The translations under genes were made by a program, and so were the position numbers. Source: a virus (taxonomy: Duplodnaviria; Heunggongvirae; Uroviricota; Caudoviricetes). Taken from it: a stretch of 38,856 nucleotides of DNA. Location of the stretch: positions 1 to 38,856 of IMG/VR virus record IMGVR_UViG_2513237219_000004, one strand, 5' to 3'. The number at the start of each line of letters is the position of its first letter. Within the stretch, counting starts at the first letter, position 1. The notes beneath the pieces were generated by a model. The model was not told the origin of the DNA. It made no database searches and worked only from the letters and a program-made list of their open reading frames with translations. This document shows positions 1 through 38,856 of this stretch, piece by piece.

Positions 1-1305
1 CTATGCTTGTTTAATTACATCTGATCCCACAGCGTGGGGCATGGATGGGGCAAACTCACTCAATTTCTGGTTTAAAATGGATACCTGATCCTGATTGTTT
101 TCTGCCATCCACGATCCGTAAACGCGATAAACCATCTGAGCATCAGAGTGTCCCATTTGCTTCGCGATGAAGTTAGGGTTAGCTCCAGCGGTCAAAGACC
201 AACATGCATAAGTGTGCCTGGACTGATATGCTTTGCGGTAGCGAATCCCGGCGCGTCGCATTGCAGTTTCCCATGACTGATTAATCGACCCAACTGCATA
301 ATGGTACCCGGCAAGGCCATTACGCGTAACGATTTGCGGATTGAAAACAAAAGTGCATGGATGCATTTCAGTTCGACCATACTCACGAAGTTTCACTTCA
401 ACCTGATACTGCTTACCAAGCCGTGTCATTTCAGCCTGATTCTTAAGCACGTCTATTGCTGGTTGAATTAGGTTGATAACACGGTTTGTTCCCGCTTCGG
501 TTTTAGGAAGAGTGAACTCTTTCGTTAATGTGTGGTTTCTTCTGATCGTCATTGTCCCTGCCTTCAGGTCTATATCTTCCCATGCCAGAGAAACCAACTC
601 CCCGTGGCGAACTCCCGTATAAACAGCCAGTGACCACATATTTTTTAACTGCTGATGCTTAAATGCGTTAATCAACCTGACAAATTCATCACGGGTTAAC
701 GGATCAGGTTCCGTTCGTGATCTCTTCAGTTGCGAAATGGCTGCGAACGGATTTTCTTTGATGTATCCGCTGTCGGCTGCGAACTGAAACATCCCCGCCA
801 TGGTGTTCATGTAGTTATTAACAGTTGGCACGGAACGTCCCTTAATGGGTGTTTTTTGCCCACGTTTCAGAACATGATATCCGGTCAGCAAATCCTTTCG
901 TATGAACAGCAGTTCTTCCTGAGTCACAGCAGATGCAAGTCTGTTGCCTCCGATTCGGGGAACCATATTTCTTACAATGGAGCTGTAACGCCCCATCGCA
1001 TTGGTACTGATTTCCAGCTTTTTCAGATCCAGCCATTTCTCAGCCAGGTCTGCGACGGTAATTTCCTTACTTTCCGCACCAAATTTTCTCAGGTTGGGAG
1101 AGTCCGGAAACTGAGCGGCATAGTCGAAATTACCCGTCTTAATGGAAAAACAAACAGATGCTCGTAGCTCGCCAGCTATTTTCCTGTTTTTTGGTGTATC
1201 CGGCACACCGAGACTTTCCCGCACTCGTGTGCCTTTATACATGAACCATATGCGGAGTGATCCGCCATGGTTCTCAACGCCTGTTGGGTATGCTGTCTTA
1301 GCCAT
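1..1305 (-). CDS. int: Tyrosine integrase
   Basis: 434-aa ORF with C-terminal R..H..R..Y-type catalytic region (HTYACWSL...GHSDAQMVYRVYGSW); GGAGGG RBS before ATG at 1305; stop at position 1-3. Confidence 0.9.
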   Translation of the reverse strand: MAKTAYPTGVENHGGSLRIWFMYKGTRVRESLGVPDTPKNRKIAGELRASVCFSIKTGNFDYAAQFPDSPNLRKFGAESKEITVADLAEKWLDLKKLEISTNAMGRYSSIVRNMVPRIGGNRLASAVTQEELLFIRKDLLTGYHVLKRGQKTPIKGRSVPTVNNYMNTMAGMFQFAADSGYIKENPFAAISQLKRSRTEPDPLTRDEFVRLINAFKHQQLKNMWSLAVYTGVRHGELVSLAWEDIDLKAGTMTIRRNHTLTKEFTLPKTEAGTNRVINLIQPAIDVLKNQAEMTRLGKQYQVEVKLREYGRTEMHPCTFVFNPQIVTRNGLAGYHYAVGSINQSWETAMRRAGIRYRKAYQSRHTYACWSLTAGANPNFIAKQMGHSDAQMVYRVYGSWMAENNQDQVSILNQKLSEFAPSMPHAVGSDVIKQA

Positions 1306-1350
1306 TGTTCCCTCCTGACGCCCAAGAGCGCATTAAGCATAAACGGTTCT

Positions 1351-1596
1351 TCATCGACGCGCACCAGGCTGTTTTTTTGACATACTCTCAACCCACTGGT
1401 CGATAGCCTTGCGGTTATACATGCATTCGCTGTTTTCTTTTGGAATACCGTCCGGTGCAACATGGAGATATTCACGACCAACAAGCCAGGATTGTTTACG
1501 TGCTCTCTCTATGGTTCCTGGGCGTAAACCTGTAATTTCGATCAGTTTTTGCTCTGTCACCCAGTCGTTGGGCACAATTAAGTTAACTTCGCTCAT
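1351..1596 (-). CDS. xis: Excisionase-like DNA-binding protein
   Basis: Small ORF immediately upstream of int; internal ATG (MSEVNLIV...) with GGAGAA RBS chosen over longer track ORF 1351..1641. Family assignment is by position and size only. Confidence 0.55.
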   Translation of the reverse strand: MSEVNLIVPNDWVTEQKLIEITGLRPGTIERARKQSWLVGREYLHVAPDGIPKENSECMYNRKAIDQWVESMSKKQPGARR

Positions 1597-1668
1597 TGTT
1601 TTCTCCGGTGCTGGAATGAAAGGGGGGTTAACATGCCTCATTGGGGTTGAGGCTGTGTGATTCCATGG

Positions 1669-2013
1669 TTAGTCCTTGCGTAGTTCGCTAATTCTTCTGT
1701 AAGTCTCTGGTGCTTTGTTCCCGTACGTCTTCATTTCAGACTTCAACAGAGCAACGAGTGAATCCCATTCGTTGAGGATTCCTTTGAATGCCGGAACGCG
1801 CTTTGCAACCTTGTCGAATGAATCCCTGATTTCTGGGATCTGCTCAACAAGTGCAACGCATCGTCGGAAATCGGCTGCGTCATGTGGAGCGCCGAAGTGA
1901 TGACCATAGATATTCTTTTTCAGGCCACATGCGATTGAGGCAAGAGTTGCGCTACTGATGCCGACATCGCCAGTCGATTGCCATTTCAAAACCTTCATAG
2001 CCAAATCTGACAT
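1669..2013 (-). CDS. Hypothetical protein (int-proximal cargo)
   Basis: Track ORF 1669..2040 trimmed to ATG at 2013 (MSDLAMKVLKW...) with GGAGA RBS; the longer start lies inside a terminator hairpin. Confidence 0.6.
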   Translation of the reverse strand: MSDLAMKVLKWQSTGDVGISSATLASIACGLKKNIYGHHFGAPHDAADFRRCVALVEQIPEIRDSFDKVAKRVPAFKGILNEWDSLVALLKSEMKTYGNKAPETYRRISELRKD

Positions 2014-2025
2014 TTCTTGTCTCCA

Positions 2026-2048
2026 ATAAAAAACCGCCATCAGGCGGC
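2026..2048 (-). terminator. Intrinsic terminator, minus strand
   Basis: Hairpin CCGCC-ATCA-GGCGG at 2034..2047 followed on the minus strand by a T6 tract (complement of A-run 2028..2033). Confidence 0.5.
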
Positions 2049-2113
2049 TTGGTGTTCTTTCAGTTCTTCAATTCGAATATTGGTTACATTGTTTTCATAT
2101 ATGAATAAATAAA

Positions 2114-2293
2114 TTAGCTTTTTTCGTTGCCTTCGCGTTCTTTATTAATTTTGACAAACTCGTTTTTACCACGCTCTCCAAATGCGTCTTTAGAGTCGTT
2201 GTATCCGCAATCGCAGCACACATAATCACCAGACCATCCACGCATTGTTTTTTCTTTTGCAATATTTCCAGAACCGCATTTTGGACAAGACAT
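2114..2293 (-). CDS. Small zinc-ribbon protein (CxxC...CxxC)
   Basis: MSCPKCGSGN...VCCDCGYND with two Cys pairs; GGAGG RBS before internal ATG at 2293. Confidence 0.6.
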   Translation of the reverse strand: MSCPKCGSGNIAKEKTMRGWSGDYVCCDCGYNDSKDAFGERGKNEFVKINKEREGNEKS

Positions 2294-2389
2294 ATCACTA
2301 CCTCCAAAGCATGAGTGAGATGACAACGTAACATTGATTGGAGATTAACAATAGATTGCTGATGTAAAAGATATGTATAAGCTTCACTT

Positions 2390-3199
2390 TCAAAGTGGAG
2401 GCTCTGGTAGCGGCATCCAGTGAGTTACGTCATCCAAGATATTTCCTGATAAATACGTGAAAGCTCTATGTTTTTTGTAATCAATTGGATTTACAACCCA
2501 GTTCCAATATGCGGCCACGATTTCACCTTGACTAAATGCCAGTAACATTTTGGTGTCTTCCGGCATTCGCTCACTACAGCTTATCCAACCATCCGGAGTT
2601 ACCGGATAGTTGCCACCCTGAACAGTAGGCATATCCGGACCTTTGCGAATCGCCCTGGCAAGATCGATTGGGTCGTCGTACAACCAGTCACCTGTTTGCG
2701 GATTATTTGCTTCTGCCAATTGTGCAGCCCACTCCAGGCCGTCTTTGTGTCCTTGCAGATAGTCCAGCGGTAACTCATCACTATTACTTACAGGTTCGGC
2801 CTGAAGCATGGCGGCGCGATAGGCGTTCCAGCCGACAGCTTTTCCGTGTTCAAACGCGCTGTCAAAGTCATCATCAATTTCCATCGCAGCGGGCACAGAT
2901 ACCGGCGCTGGCGGGGCGGTGTAGAGCGGCATTACCTCAATATTGAAGATATCCCCCTCGCTTGGACACGCCTCTGCGCTACCGTAAACCCAAGGGTGAA
3001 CGACTCCGTTACGCTTGTTGATTAATCTGTGCGCCCACGCCACAGGCTCCGCTTCGAGCGATGCCAGCGCGATACGCGCATTATTAATCAGGAGGCTATC
3101 AGCAGGAGATAAAACAACATGAGCGTTACCCTCCGCATCAATTTCAGAATTCGTAATTTTTCTGAACAGCTTTGCCAGTTCTCTGGTAATAGTGCTCAT
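2390..3199 (-). CDS. Prophage protein with DUF551-like C-terminal domain
   Basis: 269-aa ORF; C-terminal Trp-rich motif (WISCSERMPED...WNWVVNP...VTHWMPLPEPP) recalled as typical of DUF551. Confidence 0.65.
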   Translation of the reverse strand: MSTITRELAKLFRKITNSEIDAEGNAHVVLSPADSLLINNARIALASLEAEPVAWAHRLINKRNGVVHPWVYGSAEACPSEGDIFNIEVMPLYTAPPAPVSVPAAMEIDDDFDSAFEHGKAVGWNAYRAAMLQAEPVSNSDELPLDYLQGHKDGLEWAAQLAEANNPQTGDWLYDDPIDLARAIRKGPDMPTVQGGNYPVTPDGWISCSERMPEDTKMLLAFSQGEIVAAYWNWVVNPIDYKKHRAFTYLSGNILDDVTHWMPLPEPPL

Positions 3200-3474
3200 G
3201 GGCGAATCTCCGTCCTGCCACCAAGTAAGCGGATTGCCACTCGTTCCCGGAAGGTAAGCGGTCGATGGTGTCCGCGGGCATTAACAATTTCAGGCTTTCC
3301 ATTAGGCGGATAATTGACCCTGACCGATTGACCATCTAGCGCGTGAGAAGCCTCGAGTAGTGCTGACTTTAAGTGCGCAGGGCACTCTTTCTGCACCCGC
3401 TCGCCGTCTGAAATGACACCTGCAATCCCCTGAAGCATGCTGGCTAAATTGCTGAGATAATTTTTCACATTCAC
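3196..3474 (-). CDS. Hypothetical protein
   Basis: 92-aa ORF in operon-like array, stop/start overlap with neighbours. Confidence 0.5.
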   Translation of the reverse strand: MNVKNYLSNLASMLQGIAGVISDGERVQKECPAHLKSALLEASHALDGQSVRVNYPPNGKPEIVNARGHHRPLTFRERVAIRLLGGRTEIRP

Positions 3475-3854
3475 TCTCCTTTACCGGTGCCATAGGCAGA
3501 TAAGCACTCTTCAAATCCAGCCTGATTATCCGTTTGACCTAAACTGAAGCCATGCTGAAGACCATGACGAAATGCGCTATCTTGCAATTGATGTGCGCTA
3601 TCGAGCTTCGCTTCCAGTTCAGCGATTCGCTTCTCTGCGGTTTCCAACTCATCCAGCAGCGCCAGCACGGTGGCGGGGTTGGCTGCGGCGATAAATGCAG
3701 CATCACGCGCTTCGTTTTCACTGAATACCATGGCTATTTGCTCATGGTTCACGCCGTCAGTGGAGTAAATCTCATCGTCGAACTCAACAGCCCACCGGCC
3801 TTTCGTCGCCTTCTCCGCCGCTTCACGCAGAGCCTGGTAATTAATCTCGCTCAC
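3471..3854 (-). CDS. Ead/Ea22-like protein
   Basis: N-terminus SEINYQALREAAEKAT..., coiled-coil middle; GTG start with AAGGAGG RBS. Confidence 0.7.
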   Translation of the reverse strand: MSEINYQALREAAEKATKGRWAVEFDDEIYSTDGVNHEQIAMVFSENEARDAAFIAAANPATVLALLDELETAEKRIAELEAKLDSAHQLQDSAFRHGLQHGFSLGQTDNQAGFEECLSAYGTGKGE

Positions 3855-4561
3855 TGGTTGCCTCCTTTGCGAAGCTGGGCGGCGATATCTTCGAGAACGC
3901 CATCAGAGAATGAGCGGTCAAAATCGCCTTCCGGCGCATTAGCCATAAACTCAGTAGAGGTAAGAATCATCCTGGCAATATCCGCGGCGTTCTTTGCAGT
4001 ATCATCAATAAAACCAGCTTCCCAGGCAGCCAGCATTCTGTTCGCCACAAAGTAAGCTCCCTCCTTGCGTGCTTCAGTCTTCACTTCAGCCAGGAAAGCG
4101 TCGGTGGCCGGGGTTTTGTTATCTGACTCCAGCCACTGGTTGTAGTAATAATCGAACATGCCAGTAGGATAACCACATCCGCTGTGCACGTGGTCTTTCA
4201 TAGCAGAACCACACATGCAGTAGTCATTGTCAGTATTACTAATGATGTCGATAAGTTGCTGTGTCCGTTGCTTCAACATCGCATTCTCCGCCGCCAGCGC
4301 CGAAAACTTCTCGTGTGCCAACTTAACAGCTGCATCAGCCTGCTTAATTGACTCAGTCGCTTTCTGGTGGTCTTCGGCCAGCCCTGCTAAATCAGCCTCC
4401 AGTTCGGCTAGGCGTTCATTTAATGCATCTCGTTCATCCAGTAGAGCCAGCACAACCTGAGGTGTTACTTTCATACGAAATGCCAGCAATTTTTGAGGCG
4501 TTGCTACTGTTTCAATTGCTACTGCTGCCTCACGCAGTGCCTGATAGTCAATCTTGCTCAC
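3851..4561 (-). CDS. Ead/Ea22-like protein (paralog)
   Basis: Track ORF 3851..4642 trimmed to GTG at 4561 (VSKIDYQALREAA...) preceded by AAGGAGG; N-terminus parallels the neighbouring Ea22-like gene. Confidence 0.6.
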   Translation of the reverse strand: MSKIDYQALREAAVAIETVATPQKLLAFRMKVTPQVVLALLDERDALNERLAELEADLAGLAEDHQKATESIKQADAAVKLAHEKFSALAAENAMLKQRTQQLIDIISNTDNDYCMCGSAMKDHVHSGCGYPTGMFDYYYNQWLESDNKTPATDAFLAEVKTEARKEGAYFVANRMLAAWEAGFIDDTAKNAADIARMILTSTEFMANAPEGDFDRSFSDGVLEDIAAQLRKGGNQ

Positions 4562-4853
4562 TGGCTGCCTCCTTTGCTGGGCTTTCGAATGTATCAAACT
4601 CAAACAACTTAACCACGTCATCAAACAGGACATAATCGCCATCAGAATCTTCAGTCATGTCAGCGCCACAATCCTGACCGAACGAGTCACAACCATCCAT
4701 ATCAAGCTCGTATCGCTTGAGTTTTGCGATATTTGATAAATTCAGCGCCAGTACAGCAAGGTCATAAACCTCATCAGCAGTATACCCGGCACCATGCCCA
4801 TACATTTCAATACGGGATATGATTTCTTCTACACGTTGTTTTGTTATCGCCAT
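4548..4853 (-). CDS. Hypothetical acidic protein
   Basis: 101-aa ORF, overlaps neighbours in operon fashion. Confidence 0.5.
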   Translation of the reverse strand: MAITKQRVEEIISRIEMYGHGAGYTADEVYDLAVLALNLSNIAKLKRYELDMDGCDSFGQDCGADMTEDSDGDYVLFDDVVKLFEFDTFESPAKEAASEQD

Positions 4854-5314
4854 TTTTGCTCACCTTCCTGTTCTTCCAGAAAAATACGCATAGCCTCAAG
4901 CATCTCTTCGGTGTCATACGGAGACAGCTTGTCACGCAGGATGTGTTCAATGCTGTTAATGAACTTGCGGATTGCTTTGCGTTCAATTTCAGCCAGGAAA
5001 GCATCGGTGGCTGGGGTATTTTCCATTAGTTGTTTTGACGTTGACCAAAGCGCGGAAAGCCACTCTTTATCAAACCATTTATCCTTATGGTGAAACATTT
5101 CATCAACTGTCTGGTGGCAGCGGGATACCTCAAAAAGGCACCGCGCATTCTCCGCTGCCAGAGCCGCGCACTTGGCCTCCGCTTCAGCAAATTTACGCAC
5201 CAGGTACTCAGCGTTTGTTTCGTTAACCTTTAAATCTCGGGGGATGCATTTACCTTTCAGAAATCCATCCATCTCAATTAGTGACATTTGTTTCATTTCT
5301 TCCCACTCCGCCAC
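4844..5314 (-). CDS. Hypothetical protein sharing a segment with the Ea22-like gene
   Basis: 156-aa ORF; motif [10 protein letters not shown] and about 30 nt of near-identical DNA shared with 3851..4561. Confidence 0.55.
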
Positions 5315-5453
5315 ATCGCATTCAGATATTTGTTTTGATTTACTGACGGAAAAGAATTTCTCTTAAGCAATTCCTCTCTCGATGGCATTGGCTTTACGCG
5401 TTGGCGAATAATCATTTCTGCCGGAAGAATGCCGGGATTGTATGCAAGTCCTC

Positions 5454-5735
5454 TCATGATTTACTCTCCACTAACTGGTCAATAGCCATGCTAAGTGACA
5501 CACCTAAAGTCTCGATATGTTGCTGAATATCCTGTAGCGTCTGCGCCTGAGATAACAGGATTTCACGGTTGCATAATTCTTTAACCAGATGCTCAAACTT
5601 GCTGTAATAACCGATACGGCTTAGTGTTTCTTTCCCTGCATTCTCGCCTTCTTTGATAATTCCTCTTTCGCTAAGAATCAGATCGTGTTTGGTTCCGGTA
5701 ATAACGTATTTTCCGAGGTCGATGTTTAGCTTCAT
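5454..5735 (-). CDS. Hypothetical protein (AT-rich island)
   Basis: 93-aa ORF, GGAG RBS, AT-rich composition. Confidence 0.55.
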
Positions 5736-5751
5736 TGTTAATTACTCCATG

Positions 5752-6066
5752 TTAATTTATTCGTATGCCTGCTCTTTCTTCATCGAGTTTTTTTAGCTTG
5801 TATCGCATAGCTCTTACTGAATAAATTGAGCGGCAGGTTGCAATTGCTATTTCTTCTGCGGAGAACTTACCGAAAAGTGACACTTCGGCTCTTGTCCATC
5901 GTCTTCCTCGAAGTCGGCTAACAATGTCAGCGCCAATCCTTGTTGCTTTCGCCATTACTGCTTTTTCAGTCCTTTCCAGTTTTTCAGCGATAACTTCAAC
6001 TGGCATTGTCGCCGCTACTTCGCGCAAGAAATCGACTTCCCATTTCTCCCATGGAGTCTTTTTCAT
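5752..6066 (-). CDS. Hypothetical protein with two Trp-containing repeats, possible DNA-binding
   Basis: 104-aa ORF; repeats TPWEKWEVDFL and RRWTRAEVSLF. Confidence 0.55.
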   Translation of the reverse strand: MKKTPWEKWEVDFLREVAATMPVEVIAEKLERTEKAVMAKATRIGADIVSRLRGRRWTRAEVSLFGKFSAEEIAIATCRSIYSVRAMRYKLKKLDEERAGIRIN

Positions 6067-6077
6067 AGGCGATACCG

Positions 6078-6560
6078 TTATTTGATAAGAAGTGAAGGTT
6101 TCCCAACCTTGAGTTGAGCACCGGGGATATTTATTCCTGCTTTTAGTTGGTGTTTGATTGCCAGTTTGTCGGCTTTAATTGTCGTTTCAAACTCAACGTA
6201 TTCAGGAGGAAGGACGCTTGAGTCGATGATTTCTACAGTTTCTGACGGTTTGCGGATTGTTACCTGATGAATACCTGCTCGAATCTTTTTCTTGCCAACC
6301 ATTTCAAGCGATGACGCTATATATGATTTGATGCTGTCAATCTTATTTTGAATTACTGCGGCTCGCTCATTCAGCGACTTTGCCTCTTCCTTGAGGCGTT
6401 CAGCATAACCAGATTCATTTTTAATAATGGCAAGAAGTTGTTCTATTTTATCGGTAAATTCTCCTTCCATGCCTTCTATTGTGTCAGCAATCATCTCTGG
6501 CTCTAAATCTGAATCCATCAGCTTTGCGTATTCATTGGCTATTTCATACAGTTTGCTCAC
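6078..6560 (-). CDS. Gp157-family phage protein (recombination-module accessory)
   Basis: Track ORF 6078..6566 with GTG start at 6560 after GGAGG RBS; lies directly downstream of recT. Family call from recall, moderate. Confidence 0.55.
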   Translation of the reverse strand: MSKLYEIANEYAKLMDSDLEPEMIADTIEGMEGEFTDKIEQLLAIIKNESGYAERLKEEAKSLNERAAVIQNKIDSIKSYIASSLEMVGKKKIRAGIHQVTIRKPSETVEIIDSSVLPPEYVEFETTIKADKLAIKHQLKAGINIPGAQLKVGKPSLLIK

Positions 6561-7458
6561 TGGCAACCTCCAGTTTCGCTTTGCATTCTGCGTAAATGGC
6601 TTGTACGTTCTGCTGCAATTTCATTCCAGATGTCAGGCGATATGCTTCTGCAAAATATCGCTTCAAATCATCCATGTTTTCAGCATGAGCCATTTCATCA
6701 CAAAGAAGTTGTGCTTTATCCGTTATTTCCTGCTGGCGTTTCCTTTCATCTTCGCGGATATCTTCCTCTGATTTGTGCGGCATAACTGGTTCAGTCCACA
6801 CACCTTCTTCTTCGTTTAGTACGTGAATAGCACTATCAAGACGTGATGCCTTAGGCCAATACTTGCTTGCACGCTTTACGACCGTCTTTCGCGCCATCTC
6901 ATTCCAGTGATTTACCCATGGTCCTTTATCGCTGAATGCTGCCTTGCTTGTTTTCCTTACAGCCTCAATTTCAGCCAGACTCATCTCTTCCGTTAGATAA
7001 TCACCTGCTGGCGTCTTAACTGTGCAGTAAACGCCAACAATATCACCACGATCACCGAAGGCGTTGTATTTATGGGTTGGTGCTTTATCAAGCCCGTTTG
7101 ACTCATAGGTATCGTTAGCATGAACAAGTTTTGCCTGACCCCATGAGATAACACCAGACTCCATTGCAATATGGAGCAATCCCATATAACTGATATCAAG
7201 GCACACCATGCCGTCGCGCGGAACCAGATAAGCCAGTTTGCTGGCCGGGTTTAAGGTGATACCGATCGCCGCAACATTGATGATGGCGTTCTGTGCGCTG
7301 GTTGGATTTGCCAGTGCTGTTTTAGCCAGGTAATCATTTTTCTGGAAATACTGAATTGCAAACTGGCTTTCCTTAGCCCATGTCACCGTCTGTTCAGTCA
7401 ATGCTCCGCAGAATAACTGCTCTTGCTGTTTAACGAACTCAACAATGCTCATGCTCAT
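6544..7458 (-). CDS. recT: RecT-family single-strand annealing recombinase
   Basis: 304-aa ORF; sequence recalled as RecT family; position equals bet/erf slot of lambdoid early-left operon. Confidence 0.8.
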   Translation of the reverse strand: MSMSIVEFVKQQEQLFCGALTEQTVTWAKESQFAIQYFQKNDYLAKTALANPTSAQNAIINVAAIGITLNPASKLAYLVPRDGMVCLDISYMGLLHIAMESGVISWGQAKLVHANDTYESNGLDKAPTHKYNAFGDRGDIVGVYCTVKTPAGDYLTEEMSLAEIEAVRKTSKAAFSDKGPWVNHWNEMARKTVVKRASKYWPKASRLDSAIHVLNEEEGVWTEPVMPHKSEEDIREDERKRQQEITDKAQLLCDEMAHAENMDDLKRYFAEAYRLTSGMKLQQNVQAIYAECKAKLEVASEQTV

Positions 7459-7460
7459 CG

Positions 7461-7757
7461 TTACTGTCCCTCATCAATATCTGTTTGGTGGCGAGCAATT
7501 GTCTCTGCCATGTAGCGAATAAATTCAGCGGCCCTTTCCTGAAACTCGACGTCATCATCGAATGCTTTGGAAATGGCATTCTTGCTGGCCCCGCGACGTT
7601 GCAACTCGTCAACGCACAACGATTCCAGTTTGCTCTGTGGCAATCCTTTTTCGAGGTCATCAGCCAGTTCAGATTCACGCTCTTCTCTGGCTATTTGCTG
7701 ATAATGGCGCGTCCAGTTCTGCGCCTCGATACGGTCTTGAACGAGATATACAGCCAT
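7461..7757 (-). CDS. gam: Gam host-nuclease (RecBCD) inhibitor, short form
   Basis: Track ORF 7461..7886 trimmed to ATG at 7757 with AGGAG RBS; 98 aa [26 protein letters not shown]...[32 protein letters not shown] closely matches lambda GamS as recalled. Confidence 0.85.
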
Positions 7758-7836
7758 AATAGGCTCCTGAAATTTGGTTGTGCGCTGCCCGTCTGCGATA
7801 GCCGGACGAGTAGGGGTAATGGGTGTTTGGTGTGGT

Positions 7837-8079
7837 TTACTTGCCGAGTGCCTTGTCGATGGCGGAACGAGCCATATCAAACTCATCTGTTTGACGGTCT
7901 GCTACTCTAACTACAGCCTGCAGAGCTTCCAGTAATTCAGGCGCTGCAGTAATGAGAGTCTTGTTTTCCTTGCTCGTCATTTCAAGTGGATATCCCTTTC
8001 CAAAGACTATGTGATGCTTGTTTCCCAAGCCCTCTTCATCCCAAAACCACGGACCGGGAGTTCCTTTAAATTCGCTCAT
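7837..8079 (-). CDS. Hypothetical protein (paralog of 8725..9021)
   Basis: 80-aa ORF with motif KGTPGPW ... [13 protein letters not shown] shared with the 8725..9021 product. Confidence 0.55.
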
Positions 8080-8082
8080 AAC

Positions 8083-8232
8083 TCACTTCCTGTGCCACGG
8101 AAAACCAATTGCCGCCTTCATATCGTTGTAGGCTGACATCCACATTTCACTATCACCAATAAATCGGGCTATTACTGCTTTGTTCTGTGCAGCACGAAGC
8201 ATCTGGTGATTAATGGCTATTTCATTGTGCAT
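8083..8232 (-). CDS. Candidate Kil-like small protein
   Basis: Not in ORF track (49 aa). Manual translation MHNEIAINHQMLRAAQNKAVIARFIGDSEMWMSAYNDMKAAIGFPWHRK; GGAGG RBS; FIGD motif and position resemble lambda Kil by recall. Confidence 0.4.
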   Translation of the reverse strand: MHNEIAINHQMLRAAQNKAVIARFIGDSEMWMSAYNDMKAAIGFPWHRK

Positions 8233-8351
8233 AACGCCTCCAGTTGTTTCTTTGCTGCTCTGATTAATTGTTTAACTCGGCGTGATAATTCAGATTCGTG
8301 CGGGTAGAAAGCGGACATGACGCCGCTACCCGCGAGCTGAAAGTGCATCAT
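8217..8351 (-). CDS. Candidate CIII-like small protein
   Basis: Not in ORF track (44 aa). Manual translation MMHFQLAGSGVMSAFYPHESELSRRVKQLIRAAKKQLEALCTMK; AAGGAG RBS 6 nt upstream; pattern M-x-F/Y-x-L/I-AG...P-ES-L..R resembles lambda CIII by recall; overlaps start of the kil-like ORF. Confidence 0.45.
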   Translation of the reverse strand: MMHFQLAGSGVMSAFYPHESELSRRVKQLIRAAKKQLEALCTMK

Positions 8352-8415
8352 GGGTAACTCCTTATATTTGATTGCATAACGAAAACGCCTCGAATGAAGC
8401 GTTATTGGTATGCAT

Positions 8416-8441
8416 ATAAAAAGGCCCTCACACTAGAGGGC
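8416..8441 (-). terminator. Intrinsic terminator, minus strand
   Basis: Hairpin GCCCTC-ACACTA-GAGGGC (8424..8441) followed on minus strand by T-rich tract (complement of 8416..8423). Confidence 0.45.
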
Positions 8442-8536
8442 AAAGAAGATTTCCAATAATCAGAACAAGTCGGCTCCTGTTTAGTTACGAGCGACATTGC
8501 TCCGTGTATTCACTCGTTGGAATGAATACACAGTGC

Positions 8537-8725
8537 TTATTCGTCATGCATTTCAGGTAATTCTTCGTATTCGACGCCCCATACGAGTTTACACCAACTA
8601 ACTCGCTCATATCTTTTACAAAAATCAGACCACATAACTTGGGTTCCATCATGGTTTGTTATTACTTCTGTAATATCACCAACACTAACAAAACTGGTAT
8701 TAGAAGCGGTTATTTTTACTTTCAT
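8537..8725 (-). CDS. Hypothetical small protein
   Basis: 62-aa ORF; a 9-bp perfect inverted repeat (8504..8531) lies just 3' of it. Confidence 0.5.
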   Translation of the reverse strand: MKVKITASNTSFVSVGDITEVITNHDGTQVMWSDFCKRYERVSWCKLVWGVEYEELPEMHDE

Positions 8726-9021
8726 TACTTATCCCCAAGAGCTTTTCTGATTGCTGCAAGACCTTTATTAACAGCTCCATACCATTCTGGATATGTTGTC
8801 GTTGTTCTATTTTTGGTTTGCTTAAGTAATAACTGAAGTGCTTCGAGAAGGTCAGGTGCTGCCGCTATTAGATTGGCATCTTCAATGCATTGAACTTCCT
8901 CACAGATTGCAATATACGAACGCCAGCCTGCGCCATTTTCAAGTGAGTCTGCCTGGATGATTTTAATCTCATCGCCATCCATCATTATTTCCCACTTACC
9001 TTCGGTACCTTTAAATTCCAT
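8725..9021 (-). CDS. Hypothetical protein (paralog of 7837..8079)
   Basis: 98-aa ORF, MEFKGTEGKWE ... LIAAAPDLLEALQ. Confidence 0.55.
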   Translation of the reverse strand: MEFKGTEGKWEIMMDGDEIKIIQADSLENGAGWRSYIAICEEVQCIEDANLIAAAPDLLEALQLLLKQTKNRTTTTYPEWYGAVNKGLAAIRKALGDK

Positions 9022-9052
9022 GTTAGCCTCTGTTGTTTATGCCAAAATAATT

Positions 9053-9295
9053 TTAATCAGCAATAAACTCTTCTGGTAATTTATCAACTATTTGATGACT
9101 TATTATCAGCCATTTGCCATCCTTCGTTTCGTATGCATATTTCTGGTCTTTTATCATCATGTGTTCAGCTACTGCCTTAACTGCCTGTTCGGTGACATCT
9201 TCTTTCTTTCCTACCCACATTCCTTTTTCAGTGTTTAATGTTCCTTGAAAAATACGACCGCTTAATGGGCTTGCGCCCATAGTTTTTACTCTCAT
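9053..9295 (-). CDS. Hypothetical protein
   Basis: 80-aa ORF between N and the early-left accessory genes. Confidence 0.55.
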   Translation of the reverse strand: MRVKTMGASPLSGRIFQGTLNTEKGMWVGKKEDVTEQAVKAVAEHMMIKDQKYAYETKDGKWLIISHQIVDKLPEEFIAD

Positions 9296-9305
9296 GTATC
9301 AGTCC

Positions 9306-9632
9306 TCAAATAAGTGGTTTGCTGCCTAATTTAATTTTCTGGCGACCAACACAAGTCACACCCATTTCACTGCGTGGCTTGCTGTACCATGTGCGCTGAT
9401 TCTTGCGCTCAATACGATGCAGGTTGCTTTCAATCTGTTCTTGGTATTCAGCCAGCACCGTAAGGTCTATCGGATTCAGTGCGCTTTCTACTCGTGATTT
9501 CGGTTTGCGATTCAGCGAGAGAATAGGGCGGTTAACTGGTTTTGCGCTTACCCCAACCAACAGGGGATTTGCTGCTTTCCATTGAGCCTGTTTCTCTGCG
9601 CGACGTTCGCGGCGGCGTGTTTGTGCATCCAT
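9306..9632 (-). CDS. N: Antitermination protein N (lambda type)
   Basis: Track ORF 9306..9722 trimmed to ATG at 9632 with AGGAGA RBS; 108 aa MDAQTRRRERRAEKQAQWKAANPLLVGV... matches lambda N arginine-rich motif and body. Confidence 0.9.
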   Translation of the reverse strand: MDAQTRRRERRAEKQAQWKAANPLLVGVSAKPVNRPILSLNRKPKSRVESALNPIDLTVLAEYQEQIESNLHRIERKNQRTWYSKPRSEMGVTCVGRQKIKLGSKPLI

Positions 9633-9742
9633 CTGGATTCTCCTGTCAGTTAGCTTTGAGTAACGCGCCGTGATGCTTATCTCCACGGTTGCTGTCTTGC
9701 AGCTGCATTTCGCGCTACTCAAAGCCTTCTGCTTTGAATGCT

Positions 9743-9773
9743 GCCCTTCTTCAGGGCTTAATTTTTAAGAGCA
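9743..9773 (-). promoter_or_regulatory. nutL: nutL (boxA + boxB) antitermination site
   Basis: Minus-strand reading GCTCTTAAAAATTAA + GCCCTGAAGAAGGGC, equal to lambda nutL boxA/boxB as recalled. Confidence 0.8.
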
Positions 9774-9814
9774 TCACCTTCATGGTGGTTAGTACGTCCT
9801 GCTGATGGCTTAAA

Positions 9815-9900
9815 ATATACCTACAGGTAAAAGTGTTGTCTATACCTGCAGGTAAATAAAATTGGTGTCAGAGTTTACCTGTTTGAATTTTCAGGTAATT
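9815..9900 (-). promoter_or_regulatory. OL/PL region with palindromic operator-like sites
   Basis: TACCTACAGGTA (9818..9829), perfect palindrome TACCTGCAGGTA (9843..9854), split TTACCTG-N9-CAGGTAA (9875..9897). Exact -35/-10 not resolved. Confidence 0.45.
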
Positions 9901-9916
9901 AATTTTTTGGATTGAT

Positions 9917-9941
9917 ATAAAAAAGCCCGCTTTGCGGGCTG
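9917..9941 (-). terminator. Intrinsic terminator after the cI operon (tImm-like)
   Basis: Hairpin GCCCGC-TTTG-GCGGGC (9925..9940) followed on minus strand by T6 (complement of A-run 9919..9924); 10 nt after stop of the 9952 gene. Confidence 0.55.
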
Positions 9942-9951
9942 AAAGGAGATG

Positions 9952-10248
9952 TCAGAAGCTATTTGGATTGCTTGGCCATTGCGGCAATTTTGATTCTACC
10001 GGGGTGTGTTTGGGTTTGAGTCCGTTTAAGTAGTCAAGACGCTCAATGGCGCATTTATACATAGCAATCTGATCTGATGACATGTCGTCATATGACATGC
10101 CTTTGAACTTCTTAATTATCGTTTCTGCCTCATGTATAAGATGCTTCTTCTTCATGAGTTCAGCTGTATGCTTAGAGCTTACAGGAGATAACTTTGCCCA
10201 TATGAAGCAGATGATTACAACAGCGACCACTATACCTGGTATAAACAT
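9952..10248 (-). CDS. Small single-pass membrane protein in rex slot, cotranscribed with repressor
   Basis: Track ORF 9952..10266 (TTG) with first ATG at 10248 (MFIPGIVVAVVIICFIW...); hydrophobic N-terminal helix; start abuts the repressor stop. Confidence 0.6.
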   Translation of the reverse strand: MFIPGIVVAVVIICFIWAKLSPVSSKHTAELMKKKHLIHEAETIIKKFKGMSYDDMSSDQIAMYKCAIERLDYLNGLKPKHTPVESKLPQWPSNPNSF

Positions 10249-10262
10249 TTGCTGCTTTATCC

Positions 10263-10784
10263 TCAAAATTTTGGCAGATCGTCCTGGTCTACGTACCTAG
10301 TGTGTTTCACAATAGCTGAAACAAAATGCATTTTATCAACTTCTTCAACAGGAAGAGTGATTGGACGGTGATCGCTGTTTATACTACTAAACTGATAGTC
10401 TCCGTCTCTTGTTTTGTTCATGATCTTTATCATGTTATGACCATCTTTGGTCCTTACAAAGACTTCATCACCTGGATGTACTGGCGTATTTGGTTCAATA
10501 ACAACATATTCTCCTGACTGAATCCTTGGCCACATGCTGTCACCCTTAACCTTCAGACCGTAAGCATCTTTATCGCCACTGTAGATGCTTAACCAACCGG
10601 ATCTGAATTCAATCATATCCACTGAGCCATCAACTCCCAAAACGGCTTCACCAATTACCGGAACAAAACCCGCACGAACGTTACCCGCAAACTCAAGATG
10701 GTCTGCAGATCCAACTTTGCTATCTGCAAGCATGTCCATCCATCCGCGTGGGAGATTAAAAGATTTTTCAATTAGTTCCATCAT
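10263..10784 (-). CDS. cI: S24 (LexA/CI-type) autopeptidase domain, C-terminal piece of CI-like repressor
   Basis: 173-aa ORF with GDSMWPRIQSGEYVVIE and GDEVFVRTKDG motifs; no HTH and no SD before its ATG; the frame stays open 36 codons upstream without a start. Confidence 0.75.
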   Translation of the reverse strand: MMELIEKSFNLPRGWMDMLADSKVGSADHLEFAGNVRAGFVPVIGEAVLGVDGSVDMIEFRSGWLSIYSGDKDAYGLKVKGDSMWPRIQSGEYVVIEPNTPVHPGDEVFVRTKDGHNMIKIMNKTRDGDYQFSSINSDHRPITLPVEEVDKMHFVSAIVKHTRYVDQDDLPKF

Positions 10785-10788
10785 ATCG

Positions 10789-10950
10789 TCAGCAATGCGT
10801 TTTTTTCCGTCTTTTTCCTTCCGGATACAGCATTCTGGAAACGTATGATGGTTCCCTTTCTATTCGACGAGCCAACTCTGAGGCCTTTCCATTACAGAAT
10901 CGGTCTCTTATCTCTATCAGCCTTAGTCGTCTTTGTTCGTATTTATCCAT
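10789..10950 (-). CDS. cI: HTH DNA-binding piece of CI-like repressor (53 codons, then TGA)
   Basis: Not in ORF track. Manual translation MDKYEQRRLRLIEIRDRFCNGKASELARRIEREPSYVSRMLYPEGKRRKKTHC; HTH-like GKASELARRIEREPSYVSRM; ATG 21 bp from an operator palindrome; ends in another frame just before the S24 ORF. Confidence 0.6.
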   Translation of the reverse strand: MDKYEQRRLRLIEIRDRFCNGKASELARRIEREPSYVSRMLYPEGKRRKKTHC

Positions 10951-10967
10951 GATTTAATTCTATCTTT

Positions 10968-11026
10968 GATTACCTATCGGTAAATAACCTGTGGGTATTG
11001 ATTTGTTTTTTACCTGCAGGTAAACT
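10968..11026. promoter_or_regulatory. OR region: operator palindromes with divergent PRM and PR
   Basis: TACCTATCGGTA (10971..10982), degenerate ACCTGTGGGT (10987..10996), TACCTGCAGGTA (11011..11022); PR candidate TTGATT-17-TAAACT (10998..11026); PRM candidate TTTACC/TAGAAT on minus strand. Confidence 0.5.
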
Positions 11027-11058
11027 CACCTTATTCAACAACGGGAAGGAGATAGCAA

Positions 11059-11289
11059 ATGGAAGAACTCCGCTTGTATCTGAACTCCCTTTCACTGGAA
11101 GAGCAGAGAGAATTTGCCACCAAGTGCGGAACTTCTATCGGCTATTTGAGGAAAGCACTTAGCCGTAATCATGAATTGGGCGCAGCACTTTGTGTTCTGA
11201 TTGAGAAGTTCAGCAATGGTGAAGTGACTCGCAAAGACCTTCATCCGGTTGATTGGGAAAGCATCTGGCCTGAATTAATGGCTGCTTAA
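11059..11289 (+). CDS. cro: Cro-like HTH regulator
   Basis: 76-aa ORF, AGGAG RBS, HTH-like CGTSIGYLRKALS; first gene rightward of OR. Not lambda Cro. Confidence 0.7.
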   Translation: MEELRLYLNSLSLEEQREFATKCGTSIGYLRKALSRNHELGAALCVLIEKFSNGEVTRKDLHPVDWESIWPELMAA

Positions 11290-11297
11290 GTTATCAA

Positions 11298-11329
11298 CGC
11301 TCTTACACATTCCAGCCCTGAAAAAGGGC
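11298..11329 (+). promoter_or_regulatory. nutR: nutR (boxA CGCTCTTA + boxB GCCCTGAAAAAGGGC)
   Basis: Matches lambda nutR as recalled; followed by lambda-like tR1/cII leader. Confidence 0.8.
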
Positions 11330-11408
11330 ATCAAATTAAACCACACCTATGGTGTATGCATTTATTTGCATACATTCAATCAATTGTTATCTAAGGAAAT
11401 ACTTACAT

Positions 11409-11705
11409 ATGGTTCGTGCAAACAAACGCAACGAGGCTCTACGAATCGAGAGTGCGTTGCTTAACAAAATCGCAATGCTTGGAACTGAGAAGACAGCGGA
11501 AGCTGTGGGAGTTGATAAGTCGCAGATCAGCAGGTGGAAGAGGGACTGGATTCCAAAGTTCTCAATGCTGCTTGCTGTTCTTGAATGGGGTGTCGTCGAC
11601 GACGACATGGCTCGATTGGCACGACAAGTTGCTTCGATTCTCACCAATAAAAAACGCCCGGTGTGCAAGACCGAGCGTTCTGATCAAATACAAATGGAAT
11701 TTTAA
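11409..11705 (+). CDS. cII: CII transcriptional activator (lambda type)
   Basis: Track ORF 11349..11705 trimmed to ATG 11409 after AAGGAA; MVRANKRNEALRIESALLNKIAMLGTEKTAEAVGVDKSQISRWKRDWIPKF... matches lambda CII; TTGC-N6-TTGC PRE motif sits in its 5' end on the opposite strand. Confidence 0.9.
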   Translation: MVRANKRNEALRIESALLNKIAMLGTEKTAEAVGVDKSQISRWKRDWIPKFSMLLAVLEWGVVDDDMARLARQVASILTNKKRPVCKTERSDQIQMEF

Positions 11706-11727
11706 CAACATCCAACGAGGTAATTAT

Positions 11728-12000
11728 ATGCGAAACAAAGGCTTTAATCCACCTGATACACACAAAGAAGCTAAGCGTTTGCGCTTCCTTCGTTCCATTG
11801 ATGAAAGAACTCAAATCTCTTTTGTGAAAGTTGCCAGAACTGAGCTTCTGAAGGCTGAGGCGAGGGCGTTGCTCCCGTCTCTACCAAAAGAGGAGGGATA
11901 TACGTTCATTCCAAACGCATTTCTGGAAAAGCTGCTCAAAGAAGACATATCCGTAAGTCAGTTTAACGATGTTCTTAAGGTCTTTCGTCAAGGCAGGTAG
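11728..12000 (+). CDS. Hypothetical protein between cII and replication genes
   Basis: Internal ATG of track ORF 11416..12000 with GAGG RBS; 90 aa MRNKGFNPPDTHKEAKRLRF... Confidence 0.5.
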   Translation: MRNKGFNPPDTHKEAKRLRFLRSIDERTQISFVKVARTELLKAEARALLPSLPKEEGYTFIPNAFLEKLLKEDISVSQFNDVLKVFRQGR

Positions 12001-12002
12001 TT

Positions 12003-12950
12003 ATGAGCAATACAGCAAAAATCTACGATTTCAGCGCCGCACACGAGCGCAGGAGCAACAGGATGGAGAACCAGAAAACTGGTTACATTCCGTTGTACCG
12101 GAGCATTCTGAAACAGTCATGGGCGAAAGATGTTTATCTTCGCACCCTGTGGGAAAACCTTCTCCTGAATGCCGCCAGAAAGCCATACAAAGCGAATTTC
12201 AAAGGTCATGAATGGCATCTGCAACCCGGTCAACTGGTTGTGACAGCAGCTGATTTAGGTCTTCAGTTATGCGACAGGCATGGCAAGCCAGCAAGCCGTG
12301 ATCAGGTTGAGCGGATGCTTCAGGTTTTTGTGAAAGAGGGGATGATCTCCATTGATGGAGAGAAGCAAAAAGGTCGTGTGATCACCATCACAAATTACCA
12401 TGAATATGCTCAAAAAATGGACAATTCACCCGCACATGAAGCCGCACAAACAACCGCACATGACGCCGCACATGATGAAGCCAGTAATGGCGCGGCTTTC
12501 AGCGTACATGCCGCACATGAAAGCGCACATGAAGCCGCACAAACAACCGCACATCATGAACAAGAAGGTATTAACAAGAATATAAATAATACCCCCCTAC
12601 CCCCCAATGGGGGAGGCGATGGGCAGGTTAAACCTGAACGTCGCAAGGCAGAACGAATCGACTACGAATCCTTCCTGAACGCCTACAACACCGAAGTCGG
12701 TGACAGACTTCCACATGCTGTTGCGGTCAACGAGAAACGCAAACGCCGCCTGAAGAAAATCATCCCGCAACTGAAAACGCCAAACGTGGACGGTTTCAGA
12801 GCGTATGTCAGGGCGTTTGTGCATCAGGCCAAGCCGTTTTACTTCGGAGACAACGACACGGGCTGGACGGCAGATTTTGATTACCTGCTGAGGGAAGATT
12901 CGTTAATGGGAGTACGGGAAGGGAAGTTTGCAGACAGGGGGATTGCATGA
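12003..12950 (+). CDS. Replication initiator (O-like) containing internal origin iterons
   Basis: 315-aa ORF in O position; central low-complexity [10 protein letters not shown] repeats encoded by DNA iterons. Confidence 0.7.
12425..12612. repeat. Candidate origin: CCGCACATGA-type iterons, AT-rich block, C5/G5 palindrome
   Basis: At least six copies of (G/A)CCGCACATGA and a 27-bp direct repeat (12435..12461 and 12528..12554), then AT-rich 12557..12591 and CCCCCCTACCCCCCAATGGGGG. Confidence 0.6.
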
Positions 12951-14323
12951 AACAGGATATCGAAGCGAGCGTTATCGGTGGCTTGCTGATTGGTGGATTA
13001 ACACCAACTGCCAGTGACGTTCTGGCAACGCTGGAGCCGGAAGCGTTTTCAATTCCGCTCTACCGGAAAGCCTTCGAGGTTATCCGCAAGCAGGCGAGAA
13101 ACAGAAACCTAATCGACGCGCTGATGGTTGCCGAGGCGTGCGGAGAGGAGCATTTCACGTCAATCCTGATGACCAGCAAAAACTGCCCGAGTGCCGCAAA
13201 CCTGAAGGGATATGCCGGAATGGTCGCGGATAACTATCACCGCCGTCTGGTGCTGGAAATCATGGATGAAATGCGTGAACCAATTCAGAGCGGAACCATC
13301 GACGCATCGAGTCAGGCGATGGATGAACTTGTAAAGCGTCTTTCAGCCATCAGAAAGCCACGTGACGAGGTTAAACCTGTACGGTTAGGGGAAATCATCA
13401 CCGACTACACTGACACGCTTGACAGGCGTCTGAGGAACGGAGAAGAGTCAGATACCCTGAAGACCGGAATCGAAGAACTTGATGCCATCACCGGAGGGAT
13501 GAACGCAGAAGACCTTGTGATAATCGCTGCTCGTCCTGGTATGGGGAAAACCGAACTGGCGCTGAAGATTGCCGAAGGCGTTGCAAGCCGCGTTATTCCT
13601 GGTTCTGACGTCCGGCGCGGAGTGTTGATTTTCTCGATGGAAATGAGCGCATTGCAGATTGCAGAGCGAAGCATTGCCAACGCCGGGAGGATGCCGGTTA
13701 GCGTGCTGCGAAATCCTGCTTCGATGGATGACGAAGGCTGGGCGCGCGTTGCTAACGGCATGAGTCAGCTTGCAGATTTGGATGTATGGGTAGTCGATGC
13801 CTCGCGGTTATCGGTCGAAGAAATACGCTCAATCGCAGAACGGCACAAACAGGAAAATCCAAACCTGTCACTCATCATGGTGGATTATCTTGGCCTGATT
13901 GAGAAGCCGAAAGCAGATCGCAACGACCTCGCAATTGCTCAAATCTCCGGAAGCCTGAAGGCGATGGCGAAAGACCTGAAAACGCCTGTTATCTCCCTAA
14001 GTCAGCTTTCGCGCGATGTTGAGAAGCGACCAAACAAACGCCCGACAAACGCAGATTTGCGTGATTCAGGAAGCATTGAACAGGACGCAGACTCAATCAT
14101 CATGCTCTATCGGGAAGCGGTATATGACGAGAACAGTAGCGCCGCGCCATTTGCTGAAATCATTGTGACAAAAAACCGTTTTGGCTCACTTGGTACGGTT
14201 TACCAGCGGTTCTGCAACGGACACTTTGTTGCATGTGACCAGGATGAAGCCAGACAGATTTGCACAACATCAAATGCACCCGCTGCACGTGGCAGACGAT
14301 ATGCACAAGGGGCTGACGTATGA
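12947..14323 (+). CDS. DnaB-type replicative helicase
   Basis: 458-aa ORF with Walker A (GMGKT), overlapping stop of the initiator gene; recalled as P22 gene 12 type. Confidence 0.85.
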
Positions 14324-14350
14324 CCGTCTACATCACTGAGATAATAACAG

Positions 14351-14378
14351 GGGCTATTTACACAGTAGCCCTTTTTTA
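14351..14378 (+). terminator. Intrinsic terminator (tR2-like) before the nin region
   Basis: Hairpin GGGCTA-loop-TAGCCC followed by TTTTTTATT. Confidence 0.6.
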
Positions 14379-14404
14379 TTGGATTAAGAACGAGGGGGAT
14401 CCTG

Positions 14405-14617
14405 ATGGACACCGTTAACGGAATGTGTTCAGACGCACCGCGTGCCAAAAAATGTAAATGCGGAAAATCACCGACAATATTCGACATGGAGAACGGGTGC
14501 CAAATCTACTGCGCTAACCACGCCGCTGTGGCGGCCGCGAATTATCGCAGTGCGGTAACGGAGTGGAATAACCTGAAATCTGTTAGAGAGGGAAGTCATG
14601 AAAAAACTAACCTTTGA
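14405..14617 (+). CDS. Small Cys-rich protein (nin-region)
   Basis: 70-aa ORF, GAGGGGGAT RBS, four Cys in pairs. Confidence 0.5.
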   Translation: MDTVNGMCSDAPRAKKCKCGKSPTIFDMENGCQIYCANHAAVAAANYRSAVTEWNNLKSVREGSHEKTNL

Positions 14618-15038
14618 AATTCGATCTCCAGCACATCAGCAAAACGCTATTCACGCAGTACAGCAAATCCTTCCAGACCCAACCAAACCAATCGTAGTAA
14701 CCATTCAGGAACGCAACCGCAGCTTAGACCAAAACAGGAAGCTATGGGCCTGCTTAGGTGACGTCTCTCGTCAGGTTGAATGGCATGGTCGCTGGCTGGA
14801 TGCAGAAAGCTGGAAGTGTGTGTTTACCGCAGCATTAAAGCAGCAGGATGTTGTTCCTAACCTTGCCGGGAATGGCTTTGTGGTAATAGGCCAGTCAACC
14901 AGCAGGATGCGTGTAAGCGAATTTGCGGAGCTATTAGAGCTTATACAGGCATTCGGTACAGAGCGTGGCGTTAAGTGGTCAGACGAAGCGCGACTGGCTC
15001 TGGAGTGGAAAGCGCGATGGGGAGATCGGGCTGCATGA
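14598..15038 (+). CDS. ninB: NinB (Orf-family recombination protein)
   Basis: 146 aa MKKLTFEIRSPAHQQNAIHAVQQILPDPTKPIVVTIQERNRSLDQNRKLW... near-identical to lambda NinB as recalled. Confidence 0.9.
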   Translation: MKKLTFEIRSPAHQQNAIHAVQQILPDPTKPIVVTIQERNRSLDQNRKLWACLGDVSRQVEWHGRWLDAESWKCVFTAALKQQDVVPNLAGNGFVVIGQSTSRMRVSEFAELLELIQAFGTERGVKWSDEARLALEWKARWGDRAA

Positions 15039-15562
15039 CTATCAAATCAAATACGCCAGCACACGACAAGGACTGCTGGCAAACGCCGCTTTGGCTTTTT
15101 GATGCACTGGATATTGAGTTTGGATTCTGGCTGGATTCGGCAGCGAGCGACAAAAATGCTCTGTGTGCTCACTGGCTAACTGAGGCCGACGACGCGCTCA
15201 ATTCTGAGTGGGTAAGCCACGGTGCAATCTGGAATAACCCACCGTACAGCAATATCAGGCCGTGGGTGGAAAAAGCCGCTGAGCAGTGCATAGAACAGCG
15301 ACAGACGGTAGTTATGCTTGTGCCAGAGGATATGTCAGTCGGATGGTTCAGCAAGGCTCTGGAGAGTGTCGACGAAGTTCGCATTATCACTGATGGACGG
15401 ATTAATTTTATCGAACCATCGACAGGGCTGGAGAAGAAGGGAAACAGCAAAGGCTCCATGCTGCTGATTTGGCGACCGTTCATCAGTCCTCGACGGATGT
15501 TTACTACCGTATCCAAAGCGGCATTGATGGCGATCGGGCAGGGCGTCAGGATGGCGGCATGA
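15035..15562 (+). CDS. Phage DNA N6-adenine methyltransferase
   Basis: Internal ATG overlapping ninB stop; NPPYS motif; family recalled from lambdoid nin regions. Confidence 0.75.
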
Positions 15563-15741
15563 GACGACAGCGACGAAGTATCACCGACATAATCTGTGAA
15601 AACTGCAAATACCTTCCAACGAAACGCTCCAGAAATAAACGCAAGTCAATCCCAAAAGAATCTGACGTAAAAACATTCAACTACACGGCTCACCTGTGGG
15701 ATATCCGGTGGCTAAGACATCGTGCGAGGAATACAAGGTGA
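15559..15741 (+). CDS. ninE: NinE
   Basis: 60 aa [60 protein letters not shown] matches lambda NinE; ATGA overlap with upstream stop. Confidence 0.8.
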
Positions 15742-15908
15742 TTGACCCAAATCGAAGTTACGAACAAGAAAGCGTCGAGCGGGCTTTAACGTGTGCTAAC
15801 TGCGGTCAGAAGCTGCATGTGCTGGAAGTTCACGTGTGTGAGCACTGCTGCGCAGAACTGATGAGCGATCCGAATAGCTCAATGTACGAGGAAGAAGACG
15901 ATGAATGA
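15738..15908 (+). CDS. ninF: NinF
   Basis: GTG start after GAGGAA inside track ORF 15696..15908; ...[42 protein letters not shown] matches lambda NinF. Confidence 0.7.
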
Positions 15909-16623
15909 GTTAATAAATGGCAATGCCATCAAAATGACAAGCATTGAAATCGCTGAGTTGGTGAGTAAGCGTCATGACAATGTGAAACGTACCATCGAAA
16001 CGCTGGCTAAAAATGGTGTTATCCGGCTTCCTCAGATTGAGGTTTCCGAAAGAATCAATAACTTAGGGTTCAATGTTCAGTACGAGCATTACGTCTTCGA
16101 AGGCGAACAAGGTAAGCGAGATAGTATTGTTGTTGTTGCCCAGTTGTCGCCGGAATTCACCGCTCGTCTTGTTGACCGTTGGCGAGAGCTTGAAGAAGCT
16201 GCGGTTAATATCCCCAAAACGCTACCAGAAGCGTTGCGCCTTGCTGCTGACCTTGCTGAGCAGAAAATGCAACTGGAAAACCAGCTCGCAATTGCCGCAC
16301 CTAAAGTTGAGTTTGCCGATCGTGTTGGCGAGGCCAGCGGAATTTTGATTGGAAACTATGCAAAGGTTGTTGGTATTGGTCCAAACAAACTGTTTGCATG
16401 GATGCGCGATCACAAAATCCTTATTGCTTCAGGTTCCCGGCGCAATGTGCCAATGCAGGAATATATGGATCGCGGCTATTTCACAGTGAAAGAAACAGCG
16501 GTCAATACAAATCACGGAATACAGATATCGTTCACCACAAAAATCACCGGGCGTGGTCAACAGTGGCTGACCAGAAAGCTGCTCGATAACGGAATGCTGA
16601 AAGTAACAGGGGAGGCTGCTTAA
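15901..16623 (+). CDS. rha: Rha-family phage regulatory protein / antirepressor
   Basis: 240-aa ORF; N-terminal TSIEIAELVSKRHDNVKRTIETL typical of Rha family by recall. Confidence 0.65.
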   Translation: MNELINGNAIKMTSIEIAELVSKRHDNVKRTIETLAKNGVIRLPQIEVSERINNLGFNVQYEHYVFEGEQGKRDSIVVVAQLSPEFTARLVDRWRELEEAAVNIPKTLPEALRLAADLAEQKMQLENQLAIAAPKVEFADRVGEASGILIGNYAKVVGIGPNKLFAWMRDHKILIASGSRRNVPMQEYMDRGYFTVKETAVNTNHGIQISFTTKITGRGQQWLTRKLLDNGMLKVTGEAA

Positions 16624-16913
16624 TGGCTAACCTACGCAAAGAAGCGCGAGGCAGAGCATGCCAGGTACGTATTTACGGCATATGCAATGGCAACCCTGAA
16701 ACTACAGTTCTGGCACATTACAGGATGGCTGGAATTTGCGGAACGGGAATGAAGCCTGACGACCTGATCGGTGCATGGGCTTGTAGTGACTGCCACGCGG
16801 AGATCGACCGACGCACAATGATTCTCGACAACAAAGACGCCAGACTTTACCACCTCGAAGGCGTGATCAGGACGCAGGCGATACTGCTGAAGGAGGGGAA
16901 GATTAAGTCATGA
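16623..16913 (+). CDS. YbcO-like (DUF1364) Cys-rich putative nuclease
   Basis: 96 aa with conserved Cys/His pattern (CQVRIYGICNG...CSDCH) recalled from DLP12 YbcO. Confidence 0.65.
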   Translation: MANLRKEARGRACQVRIYGICNGNPETTVLAHYRMAGICGTGMKPDDLIGAWACSDCHAEIDRRTMILDNKDARLYHLEGVIRTQAILLKEGKIKS

Positions 16914-17272
16914 ACGAATATCAGTTTGTGCTTCCATACCCGCCGTCGGTGAATACCTACTGGCGAAGACGGGGAAGCCAATACTACATCAGCGATAAAG
17001 GCCAGAAATACCGAAAAGACGTTCAGCAAATCATCCGCCAACTCAAGTTAGACATTTTCACCAAATCACGACTCCGCATCAAAGTCATCGCAGACGTTCC
17101 AGACTCCCGCCGCCGCGACCTCGATAACATCCTGAAAGGTTTACTCGACTCCCTTATCCACGCCGGATTTGCGGAAGACGACGAGCAATTCGATGACATT
17201 CGCGTAATTCGTGGTGTGAAAGTACCAGGCGGACAGCTTGGAATAAAAATCACCGAACTGGAGAACGCATGA
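16910..17272 (+). CDS. rusA: RusA Holliday-junction resolvase
   Basis: 120 aa; LPYPPSVNTYW and DSRRRDLDNILK motifs match RusA. Confidence 0.85.
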   Translation: MNEYQFVLPYPPSVNTYWRRRGSQYYISDKGQKYRKDVQQIIRQLKLDIFTKSRLRIKVIADVPDSRRRDLDNILKGLLDSLIHAGFAEDDEQFDDIRVIRGVKVPGGQLGIKITELENA

Positions 17273-17457
17273 ACGCCACAATTCAAACGATACCAGAGCT
17301 TCTTATCCAGACACGAGGCAATCAGACCGAAGTGGCAAGGATGCTTTCCTGCGCAAGAGGAACAGTGCTCAAGTACAACCGAGACAACAAAGGCGAGCGT
17401 CACGTAATAGTTAACGGCGTCCTGATGGTCAAACAGGGCAAGAGGGGAAGACCATGA
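17269..17457 (+). CDS. ninH: NinH
   Basis: 62 aa; GNQTEVARMLSCARGTVLKY matches lambda NinH HTH. Confidence 0.8.
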   Translation: MNATIQTIPELLIQTRGNQTEVARMLSCARGTVLKYNRDNKGERHVIVNGVLMVKQGKRGRP

Positions 17458-18077
17458 GACTCGAAAGCGTAGCTAAATTTCATTCGCCAAAAAGCCCGAT
17501 GATGAGCGACTCACCACGGGCTACGGCTTCTGACTCTCTTTCCGGTACTGATGTGATGGCTGCTATGGGGATGGCACAATCACAGGCCGGATTCGGGATG
17601 GCTGCATTTTGCGGTAAGCACGAACTCAGCCAGAACGACAAACAAAAGGCTATCAACTATCTGATGCAATTTGCACACAAGGTATCGGGGAAATACCGTG
17701 GTGTGGCAAAGCTCGAAGGAAATACTAAGGCAAAGGTACTGCAAGTGCTCGCAACATTCGCTTATGCGGATTATTGCCGTAGTGCCGCGACGCCGGGTGC
17801 AAGATGCAGAGATTGCCACGGTACAGGCCGTGCGGTTGATATAGCCAAAACAGAGCAGTGGGGGAGAGTTGTCGAGAAAGAGTGCGGAAGATGCAAAGGC
17901 GTCGGCTATTCAAGGATGCCAGCAAGCGCAGCATATCGCGCTGTGACGATGCTAATCCCAAACCTTACCCAACCCACCTGGTCACGCACTGTTAAGCCGC
18001 TGTATGACGCTCTGGTGGTGCAATGCCACAAAGAAGAGTCAATCGCAGACAACATTTTGAATGCGGTCACACGTTAG
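17454..18077 (+). CDS. Q: Late antiterminator Q (lambda type)
   Basis: 207 aa MRLESVAKFHSPKSPMMSDSPRATASD... near-identical to lambda Q. Confidence 0.9.
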   Translation: MRLESVAKFHSPKSPMMSDSPRATASDSLSGTDVMAAMGMAQSQAGFGMAAFCGKHELSQNDKQKAINYLMQFAHKVSGKYRGVAKLEGNTKAKVLQVLATFAYADYCRSAATPGARCRDCHGTGRAVDIAKTEQWGRVVEKECGRCKGVGYSRMPASAAYRAVTMLIPNLTQPTWSRTVKPLYDALVVQCHKEESIADNILNAVTR

Positions 18078-18119
18078 CAGCATGATTGCCACGGATGGCA
18101 ACATATTAACGGCATGATA

Positions 18120-18148
18120 TTGACTTTTTGAATAAAGTTGGGTAAATT
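18120..18148 (+). promoter_or_regulatory. Late promoter PR' (TTGACT-17-TAAATT) with qut region
   Basis: Lambda-like PR' -35 and -10 hexamers directly downstream of Q. Confidence 0.6.
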
Positions 18149-18291
18149 TGACTCAACGATGGGTTAATTCGCTCGTTGTGGTAGTGAGATGAAAAGAGGC
18201 GGCGCTTACTACCGATTCCGCCTAGTTGGTCACTTCGACGTATCGTCTGGAACTCCAACCATCGCAGGCAGAGAGGTCTGCAAAATTCAAT

Positions 18292-18347
18292 CCCGAAACA
18301 GTTCGCAGGTAATAGTTAGAGCCTGCATAACGGTTTCGGGATTTTTT
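18292..18347 (+). terminator. tR' terminator
   Basis: Long hairpin CCCGAAAC...GGTTTCGGG followed by ATTTTTT, as lambda tR'. Confidence 0.65.
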
Positions 18348-18887
18348 ATATCTGCACAACAGGTAAGAGCATTGAACCCGCAGACCTCGCGGAATTGGTG
18401 AAAGGTGCCGCGCAGTGCTCTTATCGTTGTGGTGAATACGCAGGCTGATGCGTTAATCAGGTGAACGAGACACCCGCCGGTCCGTGATATGGCACACCGT
18501 GCCGGTCATATCTGCCGCGGTTAGGTTTACGAGGATTTCGTAAAGCTGGTCTAGGGTGAAGCCGTGAAAGCGGAGGAAGTAAAACGAGGCGTCGGTACAC
18601 GCCTATCGTCATTAAGTCGGAGTTCAGCACCGACCGCCACAACCCAAACTGAGCCGTAGCCACTGGCTGTCCTGAATTCATCAGTGATAGTTATGCTGCG
18701 GCCTTCTACACATGACCTTCGTGAAAGCGGGTGGCAGGAGGTTGCGCTAACAACCTCATGCCGTTTTGCCCGTGCATATCGGTCACGAACAAATCTGATT
18801 ACTAAACACAGTAGCCTGGATTTGTTCTATCAGTAATCGACCTTATTCCTAATTAAATAGAGCAAATCCCCTTATTGGGGGTAAGAC

Positions 18888-19211
18888 ATGAAGATGCCAG
18901 AAAAACATGACCTGTTAGCCGCCATTCTCGCGGCAAAGGAACAAGGCATCGGAGCAATCCTTGCGTTTGCAATGGCGTACCTTCGCGGCAGATATAATGG
19001 CGGTGCGTTTACAAAAACAGTAATCGACGCAACGATGTGCGCCATTATCGCCTGGTTCATTCGTGACCTTCTCGACTTCGCCGGACTAAGTAGCAATCTC
19101 GCTTATATAACGAGCGTGTTCATCGGCTACATCGGTACTGACTCGATTGGTTCGCTTATCAAACGCTTCGCTGCTAAAAAAGCCGGAGTAGAAGATGGTG
19201 GAAATCAATAA
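18888..19211 (+). CDS. S: Holin S (class I)
   Basis: 107 aa [36 protein letters not shown]... matches lambda S. Confidence 0.9.
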
Positions 19212-19671
19212 TCAACGTAAGGCGTTCCTTGATATGCTGGCGTGGTCAGAGGGAACTGATAACGGACGGCAGAAAACCAGAAATCATGGTTATGACGTCA
19301 TTGTTGGCGGAGAGCTATTCACTGATTACTCCGATCACCCTCGCAAACTTGTCACGCTAAACCCAAAACTCAAATCAACAGCAGCCGGACGTTACCAGCT
19401 TCTTTCCCGTTGGTGGGATGCCTACCGTAAGCAGCTTGGCCTGAAAGACTTCTCTCCCAAAAGCCAGGACGCTGTAGCTCTGCAGCAGATTAAAGAGCGT
19501 GGCGCTTTACCGATGATTGATCGCGGTGATATTCGTCAGGCTATCGACCGTTGCAGCAATATCTGGGCTTCACTGCCTGGCGCTGGTTATGGTCAGTTCG
19601 AGCATAAGGCTGACAGCCTGATTGCAAAATTCAAAGAAGCAGGCGGAACGGTCAGAGAGATTGAGGTATGA
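19195..19671 (+). CDS. R: Endolysin R (lytic transglycosylase)
   Basis: 158 aa [39 protein letters not shown]... matches lambda R. Confidence 0.9.
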
Positions 19672-20126
19672 GGAGAGTAACCGCGATTATCTCCGCTCTG
19701 GTTATCTGCATCATCGTCTGCCTGTCATGGGCTGTTAATCATTACCGTGATAACGCAATCGCCTACAAAGAGCAGCGCGATAACAAGGCCAGTGAACTGG
19801 AGAAGGCGAACGCCACCATCGCTGACATGCGGAAGCGTCAACGTGATGTAGCAGAACTCGACGCAAGATACACAAAGGAGCTTGCTGATGCTAACGCGAC
19901 TATCGAAAGTCTCCGTGCTGATGTTTCTGCTGGGCGTAAGCGCCTGCAAGTCGCCGCCACCTGTGCAAAGTCAACGACCGGAGCCAGCGGCATGGGCGAT
20001 GGAGAAAGCCCAGGACTTACAGCAGATGCTGAACTCAATTATTACCGTCTCCGAAGTGGAATCGACAAGATAACCGCGCAGGTTAACTACCTGCAGGAAT
20101 ACATCAGGACGCAATGCCTGAAATAA
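19668..20126 (+). CDS. Rz: Spanin inner-membrane subunit Rz
   Basis: 152 aa; N-terminal half lambda-like, C-terminal half divergent. Confidence 0.85.
19882..20073 (+). CDS. Rz1: Spanin outer-membrane lipoprotein Rz1 (embedded in Rz)
   Basis: +1-frame ORF inside Rz; signal peptide and lipobox LGVSAC, proline-rich. Confidence 0.65.
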
Positions 20127-20157
20127 TTTTTTTGCAAATCACAAAGTCCATTTAATG

Positions 20158-20213
20158 AGCCTCGCGATGCGGGGCTTTTTGCAATAAATGCGTACCGCAA
20201 CGCATGTTTTTTA
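20158..20213 (+). terminator. Two tandem hairpin-plus-T-tract terminators after the lysis cassette
   Basis: AGCCTCGC-GATG-CGGGGCT + TTTT (20158..20180) and AATGCGT-ACCGCA-ACGCAT + TTTTTT (20187..20212). Confidence 0.45.
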
Positions 20214-20327
20214 CACCGAACCTGCCCCTTTGGAATGGGCCTTTGAGGATACCAGTTAGTGCTGGCGAGCCTCGGTGGGCTGGTTTCCTGTGCGGCAAAG
20301 GTTCATTTCAAAGAGTAGGTACACGCT

Positions 20328-20825
20328 ATGAAATCATTAACCCTCTTCAATCAACCAATTCGTATCGGTGAAGATGGCATGATCTGCCTCACTGATATGT
20401 GGAAAGCCAGTGGTAAAAGTGAATCTGAATCGCCTTACCACTACCTGCGAAACAAGCAGACCAAAGAGTTCTTAGCCGAGCTGGAGAAAAACCACGAATC
20501 TGTGGTTTTTACTGAGCGCGGTGTACACGGTGGAACATATGGCGGGAAGTTTGTTGCTTACGATTATGCGGCTTGGTTAAACCCCGGGTTCAAGTACGCG
20601 GCCTATAAAGTCCTCGATGACTACTTCACCGGAGAACTTCAGCATCGCAACAGCTTAAGTGCGCAGCTCAACATGAAATGTCATGAGTTTGACCAGAAGA
20701 AAGACATGGCGAGCTTCTGCGGACAAGGGCTGGCAGCATGGCGCTATACGAAGCCAGTGTTGGTCGCTGAGATTAACTCCCTGGCTAACCAGCTGCAGAT
20801 TACGATCCCCGGGCTTCCGGGATGA
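20328..20825 (+). CDS. KilA-N domain protein
   Basis: 165 aa; N-terminal LTLFNQPIRIGEDGMICLTDMWKASG recalled as KilA-N/Bro-N-like. Confidence 0.65.
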   Translation: MKSLTLFNQPIRIGEDGMICLTDMWKASGKSESESPYHYLRNKQTKEFLAELEKNHESVVFTERGVHGGTYGGKFVAYDYAAWLNPGFKYAAYKVLDDYFTGELQHRNSLSAQLNMKCHEFDQKKDMASFCGQGLAAWRYTKPVLVAEINSLANQLQITIPGLPG

Positions 20826-21097
20826 GTGATCGGGTTATTGAATGCGCCTCCAGAGCGGGGCGCGACTTCTCAGAGTTCATGAAAGGCGAGAAGGGCATGA
20901 TGGAAGCATTGGCCTCGGTGGATGAGTTTGGCGAGCAGCTGCGCCTCAACGGCTGTGTCAATCATCACTTTGTTAGCTACATGATGCGGAACTCGATCAT
21001 GCAGGCATTCATGGACATGGCAAAAGCCGAGAGGAAAGAAGAGCGCCGGCGTAAGCGAGCGGAAGCAAAAGCAAAAGCAAAAGCAAAAGTGAAGTAG
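20822..21097 (+). CDS. Hypothetical protein with C-terminal KAKAKAK tail
   Basis: 91-aa ORF, ATGA overlap with upstream gene; GCAAAA x4 DNA repeat at 21066..21089. Confidence 0.5.
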   Translation: MSDRVIECASRAGRDFSEFMKGEKGMMEALASVDEFGEQLRLNGCVNHHFVSYMMRNSIMQAFMDMAKAERKEERRRKRAEAKAKAKAKVK

Positions 21098-21322
21098 CCA
21101 TTACAAAGCCCATCTACGGGTGGGCTTGATAATGAAACCGGAATTTATTCTGGGCAACCAGTTACGGCAGTACCGCGAAACAACCCAAGCCAGTAAGTGG
21201 GGAAATAACACTGGCAGCCACTGAAAGATGAACCTCCTGCCTTATGGCAAAAAAGATTCTTTGTGGTGGCGGACTGATGGAAAGACATCCTAATCAAGCA
21301 ACCACTCCACAGGGTCATAATT

Positions 21323-21703
21323 ATGAACGACCAGCAAATCGAAAAAGAAATCGTTGAGAAAGGCAAAACCGCTCCGCGAGTTACCCCGCAGCACATCGAA
21401 GACGTGATTAAAAGCGAGCATTACTTTACTGCTTATGATGGACGAAATGGTGCCATTTCCAGCAACGAATATTGTGGCAGGGAAAAACCAGAAGAAGGCG
21501 ATCGTGATTTATCACCATTGAAGTTACTCACTTTCTGCGTACTGGTGCTGAAGAATGGCTTCACCGTCACCGGAGAGAGTGCCTGTGCAAGCCCTGAAAA
21601 CTTTGATGCAGAAATTGGTCGGAAGATTTCCCGGCAGAATGCTGTAAACAAAATCTGGATGCTCGAAGGTTACTTGCTGAAGCAGAAGCTAAGCGAACAG
21701 TAG
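21323..21703 (+). CDS. N4 Gp49 / Sf6 gp66-family protein
   Basis: 126 aa; MNDQQIEKEIVEKGKTAPRVTPQHIEDVI...FTVTGESACASPENFDAEIG recalled as Gp49/Gp66 family. Confidence 0.65.
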   Translation: MNDQQIEKEIVEKGKTAPRVTPQHIEDVIKSEHYFTAYDGRNGAISSNEYCGREKPEEGDRDLSPLKLLTFCVLVLKNGFTVTGESACASPENFDAEIGRKISRQNAVNKIWMLEGYLLKQKLSEQ

Positions 21704-21806
21704 TTATTACAAAAGCCATTCCCTACAGAGTGGCTTTGATAATGGCTTATACCCTACACGGGATAACTTAACTGATATCCCTTTTAACGGATAAACGGAG
21801 CCAACA

Positions 21807-22049
21807 ATGGCAGAGATTATTCCCATGACTGAAGAACAGAAATTCCAGTTAGAGATTTACAAACTGGTCATGAACCAGAACGCAGCCGCAGAAGAAGCAT
21901 TTCAATTCATTGGCACTGACGAGCTGAAGCTTGAGCTATTCAAAATTCACTTCCAGTCAGGCGGCGCTAATTCAGATATCACGACCCGCACTATCGAAGC
22001 GGTACGTAAATCGAAGGAAGCGTTAGACCTGTTCACTACCGGAGCGTAA
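21807..22049 (+). CDS. Hypothetical protein upstream of small terminase
   Basis: 80-aa ORF in the position of a small pre-terminase ORF of P22-like phages. Confidence 0.55.
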   Translation: MAEIIPMTEEQKFQLEIYKLVMNQNAAAEEAFQFIGTDELKLELFKIHFQSGGANSDITTRTIEAVRKSKEALDLFTTGA

Positions 22050-22128
22050 ACATGGCAACTCAAGGTTTCGACAACCCATCCAAATTCCGCGATGAATGGG
22101 ATAAGCAAGCAGAAGGGAAATAATCAAT

Positions 22129-22617
22129 ATGGCAGCACCAAAGGGCAACCGATTTTGGGAGGCCCGCAGTAGTCATGGGCGAAATCCTAAATTCGAATCG
22201 CCTGAGGCGCTGTGGGCTGCTTGTTGTGAATACTTCGAGTGGGTAGAAGCTAACCCGCTATGGGAGATGAAGGCGTTCTCGTATCAAGGTGAAGTGATAC
22301 AAGAGCCTATCGCCAAGATGCGAGCGATGACCATTACCGGCCTCACTCTGTTTATTGATGTGACGCTTGAAACATGGCGCACATATCGCCTGCGAGAAGA
22401 TTTATCTGAAGTCGTTACGCGAGCAGAACAGGTCATCTACGACCAGAAATTCTCTGGCGCAGCCGCTGACCTTCTCAACGCTAACATCATCGCCCGTGAT
22501 TTGGGCCTCAAAGAGCAGTCGCAAGTTGAAGACGTGACACCTGATAAGGGAGATCGCGATAAGCGACGCTCTCGTATCAAGGAGCTATTCAACCGTGGAA
22601 CTGGACGCGATTCTTGA
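22129..22617 (+). CDS. Terminase small subunit (P22 gp3 type)
   Basis: 162 aa [46 protein letters not shown]... matches P22 gp3. Confidence 0.9.
22396..22423 (+). promoter_or_regulatory. pac: pac site (headful packaging initiation) inside the small terminase gene
   Basis: GAAGATTTATCTGAAGTCGTTACGCGAG, nearly identical to the P22 pac sequence as recalled. Confidence 0.7.
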
Positions 22618-24094
22618 TAACTTGAGCGACGAAGAGCAAATAGAATTGCTCGAGCTACTCGAAGAAGAAGAGAACTACCGGAACACACACCTGCTATATG
22701 AATTTACGCCATACAGCAAACAGCGTGAGTTCATCGACGCCGGGCGTGACTATCCAGAGCGCTGTTTTATGGCTGGTAACCAGCTTGGTAAGTCATTTAC
22801 TGGTGCTGCTGAAGTCGCGTTTCACCTTACAGGGCGTTATCCTGGCACAAAAGGCTATCCTGCTGATGGTAAATATGGCGGTGAGTGGAAGGGGAAGCGT
22901 TTCTATGAGCCTGTTGTATTCTGGATTGGCGGCGAGACAAACGAGACGGTAACCAAAACGACTCAACGCATCCTGTGCGGTCGTATTGAAGAGAATGATG
23001 AACCGGGCTACGGTTCAATACCGAAAGAGGACATCATTAGCTGGAAGAAGTCTCCTTTCTTTCCGAACCTTGTTGATCATCTTCTGGTTAAGCATCACAC
23101 GGCTGATGGCGTTGAAGATGGCATTTCAATCTGCTACTTCAAACCATACTCGCAAGGCCGTGCTCGCTGGCAGGGTGACACAATCCACGGCGTGTGGTTT
23201 GACGAAGAACCACCATACAGCATTTATGGTGAAGGTCTTACCCGTACCAACAAATACGGTCAATTCTCAATTCTGACGTTTACCCCGCTGATGGGGATGT
23301 CTGACGTTGTTACCAAGTTCCTGAAGAACCCCAGCAAGTCGCAGAAAGTGGTCAACATGACCATCTATGACGCTGAGCACTACACCGACGAGCAGAAAGA
23401 GCAAATCATCGCATCCTATCCTGAGCATGAGAGAGAGGCGCGTGCTCGCGGTATTCCTACGATGGGTAGTGGTCGAATCTTCCAGATACCGGAAGAGACG
23501 ATTAAGTGTCAGCCGTTCGAGTGTCCTGATCACTTCTACGTAATTGGCGGGATGGATTTCGGATGGGATCACCCGCAGGCGCAGGTTCAGCTTTGGTGGG
23601 ATAAGGACGCAGACACAATCTACGTTTCACGCGTGTGGAAGGCGAAAGAAAAAACAGCCGTTCAGGCGTGGGGGGCCGTTAAATCATGGGCGCATAAAGT
23701 GCCAACCGCATGGCCTCATGACGGAAACCAGCATGAGAAGGGCGGCGGTGAGCAGCTCAAAGGGCAGTATGCAGACGCTGGTTTTATGATGTTGCAGGAG
23801 CATGCGACATGGCCTGATGGCGGTAATGCTGTGGAGCCTGGCATCACTGAATTGCGCGACATGATGCTCGATGGTCGCTTCAAAGTATTCAACACCTGTG
23901 AGCCATTCTTTGAGGAGTTCCGCCTCTATCACCGTGATGAAAACGGGAAGATCGTCAAGCTTAACGACGACGTTCTCTCAGCCGTTCGCTATGCATACAT
24001 GATGCGCCGCTTCGCCAAAATGATGCGCGACATCAAAAAACCAAAAGAGAAAAAGATACCAGCCCCAATCAGGCCCATCGCACGGAGAACTTAA
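22595..24094 (+). CDS. Terminase large subunit (P22 gp2 type)
   Basis: 499 aa, [32 protein letters not shown]... matches P22 gp2. Confidence 0.95.
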
Positions 24095-26260
24095 ATGGCC
24101 GACGAAAACAGACTCAATTCCATTCTGTGTAAGTTTGACGCGGACTGGATGGCGAGCGATGAAGCCAGAACCGAGGCGACAAATGACCTGTATTTTAGCC
24201 GAGTGTCGCAATGGGATGACTGGCTATCAAACTACACTACCCTGCAATATCGCGGACAATTCGATGTTGTTCGCCCGGTGGTCAGGAAACTGGTCGCAGA
24301 GATGCGCCGGAACCCTATCGACGTTCTCTTCCGACCCAAAGACGGCGCTAATCCTGATGCTGCCGATGTGCTGATGGGGATGTATCGTACTGATATGCGC
24401 CATAACACGGCAAAAATTGCCGTTAACGTTGGCGTTCGTGAGCAGATAGAGTCCGGCGTTGGTGCATGGCGTCTGGTCACCCAGTACGAAGACAACGACC
24501 CAACAAGCAACAATCAGGTAATCCGACGCCTGCCAATCCATGAAGCCTGCTCACACGTCATATGGGACGCCAACAGCAAGCAGATGGATAAGAGCGACGC
24601 TAAGCACTGCACGGTGATTAACGCTTTGTCACGCAATGGCTGGAAAGAGTTCGCAGAGGATTACGGTATTGATCCTGACACCTTGCCATCTTTCCAGAAT
24701 CCGAACGATACATGGCTGTTTCCGTGGGTATCGAATGATGTCGTCTACGTCGCTGAGTATTACGAGGTCGAAGAGAAGAAAGAGAAAGTCTTCATCTACC
24801 GCGACCCGCTGACAGGTGAGCCGGTCAGCTATTACCAGCAGGATATCAAAGACGTCATCGACGACCTGGCTAATCGTGGATTCATTAAGGTAGCAGAGCG
24901 TAAGGTGAAGCGTCGGCGTGTGTATAAGTCGATCATCACCTGCACGCAGATACTGAAAGACCGCGAGAAGATAGCCGGAGAGCATATTCCAATCGTTCCA
25001 GTGTATGGCGAATGGTCATTCGCTGGTGACAAGGAGTGCTACGAAGGAGTGGTAAGGCTGACGAAAGACGGTCAACGCCTTCGTAACATGATCATGTCGT
25101 TCAACGCCGATATTGTTGCTCGTTCACCGAAGAAGAAACCGACCTTCTTCCCTGAGCAAATCGAAGGCTACGAATACATGTACGGTGGAAATGATGACTA
25201 TCCGTACTATCTGCAGAACAGGACCGATGAAAACGGTAACGACCTGCCGATTGGTCCAATCTCCTACATGGAAAACCCTGAAGTTCCGCAAGCCAACGCT
25301 TACATGCTTGAGGCTGCCACCAACGCAGTGAAAGAGGTGGCTAGTCTTGGTGTGGATGCGCAGGCAGCAAACTCTCAGGTCGCTTTCGATACCGTCAATC
25401 AACTGAACATGCGGGCAGACCTTGAGACATACGTGTTTCAGGATAACCTGGCTACCGCAATGCGACGTGATGGCGAGATTTATGCCTCAATGGTCAACGA
25501 TATTTATGACGTTCCTCGTCATGTAACGCTGACACTCGAAGATGGAAGCGAGAAAGACGTTCAACTCTATGCGCAAGTTGTCGATTACCAGTCCGGCAAT
25601 GTGGTCACACTCAACGACATTCGCGGTCGCTATGAGTGCTATACAGACGTTGGGCCATCCTTCCAGAGCATGAAGGAACAGAATCGCGCAGAGATTCAGG
25701 AGTTGCTAACCAAGGTTCCGCAAGGTACTCCAGAGTTCCAGATGCTGATGCTGCAATACTTCACGTTGCTTGACGGTAAAGGCGTCGAGATGATGCGAGA
25801 GTACGCGAACAAGCAACTGGTGATGATGGGGCTGAAGAAACCAGAAACACCTGAAGAGATGGAGATGGTGCAGCAGGCACAACAACAGCCGCAGCAGCCA
25901 TCAGCAGAGCAAATTCAGGCGCAGGGTATCCTTCTGCAAGGTCAGGCTGAATTGCTCAAGGCAGAGAACCAACAGGCGCAGATTCAGGTTGAAGCTGCCA
26001 AGGTTGAAGCTCAAAACCAACTCAACGCCGCGAAGATTGCAGAAATCTTCAACAATATGGACCTCGACAAGCAGGCAGAACTGCGTGAGTACCTCAAGCT
26101 CGTAGGTCAATTCCAGCAACAGCGCAGCAAAGATGCTCGTGCTAACGCTGAGCTGCTTCTTAAAGATGCAGACCAGACTCATTCACAACGCATGGATTTC
26201 GCGAATCTTATGCGTCAAGTTCAAATCCCCTCCGGCGGAGTAGCCGAGACACCTCAATAA
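24095..26260 (+). CDS. Portal protein (P22 gp1 type)
   Basis: 721 aa, strong match to P22 portal including Gln-rich C-terminal barrel region. Confidence 0.95.
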
Positions 26261-26273
26261 GAGAGAGTTAATC

Positions 26274-27185
26274 ATGGACCAAACCACCGACATTCAGGCT
26301 TCTGAAGAATTAACCATGCCCGGCAATCATGCAGCGGCATCTGCTGATGGCTTAGTTGTCGATAATGCCAACGACAACGCAGGTCAGGAAGAAGGCTTCG
26401 AGATTGTCCTGAAAGACGATGAGAAACCAAAACAAGACCCGGCAACTAATGCTGAATTTGCCCGTCGCCGCATCGAACGCAAACGCCAGCGTGAGCTTGA
26501 GCAGCAGATGGAAGCGGTTAAGCGTGGAGAGTTGCCGGAGCACCTGCGGGTGAACCCTGAGTTACCAAAACAACCAGACCCTAACGATTATCTTTCCGAA
26601 GATGCACTGGCTAAGTACGACTATGACCAGAGCCGCGCACTGGCTGCCTTCCAGCAGGCAAACAGTGAATGGCAGATCAAGGCTATGGACGCACGAAGCC
26701 AGGCTGTCGCCGAGCAGGGTCGCAAAACTCAGGAGTTCACCCAGCAATCAGCGCAATACGTCGAGGCAGCCCGTAAGCACTACGACGCAGCGGAAAAGCT
26801 CAATATCCCTGACTATCAGGAGAAAGAGGATGCATTCATGCAACTGGTGCCGCCAGCAGTCGGCGCCGACATCATGCGCCTCTTCCCGGAGAAATCCGCT
26901 GCACTCATGTATCACCTTGGTGCTAATCCTGAGAAAACACGCCAGTTGCTGGCGATGGACGGGCAATCCGCGCTGATTGAACTCACTCGACTGTCAGAAC
27001 GTTTAACTCTCAAGCCTCGAGCCAAGCCTGTTTCAGAAGCCCCGTTACCTGATGAACCCATTCAGGGGCACGCTGTTGCTGCAAATATCTCTGCGATTGA
27101 AAAGCAGATGGAAGCGGCAGCAAACAAAGGGGATGTAGAGACGTACCGCAAGCTCAAGGCGCAACTGAATAAAGGAATTCGATAA
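26274..27185 (+). CDS. Scaffolding protein (P22 gp8 type)
   Basis: 303 aa, acidic, position between portal and coat. Confidence 0.85.
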
Positions 27186-28480
27186 TGGCATTAAATGAAG
27201 GTCAACTGGTCACGTATGCTCTGGATGAAATCATCGAAACCGTCCAGAACCTGACGCCAATGGCGTCCAAAGTGACAAAATACACCCCTCCGGCAGAATC
27301 CATGCAACGTTCAAGCAACACCGTGTGGATGCCTGTTGAGCAGGAAGCGCCAACTCAGACTGGCTGGGATTTAACTGGCAACGCAACCGGGATTCTGGAG
27401 CTGTCCGTGAAATGCAACATGGGCGATCCGGATAACGATTTCTTCGAGCTTCGTGCAGATGACCTGCGTGATGAGCGTTCTTACCGTCGCCGCATCCAGG
27501 CATCCGCCAAAAAACTGGCGAATAACATTGAGTCAGCGATTGCCAAACAGGCAACTGAAATGGGCTCGCTTGTTGTTCACGATACCCGCGCAATTGGTCC
27601 ATCTACTGGCCTGTCTGGCTGGGATTTTGTGTCTGATGCAGAGCGACTGATGTTCTCCCGCGAACTCAACCGCGACATGGGTATCAGTTACTTCCTGAAC
27701 CCTGACGATTACCGCAAAGCAGGCCGCAATCTTGTAGATGGTGACATCTTCGGGCGCGTTCCTGAAGAAGCGTATCGCAACGGTACTATTCAGCGTCAGA
27801 TTGCTGGCTTTGATGAAATTCTTCGCTCACCGAAACTTCCGGCAGTTACCAAGTCAACCGCTACTGGTGTAACTGTTTCTGGTGCGCAGAAGTTTAAGCC
27901 GCAGGCATACACTCTTGATACCGATGGTAACAAAGAGAACGTCGACAACCGTGTTGCAACGGTGACCGTATCCTCCACCACCGGATTTAAGCGCGGCGAC
28001 AAAATCAGCTTCACTGGTGTGAAATTCCTGTCTCAGATGGCGAAGAACGTGCTGACTGATGATGCTACTTTCTCAATCACCCGTGTGATCGATGGTACTC
28101 ACATCGAAATCACGCCGAAGCCGATTGCGCTTGATGACGCGTCACTGACAAAAGAAGAGAAGGCTTACGCTAACGTAAACACCTCTCTTGCTGATACCAC
28201 TCCGGTAAACGTTCTGAACGTGGCAACAACCACCGCTAACGTGTTCTGGGCTGATGACTCAATCCGTCTGCTGTCTCAGCCGATCCCGGTAACCCATGAA
28301 CTGTTTGCTGGCATGAAAACGTCTTCCTTCAGCATTCCTGGTATTGGTGTTAACGGCATCTTCGCAACGCAGGGTGATATCAACACTCTGTCTGGTAAGT
28401 GCCGTATTGCTGTGTGGTATTCAGCATGTGCTGTACGACCAGAGGCAATTGGTGTTGGTCTGCCTAACCAGACCGCGTGA
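27185..28480 (+). CDS. Major coat protein (P22 gp5 type)
   Basis: 431 aa, [27 protein letters not shown]... matches P22 coat protein. Confidence 0.95.
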
Positions 28481-28487
28481 TAACCAG

Positions 28488-28511
28488 AGGGAGCTTCGGC
28501 TCCCTTTTTTA
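28488..28511 (+). terminator. Intrinsic terminator after coat gene
   Basis: AGGGAGC-TTCG-GCTCCCT hairpin followed by TTTTTT, 8 nt after coat stop. Confidence 0.7.
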
Positions 28512-28524
28512 TCTGGAGACAAGC

Positions 28525-28773
28525 ATGACACACATGATCTTTCGTCATGGCGACATGAAGAAATGGAAAGGCGTTGGATACGACTTTGAAATCGTGAAAG
28601 CCGAAGAGCTTCAGGAATATCTGGATGCTGGCTGGTTTGCACATCCTGATGATCTTCTGAAGGATGTTGCAGAGCCAGAGCCAGAGCCAGAGCCAGAGAC
28701 AGAAGAAAAACAGCGTAAAAAGCCTGGTAGAAAACCTAAGGCGGCAGCAGATGAACCTGACAACGAAGGGTGA
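28525..28773 (+). CDS. Small protein with (PE)4 repeat and basic KKPGRKPK tail
   Basis: Internal ATG of track ORF 28477..28773 (GGAGA RBS); 82 aa; GAGCCA x4 repeat at 28674..28697; overlaps gp4 start. Confidence 0.5.
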
Positions 28774-29251
28774 TTTAGTTCTTGCGGCATTACGTAAGCT
28801 CGGTGTGGCATCAAATGCCACGTTAACCGATGTAGAACCGCAGTCTATGGAAGACGGCGTCAACGACCTTGAAATGATGATGGCTGAATGGCTTGGAGGT
28901 GATGCGTCACTTGGTATCAACGTTGGCTACATTTTTGCTGATGCAGATGTAGCTCCAGATCCAGGCGATGAACACGGTTTATCAAATAACGCTATCAATG
29001 CCGTCATTTTCAACCTTGCCTGCCGCATTGCTCCAGATTATGCGCTGGAATCGTCAGCAAAACTTATAACCACTGCCAGATACGGGAAAGAGCGACTCGT
29101 CAAACTGTCTGCAATGGACAGAGCAAAAGCCGCTAAATGTAAGTCCGGTTATCCAAACCGTATGCCTGTTGGTAGTGGTAACCAGTTGGCGAAGTGGAAT
29201 GGTTGGAATTACTTCCACCGAAAGGAACCTTGCGATAACGGGAGCGAATAA
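28751..29251 (+). CDS. Tail accessory protein (P22 gp4 type)
   Basis: Internal ATG ([33 protein letters not shown]...) of track ORF 28664..29251; 166 aa as P22 gp4. Confidence 0.8.
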
Positions 29252-30669
29252 TGCCGATTCAGCAACTTCCGCTTATGAAAGGTGTCGGCAAAGATTTCCG
29301 AAACGCCGACTATATCGACTATCTGCCAGTGAATATGCTGGCTACACCCAAAGAAATCCTCAACAGCAGCGGATATCTTCGCTCATTCCCGGGCATTGCC
29401 AAACGCTCTGATGTGAACGGTGTATCTCGCGGCGTCGAGTACAACATGGCGCAGAGTGCTGTTTATCGCGTGTGTGGCGGCAAGCTGTACAAAGGAGAAA
29501 GTGAAGTCGGTGATGTTGCCGGAAGTGGTCGCGTATCAATGGCGCATGGTCGGACATCGCAGGCGGTAGGCGTTAATGGTCAACTTTTCGAGTATCGCTA
29601 TGATGGCACGGTTAAAACCGTCTCAAACTGGCCTACAGACAGCGGATTCACACAGTACGAGTTAGGTTCAGTTCGCGACATTACGCGCTTACGTGGTCGT
29701 TATGCGTGGTCAAAAGACGGCACTGATTCATGGTTTATCACTGACCTTGAAGACGAATCGCATCCTGACCGCTACAGCGCACAATATCGTGCTGAGTCTC
29801 AGCCTGACGGCATCATCGGTATCGGCACATGGCGAGACTTCATCGTCTGCTTTGGTTCATCGACGATTGAATATTTCTCCCTGACTGGCGCAACCACCGT
29901 TGGTGCTGCTTTGTATGTCGCACAGCCATCGCTGATGGTGCAGAAAGGTATTGCCGGGACTTACTGCAAAACACCATTCGCTGATTCTTATGCGTTCATC
30001 AGCAATCCGGCAACAGGTGCGCCGTCTGTATACATCATCGGCTCCGGTCAGGTATCACCAATCGCCAGCGCGAGCATTGAGAAAATCCTCCGCTCCTACA
30101 CTGCTGATGAACTGGCTGATGGCGTGATGGAGTCTCTGCGATTTGATGCGCATGAGCTGCTGATTATCCATCTTCCGCGCCATGTTCTGGTGTACGACGC
30201 ATCTTCAAGCGCCAATGGTCCGCAATGGTGTGTACTGAAAACAGGCCTGTATGACGATGTGTACCGCGCTATCGACTTCATTTACGAAGGCAATCAGATA
30301 ACGTGCGGCGATAAGCTGGAATCCGTGACCGGGAAACTGCAATTCGATATCAGCAGCCAGTATGACAAGCAGCAGGAACACCTGCTGTTTACTCCACTCT
30401 TCAAAGCAGATAACGCCAGATGCTTTGATCTGGAGGTGGAATCATCGACGGGTGTTGCTCAGTACGCTGACCGCCTTTTTCTCTCTGCAACCACTGACGG
30501 CATAAATTACGGTCGTGAGCAGATGATTGAGCAGAATGAACCGTTCGTTTACGACAAACGCGTTTTGTGGAAGAAAGTAGGGCGCATCAGGAAAAATGTC
30601 GGCTTCAAATTGCGCGTTATCACGAAGTCACCTGTAACTCTTTCTGGCGCTCAGATAAGGATTGAGTAA
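29251..30669 (+). CDS. Tail accessory protein (P22 gp10 type)
   Basis: 472 aa, size and position of P22 gp10. Confidence 0.8.
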
Positions 30670-31370
30670 TGGCGGATTCGAATCTCAACACTCCTGTTAT
30701 TGTGCAGGCGACGCGGCTCGATACATCAATCCTTCCACGCAATATCTTCTCGCAGTCGTATCTGCTTTACGTTATCGCGCAAGGTACTGATGTTGGTAAC
30801 GTGGCTAACAAGGCCAACGAGGCCGGACAGGGCGCTTACGATGCTCAGGTGAAAAACGATGAACAGGATGTCGAACTGGCTGACCACGATGCAAGAATCA
30901 CCGCAAACACAAAAGCGATAAATCTCCTTGAGGTCAGGTTAACAACCGCCGAAGGGAAGATAGTCGTACTGCGTAGCGATGTTGATTACTTGCTGGATGA
31001 GGTTATCGATATTCAGGCGCATCTGGTCACTGTTGACCAAAGACTGGATGGCGTAGAAAGCGATGTATCTGACATTAAGAGTGATTACGTATCGAAAACC
31101 GTAACCGAATCGCAGTCTCTTGCGTCACCGCTGGATGTAAAAACATCATATTCAGTTGATGGAATTCAGGTTGTTGGAGCAAGAAATACCGGATGGACTG
31201 CAGCCACAGGTACACCTCTTCTTGGCTCATTCAACGCTAACCAGTCATACACGGTCGGCACTACGTACACACAATCCGAAGTCGCGGCTCTCGCTACAGG
31301 TTTGCAGCAGGCGCGGCAGCGTATTCTGGCGCTTGAAACAGCACTTAGATTACATGGGCTGATTGACTGA
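30669..31370 (+). CDS. Tail needle protein (P22 gp26 type)
   Basis: 233 aa [43 protein letters not shown]... and C-terminal ...[21 protein letters not shown] match P22 gp26. Confidence 0.9.
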
Positions 31371-31825
31371 TGATTACATTCAAACCAACGCGAAACATCG
31401 ACTTGATCGAAGCAGTCGGAAATCACCCTGACATTATTGCCGGGAGCAACAACGGTGATGGATACGACTATAAACATGATTGCCGTTACTTTGAGGTGAA
31501 CGTGCACGGGCAGTTCGGCGGCATTGTTTACTATCAGGAGATTCAGCCGCTGACATTCGATTGCCACGCCATGTACCTGCCAGAGGTTCGCGGCTTCAGC
31601 AAGGAAATCGGGCTGGCGTTCTGGCGATACATTCTGACTAACACCACTGTTCAGTGTGTCACATCGTTCGCTGCGCGCAAATTCCGCCACGGGCAGATGT
31701 ACTGCGCAATGATTGGCCTTAATCGTGTAGGAACCATCAAGAAATACTTCAAAGGCGTGGATGACGTGACATTTTACAGTGCTACACGCGAAGAACTAAT
31801 CGAATTCCTGAATCACGGGAGATAG
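31370..31825 (+). CDS. Head completion protein (P22 gp14 type)
   Basis: 151 aa, position and size. Confidence 0.75.
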   Translation: MITFKPTRNIDLIEAVGNHPDIIAGSNNGDGYDYKHDCRYFEVNVHGQFGGIVYYQEIQPLTFDCHAMYLPEVRGFSKEIGLAFWRYILTNTTVQCVTSFAARKFRHGQMYCAMIGLNRVGTIKKYFKGVDDVTFYSATREELIEFLNHGR

Positions 31826-31827
31826 CC

Positions 31828-32520
31828 ATGTTATATGCATTTAAGCTGGGCAGAAAACTGCGCGGCGAGGAACCTTATTGCCCTGAAAAAGGCGGGAAAG
31901 GTGGCAGTTCTGATAAAAGCGCAAAGTATGCCGCAGAAGCTCAGAAGTATGCAGCAGACCTGCAAAATCAGCAGTGGCAGACGATCATGAAAAACCTTGC
32001 TCCGTTCACGCCGCTTGCGGAGCAGTATGTTAACCAGTTGCAGAATCTTTCCAGTTTAGAAGGTCAGGGGCAGGCACTTAATCATTATTACAACTCTCAG
32101 CAGTATAAAGACCTTGCAGGTCAGGCGCGCTATCAGAGTCTGGCGGCAGCGGAAGCAACAGGTGGATTGGGTTCCACTGCAACCGGTAATCAGTTAGCAA
32201 CAATCGCACCAACGCTTGGTCAGCAGTGGCTGTCTGGTCAGATGAACAACTACCAGAATCTGGCAAACGTTGGGCTTGGTGCTCTGCAAGGTCAGGCAAA
32301 CGCCGGGCAGACATATGCCAACAACATGAGTCAGATTTCGCAGCAAAGTGCGGCGCTGGCGGCGGCAAACGCCAACCGACCGTCAGCATTGCAGCAGGGT
32401 GTTAGTGGTGCTGCATCCGGTGCACTTTTGGGGGGTGGCATAGCCAGTGCTCTCGAGCTATCAACTCCGTGGGGTGCTGGTATCGGTGCTGGTCTTGGTC
32501 TGCTCGGCTCGTTGTTTTAA
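31828..32520 (+). CDS. Ejection protein (P22 gp7 type)
   Basis: 230 aa MLYAFKLGRKLRGEEPYCPEKGGKGGSSDKSAKYAAEAQKYAADLQNQQWQ... matches P22 gp7. Confidence 0.85.
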   Translation: MLYAFKLGRKLRGEEPYCPEKGGKGGSSDKSAKYAAEAQKYAADLQNQQWQTIMKNLAPFTPLAEQYVNQLQNLSSLEGQGQALNHYYNSQQYKDLAGQARYQSLAAAEATGGLGSTATGNQLATIAPTLGQQWLSGQMNNYQNLANVGLGALQGQANAGQTYANNMSQISQQSAALAAANANRPSALQQGVSGAASGALLGGGIASALELSTPWGAGIGAGLGLLGSLF

Positions 32521-32530
32521 GGGGTAATCA

Positions 32531-33826
32531 ATGGCTACGTGGCAAGGATCAAATGGCGGATTGTTAGCTGGTATCGGCGGCGTCAACTCAAACGCTCCGA
32601 GCGTAAATGACATCGGCAATACGCTTCAGCTTATCAGGCAGAACAATGATATTGAGCGTTCAGGCGCTAACAATGTTGGGCTGACTGCTTTGCAAGGTCT
32701 TTCAGGTATTGCAGGGGTGTTTCAGCAGGGAAAGCAGGCTCAGCGGCAGAAAGAATTTCAGCAGGCGTACGCTAATGCTTATGCGTCTGGTGATCGCGGT
32801 GCTTTGCGTCAGTTGGCTACTCAATATCCAGACCAGATTGAATCCGTTCGTAAAGGCATGGGATTCATTGATGAAGACCAGCGCAACTCTATCGGCACCT
32901 TAGCGGCTGGCGCTCGCCTTGCGTCATCATCTCCAGAAGCGATGCAATCATGGCTGCAAAACAACGCCAAGGAACTGACTCGCGTCGGTGTTGACCCTAA
33001 CAGCGTTGCTCAGATGTATCAGCAGAACCCTTCAGGATTTGGTGAGTTTGTTGATCACCTTGGAATGGCTGCTCTTGGTCCGATTGATTACTTCAATGTT
33101 CAGGACAAGATGGCAGGTCGTGAGATTGACCGAGGCAGGCTGGCAGAGACAATCCGCAGCAATCAGGCTGGAGAGGCGCTAACAGCGCGTGGTCAGGACA
33201 TCCAGATACGTGGACAGAACATCAGCGCACAGAATGCTGCTCTTTCCCGCGAAATACAAAGAGCAGAATTACAAGAAAAGGCTCTGGACAGACAAATAGC
33301 CAGAGAAAGCAATCAGTTAAAGCTTGAAGAGCTAAAACAGAAACAGGCAGATGTTCGGCAAAAGGCTGACATAGCCCGCGCTGACAGGCAGGCCGCCGCT
33401 CAGGGTGCAGTTGATACATTCAGCACCGCGCTTGATTCTCTCAACGAGATAGAGCAAAGCCCCGGCCTTTCAAAAGCAGTAGGAATTCGCTCAGCGTTTC
33501 CGACAGTTCCTGGCTCTGATGCAGCTAACTTTGAAGCAAGGCTCGACACCTTTAAAGCTCAAACATTCCTTCCTATGGTGCAGTCCCTTAAGGGTATGGG
33601 GGCTCTTTCAGATGCTGAGGGTAAAAAATTATCCGATGCGGTTGGTGCCCTAAGCCCCAAAATGAGTGAAAAGGCTTTTCGTGACTCTATCGGAAAGATT
33701 AGAAATCAGCTTGAAAGCAAGTTGAGCACTGTTAAAAAACAGTTTGATTATCAGGAGCCGGTGCAGAATATGCCAGGGCAACAATCTACTACTGGCAGTA
33801 ACTTTTCTTCACTATGGGGTGATTAA
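32531..33826 (+). CDS. Ejection protein (P22 gp20 type)
   Basis: 431 aa, position after gp7; coiled-coil rich. Confidence 0.75.
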   Translation: MATWQGSNGGLLAGIGGVNSNAPSVNDIGNTLQLIRQNNDIERSGANNVGLTALQGLSGIAGVFQQGKQAQRQKEFQQAYANAYASGDRGALRQLATQYPDQIESVRKGMGFIDEDQRNSIGTLAAGARLASSSPEAMQSWLQNNAKELTRVGVDPNSVAQMYQQNPSGFGEFVDHLGMAALGPIDYFNVQDKMAGREIDRGRLAETIRSNQAGEALTARGQDIQIRGQNISAQNAALSREIQRAELQEKALDRQIARESNQLKLEELKQKQADVRQKADIARADRQAAAQGAVDTFSTALDSLNEIEQSPGLSKAVGIRSAFPTVPGSDAANFEARLDTFKAQTFLPMVQSLKGMGALSDAEGKKLSDAVGALSPKMSEKAFRDSIGKIRNQLESKLSTVKKQFDYQEPVQNMPGQQSTTGSNFSSLWGD

Positions 33827-34185
33827 TGGCTAAAGCATGGAAAGATGTTATCGCCTCTCCACAGTATCAGGCGTTAGCACCAGAACAAAAAGCGCAGGCT
33901 CAGGAGCAATACTTCAATGAAGTCGTGGCCCCGCAAGCCGGAGAAAATGCAGAGCAGGCTAAGCAAGCTTTCTATGCTGCCTATCCATTGCCATCTGTGC
34001 AGACAGTGGAGACACAACAACCAGTATCACAGCAACAACCACAGCAAAGTGGATTTATGTCTGATCTTGGCGAAGCAGTAAAAGAGACTGGTCGCGGACT
34101 GGTGCAGGCTGGCGTGAACGTGGCAAACATACCTGCATCAGTTGCCGATGCTGTAACCAAGCGCGGCGGCTTGGGCTGGCGGTAA
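33826..34185 (+). CDS. Ejection protein gp16-like, N-terminal piece (frame 1)
   Basis: 119-aa ORF starting with TAATG overlap on gp20 stop; ends at TAA 34183..34185 while the next frame is already open from 34157. Confidence 0.55.
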   Translation: MAKAWKDVIASPQYQALAPEQKAQAQEQYFNEVVAPQAGENAEQAKQAFYAAYPLPSVQTVETQQPVSQQQPQQSGFMSDLGEAVKETGRGLVQAGVNVANIPASVADAVTKRGGLGWR

Positions 34186-34270
34186 ACTCGGTATTGGCGA
34201 TGGGACATATCAACCAGCACCACGAGTAACAACGCAGGGATTAGAGCAGGACTTTGGCCTTCAGCAAGGT

Positions 34271-35824
34271 GTGCTGACTCCACAAACGACAGAGGGAAGG
34301 GTATTTGCTGAAGCATTGCCTTACCTCACTCCTGCTGGCGTTGAGAGAGCGGCGGCACAGGCACCAACACTTGCTGGTCGAATTGCTCAGGGGGCAACTC
34401 GACTTCTCGCAGAAAACGCAGTTGGATCACTTGCTGCAAACAGTATGAAAGATGATGCGGAAGCACTCGCTACCGATTTAGGTGTTGGCGTTCTGGCAGG
34501 CGGCGCTATTAACGCTGCTGGACGTGGATTAGGTGCTGCTTATCGTGGCGTTCGCGGTGCTATTGCGCCAGAAGCGCAGCATGCTATCAGATTTGCAGAG
34601 CGTGAAGGAGTGCCTCTGCACACCACAGACCTGTTACAACCTACTTCCCGCGTCGGAAAAATGGCGCAAACGACAGCAGAAAATATCCCCCTGGCTGGCA
34701 CAAGCGGAATGAGAGCAACGCAACAGGAAGCGAGAAGCCAGTTGGTGCAGAGATTTGCTGATAAATTCGGTGAGTATGATCCAGCGGTTGTTATTGACAG
34801 CCTTAAAGCGAAAACATCAGGAATTCGTCGCGCCGCAGGAAATCGACTGGAGCAGGTTCAGAATGCCATGGCGGGAATAAACATTCAGCCTGCAAGAGCA
34901 ATTCAGCAGATTGATACAGAAATATCTAACCTGCAGAAGCTTGGTAAGGTTGCTGATAACGAGACTATTTCAAAACTTCAGTCCTATCGTGATGAGCTTG
35001 TTCGCAATGCTGGTCCTGATGGTCCGGTAAATCTGGATTTGAAGCAATTAAGCGATCTGCGCAGCCAGTTCAGAATGGACGTGAAGGGGGAGCGACCAGT
35101 GTTACCAAACCGTTCCGATGCTGCCATTCAGCGCGTTTACAAGGCAATGACCGACGATATCAATGGTGCCATTGGTCAGAATCTTGGCAACGATACTCTC
35201 CGTAAATATCAGCAAGCCAATGCCGTCTACGCTGACGAAGCGGCTAAACTAAAGAATACCAGGCTGAAGAATGTTCTCATGAAAGGCGACCTGACGCCGG
35301 AAGTTGTCAACAACATGCTATTCAGCAAGAACAAATCGGAAATTAAGACGCTGTATAACTCAGTTGGTCGTGTTGGCAGGGCGCAAATGCGCAATGGCAT
35401 CATTGGAAAGGCGATGGAGAAATCTGGCGGATCCCCTGACCAGTTCCTTCGGCAGCTTAATATCCTGCAAAACCAGACTGGCATCACATTTAAAGGTCAG
35501 GAAGCCGCTTATCTGAAAGGATTAAAAAACTACCTGCAATCCACGCAGCAGGCTGCAAAAGCGGCAATAACAACACCCACAGGGCAGCAAACTATCCCGT
35601 TCATTATTGGGTATGGGACGGCAATGAACCCGGCTACAACTGGCGCAGCAGTAAGCTACGGACTTCTTACTCGCGCCTATGAGAGCGAGCCATTCAGAAA
35701 TGCAATGCTCCGAATGGCAAACACCCCACGCGGATCGACAGCGTTTGAGAAAGCCATGCAGCAAGCGCAAAAAGCGATTAATGCACTGACGCAGGGTGCT
35801 AAGTCTGATTCGTTGTCAGAATAG
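34271..35824 (+). CDS. Ejection protein gp16-like, C-terminal piece (frame 2)
   Basis: 517-aa track ORF from a GTG without clear SD; its frame is open back to 34157 with no ATG, so it is probably the continuation of 33826..34185. Confidence 0.65.
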   Translation: MLTPQTTEGRVFAEALPYLTPAGVERAAAQAPTLAGRIAQGATRLLAENAVGSLAANSMKDDAEALATDLGVGVLAGGAINAAGRGLGAAYRGVRGAIAPEAQHAIRFAEREGVPLHTTDLLQPTSRVGKMAQTTAENIPLAGTSGMRATQQEARSQLVQRFADKFGEYDPAVVIDSLKAKTSGIRRAAGNRLEQVQNAMAGINIQPARAIQQIDTEISNLQKLGKVADNETISKLQSYRDELVRNAGPDGPVNLDLKQLSDLRSQFRMDVKGERPVLPNRSDAAIQRVYKAMTDDINGAIGQNLGNDTLRKYQQANAVYADEAAKLKNTRLKNVLMKGDLTPEVVNNMLFSKNKSEIKTLYNSVGRVGRAQMRNGIIGKAMEKSGGSPDQFLRQLNILQNQTGITFKGQEAAYLKGLKNYLQSTQQAAKAAITTPTGQQTIPFIIGYGTAMNPATTGAAVSYGLLTRAYESEPFRNAMLRMANTPRGSTAFEKAMQQAQKAINALTQGAKSDSLSE

Positions 35825-35914
35825 CCTTTCAAACACCAGGAACGTGCAAAAACCAAATATGTAGAACGCGAGGTTTATCGTATCCCTCTGCATAGGCGAT
35901 ACCTTTGCTGATTG

Positions 35915-36400
35915 TTATCTGATGTTACTGCTACTGTTGCATGTTACCGTGTTTCCAAATCCTGAATTGCAGTTTGTATATGTGTCAACGCGTGTTGGGT
36001 AAGGTTGAGTTATAACAGGCTGGCGCGCTTTTTGCTCGATCGCTTGCATTGTGTTTACAGCCTGATAATTCAATAAAGCCTGCTGGAATGCTTGGCTTTG
36101 TGCTATTTGTTGGGCTTGTTCTTGGATTTGTAATTGAACATAAAGATTCTGAAGCTCAAGTCTTGCCTGTGCGTCACTTATCTTGCCTTCATCGACACCT
36201 TGCCCGAGCATCTTTGCAGCAAGGACATACAGCTTAGGTGTTGGTGCTGATGCCATGCGTGAGTCGTTCTTCACACTGGCATCAAGGCAATTAGCCATAT
36301 CGCTAAGCTTTTGATAGCGTTGTTCGCAACTTGCTTGATAGTCACTTACTTTTGCGCATCCAACCAGCAGAATCGGGATAATTAACAGTGATTTTTTCAT
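35915..36400 (-). CDS. Lipoprotein in the sieA/immI slot
   Basis: Track ORF 35915..36436 trimmed to ATG at 36400 after AAGGAG; signal peptide with lipobox LLVGC (MKKSLLIIPILLVGC); Gln-rich coiled-coil body. Confidence 0.7.
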   Translation of the reverse strand: MKKSLLIIPILLVGCAKVSDYQASCEQRYQKLSDMANCLDASVKNDSRMASAPTPKLYVLAAKMLGQGVDEGKISDAQARLELQNLYVQLQIQEQAQQIAQSQAFQQALLNYQAVNTMQAIEQKARQPVITQPYPTRVDTYTNCNSGFGNTVTCNSSSNIR

Positions 36401-36470
36401 ATGGTTAACTCTCCTTAGTTTTTCACAGGATATCATGAAGGCTATGCCATTTTAGCCGGAAACTAGATTT

Positions 36471-36737
36471 CTATGTTTCCTTTTTATTATTGCTATACAT
36501 GGTCTTAAGCGTATCAAAGACAATTTTCTTAACCATCTCAGATTGTTGTTCTGCTATACGCTCTGCATCGTCAATGTAAACGGATGCAGAGCTTTGTTTA
36601 GCCAATGATTCTTCAATCGCTGCAATTATCTCTGAGTTCAGCGATCTGTTATTCATCTTCGCACGCTGTTTAATTTTCGCGTGGAGTTCATGCGGAAGTC
36701 TCAAGTGAAACTGCGCCTCGTCGTATTTGCTGTACAT
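36471..36737 (-). CDS. mnt: Mnt-like ribbon-helix-helix repressor
   Basis: Internal ATG (MYSKYDEAQFHLRLPHELHAKIKQRAKMNNRSLNSE...DAERIAEQQSEMVKKIVFDTLK) resembles P22 Mnt by recall; GGTGAGG RBS. Confidence 0.75.
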   Translation of the reverse strand: MYSKYDEAQFHLRLPHELHAKIKQRAKMNNRSLNSEIIAAIEESLAKQSSASVYIDDAERIAEQQSEMVKKIVFDTLKTMYSNNKKET

Positions 36738-36810
36738 CCTTGATGCCTCACCAGTTGGGTGGAATGGCATCGTAACCTACTGGATAAATACTCAATAGTA
36801 CCATTTCGGT

Positions 36811-36833
36811 ATGCAATCACATCATGGTTGCAT
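36811..36833. promoter_or_regulatory. Candidate operator: inverted repeat ATGCAA-N11-TTGCAT
   Basis: Perfect 6-bp arms between the divergent mnt-like and tailspike genes. Confidence 0.3.
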
Positions 36834-36858
36834 CATATCATTCGTCTGGAGCAATGAA

Positions 36859-38856
36859 ATGTCAGATATCACCGCAAATGTTGTGGTAAGCATGCCTTCG
36901 CAACTCTTCACTATGGCTCGTTCTTTTAAAGCCGTAGCTAATGGAAAGATTTATATCGGAAAAATTGACACTGACCCGGTAAATCCTGAAAACCAGATTC
37001 AGGTTTATGTGGAGAACGAAGACGGCTCTCACGTTCCTGTATCGCAACCAATCATCATTAACGCTGCTGGTTACCCCGTATACAACGGACAGATTGCCAA
37101 GTTTGTAACTGTGCAAGGCCATTCTATGGCTGTTTATGATGCGTACGGTGCGCAGCAGTTCTATTTTCCTAATGTGCTGAAGTATGACCCGGATCAGTTA
37201 AGGCAAGAACTTTTAAGTTCAGATGATGGGCTTGGTGATTCATTAATCACAGTAAAACAACCTTTAATTAATTCTACAAAACGAACACAGCATGATAAAA
37301 ATGCAGAGAATATTAGTATTCTTGATTTTGTAAAACATGAAGATGTTAGCGACATTGTTAATGGCAATATTGACGCAACACACATATTTTCCTATGCATC
37401 TTCAGTTTCACCTGACGGTGTTTATGTTCCACAAGGTACTTATTTAATTGATGGCTATATTAATGGAAAATTTTATGGCCCTGGTAAAATAATACAAAGT
37501 AAAGGAGACGAACCTATTCCATTTGCAAATCCTGCTCAGACAATTGGAAATGTTTTTTTGGGTTTTGATGCTGGCAAGCTATATAATGGAAATGATATAT
37601 CTGGGCAAGTTGTTGCGATTGGACCAAGTGCTGGAAGAAACATTAGCACGGGCAATAACATTACAGCAATTGGGACAGGTGTATTATCAGGTGATACCCT
37701 TCAAGACGATCTCACAGATACATCGCCATGTACTGGCACTGAGATTGTAGCAATTGGTGTGAATGCGTGCAAAAAAGCAACCACAGCTAGTAACATAATT
37801 GGAATTGGGCGCGATGCCCTAAATGAAAATAAAGAAGGAAATTTTAATGTTGCAGTAGGATCAAGTGCATTACAACAACTTCATACTGGTAGTGGTAATG
37901 TTGCAATAGGTCGAGCGGCTGGAATGCGAGCTGGAATTGTTACAGACCAATCAGGCAAAAGGTTGTCTTATAACATTCTAAATAATAACACATTTATAGG
38001 CAATGCATCCGGAAGGGAGATTACAAATGGAGATAACAATACATATATTGGTAGCGGATCAGGAAGAGGGATTTCTTCTATAGATAACCCTTATACAGGC
38101 ACATCTACAGGTATGAATAATGTCGCAGTAGGAGCCGACTCACTTAATTCTATTGGTTCGGCAAGTAACAATGTAATGCTTGGATATAGATCTGGTAGAT
38201 CGTTAAGCTCTGGAACAGGTAATATATTTATCGGAACCAATGCTGGTTCGGCAATTTCTTCAGGTGACAACCAATTAATAATTGCTAATCAGAGCGGGCT
38301 CCCTTTTTTGAGTGGGTTGATGGGACCTGTTTCTGATGAGAATAATTATGCTCGTTTTGATGCGTCGGTACAACCAGCAACAGATAACGCTAGAAATTGC
38401 GGTTCAGCATCCAGAAGGTGGAATACAATATTTGCTGGCACTTCAACGATTAACACATCGGATGGTCGAGTTAAGACTGATAAAAGACCGATTACTGATG
38501 CAGAGAGACGTGTTGCATATAAAATAAAGGGTTTGGTTTGTTGTTTTAGATTTATAGATTCAGTAATTGAAAAAGGAGAAAATGCTAGATTACATTTTGG
38601 CATTATTGCCCAAGATGTATATAAAGCATTTGCTGAAGAAGGGCTTGATGCAAACGACTATGGTCTTTTTTGCTATGATAAATGGGAAACTGAATACGAA
38701 CCAGTAATTGCTAAAAAGATAATTTTTGATGAAGAATCCGGTGATGAAAAATTAATTGAATATGATACTGGAGAACGCAGAATATCTATAGAAGGGGGTG
38801 AGCGATATGGAATAAGATATGAAGAATTATTATGTTTTATAATATCTGCAATATAA
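36859..38856 (+). CDS. Tailspike: P22 gp9-like head-binding domain + Gly-rich repeat receptor-binding region + C-terminal intramolecular chaperone (S74-like)
   Basis: Internal ATG of track ORF 36811..38856; [47 protein letters not shown]... matches P22 gp9 N-terminus; C-terminus SDGRVKTD...[24 protein letters not shown] resembles S74 chaperone domains; distal two thirds AT-rich. Confidence 0.85.

What the first reader, a model, noticed from the sequence alone, without database searches (positions are those of the whole stretch)
8083..8351. Two short overlapping ORFs with strong RBSs look like cIII and kil homologs
Both are below the 60-aa ORF-track cutoff. 8217..8351 (44 aa) has AAGGAG 6 nt upstream and a CIII-like pattern; 8083..8232 (49 aa) has GGAGG and a Kil-like FIGD motif. 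Together with gam and recT downstream this reproduces the lambda order cIII-kil-gam-bet.
Basis: partly seen in the sequence, partly recalled or inferred. Interest (0 to 1): 0.45.

Follow-up and report, generated by a model that had tools for sequence, protein, structure and literature searches.

The report
HK022-type cIII and kil genes
The two short overlapping reading frames are real, already well-known phage genes, cIII (a small inhibitor of the host FtsH protease that favours lysogeny) and kil (a small peptide that blocks host cell division), so the finding is correct but ordinary.

Summary
Both ORFs exist as described, on the minus strand: cIII at 8217..8351 (44 aa, AAGGAG 6 nt before the ATG) and kil at 8083..8232 (49 aa, GGAGG 4 nt before the ATG), overlapping by 16 nt. 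cIII matches Pfam PF08134 (HK022-class cIII) over its full length at 104.7 bits (cut-off 25). It is 97.7% identical to HK022 CIII and 100% identical to phage Dewey CIII. Kil matches Pfam PF06301 Lambda_Kil at 56.7 bits (cut-off 27.6). [quoted passage not shown] Both frames are intact in all related loci examined, and kil is under purifying selection (dN/dS 0.13-0.21). The pair lies in an N-antiterminated pL operon: lambda-type N and nutL, then cIII, kil, an extra 80-aa gene, gam and recT. The only peculiarity is ordinary lambdoid mosaicism. The kil DNA is near-identical to HK022 up to the GD turn codons, then switches to a second allele of helix 2. That allele is absent at megablast level from 5,426 complete E. 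coli genomes but present in phage Dewey and IMG/VR contigs. Verdict: already known, low interest.

The parts
8217..8351 (-). cIII gene, HK022 class: a 44-aa FtsH-inhibitory lysogeny factor
   Evidence: Pfam PF08134 at 104.7 bits, profile positions 1-37 of 37, and PHROG 550. 100% identical to Dewey CIII and 97.7% to HK022, HK97 and H-19B CIII. AF2 predicts a helix over residues 17-42 with pLDDT above 90. Hydrophobic moment of residues 17-40 is 0.53, reached by 0.8% of shuffles.
8083..8232 (-). kil gene: a 49-aa inhibitor of host cell division (FtsZ ring)
   Evidence: Pfam PF06301 at 56.7 bits, profile positions 1-31 of 31, and PHROG 2055 at E=1e-30. 100% identical to Dewey Kil, 75.5% to HK022 Kil and 40% to lambda Kil. 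AF2 predicts helix 2-25, a turn at G26-D27 and helix 28-42, mean pLDDT 85. dN/dS is 0.13-0.21.
8357..8363 (-). Shine-Dalgarno sequence of cIII (AAGGAG, 6 nt before the ATG)
   Evidence: Sequence. An identical 20-nt upstream context occurs in 59 of 62 related loci.
8237..8241 (-). Shine-Dalgarno sequence of kil (GGAGG, 4 nt before the ATG), lying inside the 3' end of cIII
   Evidence: Sequences.
8145..8152 (-). Mosaic crossover inside kil, just after the codons for the G26-D27 turn
   Evidence: Upstream of this point the DNA is near-identical to HK022. Downstream it follows a second kil allele instead. Matches in E. coli genomes stop at about window 8138-8140.
8352..8536 (-). Conserved, structured leader upstream of cIII with three hairpins, two of them terminator-like (8441..8424 with a U tract, and 8403..8384)
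   Evidence: Terminator scan. RNA folds with z=-4.4 and z=-5.3, in which the U tract pairs with the cIII Shine-Dalgarno sequence. Conserved in HK022, Dewey and L021, with changes only in a loop.
7837..8079 (-). 80-aa gene of unknown function (phrog_1273) inserted between kil and gam
   Evidence: PHROG 1273 at E=4e-19. Annotated as a hypothetical protein in Dewey. It travels with the window-type kil helix 2 in related loci.
7461..7757 (-). gam (98-aa short form); the longer ORF extending to 7886 overlaps the 80-aa gene
   Evidence: Pfam PF06064 Gam at 168 bits matches residues 44-138 of the long ORF. AGGAG lies 6 nt before the ATG at 7757.
6544..7458 (-). recT, the single-strand annealing protein
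   Evidence: Pfam PF03837 at 112 bits and PHROG 148 at E=3e-92.
9306..9632 (-). Lambda-type antiterminator N, the first gene of the pL operon
   Evidence: Pfam PF11438 N36 at 91 bits. Dewey annotates a 327-nt N gene.
9743..9757 (-). nutL boxB, identical to that of lambda
   Evidence: Exact match to GCCCTGAAGAAGGGC. The same sequence lies within the annotated NutL of lambda.

Best explanation
These are the cIII and kil genes of a lambdoid (P22/HK620-like) E. coli phage, transcribed leftward from pL as delayed-early genes once N, acting at nutL, lets RNA polymerase read through the terminator-like hairpins upstream of cIII. CIII is a 44-aa peptide whose central amphipathic helix competitively inhibits the membrane protease FtsH; this stabilises CII and favours lysogeny. 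Kil is a 49-aa helix-turn-helix hairpin that disrupts FtsZ ring assembly (ZipA-dependent in lambda), transiently blocking host division during lytic growth or induction. The 16-nt overlap, with the kil ribosome-binding site inside cIII, probably couples their translation. Shown here: gene existence, family membership, conservation, predicted folds and operon context. Inferred from work on lambda and its relatives: the FtsH and FtsZ/ZipA activities, N-dependent expression and translational coupling.
For: Both proteins exceed curated Pfam thresholds over the full profile length: PF08134 at 104.7 bits against 25, and PF06301 at 56.7 bits against 27.6. PHROG 550 and PHROG 2055 also match. CIII is 97.7% identical to HK022, HK97 and H-19B CIII, and X16093 annotates the same 44-aa cIII and a 50-aa kil. 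Both proteins are 100% identical to the annotated Dewey genes. HK022-type cIII plus the 5' part of kil occurs in 727 of 5,426 complete E. coli genomes, annotated as 'host cell division inhibitory peptide Kil' and, in some, 'protease FtsH-inhibitory lysogeny factor CIII'. Kil shows dN/dS of 0.13-0.21 against two divergent alleles. cIII is intact in 62 of 62 loci with a conserved ribosome-binding site. The CIII core (residues 17-40) aligns with the essential lambda region 14-37 and is amphipathic, with muH 0.53 reached by 0.8% of shuffles; AF2 predicts a helix with pLDDT above 90 (PMC1838920). The Kil model is a helix-GD-helix hairpin like the one reported for lambda Kil (PMC11762379). The context is a lambda-type N, nutL boxB, gam and recT.
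Against: No activity was measured for this allele. HK022-class CIII is only 32% identical to lambda CIII (8 of 24 residues in the core) and falls below the lambda-class Pfam threshold. The Kil C-terminus ends in HRK rather than the RSK/RSSK motif reported as common in lambda Kil homologues (PMC11762379). Helix 2 comes from a different allele than helix 1, so ZipA dependence may differ. NCBIfam has no model that hits either protein. The phage's cI repressor appears frameshifted, so the lysogeny role of CIII may be moot in this particular genome.
Confidence: 0.93

Rival explanations
1. The two ORFs are chance open frames in a non-coding stretch or a structured RNA, not genes.
For: Both are very short (44 and 49 aa). 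The upstream leader is strongly structured. NCBIfam gives no hit.
Against: Both give full-length Pfam and PHROG matches far above threshold. kil shows dN/dS of 0.13-0.21. No allele among 62 cIII loci and 81 kil loci has an internal stop. Ribosome-binding sites are conserved. The predicted folds are confident. Rfam finds no RNA family.
Confidence: 0.01
2. kil is a recombinant whose two helices come from different alleles and is functionally altered, being either inactive or aimed at a shifted target such as a ZipA-independent one. It would then be a kil homologue by descent that does not work like lambda Kil.
For: The crossover lies exactly after the GD turn codons. Helix 2 is only about 50% identical to that of HK022 and ends in HRK rather than RSK/RSSK (PMC11762379). 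The junction is absent at megablast sensitivity from 5,426 complete E. coli genomes.
Against: The same chimera, intact, is present in Dewey and three IMG/VR contigs, L004-L006 (L006 matched from residue 3). Helix 2 is itself under purifying selection, with omega 0.16 against the L008 type. The AF2 hairpin is confident. Lambda Kil tolerates deletion of 11 C-terminal residues (PMC11762379).
Confidence: 0.05
3. The genes are intact but are relics in a phage that can no longer lysogenise, because the repressor is frameshifted. On this reading cIII has no current function here.
For: A one-base insertion at window 10810 splits the mEp043-type cI gene into 53-aa and 173-aa pieces.
Against: The insertion may be a sequencing error or a recent clear-plaque mutation. 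cIII is identical to the copy in Dewey, so no decay is visible. This concerns current utility, not what the genes are.
Confidence: 0.1

Closest known systems
Phage HK022 CIII (also HK97 and H-19B); Pfam PF08134 'cIII protein family'
   Same: Same length (44 aa) and 43 of 44 residues identical (T42 here, A42 in HK022). Same ribosome-binding site, the same conserved leader of about 170 nt, and the same 16-nt overlap with kil.
   Different: A single nucleotide change alters both CIII residue 42 and Kil residue 2 (H here, R in HK022). Here the gene lies in a P22/HK620-like podophage with lambda-type N rather than HK022 Nun.
Phage lambda CIII (Pfam PF02061), the FtsH inhibitor
   Same: Same position in the pL operon upstream of and overlapping kil. 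It shares the conserved N-terminal AG motif and a central amphipathic helix equivalent to the essential lambda residues 14-37 (PMC1838920).
   Different: Only 32% identical, 44 aa against 54 aa, without the lambda C-terminal tail, and below the PF02061 threshold (12.4 bits against 25.7). Kobiler et al. treat it as a separate HK022 class (PMC1838920).
Phage lambda Kil (Pfam PF06301), the ZipA-dependent inhibitor of FtsZ ring assembly
   Same: 40% identity with a shared Q.K..IA.FIGD core. A predicted helix-turn-helix with the turn at G-D. Located directly after cIII (PMC3961180, PMC11762379).
   Different: It has a seven-residue N-terminal extension. The C-terminus is PWHRK instead of RSSKSIH. 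It does not overlap gam, because an 80-aa gene intervenes.
Phage HK022 Kil (50 aa)
   Same: The DNA is near-identical through codon 27, with 3 differences in 81 nt.
   Different: Helix 2 comes from another allele, with 26 differences in 60 nt. Downstream, HK022 has an erf/abc-type recombination module instead of gam-recT.
Escherichia phage Dewey (PQ850600) CDS0039 and CDS0040
   Same: 100% identical CIII and Kil, and the same downstream 80-aa gene, gam and recT.
   Different: A different immunity region, and different genes between N and cIII.

Membership tests
CIII, HK022 class (Pfam PF08134) | Full-length profile match above the curated gathering score | tested here: met
   104.7 bits against a cut-off of 25, profile positions 1-37 of 37.
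CIII, HK022 class (Pfam PF08134) | Near-identity to the founding member, HK022 CIII (44 aa) | tested here: met
   97.7% identity over 44 of 44 residues to HK022, HK97 and H-19B.
CIII (both classes), FtsH inhibitor | Central amphipathic alpha-helix of about 24 residues, equivalent to lambda residues 14-37 | tested here: met
   Residues 17-40 align to lambda 14-37. muH is 0.53 and is reached by 0.8% of shuffles. AF2 predicts a helix over 17-42 with pLDDT 93-96.
CIII (both classes), FtsH inhibitor | Location in the pL operon downstream of N and immediately upstream of kil | tested here: met
   N lies at 9306..9632 and nutL boxB at 9743..9757. cIII overlaps kil by 16 nt.
CIII (both classes), FtsH inhibitor | Inhibits FtsH and stabilises CII and sigma32 | not testable with these tools
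   This needs biochemistry or genetics. It is known for lambda CIII (PMC1838920).
CIII, lambda class (Pfam PF02061) | Profile match above the curated gathering score | tested here: not met
   12.4 bits against a cut-off of 25.7. It is therefore filed under the HK022 class, not the lambda class.
Kil (Pfam PF06301 Lambda_Kil) | Profile match above the curated gathering score | tested here: met
   56.7 bits against a cut-off of 27.6, profile positions 1-31 of 31. PHROG 2055 matches at E=1.3e-30.
Kil (Pfam PF06301 Lambda_Kil) | Helix-turn-helix hairpin with a Gly-Asp turn (lambda G19-D20) | tested here: met
   AF2 predicts H2-25, a turn at G26-D27 and H28-42, mean pLDDT 85. FIGD is invariant in the alignment. 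The lambda model is described in PMC11762379.
Kil (Pfam PF06301 Lambda_Kil) | Polar or basic C-terminal RSK/RSSK motif | tested here: inconclusive
   The window ends in ...PWHRK. R48 aligns with the lambda R of RSSK, but the motif itself is not present.
Kil (Pfam PF06301 Lambda_Kil) | Gene located directly after cIII in the pL operon | tested here: met
   The arrangement matches lambda and HK022.
Kil (Pfam PF06301 Lambda_Kil) | Blocks FtsZ ring assembly in a ZipA-dependent manner and causes filamentation | not testable with these tools
   Shown for lambda Kil and HK629 Kil (PMC3961180, PMC11762379), not for this allele.

The most novel reading that the evidence does not exclude
The kil allele is a natural chimera whose crossover falls exactly at the Gly-Asp turn, joining an HK022-type helix 1 to helix 2 of a second Kil lineage. 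If the two helices contact different partners (FtsZ and ZipA), as Naha et al. 2025 speculate, such chimeras would show that the helices are independently exchangeable functional modules. They would also provide ready-made reagents to test that two-pronged model. The structured leader, whose terminator U tract pairs with the cIII Shine-Dalgarno sequence, might likewise be an undescribed translational control for HK022-class cIII.
Probability: 0.12. Interest if true: 0.3.

Novelty: already known. Interest (0 to 1): 0.08.

Why it matters
It matters little beyond correct annotation. The result confirms that sub-60-aa ORFs missed by a length cut-off can be real, well-characterised regulators. It also shows that many RefSeq E. 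coli genomes still label the HK022-class cIII as 'hypothetical protein', and that the PHROG label 'CIII anti-termination' is misleading. The kil chimera is a tidy example of a lambdoid mosaic joint inside a 49-codon gene, and it could serve as a natural helix-swap variant for Kil mechanism studies.

Tried and rejected
- **NCBIfam:** a scan of CIII, Kil, the 80-aa protein and Gam gave no hits at E<=0.01. NCBI's names for these proteins evidently come from other rule types, so this is not evidence against membership.
- **Rfam:** a gathering-threshold scan of the whole window found no RNA family.
- **dN/dS for cIII:** not informative. HK022-class alleles are nearly identical (9 nucleotide alleles in 62 loci), and lambda-class genes are too diverged. 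I relied instead on intactness, profile scores and structure.
- **Terminator hairpin search:** an exact-pattern search for the hairpin at 8441..8424 in related loci found nothing. This was only because the loop differs by one to three bases; the alignment shows the stem and U tract are conserved.
- **Repressor comparison with Dewey:** aligning the window's repressor to Dewey's showed that they are unrelated immunity types. mEp043 was the right comparator.

Full report
**Observation.**
Both ORFs lie on the minus strand.
- ORF 8217..8351 encodes 44 aa (MMHFQLAGSGVMSAFYPHESELSRRVKQLIRAAKKQLEALCTMK).
- ORF 8083..8232 encodes 49 aa (MHNEIAINHQMLRAAQNKAVIARFIGDSEMWMSAYNDMKAAIGFPWHRK).
- The reverse complement of the sequence reads ...TATAAGGAGTTACCCATGATG for the first ORF, so AAGGAG lies 6 nt before the ATG.
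- It reads ...CTGGAGGCGTTATGCAC for the second ORF, so GGAGG lies 4 nt before the ATG.
- The frames overlap by 16 nt, so the kil ribosome-binding site and start codon lie within the last codons of cIII.

**Identity.**
- The 44-aa protein matches Pfam PF08134 ('cIII protein family') over the whole profile at 104.7 bits (cut-off 25). It scores only 12.4 bits on the lambda-class model PF02061 (cut-off 25.7). PHROG 550 also matches.
- The 49-aa protein matches PF06301 Lambda_Kil over the whole profile at 56.7 bits (cut-off 27.6), and PHROG 2055 at E=1.3e-30.
- By tblastn against 50,697 phage records, CIII is 100% identical to phage Dewey and 97.7% identical to HK022, HK97, H-19B, mEpX2, HK106 and others. 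The original HK022 entry X16093 annotates a 44-aa cIII product and a 50-aa kil product.
- Kil is 100% identical to Dewey Kil, 75.5% to HK022-type Kil and 40% to lambda Kil, with the Q.K..IA.FIGD core invariant.
- Kobiler et al. (PMC1838920) already divide CIII proteins into a lambda class and an HK022 class, and this one belongs to the latter.
- In complete RefSeq E. coli genomes, the cIII plus 5'-kil DNA occurs in 727 of 5,426 genomes. There it is annotated as 'host cell division inhibitory peptide Kil' and either 'hypothetical protein' or 'protease FtsH-inhibitory lysogeny factor CIII'.

**Conservation.**
- A scan of IMG/VR with the Kil protein found 413 confirmed relatives, of which I examined 80 loci.
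- All Kil frames found are intact. They fall into an HK022-type allele, a second type (MINHNMLRAAQNKALIARFIGD...MWMSAYNDMKAAIGFPWHRK) and the window or Dewey chimera.
- Nei-Gojobori dN/dS for kil is 0.21 against HK022 and 0.13 against the second type.
- HK022-class cIII is intact in 62 of 62 loci. Only 9 nucleotide alleles exist, and the 20 nt upstream of the start are identical in 59 loci. That is too little variation for a dN/dS estimate.

**Structure.**
- Single-sequence AlphaFold2 models CIII with a helix over residues 17-42 and pLDDT of 93-96 across residues 21-40.
- Residues 17-40 align with the essential lambda region 14-37. Their helical hydrophobic moment is 0.53, reached by 0.8% of shuffles.
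- Kil is modelled as helix 2-25, a turn at G26-D27 and helix 28-42, with mean pLDDT 85.
- This is the helix-turn-helix reported for lambda Kil, which has helix 4-18, a turn at G19-D20 and helix 21-38 (PMC11762379).

**Context and mechanism.** The window is a mosaic P22/HK620-like E. coli phage genome; its best overall relatives are Gally, Dewey, Kapi1 and IME10. Reading leftward on the minus strand, the order is:

| Element | Coordinates | Evidence |
|---|---|---|
| nutL boxB, identical to lambda | 9743..9757 | |
| Lambda-type N | 9306..9632 | PF11438, |
| DUF7446 gene | 9053..9295 | |
| phrog_1273 gene, 98 aa | 8725..9021 | |
| phrog_10407 gene | 8537..8725 | |
| Conserved structured leader of about 170 nt, with two terminator-like hairpins | 8352..8536 | |
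| cIII | 8217..8351 | |
| kil | 8083..8232 | |
| Second phrog_1273 gene, 80 aa | 7837..8079 | |
| gam, short form | 7461..7757 | |
| recT | 6544..7458 | |
| Gp157-family gene | 6078..6566 | |

- By analogy with lambda (established knowledge, not tested here), cIII and kil are delayed-early genes. They are expressed from pL once N allows read-through of terminators.
- CIII competitively inhibits FtsH and so protects CII (PMC1838920).
- Kil disrupts FtsZ rings in a ZipA-dependent way (PMC3961180).
However, an extra gene separates kil from gam, whereas in lambda they overlap. RecT replaces Bet, and no exo homologue is adjacent.

**The one peculiarity.**
- The DNA is almost identical to HK022 from the leader through the GAT codon of D27, with 3 differences in the first 81 nt of kil.
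- It then diverges sharply, with 26 differences in the next 60 nt, and loses all similarity after the stop codon.
- From that point it follows the second Kil type instead, with 7 differences in 66 nt.
- E. coli genome matches stop at about window 8138-8140. None of 5,426 complete genomes carries the 3' end of kil plus the 80-aa gene at megablast sensitivity.
- The window-type helix 2 is linked to phrog_1273-like genes and gam, whereas the HK022-type helix 2 is linked to gam-less modules.
- This is a standard lambdoid mosaic joint that happens to fall at the turn of a two-helix peptide. The chimera is present intact in Dewey and in IMG/VR contigs L004-L006, so it is neither unique nor decayed.

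**Verdict.** The genes are already known and annotated in identical form in a public phage genome. Interest is low.

Noticed in passing
window 10263..10950 (- strand), insertion at 10810: The cI-type repressor has mEp043 immunity (97% nucleotide identity) but is split into a 53-aa N-terminal ORF and a 173-aa C-terminal ORF. The cause is one extra base, GGAAAAAG[A]CGG on the minus strand, relative to the intact 228-aa mEp043 cI. It is either a clear-plaque-type frameshift or a sequencing error.
   Followed up: partly
window 8352..8536 (- strand): A leader of about 170 nt upstream of cIII is conserved in HK022, Dewey and an IMG/VR phage. It contains three hairpins (about 8536-8509, 8441-8424 followed by a U tract, and 8403-8384). 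The predicted fold (z=-5.3) pairs the terminator U tract with the cIII Shine-Dalgarno sequence. Only the loop of the middle hairpin varies between phages. This may be a terminator combined with translational control, reminiscent of lambda cIII mRNA regulation but untested.
   Followed up: partly
window 8402..8497 (- strand): A 31-aa ORF that Dewey annotates as a hypothetical protein lies across the terminator-like hairpins of the cIII leader. It is probably not a gene.
   Followed up: no
window 7837..8079 and 8725..9021 (- strand): Two paralogues of an uncharacterised phage family (phrog_1273) flank the cIII-kil pair in the same operon. They are 33% identical and share an N-terminal EFKGT motif and an [10 protein letters not shown] motif. 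Neither has a Pfam family.
   Followed up: partly
window 9743..9757 (-) and 11315..11329 (+): The boxB hairpins are lambda-identical for nutL and lambda-type for nutR (one base different from the nutL boxB sequence searched). They are combined with a lambda-type N but a non-lambda (mEp043-type) immunity region, another mosaic combination.
   Followed up: partly
window 6078..7458 (- strand): recT is followed by a Siphovirus Gp157-family gene (labelled 'Mu Gam-like end protection' in PHROGs) rather than an exonuclease. No exo partner for RecT was seen next to it.
   Followed up: no
loci L006, L034, L036, L037 (IMG/VR): Some relatives carry a 43-aa cIII that is lambda-like through most of its length (MIYAIAGGARMGAFQLNESLLERITRKLRDGWKRVEVLL..) but ends with the HK022-type C/RAMK tail that overlaps kil. 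The cIII/kil junction is therefore itself a recombination hot-spot.
   Followed up: no
loci L008-L020 (IMG/VR): The second Kil type (44 aa, starting MINHNMLRAAQ...) is preceded not by cIII but by an unrelated 52-aa ORF (MTVTHNGKQY...LLQQVEGKS), so kil can occur without an adjacent cIII.
   Followed up: no
PHROG 550 and RefSeq annotations: The PHROG label 'CIII anti-termination' is a misnomer, because CIII is an FtsH inhibitor. Many RefSeq E. coli genomes call the HK022-class cIII a 'hypothetical protein'.
   Followed up: no

What the first reader, a model, noticed from the sequence alone, without database searches (positions are those of the whole stretch)
9917..10266. Lysogen-expressed single-pass membrane protein in the rex slot
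A 98-104 aa protein with one N-terminal transmembrane helix sits directly downstream of the repressor (start abutting its stop) and is followed within 10 nt by an intrinsic terminator before OL/PL. That is the position of rexAB in lambda, a classic exclusion/abortive-infection slot. The protein resembles nothing I recognise and the segment is AT-rich.
Basis: partly seen in the sequence, partly recalled or inferred. Interest (0 to 1): 0.7.

Follow-up and report, generated by a model that had tools for sequence, protein, structure and literature searches.

The report
Small prophage membrane protein, probable exclusion factor
A 98-residue, single-pass membrane protein is encoded right behind the prophage repressor, and its distant relatives precisely replace the known exclusion gene sieA in P22-like phages, so it is probably an uncharacterised protein that keeps rival phages out of the lysogen.

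Summary
A 98-aa ORF (window 9952-10248, minus strand) lies 14 nt after the cI stop codon. It has one N-terminal transmembrane helix, is followed 11 nt later by an intrinsic terminator, and then by OL/PL.

It is a real gene. All 29 copies are intact, with pN/pS 0.21. It is already deposited as a hypothetical protein (mEp043 gp49, PHROG 10450); RefSeq does not annotate it.

It matches no family of known function (its only family match, PHROG 10450, is uncharacterised), and profile comparison shows no relation to RexA, RexB or SieA.

Two new facts:
- **Conserved pairing with cI.** Three further subtypes (41-52% identical) sit in the same place behind the same repressor family. cI is 82-87% and Cro 79-92% identical across these modules, so the pairing is kept while the ORF diverges much faster.
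- **Replacement of sieA.** A second clade (29-38% identical) occupies the sieA slot of P22-like phages. In several loci, near-identity to P22 runs through the annotated sieA promoter and ribosome-binding site. It ends exactly at the start codon.

Best reading: a prophage-expressed inner-membrane superinfection-exclusion protein. This rests on position and anatomy only. The target and the exclusion-versus-abortive-infection question are open. In this window cI itself carries a 1-base frameshift.

The parts
9952..10248 (-). CDS of the 98-aa single-pass membrane protein (stop codon 9952-9954). Transmembrane helix at residues 2-20, then a helical hairpin (helices about 21-47 and 58-76) and a conserved W91-P92 tail.
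   Evidence: Intact in 29/29 copies, pN/pS 0.21, PHROG 10450 E=1.3e-55, AF2 pLDDT 79.
10260..10264 (-). Shine-Dalgarno-like GAGGA overlapping the cI stop codon (TGA 10265-10263), 11 nt before the ATG.
   Evidence: Read from the sequence. The junction 10249-10262 is invariant in 29 copies.
9917..9940 (-). Intrinsic terminator (7-bp stem with 6 G-C pairs, 3-nt loop, T6) that ends the cI-ORF transcription unit.
   Evidence: -12.6 kcal/mol, z = -2.5. Invariant in 29 copies.
10263..10950 (-). S24/LexA-type cI repressor gene. In this window it is split by a 1-base insertion at 10810 into 53-aa and 173-aa ORFs.
   Evidence: Intact (687 bp, 228 codons) in ECONIH4, STEC711 and mEp043.
10957..10984 (-). 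PRM-like promoter (TTTACC-16-TAGAAT). Its -10 hexamer ends 7 nt before the cI ATG, so the cI mRNA would be leaderless as in lambda (inference).
9814..9855 (-). PL-like promoter (9842-9814) overlapped by two OL operator palindromes (9817-9830, 9842-9855).
   Evidence: The same position is annotated 'putative PL' in the mEp043 record.
10970..11023 (.). OR operator palindromes (TTACCTGCAGGTAA type) between cI and cro.
11059..11289 (+). cro-like gene (76 aa).
9720..11331 (.). Limits of the exchangeable immunity module (cro, OR, cI, ORF98, terminator, OL/PL), which moves as one block.
   Evidence: same two homology break points in the 25 of 29 related loci whose homology breaks on both sides (three run on leftward, one is cut short by its contig end).

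Best explanation
ORF98 is a prophage-expressed superinfection-exclusion protein anchored in the inner membrane.

Shown:
- It forms a two-gene unit with the cI repressor, with a 14-nt gap, no intervening terminator and a strong terminator after it. It is therefore transcribed whenever cI is, from PRM in the lysogen and from PRE during establishment.
- It has one N-terminal transmembrane helix.
- Its family occupies two prophage-expressed cassette sites: behind cI, and in place of sieA behind the sieA promoter of P22-like phages.

Inferred:
- The N-terminus has no charged residues and the 15 residues after the helix carry 1-6 Lys/Arg. By the positive-inside rule the roughly 75-residue helical-hairpin domain faces the cytoplasm.
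- From the inner membrane it interferes with DNA delivery by an incoming phage. For the sieA-slot clade the target would be the gp16/gp20 ejection-protein conduit that SieA targets.
- Its fast divergence reflects an arms race with a phage-encoded partner.

The target range of the window's own cI-slot clade is unknown.
For: - Anatomy of the cI-ORF-terminator-OL/PL unit.
- Real gene under purifying selection: 29/29 copies intact, pN/pS 0.21, mostly conservative substitutions.
- A conserved family with invariant L37, I38, E40, A41, M56, C66, A67, L71 and near-invariant W91-P92.
- Four cI-slot subtypes, 41-52% identical to each other, always lie 3-50 nt after a cI of the same family. cI is 82-87% and Cro 79-92% identical.
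- In 29 of the 30 tabulated sieA-slot loci (31 of 32 with two strays), the gene converges on gene 16, in the slot between 16 and mnt/arc/ant/tailspike where P22 has sieA.
- In L032, L046 and L054 the upstream DNA is 96-99% identical to P22, from orf59a through the annotated sieA promoter to the GTG start codon. The homology ends at that codon. Four more loci share the last 35-46 nt.
- No locus carries the SieA motif as well, so the family substitutes for sieA.
[quoted passage not shown] The family type co-varies with the gp16 type and not with gp20 or immI.
- The cI-N interval is a documented defence slot holding rexAB and bstA (PMC8585504).
Against: - There is no experimental or expression data.
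- There is no sequence or fold similarity to any characterised exclusion or defence protein.
- Position is not function. The same sieA cassette site holds an unrelated lipoprotein in this very window.
- A mostly cytoplasmic domain is not the obvious way to block a periplasmic conduit. SieA's conserved motif is, however, also predicted to be cytoplasmic.
- The imm-mEp043 module with ORF98 occurs in P22-like, lambda-like and HK97-like prophages, so a P22-specific target cannot be assumed for this clade.
- Linkage to gene 16 could be mere adjacency.
- Fast divergence could also reflect weak constraint.
Confidence: 0.45

Rival explanations
1. Abortive-infection effector of the Rex type. The cytoplasmic domain senses a product of the infecting phage. 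The transmembrane helix then oligomerises to depolarise or permeabilise the membrane, killing the infected cell before phage release.
For: - Same slot as rexAB and bstA, both abortive-infection systems.
- The predicted cytoplasmic orientation of the conserved domain suits an intracellular sensor.
- Fast divergence fits sensor-target co-evolution.
- The module occurs in three virion types, so an intracellular target is as plausible as an entry target.
Against: - No homology to RexA or RexB, and no PADLOC match.
- It is a single 98-aa protein with one transmembrane helix, not a sensor plus channel pair.
- The other clade replaces sieA, a true entry blocker, behind its own promoter.
Confidence: 0.2
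2. A lysogenic-conversion moron unrelated to phage defence, for example one that modifies a host inner-membrane process such as transport, stress response or virulence for the benefit of the lysogen.
For: - Prophage-expressed slots also carry non-defence morons.
- There is no similarity to any defence family.
- The sieA cassette site accepts unrelated cargo, such as the lipoprotein in this window.
Against: - Both slots where the family occurs are best known for exclusion or defence genes.
- The gene precisely replaces sieA.
- The family is confined to lambdoid prophages of Enterobacteriaceae.
- It diverges far faster than neighbouring genes, which is unusual for a protein that binds a conserved host partner.
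Confidence: 0.15
3. A regulator of the prophage's own life cycle. It could be a membrane-tethered modulator of repressor stability or induction, or of lysis timing, and so be tied functionally to cI.
For: In the cI-slot clade the gene is always paired with one cI family, often at coupling distance of 3-14 nt. In some sieA-slot loci it lies downstream of mnt, another maintenance repressor.
Against: - The sieA-slot clade works without adjacent cI and behind the independent sieA promoter.
- A cI partner would be expected to co-evolve with cI, yet cI is 82-87% identical while the ORF is 41-52%.
- The clear-plaque mutant mEp043 c-1 retains the gene intact, which is uninformative either way.
Confidence: 0.1
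4. Not a functional gene: a chance ORF in the 3' untranslated region of the cI transcript.
For: RefSeq/PGAP leaves it unannotated in E. coli genomes.
Against: - 29/29 copies are intact with pN/pS 0.21.
- Homologues down to 29% identity keep their length, transmembrane helix and motifs.
- The start codon varies only between ATG and GTG.
Confidence: 0.02

Closest known systems
P22 SieA (superinfection exclusion protein A, types A-C; Leavitt et al. 2024, PMC10883804)
   Same: - Prophage-expressed membrane protein of lambdoid or P22-like phages.
- One clade of this family occupies exactly the sieA position, convergent on gene 16 and behind the same promoter, ribosome-binding site and start codon.
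- The conserved part is predicted to be cytoplasmic in both.
   Different: - SieA is 162-164 aa or longer, with 3-4 transmembrane helices and the motif FxRYPxEAxxFNK. This family is about 100 aa, has one transmembrane helix and lacks the motif.
- hhalign probability is 0.5%.
- The window's own copy sits behind cI, not in the sieA slot.
- Function is untested.
Lambda RexA/RexB
   Same: Same genomic slot: downstream of cI, co-transcribed from PRM, ended by a terminator before OL/PL. RexB is also an inner-membrane protein.
   Different: Rex is a two-gene system, with RexA of 279 aa and RexB of 144 aa and, from general knowledge, four transmembrane helices. Here there is one gene with one transmembrane helix. 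No homology was found (hhalign probability 0.24% and 0.04%).
BstA of prophage BTP1 (Owen et al. 2021, PMC8585504)
   Same: It is encoded directly downstream of the cI repressor of a P22-like prophage and followed by its own terminator. It is highly expressed in the lysogen. The paper notes the conserved repressor-downstream architecture.
   Different: [quoted passage not shown] Its larger size and DNA-binding character are from general knowledge, not a tool result. No PADLOC or Pfam match links the two.
HK97 gp15 / YebO-type small single-pass exclusion proteins
   Same: A small prophage-encoded single-pass inner-membrane protein said to block DNA entry (cited in PMC10883804). It shares the general architecture of one transmembrane helix plus a short soluble part.
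   Different: There was no Pfam hit to the YebO family or any other. The genomic location differs: the YebO-family gene lies in the tail gene cluster of the HK97-like prophage in L070. A direct profile comparison was not run.
PHROG 10450 / mEp043 gp49 (hypothetical protein)
   Same: This is the same protein family, matched full length at E=1.3e-55. mEp043 gp49 is 96-97% identical and sits in the same position.
   Different: Nothing differs. The family simply has no assigned function, and no paper mentions it.

Membership tests
PHROG 10450 (unknown function) | Full-length profile match | tested here: met
   E=1.3e-55, residues 7-104 against profile positions 1-98 of 98.
P22 SieA (types A-C) | Detectable sequence homology to SieA | tested here: not met
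   hhalign of the family profile A3 against P22 SieA gives probability 0.5%. Type B and C sequences were not compared directly.
P22 SieA (types A-C) | Three or four transmembrane helices in a protein of 162-164 aa or more | tested here: not met
   One hydrophobic segment (residues 2-20) in 98 aa, and the same in all relatives. The SieA description comes from PMC10883804.
P22 SieA (types A-C) | Conserved C-terminal motif FxRYPxEAxxFNK | tested here: not met
   A relaxed regular-expression search of six-frame translations of 32 family loci and the window found the motif only in P22 itself.
P22 SieA (types A-C) | Location between genes 16 and 9 of a P22-like prophage, convergent on gene 16, behind the sieA promoter | tested here: inconclusive
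   Met for the distant clade: 31 of 32 sieA-slot loci converge on gene 16, and 7 share the P22 sieA promoter and ribosome-binding-site DNA. Not met for the window's gene, which lies behind cI. The window's own sieA slot holds a lipoprotein.
P22 SieA (types A-C) | Blocks DNA injection by P22-like phages | not testable with these tools
   Needs plating, K+ efflux and DNA-entry assays.
Lambda RexAB | Two-gene system, with sensor RexA and four-transmembrane-helix RexB | tested here: not met
   There is a single gene between cI and the terminator. hhalign probability is 0.24% against RexB and 0.04% against RexA.
Lambda RexAB | Position downstream of cI in the PRM transcript, before a terminator and OL/PL | tested here: met
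   compared with the lambda record.
Known anti-phage defence systems (PADLOC-DB v2) | Match to any defence-protein profile | tested here: not met
   No family matched the window protein. Only scattered E>0.005 hits appeared for single members.
Pfam / NCBIfam curated families (including YebO and SieB) | Match at or near the curated cut-off | tested here: not met
   The best Pfam E-value was 0.11 at 12 bits against a cut-off of 27. The best NCBIfam E-value was 0.015, far below cut-offs.

The most novel reading that the evidence does not exclude
This is a previously unrecognised family of about 100-aa, single-pass inner-membrane superinfection-exclusion proteins. It is unrelated to SieA but interchangeable with it. 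It is deployed from two prophage-expressed cassette sites, behind cI and behind the sieA promoter. It blocks phage DNA entry from the cytoplasmic face of the membrane, with rapidly evolving specificity matched to ejection-protein (gp16) types.
Probability: 0.35. Interest if true: 0.62.

Novelty: new variant of a known kind. Interest (0 to 1): 0.55.

Why it matters
Prophage-encoded exclusion proteins decide which phages can superinfect about 1-2% of sequenced E. coli. The cI-slot type is in 52 and the N7 type in 57 of 5,426 complete genomes. How SieA-type proteins stop the P22 ejection-protein conduit is still unknown.

A second, much simpler protein that evolution has swapped exactly into the sieA reading frame gives a minimal comparator for that mechanism. 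It also gives a directly testable candidate. The cI-slot copies are invisible in RefSeq annotation, so defence-gene surveys built on annotated proteins miss them.

Tried and rejected
**Searches that found no match**
- Pfam, NCBIfam and PADLOC gave no significant hit; PHROGs gave only the uncharacterised PHROG 10450.
- A PDB sequence profile search gave nothing with E<1.
- AF2 models reached pLDDT 71.6 with a single sequence and 79.4 with a 12-sequence alignment.
- Foldseek against PDB and BFVD gave no hit with E<1.
- AFDB50 was unavailable.
- hhalign against P22 SieA, lambda RexB and RexA was negative.
- Rfam and tRNA scans of the window were empty.

**Steps that were uninformative**
- The pattern-based locus search with the full family alignment failed because the alignment was too diverged. 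It worked with a sub-alignment.
- Consensus promoter scans upstream of three distant homologues told nothing. Direct DNA alignment to P22 gave the answer instead.
- Literature searches found nothing on the protein. Terms used were mEp043, accession numbers and the PHROG id.

**Ideas considered and rejected**
- A conserved partner gene in the sieA-slot operon: the neighbours differ between loci and have no counterpart in the window.
- Restriction of the cI-slot clade to P22-like virions: it also occurs in lambda-like and HK97-like prophages.
- The plus-strand antisense ORFs (10082-10300, 9932-10033) as the real feature: the minus-strand frame carries the selection signal and the homologues.

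Full report
**1. The observation**

The feature lies on the minus strand. The ORF listing gives an ORF at 9952-10266: 104 aa from a TTG that overlaps the cI stop codon, or 98 aa from the ATG at 10248.

The ATG is the likelier start, for four reasons:
- PHROG 10450 aligns to residues 7-104.
- All relatives begin M-[FYW]-I-[PS].
- Across 29 copies this codon is ATG in 23 and GTG in 6, both valid starts.
- A GAGGA at 10264-10260 precedes it.

The protein has one hydrophobic helix at residues 2-20. Eleven nucleotides after the stop codon comes an intrinsic terminator, with stem 9940-9924 plus T6 at -12.6 kcal/mol.

Next come a PL-like promoter (9842-9814) and two operator palindromes (9817-9855). 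These match those between cI and cro (10970-11023). There are 7 matches against 1.45 expected by chance. A PRM-like promoter at 10984-10957 ends 7 nt before the cI ATG.

GC content is 40.7% against 47.9% for the window, but cI itself is 42.2%. The AT-richness belongs to the whole immunity module.

**2. It is a real gene, already deposited but uncharacterised**

The module cro-OR-cI-ORF-terminator-OL/PL (window 9720-11331) recurs as one block, with the same two break points in 25 of the 29 related loci. These include phage mEp043 at 96.9% identity and E. coli ECONIH4 at 99.7%.

The ORF is intact in all 29 copies. Pooled pN/pS is 0.21, against 0.09 for the cI C-terminal part. Replacements are mostly conservative.

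GenBank lists it as a hypothetical protein (mEp043 gp49). RefSeq/PGAP does not annotate it in E. coli genomes, where it occurs in 52 of 5,426 complete genomes. No paper mentions it.

**3. No known relatives by sequence or fold**

The following comparisons were all negative:
- Pfam, NCBIfam, PADLOC and PDB sequence profiles.
- hhalign against P22 SieA, lambda RexB and RexA, with probabilities of 0.5% or less.

**4. The family and its two homes**

An exhaustive HMMER search of 1.84 billion representatives found 10 hits with E of 0.001 or less. A profile search found 21 clusters. Every source-given name (all 'hypothetical protein') is from Enterobacteriaceae. Invariant or near-invariant positions are L37, I38, E40, A41, M56, C66, A67, R70, L71, L74, W91 and P92.

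*Clade A, the cI slot.* Three further subtypes (P0005, P0006, P0024) are 41-42% identical to the window protein and 43-52% identical to each other. Each lies 3, 4 or 50 nt after the stop codon of a cI of the same family, and each is followed by OL-type operators.

Across the four modules cI is 82-87% and Cro 79-92% identical, while the membrane protein is only 41-52% identical. The pairing is therefore old and conserved, yet the ORF diverges several-fold faster than its co-transcribed neighbours. This is compatible with an arms race, and also with weaker constraint.

*Clade B, the sieA slot.* Members 29-38% identical to the window protein occur in P22-like prophages and in phage N7, a Lederbergvirus. 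In 29 of the 30 tabulated sieA-slot loci (31 of 32 with two strays), the gene converges on the 3' end of gene 16, 12-25 nt away. It lies between gene 16 and mnt/arc/ant/tailspike. That is where P22 carries sieA.

The upstream neighbours vary, so there is no conserved partner gene. The family subtype tracks the gp16 type and not gp20 or immI.

The decisive result concerns the upstream DNA. In L032, L046 and L054 it is 96-99% identical to P22, from orf59a and the mnt terminator through the annotated sieA promoter and ribosome-binding site. The homology stops exactly at the GTG start codon. Four more loci share the last 35-46 nt.

None of the 32 loci contains the SieA motif FxRYPxEAxxFNK. So this family is a precise, non-homologous replacement of the sieA reading frame under sieA's own expression signals.

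**5. Context of this window**

The window is a whole P22-like prophage in integrase-to-tailspike order. It carries P22-type portal, coat, gp7, gp20 and gene 16.

Its own sieA slot holds an unrelated lipoprotein gene (35915-36400, lipobox LLVGC). This gene sits behind the same promoter-proximal and ribosome-binding segment, next to an Mnt-like gene. The sieA site is therefore a cassette site.

The imm-mEp043 module with ORF98 also occurs in other virion types:
- a lambda-like siphovirus, mEp043;
- an HK97-like prophage, MSB1_9D;
- other P22-like prophages, such as STEC711.

One IMG/VR contig carries both clades (L016 and L050).

**6. Mechanism**

*Shown.* The gene is co-oriented with cI at coupling distance. 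It has no terminator before it and a strong one after. It has a single transmembrane helix. Its family sits in two prophage-expressed cassette sites, one of them the sieA site.

*Inferred.*
- Transcription from PRM and PRE.
- Orientation with the N-terminus out and the C-terminus in the cytoplasm. This follows from zero Lys/Arg before the helix and 1-6 in the 15 residues after it, across nine members.
- An exclusion function at the inner membrane.

[quoted passage not shown] Escape mutations map to the C-terminal regions of gp16 and gp20 (PMC10883804). The cI-N interval holds rexAB in lambda and bstA in BTP1 (PMC8585504).

I therefore rank the readings as follows:

| Reading | Confidence |
|---|---|
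| SieA-like entry block | 0.45 |
| Rex-like abortive-infection effector | 0.20 |
| Non-defence lysogenic-conversion function | 0.15 |
| Regulator of the prophage's own cycle | 0.10 |
| Chance ORF | 0.02 |

The target range of clade A cannot be inferred, because its module crosses virion types.

**7. Comparison and novelty**

The gene works in the place of Rex (clade A) and of SieA (clade B), but it is a member of neither family. The defining features of both were tested and not met: homology, number of transmembrane helices, motif, and gene number.

It is a member of PHROG 10450, which has no assigned function. I class it as a new variant of a known kind, namely a prophage-encoded membrane exclusion or defence protein. 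Interest is moderate. The result is not startling, but the precise sieA replacement makes a clean, testable prediction and offers a minimal comparator for the unsolved SieA mechanism.

**8. Caveat on this copy**

Relative to all relatives, the window has single-base insertions in three places:
- in cI at 10810, which splits the gene;
- in gene 16 at 34157, which splits it into 119-aa and 517-aa ORFs;
- at 36438.

These are either assembly errors or signs of a decaying prophage. ORF98 itself is unaffected.

Noticed in passing
window 10810 (within cI, 10263-10950, minus strand): A single-base insertion, absent from all 28 related copies, frameshifts the repressor into 53-aa and 173-aa ORFs. It is either an assembly error or an inactivated repressor.
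   Followed up: partly
window 34157 (gene 16, 33826-35824) and 36438: Two more single-base insertions appear relative to E. coli H3. The first splits the gp16 ejection-protein gene, which is 665 aa in H3, into 119-aa and 517-aa ORFs. Together with the cI frameshift this suggests a decaying prophage or indel-prone sequencing.
   Followed up: partly
window 35915-36400 (-) and 36471-36770 (-): The window's own sieA slot holds a 161-aa predicted lipoprotein (MKKSLLIIPILLVGC...) downstream of an Mnt/Arc-like ribbon-helix-helix gene. Its upstream 29 nt are 86% identical to the promoter-proximal and ribosome-binding segment of P22 sieA. It is another candidate exclusion cassette, annotated only as hypothetical.
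   Followed up: partly
L032, L046, L054 against P22 (L035): The sieA locus behaves as a cassette site. A conserved promoter and ribosome-binding segment (…CATGGTATCCTG..AAAACTAAGGAG…) is followed by unrelated coding sequences. These are SieA, the single-transmembrane-helix family, or a lipoprotein, with the junction at the start codon.
   Followed up: yes
IMGVR_UViG_2563366933_000009 (L016 and L050): One 38-kb P22-like genome carries both paralogues, the cI-slot type and the N7-type sieA-slot copy. This argues for different specificities rather than redundancy.
   Followed up: no
E. coli RefSeq genomes (L003, L004, L069, L070): PGAP leaves the cI-slot ORF unannotated, so there is a gap between N and the 'S24 family peptidase'. 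The N7-type paralogue is called 'hypothetical protein'. Protein-based defence surveys would miss the cI-slot clade.
   Followed up: partly
L037-L061, L030-L034: The subtype of the sieA-slot family member co-varies with the gp16 type. N7-type genes at 98-100% go with gp16 at 99% in all but one locus, where gp16 is 91%. Meanwhile gp20 and the immI genes vary freely. The cause could be functional matching or mere adjacency.
   Followed up: partly
L003 723-2333 (E. coli ECONIH4 prophage): An ISSpu7-family IS1634-like transposase is inserted in the early-left region of the otherwise 99.7%-identical immunity neighbourhood.
   Followed up: no
L070 39468-39656 (E. coli MSB1_9D): The HK97-like prophage that carries the same immunity module also has a YebO-family gene (HK97 gp15-like exclusion moron) between the tail chaperone and tape-measure genes. 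That would be two candidate exclusion genes in one prophage.
   Followed up: no
window 10957-10984 (-): The PRM-like -10 hexamer ends 7 nt before the cI ATG. This implies a leaderless cI mRNA, as in lambda.
   Followed up: no

What the first reader, a model, noticed from the sequence alone, without database searches (positions are those of the whole stretch)
10263..10950. CI-type repressor gene split by a frameshift in a homopolymer-rich stretch
An HTH piece (10789..10950, 53 codons) ends at TGA while the S24 autopeptidase piece (10263..10784) is open in the +1 frame from 10892 with no start of its own. Both frames are open across 10792..10892, which contains an A7 run (sense strand; T7 at 10800..10806) and an A5 run. 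Removing one A restores a single ~229-aa HTH+S24 repressor (...PEGKRRKKRIADDMMELIEK...). Either it is a homopolymer sequencing error, a genuine immunity-gene lesion, or slippage-dependent expression.
Basis: seen in the sequence. Interest (0 to 1): 0.8.

Follow-up and report, generated by a model that had tools for sequence, protein, structure and literature searches.

The report
Sequencing-error frameshift in prophage repressor
The split repressor gene is real in this record, but it is almost certainly a one-base error from old 454 sequencing: two independent assemblies of the same prophage and about 80 other copies of the gene are intact, so the finding is ordinary.

Summary
The window is a P22-like prophage beside fliE in E. 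coli P12b (GenBank CP002291). That genome was sequenced in 2012 with 13.5x Roche 454 plus 2.9x Sanger reads.

The CI-type repressor gene (10263..10950, minus strand) is indeed split. The extra base is not in the A7 run, which every relative keeps. It is an A at 10810, one base after an A5 run and three bases before the A7 run.

All other copies found are intact: 52 E. coli genomes, mEp043, 25 IMG/VR contigs and 3 metagenome contigs. So are two independent assemblies of the same prophage, NCTC11106 and GCA_012746615.1. These match CP002291 with no substitutions over 22 kb.

A 454 flow-order simulation predicts exactly this base at exactly this position from reads of both strands. It is the only such site in the window. 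The record has two more private +1 insertions: one splits the essential gp16 ejection gene at 34157, and one at 4490 is intergenic. A published survey found sequencing-error frameshifts in five essential P12b genes.

Verdict: a sequencing artefact in an ordinary mEp043-type repressor (about 0.9). A genuine lesion or slippage-dependent expression is unlikely.

The parts
10263..10950 (-). CI-type (mEp043-immunity) repressor gene. It is 688 nt here and 687 nt (228 aa) in every other copy.
   Evidence: Pfam Peptidase_S24 E=1.4e-17 on the intact form. The AlphaFold model matches LexA and lambda cI by Foldseek.
10810..10810 (-). The extra base (A on the sense strand, T on the + strand) that causes the frameshift. 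Most likely a 454 phase-lag or carry-forward insertion.
   Evidence: Absent from all 4 aligned relatives, from NCTC11106 and GCA_012746615.1, and from L046-L049. Predicted by the flow-order simulation from both strands.
10812..10816 (-). A5 run one base upstream of the inserted A. Source of the phase lag for sense-direction reads.
10800..10806 (-). A7 run (T7 on the + strand). Its length is normal and it encodes Gly-Lys-Lys in the wild type. Source of the phase lag for reads of the other strand.
10789..10950 (-). Artefactual 53-codon ORF: 46 native residues (helices 1-3 of the DNA-binding domain) plus 7 out-of-frame residues (RRKKTHC).
   Evidence: This exact product is not on record anywhere.
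10263..10784 (-). Artefactual 173-codon ORF starting at Met55: helix 4, linker with the FAG cleavage-site motif, and the S24 domain.
   Evidence: The exact product is on record only in CP002291 and in an 872-nt contig that does not reach the frameshift site.
10971..11022 (.). OR region: palindromic operators TACCTATCGGTA (10971-10982) and TACCTGCAGGTA (11011-11022) between cI and cro, with a PRM-like promoter at 10984-10957.
   Evidence: 8 matches in the window against 0.67 expected
9818..9854 (.). OL region: operators TACCTACAGGTA (9818-9829) and TACCTGCAGGTA (9843-9854), overlapping a PL-like promoter at 9842-9814.
11059..11289 (+). Divergent cro-like gene (76 aa).
   Evidence: Annotated Cro in mEp043.
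9952..10248 (-). 98-aa gene just downstream of cI in the same operon, followed by a terminator-like hairpin at 9940-9924.
33826..35824 (+). Second gene split in this record only: the gp16-type DNA ejection protein. It is 665 aa when intact and is broken here by an extra C at 34157/34158 (AAC[C]AAG).
4490..4494 (.). Third private +1 insertion: T5 here against T4 in NCTC11106. Intergenic.

Best explanation
The gene is an ordinary, intact 228-aa lambdoid CI repressor of the mEp043 immunity type: an N-terminal helical DNA-binding domain, a flexible linker, and a C-terminal S24 Ser/Lys self-cleaving domain. It binds TACC-N4-GGTA operators at OR and OL. The apparent split is an error in GenBank record CP002291 (E. 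coli P12b), which was assembled from about 13.5x Roche 454 FLX reads plus 2.9x Sanger reads.

Proposed mechanism of the error (inferred): in pyrosequencing, templates that fall out of phase at a long homopolymer give a weak signal at the next flow of that base. This is read as one extra copy of the base, near the run but not next to it. With flow order T-A-C-G, a lag at the A5 run (sense reads) or at the T7 run (antisense reads) puts that spurious base at exactly 10810. Reads of both strands would then agree on the error, and it would survive the consensus.

Shown: the extra base, its uniqueness, the sequencing platform, the intact sister assemblies, and the fit to the simulation. Inferred: that the reads actually carried this error.
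For: (1) Source and platform. The window maps to CP002291.1 at about 1,189,730-1,228,585. PMC3378880 states 454 FLX, 238-nt reads, 13.5x, plus 2.86x Sanger.
(2) Uniqueness. All 52 E. coli complete-genome hits and 3 phage records align 860 nt to the 861-nt query. The 25 IMG/VR and 3 metagenome contigs all carry the 37-nt wild-type form of the site. The 53-aa frameshift product is not on record anywhere.
(3) The same prophage in independent assemblies. NCTC11106 (GCA_900448865.1, named) and GCA_012746615.1 carry it at the same fliE/fliD site, with an intact 228-aa cI and an intact 665-aa gp16. Over 22.0 kb, CP002291 differs from NCTC11106 by 0 substitutions and 1 gap. Over 36.3 kb of the window, all three indels are +1 insertions in CP002291, and the 19 substitutions sit in three small clusters.
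(4) Error signature. The inserted base matches the flanking homopolymers and is near but not adjacent to them, which is the published carry-forward pattern (PMC3764156). The flow simulation reproduces the exact base and position from both strands. For runs of 5 or more it is the only both-strand site among 136 predicted sites in 38.9 kb.
(5) Record quality. infC, dnaX, mukB, rplE and serS were found 'absent' only in P12B among 63 genomes. The authors attribute such cases to sequencing-error frameshifts (PMC5992433).
(6) Biology. A cI-null prophage with intact N, O, P, Q and lysis genes should not be maintained as a lysogen, and a gp16-null phage should not propagate lytically. The two lesions together fit no stable lifestyle (inference from lambda/P22 genetics).
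Against: No reads or flowgrams could be inspected. [quoted passage not shown] NCTC11106 is not shown to be the same strain as P12b, so a mutation private to P12b is not formally excluded. P12b is an old, much-subcultured type strain. The gp16 insertion (C to CC) and the 4490 insertion (T4 to T5) are generic overcalls without a site-specific prediction. The TACG flow order comes from my own knowledge, not from a tool.
Confidence: 0.9

Rival explanations
1. Genuine +1 insertion in the P12b prophage: a real immunity-gene lesion acquired recently in this lab-passaged type strain. The prophage would be kept silent by something else, such as a second prophage of the same immunity, or it would be on its way to loss.
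For: The base is present in the deposited record. P12b has a long history of subculture (reference cited). gp16 is also broken, as might be expected in a decaying prophage.
Against: The lesion is private to one 454-based record among more than 80 copies. Two near-identical sister prophages are intact. There are 0 substitutions but 1 indel over 22 kb, the reverse of a natural mutation spectrum. The position is the single most phase-error-prone site in the window. All lytic genes are intact, so a cI-null lysogen should be lethal (inference). The same record has frameshifts in five essential host genes that cannot be real.
Confidence: 0.07
2. Slippage-dependent expression: the frameshift is real, and full-length repressor is made at a low level by loss of one A during transcription of the A7 run, or by a +1 ribosomal slip on AAA-AAA-A. 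This would yield ...GKRRKKRI....
For: The A7 run lies 4 nt downstream of the insertion and upstream of the TGA stop. Both frames are open across it.
Against: No relative has this arrangement. The A7 run is simply the Gly-Lys-Lys codons of the wild type, and it is interrupted in homologs at about 85% identity that read GRK (alignment A2). The rescued product would replace Ser47-Gly48 in a conserved GK-x-G-x-KRI loop. To my knowledge seven A's is short for efficient slippage. No stimulatory element was found.
Confidence: 0.02
3. The DNA-binding part and the S24 part are naturally separate genes in this lineage.
For: A few database proteins of 147-189 aa cover only the C-terminal part.
Against: The 189-aa entries come from DNA with a fully intact 228-codon ORF. 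The gene caller merely chose Met40 as the start. Full-length proteins of 228-263 aa are the rule down to 53% identity.
Confidence: 0.01

Closest known systems
CI repressor of coliphage mEp043 (Aguilavirus mEp043; JQ182734, PV340537) and the same immunity module in E. coli prophages such as ECONIH4
   Same: 96.6% (mEp043) to 99.9% (ECONIH4) nucleotide identity over cI, the operators and cro. Same 228-aa protein and the same divergent cro, cII and N neighbours.
   Different: The window has one extra base at 10810. The rest of the phage is a P22-like podovirus rather than the mEp043 or lambda-like virion module, which is ordinary lambdoid mosaicism.
Lambda cI / LexA family of S24 self-cleaving repressors
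   Same: Pfam Peptidase_S24. Invariant Ser138 (GDSM) and Lys175. An FAG motif in a disordered linker. The model matches LexA (3k2z), lambda repressor (3bdn, 2hnf) and 186 CI.
   Different: The N-terminal domain is too divergent for any Pfam HTH model or for PDB sequence search. No cleavage or DNA-binding experiment exists for this protein.
454 pyrosequencing carry-forward / incomplete-extension insertion errors
   Same: A single-base insertion of the same base as a nearby homopolymer, near but not adjacent to it (definition in PMC3764156). The record was made with 454 FLX. The position is reproduced by flow simulation.
   Different: These errors are usually described in single reads. Here the error would have to dominate a consensus of about 13x, which is plausible because both read directions predict the same error, but this is unverified.
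Sequencing-error frameshifts in essential genes of the P12b record (Martinez-Carranza et al. 2018, PMC5992433)
   Same: Same GenBank record and the same class of defect: frameshifts that make genes look absent or split.
   Different: That survey covered only the 303 Keio essential genes and did not look at the prophage.

Membership tests
Lambda cI / LexA-type S24 repressor | C-terminal Peptidase_S24 domain | tested here: met
   PF00717, E=1.4e-17 on the intact form and 8.8e-18 on the window's 173-aa piece
Lambda cI / LexA-type S24 repressor | Ser/Lys catalytic dyad | tested here: met
   S138 (GDSM) and K175 are invariant in 29 homologs down to 52% identity. They are assigned to the dyad by homology only.
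Lambda cI / LexA-type S24 repressor | N-terminal helix-turn-helix DNA-binding domain | tested here: inconclusive
   No Pfam HTH hit. The AlphaFold model gives a four-helix N-terminal domain with pLDDT 85-92. Full-length Foldseek matches to LexA, lambda cI and 186 CI have a high rmsd because of domain orientation.
Lambda cI / LexA-type S24 repressor | Ala-Gly type cleavage site in a flexible linker | tested here: inconclusive
   An EFAG motif with invariant G89 lies in a segment with pLDDT below 50. Cleavage was not tested.
Lambda cI / LexA-type S24 repressor | Divergent cro and repeated palindromic operators on both sides of the gene | tested here: met
   TACC-N4-GGTA occurs twice between cI and cro and twice at PL, with 8 matches in the window against 0.67 expected.
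Lambda cI / LexA-type S24 repressor | Single uninterrupted reading frame | tested here: not met
   Split in this record. Intact in every other copy, including two assemblies of the same prophage.
454 phase-error (carry-forward / incomplete-extension) insertion artefact | Sequence produced by pyrosequencing | tested here: met
   PMC3378880: 454 FLX at 13.5x plus Sanger at 2.86x
454 phase-error (carry-forward / incomplete-extension) insertion artefact | Single inserted base identical to a nearby homopolymer, near but not adjacent to it | tested here: met
   AAAAAG[A]CGGAAAAAAA
454 phase-error (carry-forward / incomplete-extension) insertion artefact | Position predicted by the flow order | tested here: met
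   The simulation reproduces the base and position from both strands. It is the only both-strand site in the window for runs of 5 or more.
454 phase-error (carry-forward / incomplete-extension) insertion artefact | Absent from independent sequencing of the same DNA | tested here: met
   NCTC11106 and GCA_012746615.1 lack it and are otherwise identical over long stretches. Strain identity with P12b is not proven.
454 phase-error (carry-forward / incomplete-extension) insertion artefact | Low-quality or split read support at the site | not testable with these tools
   Reads and flowgrams are not available.
Programmed frameshift / transcriptional slippage gene | Split arrangement and slippery run conserved among homologs | tested here: not met
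   None of more than 80 copies is split. The A run is broken in GRK-type homologs.
Decaying (cryptic) prophage with a genuine repressor lesion | Lesion accompanied by a natural, substitution-dominated pattern of divergence, and by loss of lytic functions | tested here: not met
   0 substitutions against 1 indel over 22 kb. N, O, P, Q, holin, endolysin and Rz are all intact.

The most novel reading that the evidence does not exclude
The extra A is real in strain P12b. The lysogen survives because a small amount of full-length repressor is restored by slippage on the A7 run four bases downstream (one A lost in the mRNA, or a +1 ribosomal slip). This would make a leaky, slippage-dependent immunity switch.
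Probability: 0.02. Interest if true: 0.45.

Novelty: not a real feature. Interest (0 to 1): 0.04.

Why it matters
It matters mainly as quality control. This window comes from a 2012 454-era genome whose indel errors break genes: here the prophage repressor and an ejection protein, and elsewhere five essential host genes. Scans for pseudogenes, recoding sites or 'defective immunity' in this record will give false positives. The case also offers a reusable check. Simulating the 454 flow order singles out positions where both read directions predict the same spurious base, and the repressor 'frameshift' sits on the only such position in 38.9 kb. The gene itself is a routine member of a widespread mEp043-type immunity module.

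Tried and rejected
(1) A7 length change as the lesion. Rejected: every relative has A7.
(2) Natural split genes. The 189-aa database entries turned out to be alternative start calls on intact ORFs.
(3) Searching for the +A allele in other collections. None was found in IMG/VR or JGI/ENA metagenomes. The 53-aa product is not on record.
(4) Host-flank frameshifts as an independent measure of error rate. The 13.6 kb of flanking host DNA is identical to NCTC11106, so it is uninformative. Differences in gene calls there come from annotation, not sequence.
(5) PDB sequence search for the N-terminal domain gave only noise. Pfam found no HTH.
(6) The inverted-repeat tool found no operators with the settings used. 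A pattern search did.
(7) Look-ups of the O protein, the 173-aa ORF at 35915..36436 and the long tailspike ORF failed because the start codons on record differ.
(8) The portal look-up returned only more distant prophages, so window 24324-26857 was not compared with a sister assembly.
(9) The genome-contig scan was not used, because GTDB holds only one E. coli representative.

Full report
**Observation.** On the minus strand, a 53-codon ORF (10789..10950) ends at TGA. It is followed, in another frame, by a 173-codon ORF (10263..10784) with a Pfam Peptidase_S24 domain. The neighbours are those of a lambdoid immunity region:
- a divergent 76-aa cro-like gene (11059..11289);
- a lambda-type cII and a lambda-type N gene;
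- palindromic TACC-N4-GGTA operators, twice between cI and cro and twice at PL (8 matches in the window against 0.67 expected);
- promoter-like sites overlapping those operators, and a terminator-like hairpin after the small gene downstream of cI.

Two details are wrong. The S24 frame is open only from 10859, because a TAG stop lies at 10862-10860; it is not open from 10892. There are also ATG codons at 10784 and 10781.

**Where the lesion is.** I aligned the gene with the ECONIH4 prophage (99.9% identical) and two mEp043 records. All of them keep the A7 run. The window instead has an extra A at 10810, in the context AAAAAG[A]CGGAAAAAAA. The wild-type protein has 228 aa and reads ...YPEGKSGKKRIADD....

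An AlphaFold model of the intact protein (mean pLDDT 81) has this layout:
- helices at 3-18, 23-29, 34-40 and 54-63;
- a disordered linker at 75-93;
- a beta-rich S24 domain at 96-221.

The break at codon 47 is therefore inside the DNA-binding domain, not in the linker. The model matches LexA, lambda repressor and 186 CI in the PDB.

**How unusual the split is.** Every other copy found is intact:
- All 52 E. coli complete genomes and 3 phage records with this gene align 860 nt to the 861-nt query.
- A pattern allowing zero or one base at the site found 25 IMG/VR contigs and 3 metagenome contigs, all with the shorter wild-type form.
- The protein family is full-length (228-263 aa) down to 53% identity.
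- A few 189-aa database entries are start-codon choices on intact ORFs.
- The 53-aa frameshift product is not on record anywhere.

**What the window is.** It is a P22-like (Lederbergvirus-type) genome in prophage order, from the stop of int to the stop of the tailspike gene. An exact-protein look-up places it in GenBank CP002291.1, the E. coli P12b chromosome, beside fliE. That record contains the extra A. The genome paper states that it was sequenced with Roche 454 FLX (238-nt reads, 13.5x) plus 2.86x Sanger shotgun (PMC3378880).

**Other private defects in the record.** A whole-window comparison with 12 related genomes found only two clean, uncompensated frameshifting indels in coding sequence. 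One is the cI site. The other is an extra C at 34157/34158, which splits the gp16-type DNA ejection gene. The 40 relatives listed in those searches, including Sf6, all align one base short at that site.

**The same prophage in independent assemblies.** This is the decisive comparison. Two other assemblies carry this prophage at the same chromosomal site: GCA_900448865.1 (NCTC11106) and GCA_012746615.1. In both, cI is a 228-aa gene and gp16 a 665-aa gene.
- Over 22.0 kb (virion genes plus 10 kb of host DNA), CP002291 and NCTC11106 differ by 0 substitutions and one gap, the extra C.
- Over the 36.3 kb of the window that could be compared, there are three indels, all +1 insertions in CP002291 (4490, 10810, 34157). 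The 19 substitutions fall in three short clusters.

An indel-only difference against a background with no substitutions is what pyrosequencing error looks like. Natural divergence is dominated by substitutions (established knowledge).

**Mechanism of the error.** Carry-forward and incomplete-extension errors in 454 data are single-base insertions of the same base as a nearby homopolymer, near but not adjacent to it (PMC3764156). I simulated the T-A-C-G flow order, which I know from memory rather than from a tool.
- A lag at the A5 run in sense-direction reads reproduces the observed base at the observed position.
- A lag at the T7 run in reads of the opposite strand reproduces the same base at the same position.
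- Across the repaired window, runs of 5 or more predict 136 such sites from one strand or the other. Only one is predicted from both strands, and it is position 10810.

This would explain why the error survived a consensus of about 13x. The gp16 (C to CC) and 4490 (T4 to T5) insertions are ordinary overcalls.

**Independent evidence on record quality.** A survey of 303 essential genes in 63 E. coli genomes found infC, dnaX, mukB, rplE and serS 'absent' only in P12B. The authors showed by synteny that such genes are present but disrupted by sequencing-error frameshifts (PMC5992433). That is roughly one frameshift per 60 kb of essential coding sequence, which is compatible with two or three in this 38.9-kb window.

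**Biological plausibility (inference from lambda and P22 genetics).** N, O, P, Q, holin, endolysin and Rz are intact. A repressor-null prophage should therefore kill its host. A gp16-null phage cannot propagate lytically. Both lesions together fit neither lifestyle.

**Rivals.**
- A genuine P12b-specific mutation cannot be formally excluded without reads, and NCTC11106 is not proven to be the same strain. I give this about 0.07.
- Slippage-dependent expression has no comparative support. No other copy is split, and the A run is not conserved in homologs that read GRK. I give this about 0.02.
- Naturally separate genes are refuted.

**Verdict.** The feature is an artefact of the sequence record laid over an ordinary mEp043-type CI repressor. 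Interest is low. The useful outcomes are a warning about CP002291 and a simple flow-order test for 454-era frameshifts.

Noticed in passing
window 33826..35824 (extra C at 34157/34158): The gp16-type DNA ejection protein gene is split into a 119-codon ORF and a 517-codon ORF by a private +1 insertion (AAC[C]AAG). It is an intact 665-aa gene in NCTC11106, GCA_012746615.1 and Sf6, and the listed E. coli relatives lack the extra base.
   Followed up: yes
window 4490..4494: Third private +1 insertion: T5 here against T4 in NCTC11106. It lies in the spacer between the 207-aa Ead/Ea22-like gene and a 101-aa gene, and is a typical homopolymer overcall.
   Followed up: partly
window 3590-3593, 17053-17337, 20766-21475: All 19 substitutions between this record and NCTC11106 fall in three short clusters: an Ead/Ea22-like gene, the rusA/ninH region, and the KilA-N to gp49_66 region. 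GCA_012746615.1 shares the 17053-17337 variant with NCTC11106. This could be recombination patches exchanged with other lambdoid prophages, or misassembly of 454 reads from paralogous prophage DNA.
   Followed up: no
window 1..1305 and the flanks in L045/L063: The prophage sits directly beside fliE, with a 434-aa integrase carrying an Arm-DNA-bind_2 domain. Exactly the same integrase at the same site carries quite different lambdoid or P22-like prophages in other genomes (L043, L044). This is a shared attachment site with mosaic cargo.
   Followed up: partly
window 36859..38856: The tailspike has a P22-type head-binding N-terminus and a C-terminal Peptidase_S74 (intramolecular chaperone) domain. 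The receptor-binding part (37209 onward) had no match of 90% or more in the phage genomes fetched. The exact protein is on record only in P12b, NCTC11106 and GCA_012746615.1.
   Followed up: no
L009 19530..21140 (ECONIH4 prophage): The closest relative of the immunity region, the ECONIH4 prophage, is a lambda-like siphovirus with an ISSpu7-family IS1634-like element inserted between its TolA-like gene (18426..19394) and a hypothetical gene next to N. The same cI-cro module thus serves very different virion types.
   Followed up: no
window 35915..36770: Between gp16 and the tailspike there is an Arc/Mnt-type ribbon-helix-helix gene (36471..36770, minus strand) and a 161-173-aa gene of unknown function. 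No antirepressor (ant) gene was evident beside them, unlike the immI regions of P22 and Kapi1.
   Followed up: no

What the first reader, a model, noticed from the sequence alone, without database searches (positions are those of the whole stretch)
33826..35824. gp16-like ejection protein gene is split between two reading frames
The ORF starting at the gp20 stop ends at TAA 34183..34185, but the next frame is open from 34157 and continues 517 codons with no ATG and no SD before its first GTG (34271). One extra nucleotide within 34157..34185 would explain this, and its removal gives a single ~665-aa protein. In P22 gp16 is needed for DNA delivery, so if real this cripples infectivity.
Basis: seen in the sequence. 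Interest (0 to 1): 0.55.

Follow-up and report, generated by a model that had tools for sequence, protein, structure and literature searches.

The report
Likely sequencing error splits prophage gene
One extra C splits the DNA-ejection gene (P22 gp16 / Sf6 gp13 type) of an E. coli prophage into two frames, but the extra base occurs only in this low-coverage 454 record and not in three otherwise identical copies, so it is most likely a sequencing error.

Summary
The gene after the gp20-like gene starts at ATG 33826 and stops at TAA 34183..34185. The +1 frame is open from 34157 to 35824.

The cause is one extra C at 34157/34158 (GTAACCAAG; every relative examined has GTAACAAG). Removing it gives a 1998-nt, 665-aa protein that is 98% identical to Sf6 gp13. 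That protein is identical to the one encoded in three other E. coli assemblies, which match this part of the prophage with 0 mismatches.

The window is CP002291.1 (E. coli P12b), positions 1189730..1228585. That genome was built from 13.5x Roche 454 plus 2.9x Sanger reads.

Compared with a sister assembly, the record carries two further single-base insertions inside this prophage. One of them splits the cI-type repressor, which a live lysogen with intact lytic genes should not tolerate.

The inserted allele was found in no collection searched. There is no slippery motif, no conservation and no downstream decay.

Verdict: most likely a consensus error in the record (about 0.8). A real private mutation in the P12b stock is the main rival (about 0.18). 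Programmed frameshifting is effectively excluded. Interest is low.

The parts
33826..34185 (+). 5' piece of the gp16-like (Sf6 gp13-type) ejection-protein gene. Codons 1-111 are authentic; the last 8 codons (KRGGLGWR) and the TAA are out of frame.
   Evidence: aa 1-111 align to Sf6 gp13 at 97%
34157..34158 (+). CC where all relatives have a single C: the one-base insertion that causes the frameshift (CP002291.1 positions 1223886-1223887)
34159..35824 (+). 3' piece of the same gene in the +1 frame, equivalent to aa 112-665 and including the stop. The frame is open from 34157; the first possible start is GTG 34271.
32531..33826 (+). gp20-like ejection protein gene (431 aa, PF16928), intact. Its stop overlaps the gp16-like ATG.
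31828..32520 (+). gp7-like ejection protein gene (230 aa, PF25688), intact
10263..10950 (-). cI-type S24 repressor gene split into 53-aa and 173-aa pieces by a second private one-base insertion at 10810. It is listed because it bears on whether the gp16 frameshift is real.

Best explanation
The gene is an ordinary single-ORF P22 gp16 / Sf6 gp13-type ejection (DNA transfer) protein gene, the last of the gp7-gp20-gp16 operon of a P22-like (Lederbergvirus-type) prophage beside fliE in E. coli P12b. The split is caused by one extra C at window 34157/34158. That base is most likely a consensus error of the 454-based assembly CP002291.1 (a single C called as CC), not a feature of the DNA in the cell.

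Shown: the position of the extra base, its absence from all relatives, and the sequencing method of the record. Inferred: that it is an error.
For: 1. Source. The window is 100% identical to CP002291.1 at 1189730..1228585. That record is E. coli P12b (AFG39966.1), sequenced with Roche 454 FLX at 13.5x plus Sanger at 2.86x (PMC3378880).
2. Identical copies lack the base. Three other assemblies (UGBH01000002.1, DABDEP010000052.1, AATIFF010000087.1) match the window over 12.3, 6.5 and 4.8 kb around the gene with 0 mismatches and one gap, which is this C. All three encode the 665-aa protein that repairing the window gives.
3. The allele is private. A 36-nt pattern with the extra C gave 0 matches in genome, viral and metagenome contig collections. 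The same pattern without it gave 66 viral contigs. All 39 listed full-length E. coli matches spanning 1998 nt lack an extra base; the one listed match of 1999 nt has its extra base elsewhere and lacks this C. The 119-aa and 517-aa fragments are absent from a 15-billion-protein collection, while the repaired protein is on 6 contigs there.
4. The record has other private insertions. Against UGBH01 it carries two more one-base insertions in the same prophage: T4 to T5 at 4490, and an A beside A5/A7 runs at 10810.
5. One of them is biologically implausible. The 10810 insertion splits the cI-type repressor. The intact 228-aa repressor is on 398 contigs, and the 173-aa form on one long contig, that of P12b (a second 173-aa cluster member sits on a 595-bp ENA contig and was not compared). 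A repressor-null prophage whose lytic genes are otherwise full length should kill its host.
6. No decay. There are no stops and no substitutions downstream of the shift relative to the intact copies.
Against: - No reads could be inspected, so the error is inferred, not seen.
- C to CC is a 1-mer to 2-mer overcall, which from general knowledge of 454 chemistry is less typical than errors in long homopolymers.
- The comparison strains are not shown to be P12b itself. UGBH01 differs from the window at 21 substitutions elsewhere in the prophage, so a genuine strain-specific mutation remains possible.
- UGBH01 has a private one-base deletion of its own in fliP, so it is not error-free either.
Confidence: 0.8

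Rival explanations
1. A real, recent +1 insertion in the P12b stock. The prophage would carry a null allele of the gp16-type gene. On induction it would assemble normal-looking, DNA-filled particles that cannot deliver DNA, as P22 mutants lacking gp16 do.
For: The base is present in the deposited finished genome, whose authors report verifying low-quality regions. Single-gene inactivation is a common early step in prophage decay (general knowledge). P22 ejection proteins are dispensable for assembly but absolutely required for DNA delivery (PMC4992974), so such a mutation carries no cost for the lysogen. The absence of further decay fits a very recent event.
Against: The allele appears in no other assembly or collection. 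The same record has a companion private insertion that breaks the cI repressor, which cannot easily be real. The data are low-coverage 454.
Confidence: 0.18
2. Programmed +1 ribosomal frameshifting or transcriptional slippage within 34157..34185 joins the two frames, so the split is a regulated way of making the full-length protein.
For: Skipping one base after ACC (34156..34158) would give exactly the Sf6-type sequence ...AVTSAAAW.... This follows automatically from any one-base insertion.
Against: Recoding sites are conserved, but all relatives examined encode the protein in one frame. There is no run of 4 or more identical bases in 34141..34190. From reading the sequence, there is no prfB-like CUU-UGA or other known +1 shift motif. 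The P-site codon before the stop is CGG, which would re-pair poorly in the +1 frame (inference).
Confidence: 0.01
3. Two separate functional proteins: a 119-aa N-terminal protein and a 517-aa protein started at GTG 34271.
For: Both ORFs exist.
Against: No homologue is organised this way. A single 665-aa protein is the rule: the 90% identity cluster has 1304 members, and 13 of the 15 listed are 665 aa, the other two being shorter entries, at least partly labelled partial. One PHROG 770 profile match runs continuously across the junction, 19-665 of the protein on 3-666 of 668 profile positions. GTG 34271 has no properly spaced ribosome-binding site. 37 conserved codons (aa 112-148) would be lost.
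Confidence: 0.01

Closest known systems
Shigella phage Sf6 gene 13 protein (NP_958189.1, 665 aa, 'DNA transfer protein', P22 gp16 analogue)
   Same: 96.8% nucleotide identity over the whole gene and 98.2% amino-acid identity after removing the extra C (654 of 665). It has the same length (1998 nt), the same position after the gp20-like gene with a one-base stop/start overlap, and the same gp14-gp7-gp20-gp16 order.
   Different: The window has one extra C at 34157/34158, so as written the gene reads as 119-aa and 517/555-aa pieces.
Salmonella phage P22 gp16 (609 aa) ejection protein
   Same: Same operon position and the same family name (PF26808 Phage_P22_gp16 on the identical intact protein; PHROG 770). 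Function is inferred by homology: ejected with gp7 and gp20, and required for DNA delivery but not for assembly.
   Different: About 74% nucleotide identity over part of the gene to P22-like Salmonella phages. Lengths differ, 609 against 665 aa. No function was tested here.
Frameshifted copy of the same gene in E. coli GN25 (NZ_CP139196.1, R2X35_RS07175, marked 'frameshifted')
   Same: The same gene interrupted by a one-base indel, in an assembly where neighbouring genes are also flagged as frameshifted. This illustrates that such splits are commonly assembly noise.
   Different: GN25's indel lies elsewhere. At 34157/34158 it has the single C (L005 with 2 gaps).

Membership tests
P22 gp16 / Sf6 gp13 ejection (DNA transfer) protein family (PHROG 770; Pfam PF26808) | Full-length match to the family profile | tested here: met
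   The repaired protein matches PHROG 770 at E=8e-238 over residues 19-665, on 3-666 of 668 profile positions, in one stretch. The identical 665-aa protein in L075-L077 carries PF26808. The Pfam copy used returned no such family, and NCBIfam returned none.
P22 gp16 / Sf6 gp13 ejection (DNA transfer) protein family (PHROG 770; Pfam PF26808) | Synteny: last gene of the gp14-gp7-gp20-gp16 block, upstream of the mnt/tailspike region | tested here: met
   Window genes 31370..31825, 31828..32520, 32531..33826 and 33826..35824, followed by the Mnt/Arc-like gene and the tailspike. Sf6 and Gally have the same order.
P22 gp16 / Sf6 gp13 ejection (DNA transfer) protein family (PHROG 770; Pfam PF26808) | One uninterrupted ORF of about 600-720 aa | tested here: not met
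   As written the gene is split at 34157/34158. It is met once one C is removed.
P22 gp16 / Sf6 gp13 ejection (DNA transfer) protein family (PHROG 770; Pfam PF26808) | Protein packaged in the virion, ejected on infection, required for DNA delivery | not testable with these tools
   Known for P22 from the literature; not tested for this prophage.
Programmed ribosomal frameshift / transcriptional slippage site | The two-frame arrangement is conserved among homologues | tested here: not met
   None of 77 related loci has it (73 plus L075-L077; these include 66 viral loci that were selected with the single-C pattern). The insertion pattern gave 0 matches in three collections.
Programmed ribosomal frameshift / transcriptional slippage site | Slippery motif or homopolymer run in the overlap of the two frames | tested here: not met
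   No run of 4 or more identical bases in 34141..34190. No known +1 motif on reading the sequence.
Sequencing or assembly indel artefact | The record was made with an indel-prone method at modest depth | tested here: met
   454 FLX at 13.5x plus Sanger at 2.86x.
Sequencing or assembly indel artefact | The allele is private to that record while independent assemblies of the same element lack it | tested here: met
Sequencing or assembly indel artefact | Other private single-base indels occur in the same record, including biologically implausible ones | tested here: met
   Insertions at window 4490 and 10810; the latter splits the cI repressor.
Sequencing or assembly indel artefact | Read-level evidence of miscall | not testable with these tools
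   No reads were available.
Decaying-prophage pseudogene (real mutation) | Further degenerative changes, or the same lesion in related strains | tested here: not met
   0 substitutions against the intact copies over 4.8-12.3 kb. All other late genes are full length. The lesion occurs in no other sequence.

The most novel reading that the evidence does not exclude
The extra C is genuine in E. coli P12b. This reference strain would then carry a freshly inactivated gp16-type ejection gene and would release complete but non-infectious P22-like particles on induction. That would be a natural single-step example of prophage domestication at the DNA-delivery step.
Probability: 0.18. Interest if true: 0.15.

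Novelty: not a real feature. Interest (0 to 1): 0.06.

Why it matters
The value is mainly for data quality. The split gene, and the split cI repressor in the same prophage, should not be read as biology or used to call this prophage defective without resequencing. CP002291.1 does not annotate the gp16-type gene at all, and it annotates a truncated repressor. If the base were real, the consequence would be the well-known gp16-null phenotype: particles that cannot deliver DNA. That would be unsurprising.

Tried and rejected
- **Programmed frameshift or slippage.** Rejected: no conservation and no motif.
- **Two-protein organisation starting at GTG 34271.** Rejected: homologues are single proteins, and one profile spans the junction.
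- **Other frame breaks in the window.** A tblastn screen with 1080 reference ORFs found only the gp16 break as a consistent event. That screen missed the cI break because no close reference was loaded at that point. The cI break emerged later, from the direct comparison with UGBH01.
- **Protein family and structure searches on the repaired protein.** Pfam gave only a sub-threshold, irrelevant hit. NCBIfam gave nothing. The PDB sequence search gave nothing.
- **Looking for the frameshift allele elsewhere.** Exact-pattern scans of the genome, viral and metagenome contig collections, and exact-protein look-ups of both fragments, all returned nothing.
- **Testing whether the NCTC assembly UGBH01 is strain P12b itself.** A literature search did not settle it.
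- **Int1157.** The integrase studied in the P12b genome paper lies at 1255726-1256928. It is not this prophage's integrase.

Full report
**1. The observation**

- The gp20-like gene (32531..33826, 431 aa) ends in a TAA whose last base starts the ATG of an ORF that stops at TAA 34183..34185 after 119 codons.
- The +1 frame has a TAA at 34154..34156 and is then open to 35824. Its first ATG/GTG/TTG is GTG 34271, giving 517 aa.
- AAGG ends 1 nt before that GTG, so there is no normally spaced ribosome-binding site.

**2. What the gene is**

- Megablast finds the 1999-nt interval in Sf6 at 96.8% identity and in Gally, vB_EcoP-720R6, vB_EcoP-683R2 and VSe13. In each the match spans 1998 nt.
- In Sf6, Gally, 720R6 and VSe13 that span is annotated as one CDS of 665 aa: Sf6 gene 13, 'similar to phage P22 gene 16 protein'.
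- 258 complete E. coli genomes carry a full-length copy. 39 of the 40 listed span 1998 nt.
- Alignment places one extra base in the window: GTAACCAAG against GTAACAAG, so the extra C is 34157 or 34158. All 73 related loci then in hand have the single C.
- Removing one C gives a 665-aa protein with no internal stop. It is 98.2% identical to Sf6 gp13. It matches PHROG 770 'DNA transfer protein' continuously over residues 19-665.

**3. Context**

- The window runs from the stop codon of an integrase (1..1305, minus strand) to the stop codon of the tailspike (36811..38856). It is a complete P22-like, lambdoid-mosaic prophage.
- All other late genes are full length against references: small and large terminase, portal, scaffold, coat, gp4, gp10, gp26, gp14, gp7 and gp20.

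**4. Source of the window**

- An exact-protein look-up with the window's gp20 returned four assemblies.
- One of them, CP002291.1, is 100% identical to the window, extra C included. The window is CP002291.1 positions 1189730..1228585.
- That record calls no gene between gp20 and the next minus-strand gene.
- The record is E. coli P12b (AFG39966.1). Its paper states Roche 454 FLX at 13.5-fold coverage plus 2.86-fold Sanger shotgun (PMC3378880).

**5. The decisive comparison**

- The other three assemblies (UGBH01000002.1, DABDEP010000052.1, AATIFF010000087.1) match the window over 12,326, 6,546 and 4,754 aligned positions with 0 mismatches and a single gap, which is this C.
- All three encode exactly the repaired 665-aa protein, annotated PF26808 Phage_P22_gp16.
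- A 36-nt pattern containing the extra C has 0 matches in the genome, viral and metagenome contig collections. The version without it has 66 viral-contig matches.
- In a collection of about 15 billion proteins, the repaired protein is present on 6 contigs, in a 90% identity cluster of 1304 members; 13 of the 15 listed are 665 aa. The 119-aa and 517-aa fragments are absent.

**6. Is the base real?**

- Comparing CP002291.1 with UGBH01 over about 48 kb shows three one-base insertions private to CP002291.1, all inside this prophage:
  - window 4490: T4 to T5, 16 nt upstream of an Ead/Ea22-like gene;
  - window 10810: an A inserted in GGAAAAAG[A]CGGAAAAAAA on the repressor strand;
  - window 34157/34158: the gp16 site.
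- The 10810 insertion splits the cI-type S24 repressor (228 aa in UGBH01 and DABDEP01) into 53-aa and 173-aa pieces.
- The intact repressor sequence is seen on 398 contigs. The 173-aa form asked about is seen on a single contig, that of P12b; a second 173-aa cluster member lies on a 595-bp ENA contig and was not compared with it.
- A prophage with no repressor but intact N, O, P, Q, lysis and morphogenesis genes should not be maintainable. This is an inference from lambdoid biology. At least that insertion is therefore very probably a consensus error.
- All three insertions fit 454 error types as I know them: homopolymer overcall, or carry-forward next to a run.
- Together with the private status of the C and the lack of any downstream decay, I put about 0.8 on artefact and about 0.18 on a real private mutation.
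- UGBH01 has its own private T6 to T5 deletion that splits fliP, so no single assembly is a perfect reference. At the gp16 and cI sites, however, two or three independent assemblies agree against CP002291.1.

**7. Rivals**

- **Programmed +1 frameshifting or slippage.** Excluded for practical purposes. The arrangement is not conserved. There is no homopolymer of 4 or more bases and no known shift motif in the 29-nt overlap. Relatives make the same peptide in one frame.
- **A genuine two-protein arrangement.** Contradicted by the family profile spanning the junction and by all homologues.

**8. If it were real**

- P22 ejection proteins gp7, gp16 and gp20 are not needed for assembly but are absolutely required for DNA delivery. 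Deletion mutants make morphologically normal particles (PMC4992974).
- Sf6 gp13 is the 665-aa counterpart (PMC8954989).
- The phenotype would be the classical gp16-null one, which is not novel.

**9. Verdict**

The observation and the structural interpretation are confirmed. The feature itself is most likely a sequencing artefact in a 2012 454-based genome record. Interest is low.

Noticed in passing
window 10263..10950 (- strand); insertion at 10810: The prophage's cI-type S24 repressor is also split, into 53-aa (10789..10950) and 173-aa (10263..10784) pieces, by a one-base insertion private to this record. UGBH01 and DABDEP01 encode the intact 228-aa protein, whose exact sequence is on 398 contigs. 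A repressor-null prophage that is otherwise intact is implausible, so this points to assembly error.
   Followed up: yes
window 4490: A third private one-base insertion relative to UGBH01 (T5 against T4). It lies 16 nt upstream of the ATG (4474) of an Ead/Ea22-like gene on the minus strand, in an intergenic or RBS region. No third assembly was available to arbitrate.
   Followed up: partly
window 11..130 and L074 12575..12694 (CP002291.1, about 250 bp past the tailspike stop, outside the window): The 3' end of the integrase gene is repeated at 97% identity (116 of 120) just beyond the right end of the prophage, where a 51-aa integrase C-terminal fragment is called. This looks like attL/attR with the attachment core inside the int 3' end. 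The prophage sits directly beside fliE, and several unrelated lambdoid prophages use the same integrase and site.
   Followed up: partly
window 17053..17337 and 20766..21475: 17 of the 19 substitutions between CP002291.1 and UGBH01 in the 21.4-kb stretch aligned (L078 against L079) fall in two short patches (rusA/ninH region; KilA-N/gp49-like region), while the rest is identical. Possible causes are patchwise recombination with other lambdoid prophages, or repeat collapse in one assembly.
   Followed up: no
L090 21067 (UGBH01000002.1, fliP; outside the window): The NCTC assembly has its own private T6 to T5 deletion that splits fliP into 193-aa and 52-aa pieces. All other assemblies have the 245-aa form. 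This is either a long-read homopolymer error or a real motility mutation in the stock.
   Followed up: no
window 33826..33971: The first ~146 nt of the gene are shared at 96.6% with phage CurroJimenez_Bas106, where the match to the window's gene ends there (7% of the gene covered). This suggests a mosaic boundary just after a conserved N-terminal segment of gp16-type proteins (H28).
   Followed up: no
window 36811..38856: The tailspike (681 aa from the first ATG; 665 aa as called in the other assemblies) resembles the reference tailspikes used only over its first ~173 aa (88% identity), the region of the PF09008 head-binding domain. Its C-terminal part carries a Peptidase_S74 domain, so the receptor-binding part differs from the P22, Sf6 and Gally tailspikes compared here.
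   Followed up: no

Follow-up and report, generated by a model that had tools for sequence, protein, structure and literature searches.

An orphan mnt homologue and a lipoprotein gene between the ejection and tailspike genes of a P22-like Escherichia coli prophage

Between the DNA ejection genes and the tailspike gene of the viral sequence analysed here (38,856 nucleotides, hereafter the window) there is a leftward unit of two genes that lies antisense within the late operon. One of these genes encodes a homologue of the P22 repressor Mnt and the other encodes a predicted lipoprotein. We are very confident that the module, mnt plus a lipoprotein gene, is a reduced form of the arrangement called the 'ant moron', left over from the immI region, in a P22-like (Lederbergvirus) prophage of E. 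coli. The reading as a whole, which adds the predicted operator, its control of the unit and the role of the lipoprotein, is somewhat more likely than not. The lipoprotein belongs to a conserved family that is found repeatedly in the sieA slot, in five genera, and it is a reasonable candidate for a new entry-exclusion or host-adaptation factor. The features of the interval and its boundaries are as follows.

33826..35824, plus strand: homologue of gene 16, which encodes a DNA ejection protein; it forms the left boundary and is interrupted by a 1-nt insertion near 34157
35825..35914, no strand: spacer separating gene 16 from the lipoprotein gene, whose stop codons converge, with no terminator-like site on either strand
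35915..36400, minus strand: lipoprotein gene (161 aa, phrog_6067), assigned from the ORF, profile match and conservation
36401..36470, minus strand: mnt-lipoprotein spacer of 70 nt, without a recognisable terminator
36471..36737, minus strand: mnt homologue (88 aa), assigned from Pfam domains, with its stop codon at 36471
36742..36771, minus strand: inverted repeat GATGCC/GGCATC in the mnt 5' leader, which encloses the mnt Shine-Dalgarno sequence and is conserved across the intergenic alignment
36769..36795, minus strand: candidate leftward promoter Pmnt, with putative -35 TTGAGT (36795-36790), 15-nt spacer and -10 TACGAT (36774-36769)
36791..36813, no strand: predicted Mnt operator, at the position homologous to the 23-bp operator annotated for Mnt in P22
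36811..36833, plus strand: inverted repeat reported in the initial annotation, more likely a hairpin of the tailspike mRNA leader than an operator
36859..38856, plus strand: tailspike gene with Head_binding and Peptidase_S74 chaperone domains, the right boundary, continuing beyond the end of the window

Gene content and distribution of the interval

The gene 16 homologue shares 94-96% DNA identity with gene 16 of VSe13 and Gally, and its frame is broken by a single extra C into the segments 33826-34185 and 34271-35824. The gene 20 homologue located upstream of it carries an Inj_translocase domain. On the opposite side, the tailspike gene starts 121 nt from mnt, with its Head_binding domain beginning at the ATG at 36859 and, by direct reading, a Shine-Dalgarno sequence (GGAG) at 36848-36851. 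The order in the same interval of P22 is sieA-orf59a-mnt-arc-sar-ant, and tblastn searches of the whole window find no match to arc, ant or sieA of P22, with the P22 protein as the SieA query. These results agree with the proposal of the initial annotation that the interval replaces sieA-mnt-arc-ant. The arc, ant and sar antisense RNA that belong to a complete immI region are lacking, and an Rfam scan of positions 35700-37100 gives no match. An ANT (KilAC)-domain protein is encoded at 15901-16623, in the nin operon, and was considered as a hidden ant under Mnt control. This candidate was rejected because there is no Mnt-type operator close by, and no arc/ant pair is seen elsewhere under the operator.

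Over 76 aa, the product of the mnt homologue shares 49% identity with P22 Mnt (E=3e-29). The N-terminal ribbon-helix-helix domain matches Pfam Arc (PF03869, E=7.7e-15, residues 7-49), the C-terminal tetramerisation helix matches Repressor_Mnt (PF11423, E=6.5e-13, residues 57-81), and the NCBI annotation pipeline makes the same choice of start codon. Judged from its sequence, this is an intact ribbon-helix-helix protein with an Mnt tetramerisation helix and a predicted repressor, as the original description of an 88-aa Mnt-like repressor had it. At least 224 complete E. coli genomes and 80 IMG/VR loci carry an intact copy of the ORF, which is under purifying selection, with dN/dS values of 0.03-0.48 (0.027 at a dS of 1.1 for VSe13 versus JEP4).

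When the interval is compared across P22-like prophages, this Mnt type is found beside and divergent from the tailspike gene in 79 of the 80 IMG/VR loci, the remaining contig stopping at mnt, and ant, arc and sieA occur in none of them. As regards repression of the ant promoter, there is no arc or ant downstream of the gene, either here or in 79 of the 80 related loci. The whole interval is present in 97 of 5,426 complete E. coli genomes, and it is found in E. coli B7A at 95.9% identity. An Mnt that lacks an antirepressor was at first regarded as unusual, a view that these numbers and the literature contradict. ST64T, ST104 and Para1 have been described as carrying Mnt-only 'ant morons', with the E. 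coli B7A prophage included in the same figure (Villafane et al. 2008, PMC2629481), and the orphan mnt of phage L has been discussed (Zaworski et al. 2020, PMC8022706). The Mnt-only arrangement is already known and widespread, and in itself it adds nothing new.

The predicted Mnt operator and transcription of the unit

Sequence comparisons indicate that the Mnt operator probably corresponds to positions 36791-36813. Its core, AGTACCATTTCGGTATG at 36797-36813, is a 17-bp dyad of the form TACC-N5-GGTA, and both this dyad and a CTCAAT block align with the annotated P22 Mnt operator. There is no other TACC-N5-GGTA site in the intergenic DNA of the window. A second match, located inside the coat gene, was considered as an operator and probably reflects chance. 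The sequence of the dyad co-varies with the recognition strand of Mnt in a comparison of P22, L, Gally, Yersinia, Brookers, the window, Sf101, VSe13 and JEP4. In P22, the recognition strand HFNFR is paired with the dyad AGGTCCAC-G-GTGGACCT, and in phage L and Gally the strand QFNLR is paired with AAGACCAC-N-GTGGTCT. The Yersinia and Brookers representatives also carry QFNLR and have the left half AAGACCAC with diverged right halves (GTAGCAC and GTGATAC). The window, Sf101, VSe13 and JEP4 carry QFHLR and share the dyad (A/C)GTACC(A/G)TTT(C/A)GGTATG. Homology to a second type of intergenic sequence ends at 36813-36816, immediately past the dyad, and positions 36791-36813 are retained in VSe13, JEP4, FG31-1 and others with the same Mnt recognition strand.

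Thus, the Mnt homologue would be expected to bind the dyad at 36797-36813 and not the inverted repeat at 36811-36833, which the initial annotation described as perfect and put forward as the operator. The arms of this repeat (ATGCAATCA/TGGTTGCAT) are complementary at only 8 of 9 positions as DNA, and they reach 9 of 9 only as plus-strand RNA by means of one G.U pair. The repeat is the longest in the intergenic region, it is located between the divergent genes, and it overlaps the predicted operator by 3 nt, all of which could favour a role in Mnt binding. However, dinucleotide shuffling of the 121-nt intergenic region yields repeats of equal quality in 9% of cases (12% with G.U allowed), and the repeat alone is not beyond chance. 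Moreover, the segment has been swapped for unrelated sequence in VSe13, JEP4, FG31-1, EC556 and CUPF06, despite the fact that these have the same recognition strand and keep 36791-36813. The repeat also has no counterpart at the position of the P22 Mnt operator, and its variants are mostly G.U-tolerant, as expected of plus-strand RNA. We consider it very improbable that the orphan Mnt uses this repeat as its operator. As a hairpin in the tailspike leader, it would form 9 bp including one G.U pair, carry a 5-nt loop and end 25 nt before the tailspike ATG, and other sequence types have different hairpins at a similar offset. A covariation test finds that 98% of cells pair, with no double-sided changes, and 409 of 500 shuffles do likewise. 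The leader hairpin is suggestive but not significant.

The candidate leftward promoter aligns with the annotated Pmnt of P22 (TTGAGA-17-TATCAT). It is weak by consensus owing to its 15-nt spacer and was not called by a consensus promoter scan, which reports only a minus-strand site that overlaps the tailspike start and is not conserved in the other intergenic type. Because the operator abuts the leftward -35 element, as it does at P22 Pmnt, Mnt would autoregulate the transcript that carries mnt and perhaps the lipoprotein gene. Mnt would also gate any surviving rightward initiation from the old ant promoter, which now reads into the tailspike gene. Neither the scan nor reading of the sequence reveals a convincing rightward promoter, and in the alignment to P22 both the Arc operator and the former ant promoter are degenerate. 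In these phages the former immI control region is immediately followed by the tailspike gene, which could account for the tailspike transcription, independent of the late operon, that has been reported for Gally and BTP1.

Co-transcription of mnt and the lipoprotein gene is plausible and somewhat favoured. The two genes are on the same strand with no terminator-like site between them, and their order is kept in relatives, with only 15 nt between them in a Yersinia prophage and 17 nt in the Proteus phage Brookers. Leftward transcripts may also extend antisense into the 3' end of gene 16, because the spacer at 35825-35914 lacks a terminator.

Orphan Mnt genes seem to have been kept as regulators and not as debris. 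Each is accompanied by an operator whose sequence co-varies with its recognition strand, a finding of relevance to a question that was left unsettled for phage L. One of the two options proposed for the phage L gene was that mnt is a relic (PMC8022706). Applied here, mnt would be a decaying leftover of a deleted immI region without present function, which fits the loss of arc, ant and sar, the degenerate Arc operator, the poor hexamers of the old ant promoter and the lack of a macrophage-survival phenotype on deletion of mnt from Gally. However, a relic would not be expected to keep an intact ORF in so many genomes and loci, dN/dS values far under 1, or an operator that is kept and co-varies with its repressor, nor would it explain the perfect 17-bp palindrome that the ant-less phage L retains at the operator position, and we therefore regard decay as quite improbable. 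Perhaps, instead, the orphan Mnt acts mainly in trans by silencing ant on superinfecting P22-like phages with the same operator, which would shield the resident prophage from antirepressor-driven induction. The established role of P22 Mnt is to keep ant off, on incoming genomes as well (PMC2629481), and purifying selection on an Mnt without ant demands some explanation. Against this, no ant-bearing phage of the TACC-N5-GGTA class was present in a non-exhaustive survey of 80 IMG/VR loci, 331 E. coli genomes and 88 phage records, and the Rha and KilA genes of JEP4 are convergent with mnt and adjoin a c2-like repressor gene instead. A predominantly trans-acting Mnt is unlikely in our estimation, and it would be compatible with the preferred reading of Mnt as the regulator of its own transcript.

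The lipoprotein and its possible functions

The companion protein has a lipobox (LVGC) and a Gln-rich helix, in keeping with the lipobox and Gln-rich segment of the initial annotation, and it has 161 aa rather than 162 (CDS 35915-36400). The N-terminus reads MKKSLLIIPILLVGC followed by AKV, wherein the signal peptide MKK-SLLIIPILLV-GC fits the lipobox pattern [LVI][ASTVI][GAS]C with Cys15 as its cysteine. By direct reading, this signal peptide is the only hydrophobic segment of the protein, and a Shine-Dalgarno sequence (AAGGAGA) is located at 36410-36416. The same start is used in the NCBI pipeline annotation of strain GPEC1292. Cys15 is invariant in 42 homologues, as are C25, C38 and C154. 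The structure predicted by AlphaFold2 is a four-helix bundle of approximately residues 18-100 that includes the conserved Cys25 and Cys38, together with the Gln-rich helix (residues 78-125 contain 15 Gln). The C-terminus is predicted to form a hairpin that includes two cysteines (TNC...TCNSS).

Homology searches place the protein in phrog_6067 (E=1.2e-109, residues 1-161 of the 161-position profile), an unnamed family with 237 clusters at 50% identity. There is nothing significant in Pfam, NCBIfam or PADLOC, and the predicted fold has no match among solved or viral predicted folds. The label 'GspK' carried by a Cronobacter homologue is spurious (18 bits versus a cut-off of 130). In E. coli, the residue at position +2 directs lipoprotein sorting by the Lol system. 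Because the +2 residue here is Ala (Ala16, nearly invariant among the homologues, with no Asp at +2), the protein would be sorted to the outer membrane. It is quite likely, as predicted from sequence, to be an outer-membrane lipoprotein, one that would be exported, lipidated at Cys15 and periplasm-facing, with disulfide-stabilised domains.

The lipoprotein gene is under purifying selection (dN/dS 0.04-0.07), and its product is 55-63% identical across genera at saturated DNA divergence. Its position between gene 16 and the tailspike gene is shared by phages or prophages of Escherichia, Salmonella, Yersinia, Proteus and Morganella, and the Morganella copy stands alone behind a promoter-like sequence that contains TATAAT. 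Among the 80 loci that share the same mnt, it is present in 40 and absent from 39, and it is also absent from P22 and Sf101. Variable presence among close relatives and location on the strand opposite the late operon are the features of a moron. Since the gene is antisense to the late operon and missing from about half of near-identical loci, its product is not expected to be a virion or lysis component, a role that the initial annotation had named as one of two findings against its proposal. Remote members of the family are encoded in an integrase/AlpA/primase-helicase element that resembles a P4-like satellite, beside a T5orf172 gene, and in further phage contigs.

Expression data are available for the orthologue in prophage Gally, which is 96% identical (PMC9928086 S1 table). 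Its log2 expression, 6.1 in overnight LB, is about 8 under conditions B1 and B6 and reaches 10.3 at one hour of macrophage infection, and it is still high at 6 h, whereas gene 16 remains at 3.6-4.1 throughout and is silent in lysogens. Relative to the prophage background, the orthologue is elevated 4.5-fold in LB, slightly under the 5-fold cut-off by which that study defines morons, and up to approximately 80-fold in macrophages. These RNA-seq data show that a promoter in this region is active independently of the late promoter. They do not establish which promoter is used here, because in Gally the DNA upstream of the orthologue is different and mnt is not its neighbour. That the strongest induction of this orthologue occurs in macrophages fits host adaptation as well as it fits an anti-phage role.

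The lipoprotein is taken to be an accessory protein expressed by the prophage, and the most likely of its possible roles would be to block the entry of related phages after adsorption and in this way fill the slot of P22 SieA. Position, context and analogy are all that point to exclusion, because PADLOC, Pfam, NCBIfam and fold comparisons give no match, and we consider this function plausible but tentative. Alternatively, the protein might be a host-adaptation factor that, like Bor, serves in envelope stress, serum or intracellular survival rather than against phages. The Gally orthologue rises about 17-fold over LB within 1 h in macrophages, the gene is carried by pathogenic lineages that include O26 enterohaemorrhagic E. 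coli and O104:H4, and no defence-system model matches it. However, placement beside the ejection genes in five genera and the cargo positions of remote relatives in a satellite-like element and in phage contigs are less easily explained by such a role, and there is no detected homology to Bor, Iss or TraT. We hold host adaptation to be doubtful, although a serious competitor to exclusion.

A third view is that the leftward RNA itself is the key product, antisense to late read-through transcripts and to the 3' end of gene 16. In BTP1, an antisense RNA of >700 nt over the gene 16 3' end and tailspike 5' end confers immunity (PMC7067206), and the window has both a minus-strand promoter-like site that overlaps the tailspike start and no terminator between the lipoprotein gene and gene 16. 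Both ORFs are nevertheless under strong protein-level purifying selection. This selection and the level of identity across genera argue that the coding function is real and that any antisense effect is additional, which leaves an RNA-only function with very little likelihood. A further candidate function, inhibition of a lytic-transglycosylase domain of gene 16, was rejected because there is no such Pfam domain in gene 16 of the window, Yersinia or Morganella. It is also disfavoured by the occurrence of the lipoprotein gene with two gene 16 C-terminal types that are only 33% identical to each other.

Returning to exclusion, a more elaborate proposal, and a rather unlikely one when taken as a whole, is that the lipoprotein founds a new class of mobile-element exclusion factor. 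It would be anchored in the outer membrane, and its periplasmic target would be the gp7/gp20/gp16 ejection conduit or the needle of an infecting P22-like phage, and the Mnt-operator cassette would be re-used as an environment-responsive switch for expression of the lipoprotein and for late-operon-independent expression of the tailspike. The macrophage induction in Gally hints at an environment-responsive switch.

Comparison with known systems

The immI region of P22 occupies the same slot between gene 16 and gene 9, and its mnt gene is homologous (49%) and has the same divergent orientation. The block that includes the leftward promoter and the Mnt operator is likewise homologous. The window lacks the arc, sar, ant, sieA and orf59a of P22, its Arc operator and ant promoter are degenerate, and its Mnt operator leads straight into the tailspike leader. 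The operator sequence is also different, and Mnt has Gln and His in place of the P22 recognition residues His6 and Asn8.

The arrangements in ST64T, ST104, Para1, L and B7A have the architecture of the window, in that they comprise mnt and one gene without an assigned function, lack arc and ant, and have mnt divergent from the tailspike gene. However, the companion gene of L and ST64T is orf62, which is on the opposite strand with a terminator after mnt, whereas the companion in the window is a co-oriented lipoprotein gene. The specificity class of Mnt and its operator in L and ST64T also differs from that of the window.

SieA is an accessory protein that is expressed from prophages and found only in P22-like prophages of Enterobacterales (PMC10883804). 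Its gene occupies the same slot beside the ejection genes as the lipoprotein gene. The proteins are otherwise unlike, in that SieA is a multi-pass inner-membrane protein with the cytoplasmic motif FxRYPxEAxxFNK, whereas the window protein is a predicted secreted lipoprotein with no sequence similarity to it. There is no tblastn match with P22 SieA, and direct reading confirms that the motif is absent.

Cor of phi80 and N15, Llp of T5 and the plasmid protein TraT are small lipoproteins of mobile elements that alter entry at the outer membrane. The window protein is likewise a small mobile-element lipoprotein, and the likeness concerns a possible mode of action. There is no homology between these proteins and the mature window lipoprotein, and the match to the Cor-family profile phrog_1119 (E=0.015) covers only residues 1-31, the signal peptide. 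To our knowledge, P22-like phages do not use FhuA.

Finally, STnc6030 of BTP1 is likewise transcribed leftward between gene 16 and the tailspike gene of a P22-like prophage, where it is expressed in lysogens and confers immunity (PMC7067206). The BTP1 region contains no ORF of >60 aa, whereas the unit in the window encodes two conserved proteins.

Gene content and prevalence of the gene 16-tailspike interval

The window, a prophage of the P22 type, begins with an integrase gene (1-1305) and continues through early, nin, lysis, head and ejection genes to a tailspike gene that is truncated by the window end. Between gene 16 and the end of the window there are three adjoining features:

35915-36400, minus strand: lipoprotein gene, 161 aa, N-terminus MKKSLLIIPILLVGC followed by AKV
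36471-36737, minus strand: mnt homologue, 88 aa, matching Pfam Arc (E=7.7e-15) and Repressor_Mnt (E=6.5e-13)
36859 (start): tailspike ORF, with a Head_binding domain from residue 1

The 88-aa protein is 49% identical to P22 Mnt. In P22 the equivalent stretch consists of sieA, orf59a, mnt, arc, sar and ant, and tblastn searches of the window with the Ant, Arc and SieA proteins of P22 gave no match. Because the ORFs, the Mnt matches and these negative searches agree, the gene content in the initial annotation (a lipoprotein and a Mnt-like repressor in place of the P22 genes) is borne out, except that the lipoprotein, given there as 162 aa, is read here as 161 aa.

This arrangement is real, yet it is ordinary and was described previously. 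Matches to the whole 1.2-kb interval at 95-99% identity are present in 97 of 5,426 complete E. coli genomes, and the mnt-tailspike junction is present in at least 224 of them. The lipoprotein gene is found in 186 complete E. coli genomes, O26 and O104:H4 strains among these. Among 80 IMG/VR contigs encoding the window's Mnt type, mnt is divergent from the tailspike gene in 79 (the last contig stops at mnt), the lipoprotein gene occurs in 40, and ant, arc and sieA occur in none. The region's name, 'ant moron', is from Villafane et al. 2008, who report ant morons with just mnt and one unknown gene in ST64T, ST104 and Para1 and include a P22-like prophage of E. coli B7A in a figure (PMC2629481). 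We find that B7A carries the same interval as the window with 95.9% identity. The genomes, the contigs and this publication contradict the earlier view that a Mnt without an antirepressor is unusual.

The gene 16 homologue (33826-35824) has one extra C near 34157 compared with VSe13 and Gally, which divides it into ORFs 33826-34185 and 34271-35824. The prophage may therefore be defective in DNA delivery, unless the extra C is a sequencing error. The tailspike gene (36859-38856) joins a P22 head-binding domain to a C-terminal Peptidase_S74 intramolecular-chaperone domain, a type known from endosialidase tailspikes. The nin region also encodes an antirepressor-like Rha plus ANT (KilAC) protein of 240 aa (15901-16623), and a KilA-N/ORF11CD3 protein is encoded after the lysis genes (20328-20825). 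A search of the window for a Mnt-type operator near either gene found none.

The prophage lipoprotein

The lipoprotein matches just one family, the unnamed phrog_6067 (E=1e-109), and has no Pfam, NCBIfam or PADLOC family match. Its 94 homologues are all from Enterobacterales, wherein Cys15 is invariant, Cys25 and Cys38 are conserved, and a C-terminal T-x-C...C motif is found. Residue +2 is Ala, and so the protein would be sorted to the outer membrane under the E. coli Lol rule. In the AlphaFold2 model (mean pLDDT 68), residues 18-100 form a confidently predicted four-helix bundle, accompanied by a long helix rich in Gln and a small hairpin at the C-terminus. The model has no specific match among solved or viral predicted structures. 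The gene's dN/dS is 0.04-0.07.

Orthologues sharing 55-63% identity fill this slot between gene 16 and the tailspike gene in three other groups:

Yersinia: after mnt, with a 15-nt gap
Proteus phage Brookers: after mnt, with a 17-nt gap
Morganella: mnt absent; a promoter-like sequence of its own, containing TATAAT

For Salmonella phage MS2 LVA, an unannotated record, the comparison covers the genes themselves, a lipoprotein and a Mnt homologue both being encoded. A profile search revealed 237 clusters of smaller relatives (~130 aa) that have the bundle and cysteine hairpin. Genomic placement of remote relatives covers three members: one adjoins a T5orf172 gene on an element that has integrase, AlpA and primase-helicase genes and looks like a P4-like satellite, another shares a phage contig with a small terminase gene, and the third is located beside an HTH/Gp49 pair.

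In LF82 prophage Gally, whose lipoprotein is 96% identical to that of the window and whose Mnt is of the QFNLR class, c2 alone among the prophage genes is transcribed more than this pair, the orthologue and the neighbouring GALLYPH_14, in non-LB conditions (PMC9928086). Readings for the orthologue are log2 6.1 in LB overnight culture, 4.5-fold above background, then ~8 under conditions B1 and B6 and 10.3 after 1 h in macrophages; GALLYPH_14 exceeds it, at log2 up to 11 (PMC9928086). GALLYPH_14 (3836-4255 of the Gally locus, L002) is a second, unrelated lipoprotein gene with lipobox LLSGC that sits between the shared lipoprotein gene and mnt.

We interpret the lipoprotein as an accessory protein, probably located in the envelope and produced by the resident prophage, with no part in the virion or in lysis. 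Our best single guess for its role, a tentative one, is entry exclusion, which is favoured because the gene occupies the sieA slot beside hypervariable ejection genes (PMC10883804) and because relatives occur on other mobile elements. Close behind is host adaptation, a somewhat doubtful alternative that gains support from macrophage induction of the Gally orthologue.

The predicted Mnt operator and the tailspike leader

An inverted repeat at 36811-36833, reported as perfect, was originally proposed as the Mnt operator. Its arms are complementary at 8 of 9 positions, and 9% of dinucleotide-shuffled versions of the intergenic region contain a repeat just as good. We aligned the P22 mnt-arc spacer with the mnt-tailspike spacers from Gally, JEP4, VSe13, a Yersinia prophage, three prophages of E. 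coli and the window. All of them share a homologous left two-thirds, in which a CTCAAT block is followed by a dyad, annotated in P22 as the Mnt operator. When the window-type spacer is compared with an alternative spacer type of 141 nt (VSe13, JEP4, FG31-1), homology ends at 36813-36816. Because it stops directly after the dyad, the 36811-36833 repeat lies in the replaceable part of the spacer, and the P22-homologous operator position is instead:

36791-36813: predicted Mnt operator, core AGTACCATTTCGGTATG, dyad TACC-N5-GGTA, by homology to P22

In addition, the dyad co-varies with the N-terminal recognition strand of Mnt among the phages and prophages compared:

P22: HFNFR; AGGTCCAC-G-GTGGACCT
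Phage L, Gally: QFNLR; AAGACCAC-N-GTGGTCT
Yersinia, Proteus phage Brookers: QFNLR; left half AAGACCAC kept, right halves diverged (GTAGCAC, GTGATAC)
Window, Sf101, VSe13, JEP4: QFHLR; (A/C)GTACC(A/G)TTT(C/A)GGTATG

In the ant-less phage L, the dyad is a perfect palindrome. Judging from homology and covariation, 36791-36813 is probably the site that Mnt would bind.

Positions 36813-36816 form a mosaic junction, and the 141-nt type joins the operator to a P22-type gene 9 leader, looking as if arc-ant had been cleanly deleted. In P22 (locus L004), the gene 9 leader segment AAATTCACCGTAGCCAyGCT is directly repeated (5044-5060 and 5155-5171), flanking ~110 bp downstream of the ant terminator.

As plus-strand RNA, 36811-36833 gives a 9-bp stem with one G.U pair that ends 25 nt before the tailspike ATG. 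Other spacer types, including the leaders of P22 and comparison loci L006 and L101, form hairpins of different sequence at roughly the same distance ahead of the tailspike start codon:

P22 (L004 5161-5177) and JEP4: CCGUAGC-CAU-GCUGCGG, ending 27 nt before the ATG
Yersinia prophage: CCGCAGA-UUCGC-UCUGUGG, 27 nt before the ATG
Brookers: CGUGA-CUAC-UCACG, nearer, ending ~14 nt before the ATG

Among window-type variants in IMG/VR, four kinds of stem change retain pairing (U.G to C-G, U.G to U-A and two C-G to U.G) and two kinds disrupt it. The covariation test of this hairpin is not significant, because there are no double-sided changes and scores just as good come from 409 of 500 shuffles. Reading the repeat as a hairpin in the tailspike mRNA leader is nevertheless reasonable, albeit not established.

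Maintenance of mnt and candidate promoters

The possibility that the orphan mnt is a decaying relic is countered by its low pairwise dN/dS (0.03-0.48; 0.027 at dS 1.1 for VSe13 versus JEP4), by an ORF that is intact in hundreds of genomes, and by retention of the predicted operator. Gally mnt rises from background in LB (log2 3.7) to ~9 in macrophages, and the Gally tailspike gene from 3.9 to 7.8 (PMC9928086). Transcription of mnt and the tailspike gene can therefore be driven by promoters of this region independently of the late promoter, which fits a retained divergent control region. Deletion of mnt in Gally leaves macrophage survival unchanged. In phage CUS-3 (L103 3211-3740), two mnt-family genes lie in tandem upstream of the ant moron genes, and the recognition strand of one of them is divergent (PQVNLR).

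A candidate leftward promoter with weak hexamers (-35 TTGAGT, -10 TACGAT) adjoins the dyad, an arrangement shared with the Mnt operator and Pmnt of P22. No rightward promoter is readable from the region's sequence with any confidence. In the mnt leader (36742-36771, minus strand), an inverted repeat, GATGCC/GGCATC, surrounds the mnt Shine-Dalgarno sequence; it is retained in E. coli, Salmonella and Yersinia versions and could be a translational control element. The region's best promoter-like site, CTGACA-17-AATGAT (36865..36837, minus strand), is not kept in the other spacer type. This site points leftward and overlaps the tailspike start, recalling the antisense RNA STnc6030 of BTP1 (PMC7067206).

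Follow-up and report, generated by a model that had tools for sequence, protein, structure and literature searches.

The gene that ends at the final base of the analysed DNA (the window, a whole stretch of 38,856 nt) encodes a real, well-supported and mostly ordinary modular tailspike, and the new point is the predicted fold of its repeat region. The explanation we consider best, and hold to be quite probable as a whole, is that a P22-like (Lederbergvirus-type) prophage of E. coli P12b makes the product as its receptor-binding spike, a homotrimer, and that from about residue 115 onwards the protein is a mobile AT-rich module, joined by recombination where the head-binding domain ends and bringing with it a left-handed solenoid and a self-cleaving chaperone. 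Behind the head-binding domain, the proposed order of parts would be a short neck, a helical cap, a solenoid of about 250 residues built from ~17-residue repeats, a short trimeric stalk and the chaperone.

The tailspike gene and its genomic setting

36859..38856, + strand: tailspike gene (665 aa, 71.0 kDa), an ORF whose stop codon ends at the final base of the window
36848..36851, + strand: Shine-Dalgarno sequence GGAG, 7 nt ahead of the ATG; homology with two other prophage copies begins at 36845

In E. coli P12b (O15:H17), the window is a prophage of the P22 type, and its sequence matches genomes of the Sf6/HK620/IME10 type. Upstream of the gene lie homologues of P22 gp7, gp20 and gp16 (P22_gp7, Inj_translocase and P22_gp16 directly upstream) and a Mnt/Arc repressor, showing that the spike N-terminus stands in a P22-type tail setting. 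The in-frame ATG at 36811 was considered as an alternative start and rejected. Scanning for promoters and terminators around the gene gave nothing better than shuffled sequences, and no NCBIfam family was found for the whole tailspike protein. An identical protein is already deposited in NCBI under the name "phage tailspike protein". This public record goes beyond what the initial annotation contained, as do the left-handed solenoid prediction and the CUS-3 precedent described below.

The gene could also be read as the decaying remnant of a defective prophage that yields no functional spike. Such decay would suit the upstream gp16 homologue, which is split in this copy, that of CP002291, by a 1-nt insertion, as well as the presence of the module in only 1 of 5,426 complete RefSeq E. 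coli genomes. Against it, the 665-codon ORF is intact behind a good Shine-Dalgarno sequence, and the tailspike was identical in three assemblies and falls in a cluster of 52 members with nearly constant lengths. Between two lysogens, only about 1 of the 9 nucleotide differences in the module alters an amino acid, the rest being synonymous, and all catalytic and near-invariant residues are kept. Given an intact, conserved ORF, the pseudogene reading was rejected; its probability is practically negligible. Judged from accession pairs, one NCTC genome may carry two prophages with this spike.

A P22-type head-binding domain with a nested junction

36859..37197, + strand: P22-type head-binding (virion attachment) domain, residues 1-113, recognised by Pfam PF09008 and by the N-termini of P22 gp9 and Sf6 gp14 in the PDB
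37198..37320, + strand: neck/linker, residues 114-154, common to Sf6-type and some prophage tailspikes, with nested recombination end points
37321..37521, + strand: helical cap at the N-terminal side of the receptor-binding domain (ISILDF...VYVPQGTY), residues 155-221; the corresponding part of homologues matches PF12708 over its first ~50 positions

The initial annotation had assigned the first ~115 residues to the P22 gp9 head-binding domain and held the remainder to be unrelated to the P22 endorhamnosidase, and both statements were borne out. PF09008 matched over its full length (residues 1-113 against profile positions 1-113 of 113, E 1.2e-67, 225.7 bits, with a curated cut-off of 24 bits), and N-terminal structures of P22 gp9 matched at E 6e-51 with ~70-75% identity. 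Similarity to the full-length P22 tailspike chains 2xc1 and 8tvr was confined to residues 1-115. As in P22 and Sf6, residues 1-113 would attach the spike to the tail hub of the phage.

The N-terminus of Sf6 gp14 was 87-89% identical to the head-binding domain, and its protein similarity extended further, to about residue 180-209. At the DNA level, homology with 28 P22-like phages ended at gene nt 339-350, and some prophage tailspike genes were homologous up to gene nt 381 or 472. The extended Sf6 similarity and the longer prophage homology together indicated a nested junction, not a single clean cut at residue 115.

The receptor module is a mobile compositional outlier

A chimeric tailspike had been proposed, with a foreign receptor-binding part newly acquired as a host-range module and a sharp drop to AT-rich composition after ~37200. 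The GC calculation across the gene showed a clearly non-uniform composition. In a genome of GC 0.479, codons 1-115 had a GC of 0.443 and a GC3 of 0.452, and codons 116-665 had a GC of 0.370 and a GC3 of 0.198. The maximum-likelihood change point of GC3 fell after codon 115, at nt 37204, and the lowest-GC segment of 1653 nt in the whole genome starts at 37201. Homologous modules elsewhere match the GC of their own genomes (0.51, 0.44 and 0.41), whereas the copy studied here has a GC of 0.37 in a genome of 0.48, indicating that it is a genuine compositional outlier.

The module was found at 99.5-99.7% DNA identity in three P22-like prophage backbones, namely the window, SJC33 and IMG/VR 2513237219. 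Across these three, homology starts only 14 nt before the ATG, the DNA further upstream is unrelated, and the first 207 nt of the gene diverge by ~9-11%. A near-identical module in three backbones with unrelated upstream DNA shows its acquisition by recombination directly, and the proposal of an acquired host-range module was thus supported by homology as well as by composition. More distant relatives of the module, at 46-67% identity, lie behind Head_binding, Tail_spike_N and other adaptors, and are carried by a prophage of siphovirus type, an epsilon15-like one and a Vectrevirus (SP6-like). It is textbook phage biology that receptor parts are exchanged while the P22 head-binding domain ahead of them is conserved, and the tailspike adds one more well-documented example, in which the composition and homology breakpoints are unusually clean.

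A C-terminal chaperone with a putative Ser-Lys dyad

38284..38457, + strand: stalk ahead of the cleavage site, residues 476-533; over residues 501-533 there is a weak match to the C-terminal end of Pfam End_tail_spike
38458..38853, + strand: intramolecular chaperone / Peptidase_S74, residues 534-665, 15.2 kDa, supported by Pfam, PDB relatives and predicted fold
38458..38475, + strand: S534-D-G-R-V-K539, putative catalytic Ser-Lys dyad from alignment and conservation, with predicted cleavage immediately before S534

The C-terminus had been compared to self-cleaving intramolecular chaperones, and the Peptidase_S74 domain search confirmed a significant similarity. PF13884 matched residues 534-596 (E 4.5e-10, 40.1 bits, with a gathering cut-off of 22 bits), and the relatives in the PDB were 7y5s (2.9e-23), 3gud (5.7e-17), 3gw6 (7.6e-15) and 4uw8 (1.5e-13). 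The predicted model has the chaperone fold of a helical bundle with a beta tentacle, and the S-x4-K dyad of Peptidase_S74 stands at the start of the domain. In 51 homologues, S534, D535 and K539 were at least 90% conserved. They line up with the known cleavage-site residues: S534 falls opposite the first residue of the GA-1 chaperone as released (3gud) and opposite the Ala of 3gw6, the endoNF construct, and the counterpart of K539 is a Lys in all the PDB chains compared.

In the assembly that we propose, the chaperone would trimerise first and nucleate the folding of the stalk and the solenoid, and self-cleavage catalysed by Ser534 and Lys539 would remove it. Autocleavage at this site is predicted to leave a mature spike of 533 aa and 55.8 kDa. 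The stalk had low confidence in the monomer model, as expected of an intertwined trimeric segment.

The repeat region is predicted to form a left-handed beta-solenoid

37522..38283, + strand: repeat region, residues 222-475, with 12 repeats of ~17 aa (N-x-x-[VIL]-G-x-x-[AS]-x...); predicted left-handed beta-solenoid

The Gly/Asn-rich repeats that the initial annotation had pointed out were resolved into 12 copies with a period of ~17 in residues 231-475, and shuffles (n = 20,000) never reached their motif counts. N[VIT]x[VILA]G occurred 9 times against 0.12 expected (0/20,000 shuffles), and the hexapeptide-like [LIV]Gxx[STAV]x occurred 13 times against 2.8 expected (0/20,000), always within residues 234-463. 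Residues 221-500 contain 15.7% G, 12.1% N and 11.1% S, and conserved charged residues from D237 to R403 recur at a fixed offset in successive repeats, with R260, K305/K306, E323, H342, R357 and R386/E387 forming a conserved ladder.

By phmmer, residues 221-533 had no match in the PDB at E <= 10, and a profile of 11 homologues gave one chance match there (E 2). Searches of this region against Pfam at E <= 1 and E <= 10 returned End_tail_spike on the stalk as the sole match, and nothing on the repeats, Hep_Hag included. PDB 9vvr was considered as a match to residues 263-659 and rejected, its envelope being driven by the C-terminal part.

The AF2 monomer had a pLDDT mostly >90 over residues 290-500 and low confidence over residues 222-260 and 500-533; the domain-only model reached a pTM of 0.73, and the full-length and domain-only AlphaFold models agreed. 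Left-handed structures superposed on the model at 2.7-4.6 Å, and structural alignments with adhesin heads gave 18-27% identity. In a Foldseek search with the full-length model, hits to the two terminal domains prevailed. With the domain only, Foldseek listed left-handed helices and the BoaA head, none of them significant (best E 0.26). These models suggested that the repeat region coils into a left-handed beta-solenoid whose nearest counterparts are trimeric autotransporter adhesin heads (YadA, UspA1), and that three such chains most likely form three parallel left-handed beta-rolls, as in those heads. A literature search on left-handed helices in tailspikes found nothing relevant.

The central domain might instead be a right-handed parallel beta-helix of the conventional kind, a depolymerase (glycosidase or lyase) resembling those of P22, Sf6, HK620 and most tailspikes, in which case the AlphaFold model would be wrong. 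Two observations on homologues count against the left-handed reading: most of them match PF12708 (right-handed, pectate-lyase-like), and some are named "glycosyl hydrolase family 28-related" by NCBI. The PF12708 match is limited to the first ~50 profile positions, which correspond to the cap, with a long hit in the single exception P0127. The tailspike itself had no PF12708 or PF13229 match at E <= 1. Right-handed depolymerases superposed on the model at 10-16 Å, against the much closer fit of left-handed structures, and no right-handed helix appeared among the Foldseek matches, both results holding only as far as the model is correct. The usual three-stranded right-handed coil takes ~22 or more residues per turn, and the 17-residue turn is too short for it. 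The hexapeptide-like motif is moreover typical of left-handed helices. A right-handed depolymerase is therefore unlikely.

The repeats could also form an intertwined trimeric fibre shaft, a triple beta-helix folded by the chaperone, with receptor contact confined to a small distal site; the compact monomer model would then be an artefact. Triple beta-helices are among the known clients of S74 chaperones (Schulz et al. 2010, as cited in PMC8217332). The same repeats occur in giant S74-ending proteins of 1,000-5,800 aa that resemble long fibres, and monomer prediction is unable to represent intertwined folds. Against such a shaft stand the compact single-chain solenoid predicted at high pLDDT by two concordant models, the identity reached in the adhesin-head alignments, and the fixed repeat offset of the conserved charged residues, as for one face of a solenoid. 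We regard the shaft as quite improbable.

Should the left-handed solenoid be correct, it might still be a hexapeptide-repeat enzyme (LpxA or NeuO type) or a derived esterase that modifies a surface glycan instead of only binding it, perhaps taking off or attaching O-acetyl groups where the subunits meet. The tailspike had no Pfam Hexapep match. Acyltransferases require acyl-CoA, which is absent outside the cell, and we know of no esterase with a left-handed solenoid fold. Such an enzyme seems very improbable.

Receptor and host range

In the preferred reading, the solenoid would bind a host cell-surface structure, most probably a polysaccharide, and thereby set the host range. E. coli P12b belongs to serogroup O15 (PMC548302), and the SJC33 lysogen carries an O-antigen locus of the O7 family. 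With one lysogen of O15 and the other of the O7 family, a simple O-antigen receptor is unsupported, and the idea that the spike targets the O antigen of its lysogen is weakened by these two discordant lysogens (n = 2). The only receptor clue from relatives was that Vectrevirus CC1 and CC2 infect the ST131 strain EC958.

A more specific proposal, which we consider rather unlikely, is that the spike is a non-enzymatic, adhesin-type trimer of left-handed beta-rolls, the viral equivalent of YadA/UspA1 heads, folded by the S74 chaperone, and that its receptor is not O-specific, for instance a conserved enterobacterial glycan or a protein. If true, it would explain lysogens of both O15 and the O7 family, as well as the relatives at 46-67% identity in phages of Enterobacter, Raoultella, Erwiniaceae and E. 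marmotae, and this would be the first P22-family phage to reach the outer membrane without an O-antigen-degrading spike. To our knowledge, the characterised P22-family spikes are all enzymes, so that a purely adhesive spike would be atypical. The usual rule is that a Lederbergvirus spike predicts the O type of its host; one module in different O serogroups questions this rule, and bears on spike-based serotype prediction and on phage engineering.

The fibre family of the receptor module comprises 11,559 clusters at 50% identity, with an S74 chaperone at the end of the members checked, and it has neither a Pfam model nor a solved structure. The adhesin-type reading, if true, would assign a fold and a role to this very large uncharacterised family. 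Were its structure and its receptor determined, the spike of this E. coli prophage, which is easy to cultivate, would serve to annotate the entire family.

Comparison with known systems

The spikes of P22 (gp9), Sf6 (gp14) and HK620 share the head-binding domain at 70-89% identity, and Sf6 also shares the neck and the start of the receptor domain to ~180-209. Their genes hold the same position, at the end of the tail/ejection operon beside an immI-type repressor. Their receptor domains, in contrast, belong to the right-handed beta-helix endoglycosidases and lack an S74 chaperone; they have no sequence similarity past the neck, and the spikes superpose on the tailspike model only at 17-21 Å rmsd. 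The predicted left-handed, adhesin-head-like fold would thus depart from every characterised P22-family spike.

The chaperones of GA-1 gp12, T5 pb1 and Klebsiella phage Kp7 agree with the C-terminus in sequence, predicted fold, the S-D-x-R-x-K dyad and the H-F-G-x-I-A-Q motif. A beta-hairpin insertion at ~604-650 is missing from shorter versions such as that of Vectrevirus G3A1_048, and nothing essential differs.

The heads of the adhesins YadA, UspA1, BpaC, BoaA and CbpF have 14-residue repeats, compared with ~17 here, and the left-handed parallel beta-roll of YadA-like heads is present in the predicted fold. Unlike autotransporter adhesins, the tailspike lacks both a membrane anchor and a signal peptide and would be folded by the S74 domain instead of exported by autotransport. 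The period of 17 and the S74 C-terminus without an anchor indicate that it is not a trimeric autotransporter adhesin, the head likeness lying in the predicted fold alone.

A YadA-like segment followed by S74 has been described in T7-like tail fibres of pelagiphages (Mizuno et al. 2014, PMC3909814), which show the same predicted combination of adhesin-head-like repeats and Peptidase_S74 in a podovirus fibre. Fibres of Pelagibacter and Roseobacter phages were 27-38% identical to the repeat region. The pelagiphage fibres differ in their adaptor, a T7 fibre N-terminus, and in their hosts, and are likewise uncharacterised. The closest relatives among phage isolates were the second tailspike of Vectrevirus vB_EcoP-G3A1, 101117UKE2, CC1 and CC2 and that of Raoultella phage vB_Ro_P3a, with ~50% amino-acid identity to the receptor module over residues 131-608. 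These relatives differ in being lytic and SP6/K1E-like, with a short N-terminal adaptor and a gene GC equal to that of the phage (0.44).

The precedent for the architecture of the tailspike is the P22-like coliphage CUS-3. Its endosialidase tailspike, like the K1F endoNF, joins a P22-type head-binding domain to a foreign module for receptor binding, with a self-cleaving intramolecular chaperone at the C-terminus. The CUS-3 gene was 91.7% identical in DNA to the head-binding part, and the endoNF chaperone 3gw6 matched residues 500-656. The receptor part of CUS-3 and K1F combines a sialidase beta-propeller and a lectin domain, whereas the tailspike has a repeat solenoid without a sialidase signature, and its similarity to the endosialidase family is limited to the last 33 positions of End_tail_spike.

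The tailspike gene and its surroundings

Genome matches showed the window to be a P22-like prophage of the Sf6/HK620/IME10 type, extending from an integrase (1..1305, minus strand) at one end to the tailspike gene at the other. Its final 6 kb are present verbatim in Escherichia coli P12b (CP002291.1; accession given in PMC3378880), the O15:H17 reference strain (PMC548302). The features at this end are as follows.

33826..35824, gene for a P22 gp16-type ejection protein, broken by one extra C (at about 34157-34158) into two ORFs, of 119 aa and 517 aa
35915..36436, minus strand, ORF of 161-173 aa with a lipoprotein-like signal (LLVGC), a Gln-rich centre and GC of about 0.42
36471..36770, minus strand, Arc/Mnt-family repressor gene (99 aa), divergent from the tailspike gene
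36859..38856, plus strand, tailspike ORF (665 aa); the last base of the window ends its stop codon
P12b chromosome (L014) 7999..8070, beyond the window and directly 3' of the tailspike stop, imperfect inverted repeat GGCACAAAGCTTTGCAC ... TGCAATGCTTTGTGCA

A Shine-Dalgarno GGAG lies 7 nt 5' of the tailspike ATG. A longer in-frame ORF from 36811 was considered as the start and rejected, because every homologue begins M-[ST]-D-I. The identical protein is already public (AFG39992.1 / WP_001280409.1, "phage tailspike protein"), and database entries annotate both terminal domains.

The gp16-type frameshift reflects either faulty sequencing of CP002291 or a genuine lesion, and the latter would render the prophage non-infectious; NCTC assembly UGBH01000002.1 has a copy that differs in nothing else and is intact (665 aa). 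The ORF at 35915..36436 gave no family match above chance level, is kept in all three assemblies carrying the prophage, and lies at a position that superinfection-exclusion or moron genes take up in P22-like phages. The window has no arc-ant pair between the Arc/Mnt repressor gene and the tailspike, whereas the prophage of the chicken isolate SJC33 has arc, arc, ant there; the immI region is therefore reduced. The inverted repeat may be the terminator of the tailspike gene, or it may belong to the attachment site.

The tailspike combines a P22-type head-binding domain with a chaperone-bearing module

The initial annotation had described a P22 gp9 head-binding N-terminus of about 115 residues, a remainder unrelated to the P22 endorhamnosidase, and a C-terminal module resembling self-cleaving chaperones, and the domain searches bore out each part. 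In Pfam, Head_binding was complete at residues 1-113 (E 1.2e-67) and Peptidase_S74 matched residues 534-596 (E 4.5e-10; score 40.1 bits, cut-off 22), with a sub-threshold match of the last 33 positions of End_tail_spike to residues 501-533. Among PDB sequences, P22 gp9 and Sf6 gp14 matched the N-terminus only, up to residue 115 and about residue 209, respectively, and the C-terminus matched five chaperone-bearing fibres (Kp7 fibre 7y5s, GA-1 gp12 3gud, endoNF 3gw6, T5 pb1 4uw8, and 6eu4). S534 aligned with the residue at which the released GA-1 domain starts and, in the 3gw6 chain, with Ala, and the K539 position is Lys in all aligned chaperone chains. Conservation of S534, D535 and K539 is at least 90% in 51 homologues.

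The repeat region is predicted to form a left-handed solenoid

Residues 155-533 matched no Pfam, NCBIfam or PDB family by any sequence method used. The Gly/Asn-rich region seen at first reading was confirmed as 12 repeats of period 17, with motif counts far above chance (reached in 0 of 20,000 shuffles), and no Pfam family covers the 17-residue repeat. When all 1.84 billion representatives were scanned, 11,559 related clusters emerged at E <= 1e-3. Many are giants of 1,000-5,800 aa (P0121-P0262), likewise built from the 17-residue repeat, in which as many as 20 stretches matched. Peptidase_S74 stood at the C-terminal end in five of the six related proteins examined. The giant proteins P0121 and P0125 terminate in this domain; the repeat-related P0132 (1,500 aa) had no Pfam match.

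AlphaFold2, run with a 51-sequence alignment, gave a mean pLDDT of 78, mostly above 90 at residues 290-500, and a domain-only model with pTM 0.73. Left-handed beta-helix enzymes, LpxA and QdtC among them, superpose on the model at 3.2-4.6 A, and right-handed tailspike depolymerases only at 10-16 A rmsd, which we read as a shared distance pattern rather than shared hand. Foldseek with the domain model returned no significant match (best E 0.26), and its weak matches were left-handed helices and the BoaA YadA-like head (probability 0.89). The sequence itself, apart from any model, shows a hexapeptide-like motif ([LIV]-G-x-x-[STAV]-x) in every repeat; its 13 copies all fall within residues 234-463. 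Taken together, the superpositions, the weak matches and the motif indicate that residues 222-475 are probably a left-handed solenoid. It is preceded by a helical cap (residues 155-221), whose equivalents in homologues match the start of Pfam PF12708.

In the 21 closest homologues, D237, R260, D279, D283, E295, K305, K306, D319, E323, K325, H342, R352, R357, R368, R386 and E387 are invariant. Several of these charged residues keep a constant offset across successive repeats, as expected for a single solenoid face; such a face might act as a binding groove or lie between subunits.

The module is mobile and probably arrived comparatively recently

DNA similarity to 28 P22-like phages stops at gene nt 339-350, and in some E. 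coli prophages it runs to nt 381 or 472. A nested recombination zone therefore spans the neck and the end of the head-binding domain. The whole gene was found in one of 5,426 complete RefSeq E. coli genomes, that of SJC33, whose copy differs from the window's at 23 positions across nt 1-207 and at 9 across nt 208-1998; the IMG/VR 2513237219 prophage has 18 and 5 mismatches, respectively. Among these three prophages, shared homology begins just 14 nt 5' of the ATG, and the genes upstream are unrelated.

Relatives of residues 116-665 (46-67% identity) follow varied adaptors, such as Head_binding and Tail_spike_N, and occur in a siphovirus-type prophage (tape-measure gene, NlpC/P60), an epsilon15-like prophage and lytic Vectrevirus phages. 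The closest phage-isolate homologue, G3A1_048 of Vectrevirus vB_EcoP-G3A1 (L002 3968..5491), carries no annotation beyond "hypothetical protein"; its chaperone domain is shorter and lacks the beta-hairpin insertion that the window protein has at about residues 604-650.

The 90%-identity cluster of the tailspike holds 52 sequences. Two of them, STH06750.1 and STH05357.1, share one 4.98-Mb contig (NCTC assembly GCA_900448865.1), and therefore a single strain appears to hold two P22-like prophages with near-identical receptor modules and differing head-binding 5' ends, a setting in which co-resident prophages could undergo gene conversion. HAH9629343.1 and HAH9629160.1 are a similar pair.

The sharp AT-rich shift noticed after about 37200, and the recent acquisition it suggested, agreed with the computed composition. 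GC3 falls from 0.452 in codons 1-115 to 0.198 thereafter, the likelihood change point lies after codon 115 (nt 37204), and the lowest-GC 1653-nt stretch of the genome (GC 0.479) begins at 37201. Modules of the relatives match local GC (0.51 vs 0.53 in flanks, 0.44 vs 0.43, 0.41 vs 0.44), and that of the window stands at 0.37 vs 0.48 for its genome. These values speak for a comparatively recent acquisition from a source of lower GC.

Proposed mechanism and receptor

Domain order, the Ser-Lys dyad and module mobility were observed directly; the mechanism beyond them draws on the established behaviour of these families, namely the P22 and Sf6 tail structures (PMC9728967) and the chaperone work of Schwarzer 2007 and Schulz 2010 (both via citation in PMC8217332). 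The N-terminal domains would form a trimer and insert into the hub of the tail. At the C-terminus, the chaperone would trimerise, template the stalk and solenoid, and then cleave itself off before S534, so that a mature chain of 55.8 kDa remains and a fragment of 15.2 kDa is released. The solenoid would bind the host surface.

A Lederbergvirus spike is normally expected to match the O antigen of its lysogen (PMC10408124). In the two typable lysogens on which the comparison rests, such a match was not borne out, and this should be read with caution: P12b is O15 (PMC548302), and the SJC33 locus (L017 8411..24062; rfbBDAC, wzx, vioA, vioB, wzy, manC, manB) is O7-family. One spike module is thus found in hosts of different O serogroups. 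As to whether the spike degrades its ligand, the modelled fold favours an adhesin, and the conserved acidic residues, together with precedent in the family, favour an enzyme. That the spike is a non-enzymatic, serotype-independent adhesin seems to us improbable.

Comparison with known systems

A direct precedent for this architecture is the endosialidase spike of CUS-3, a P22-like phage that is itself among the head-domain DNA matches. In pelagiphages, a profile search reported in 2014 had picked out podovirus fibres with a YadA-like segment and S74 (PMC3909814). Together with the existing database entries, these make the tailspike a further member, itself uncharacterised, of an already known architecture. 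Its one potentially unexpected feature is the prediction that a P22-family virion carries a left-handed solenoid resembling adhesin heads.
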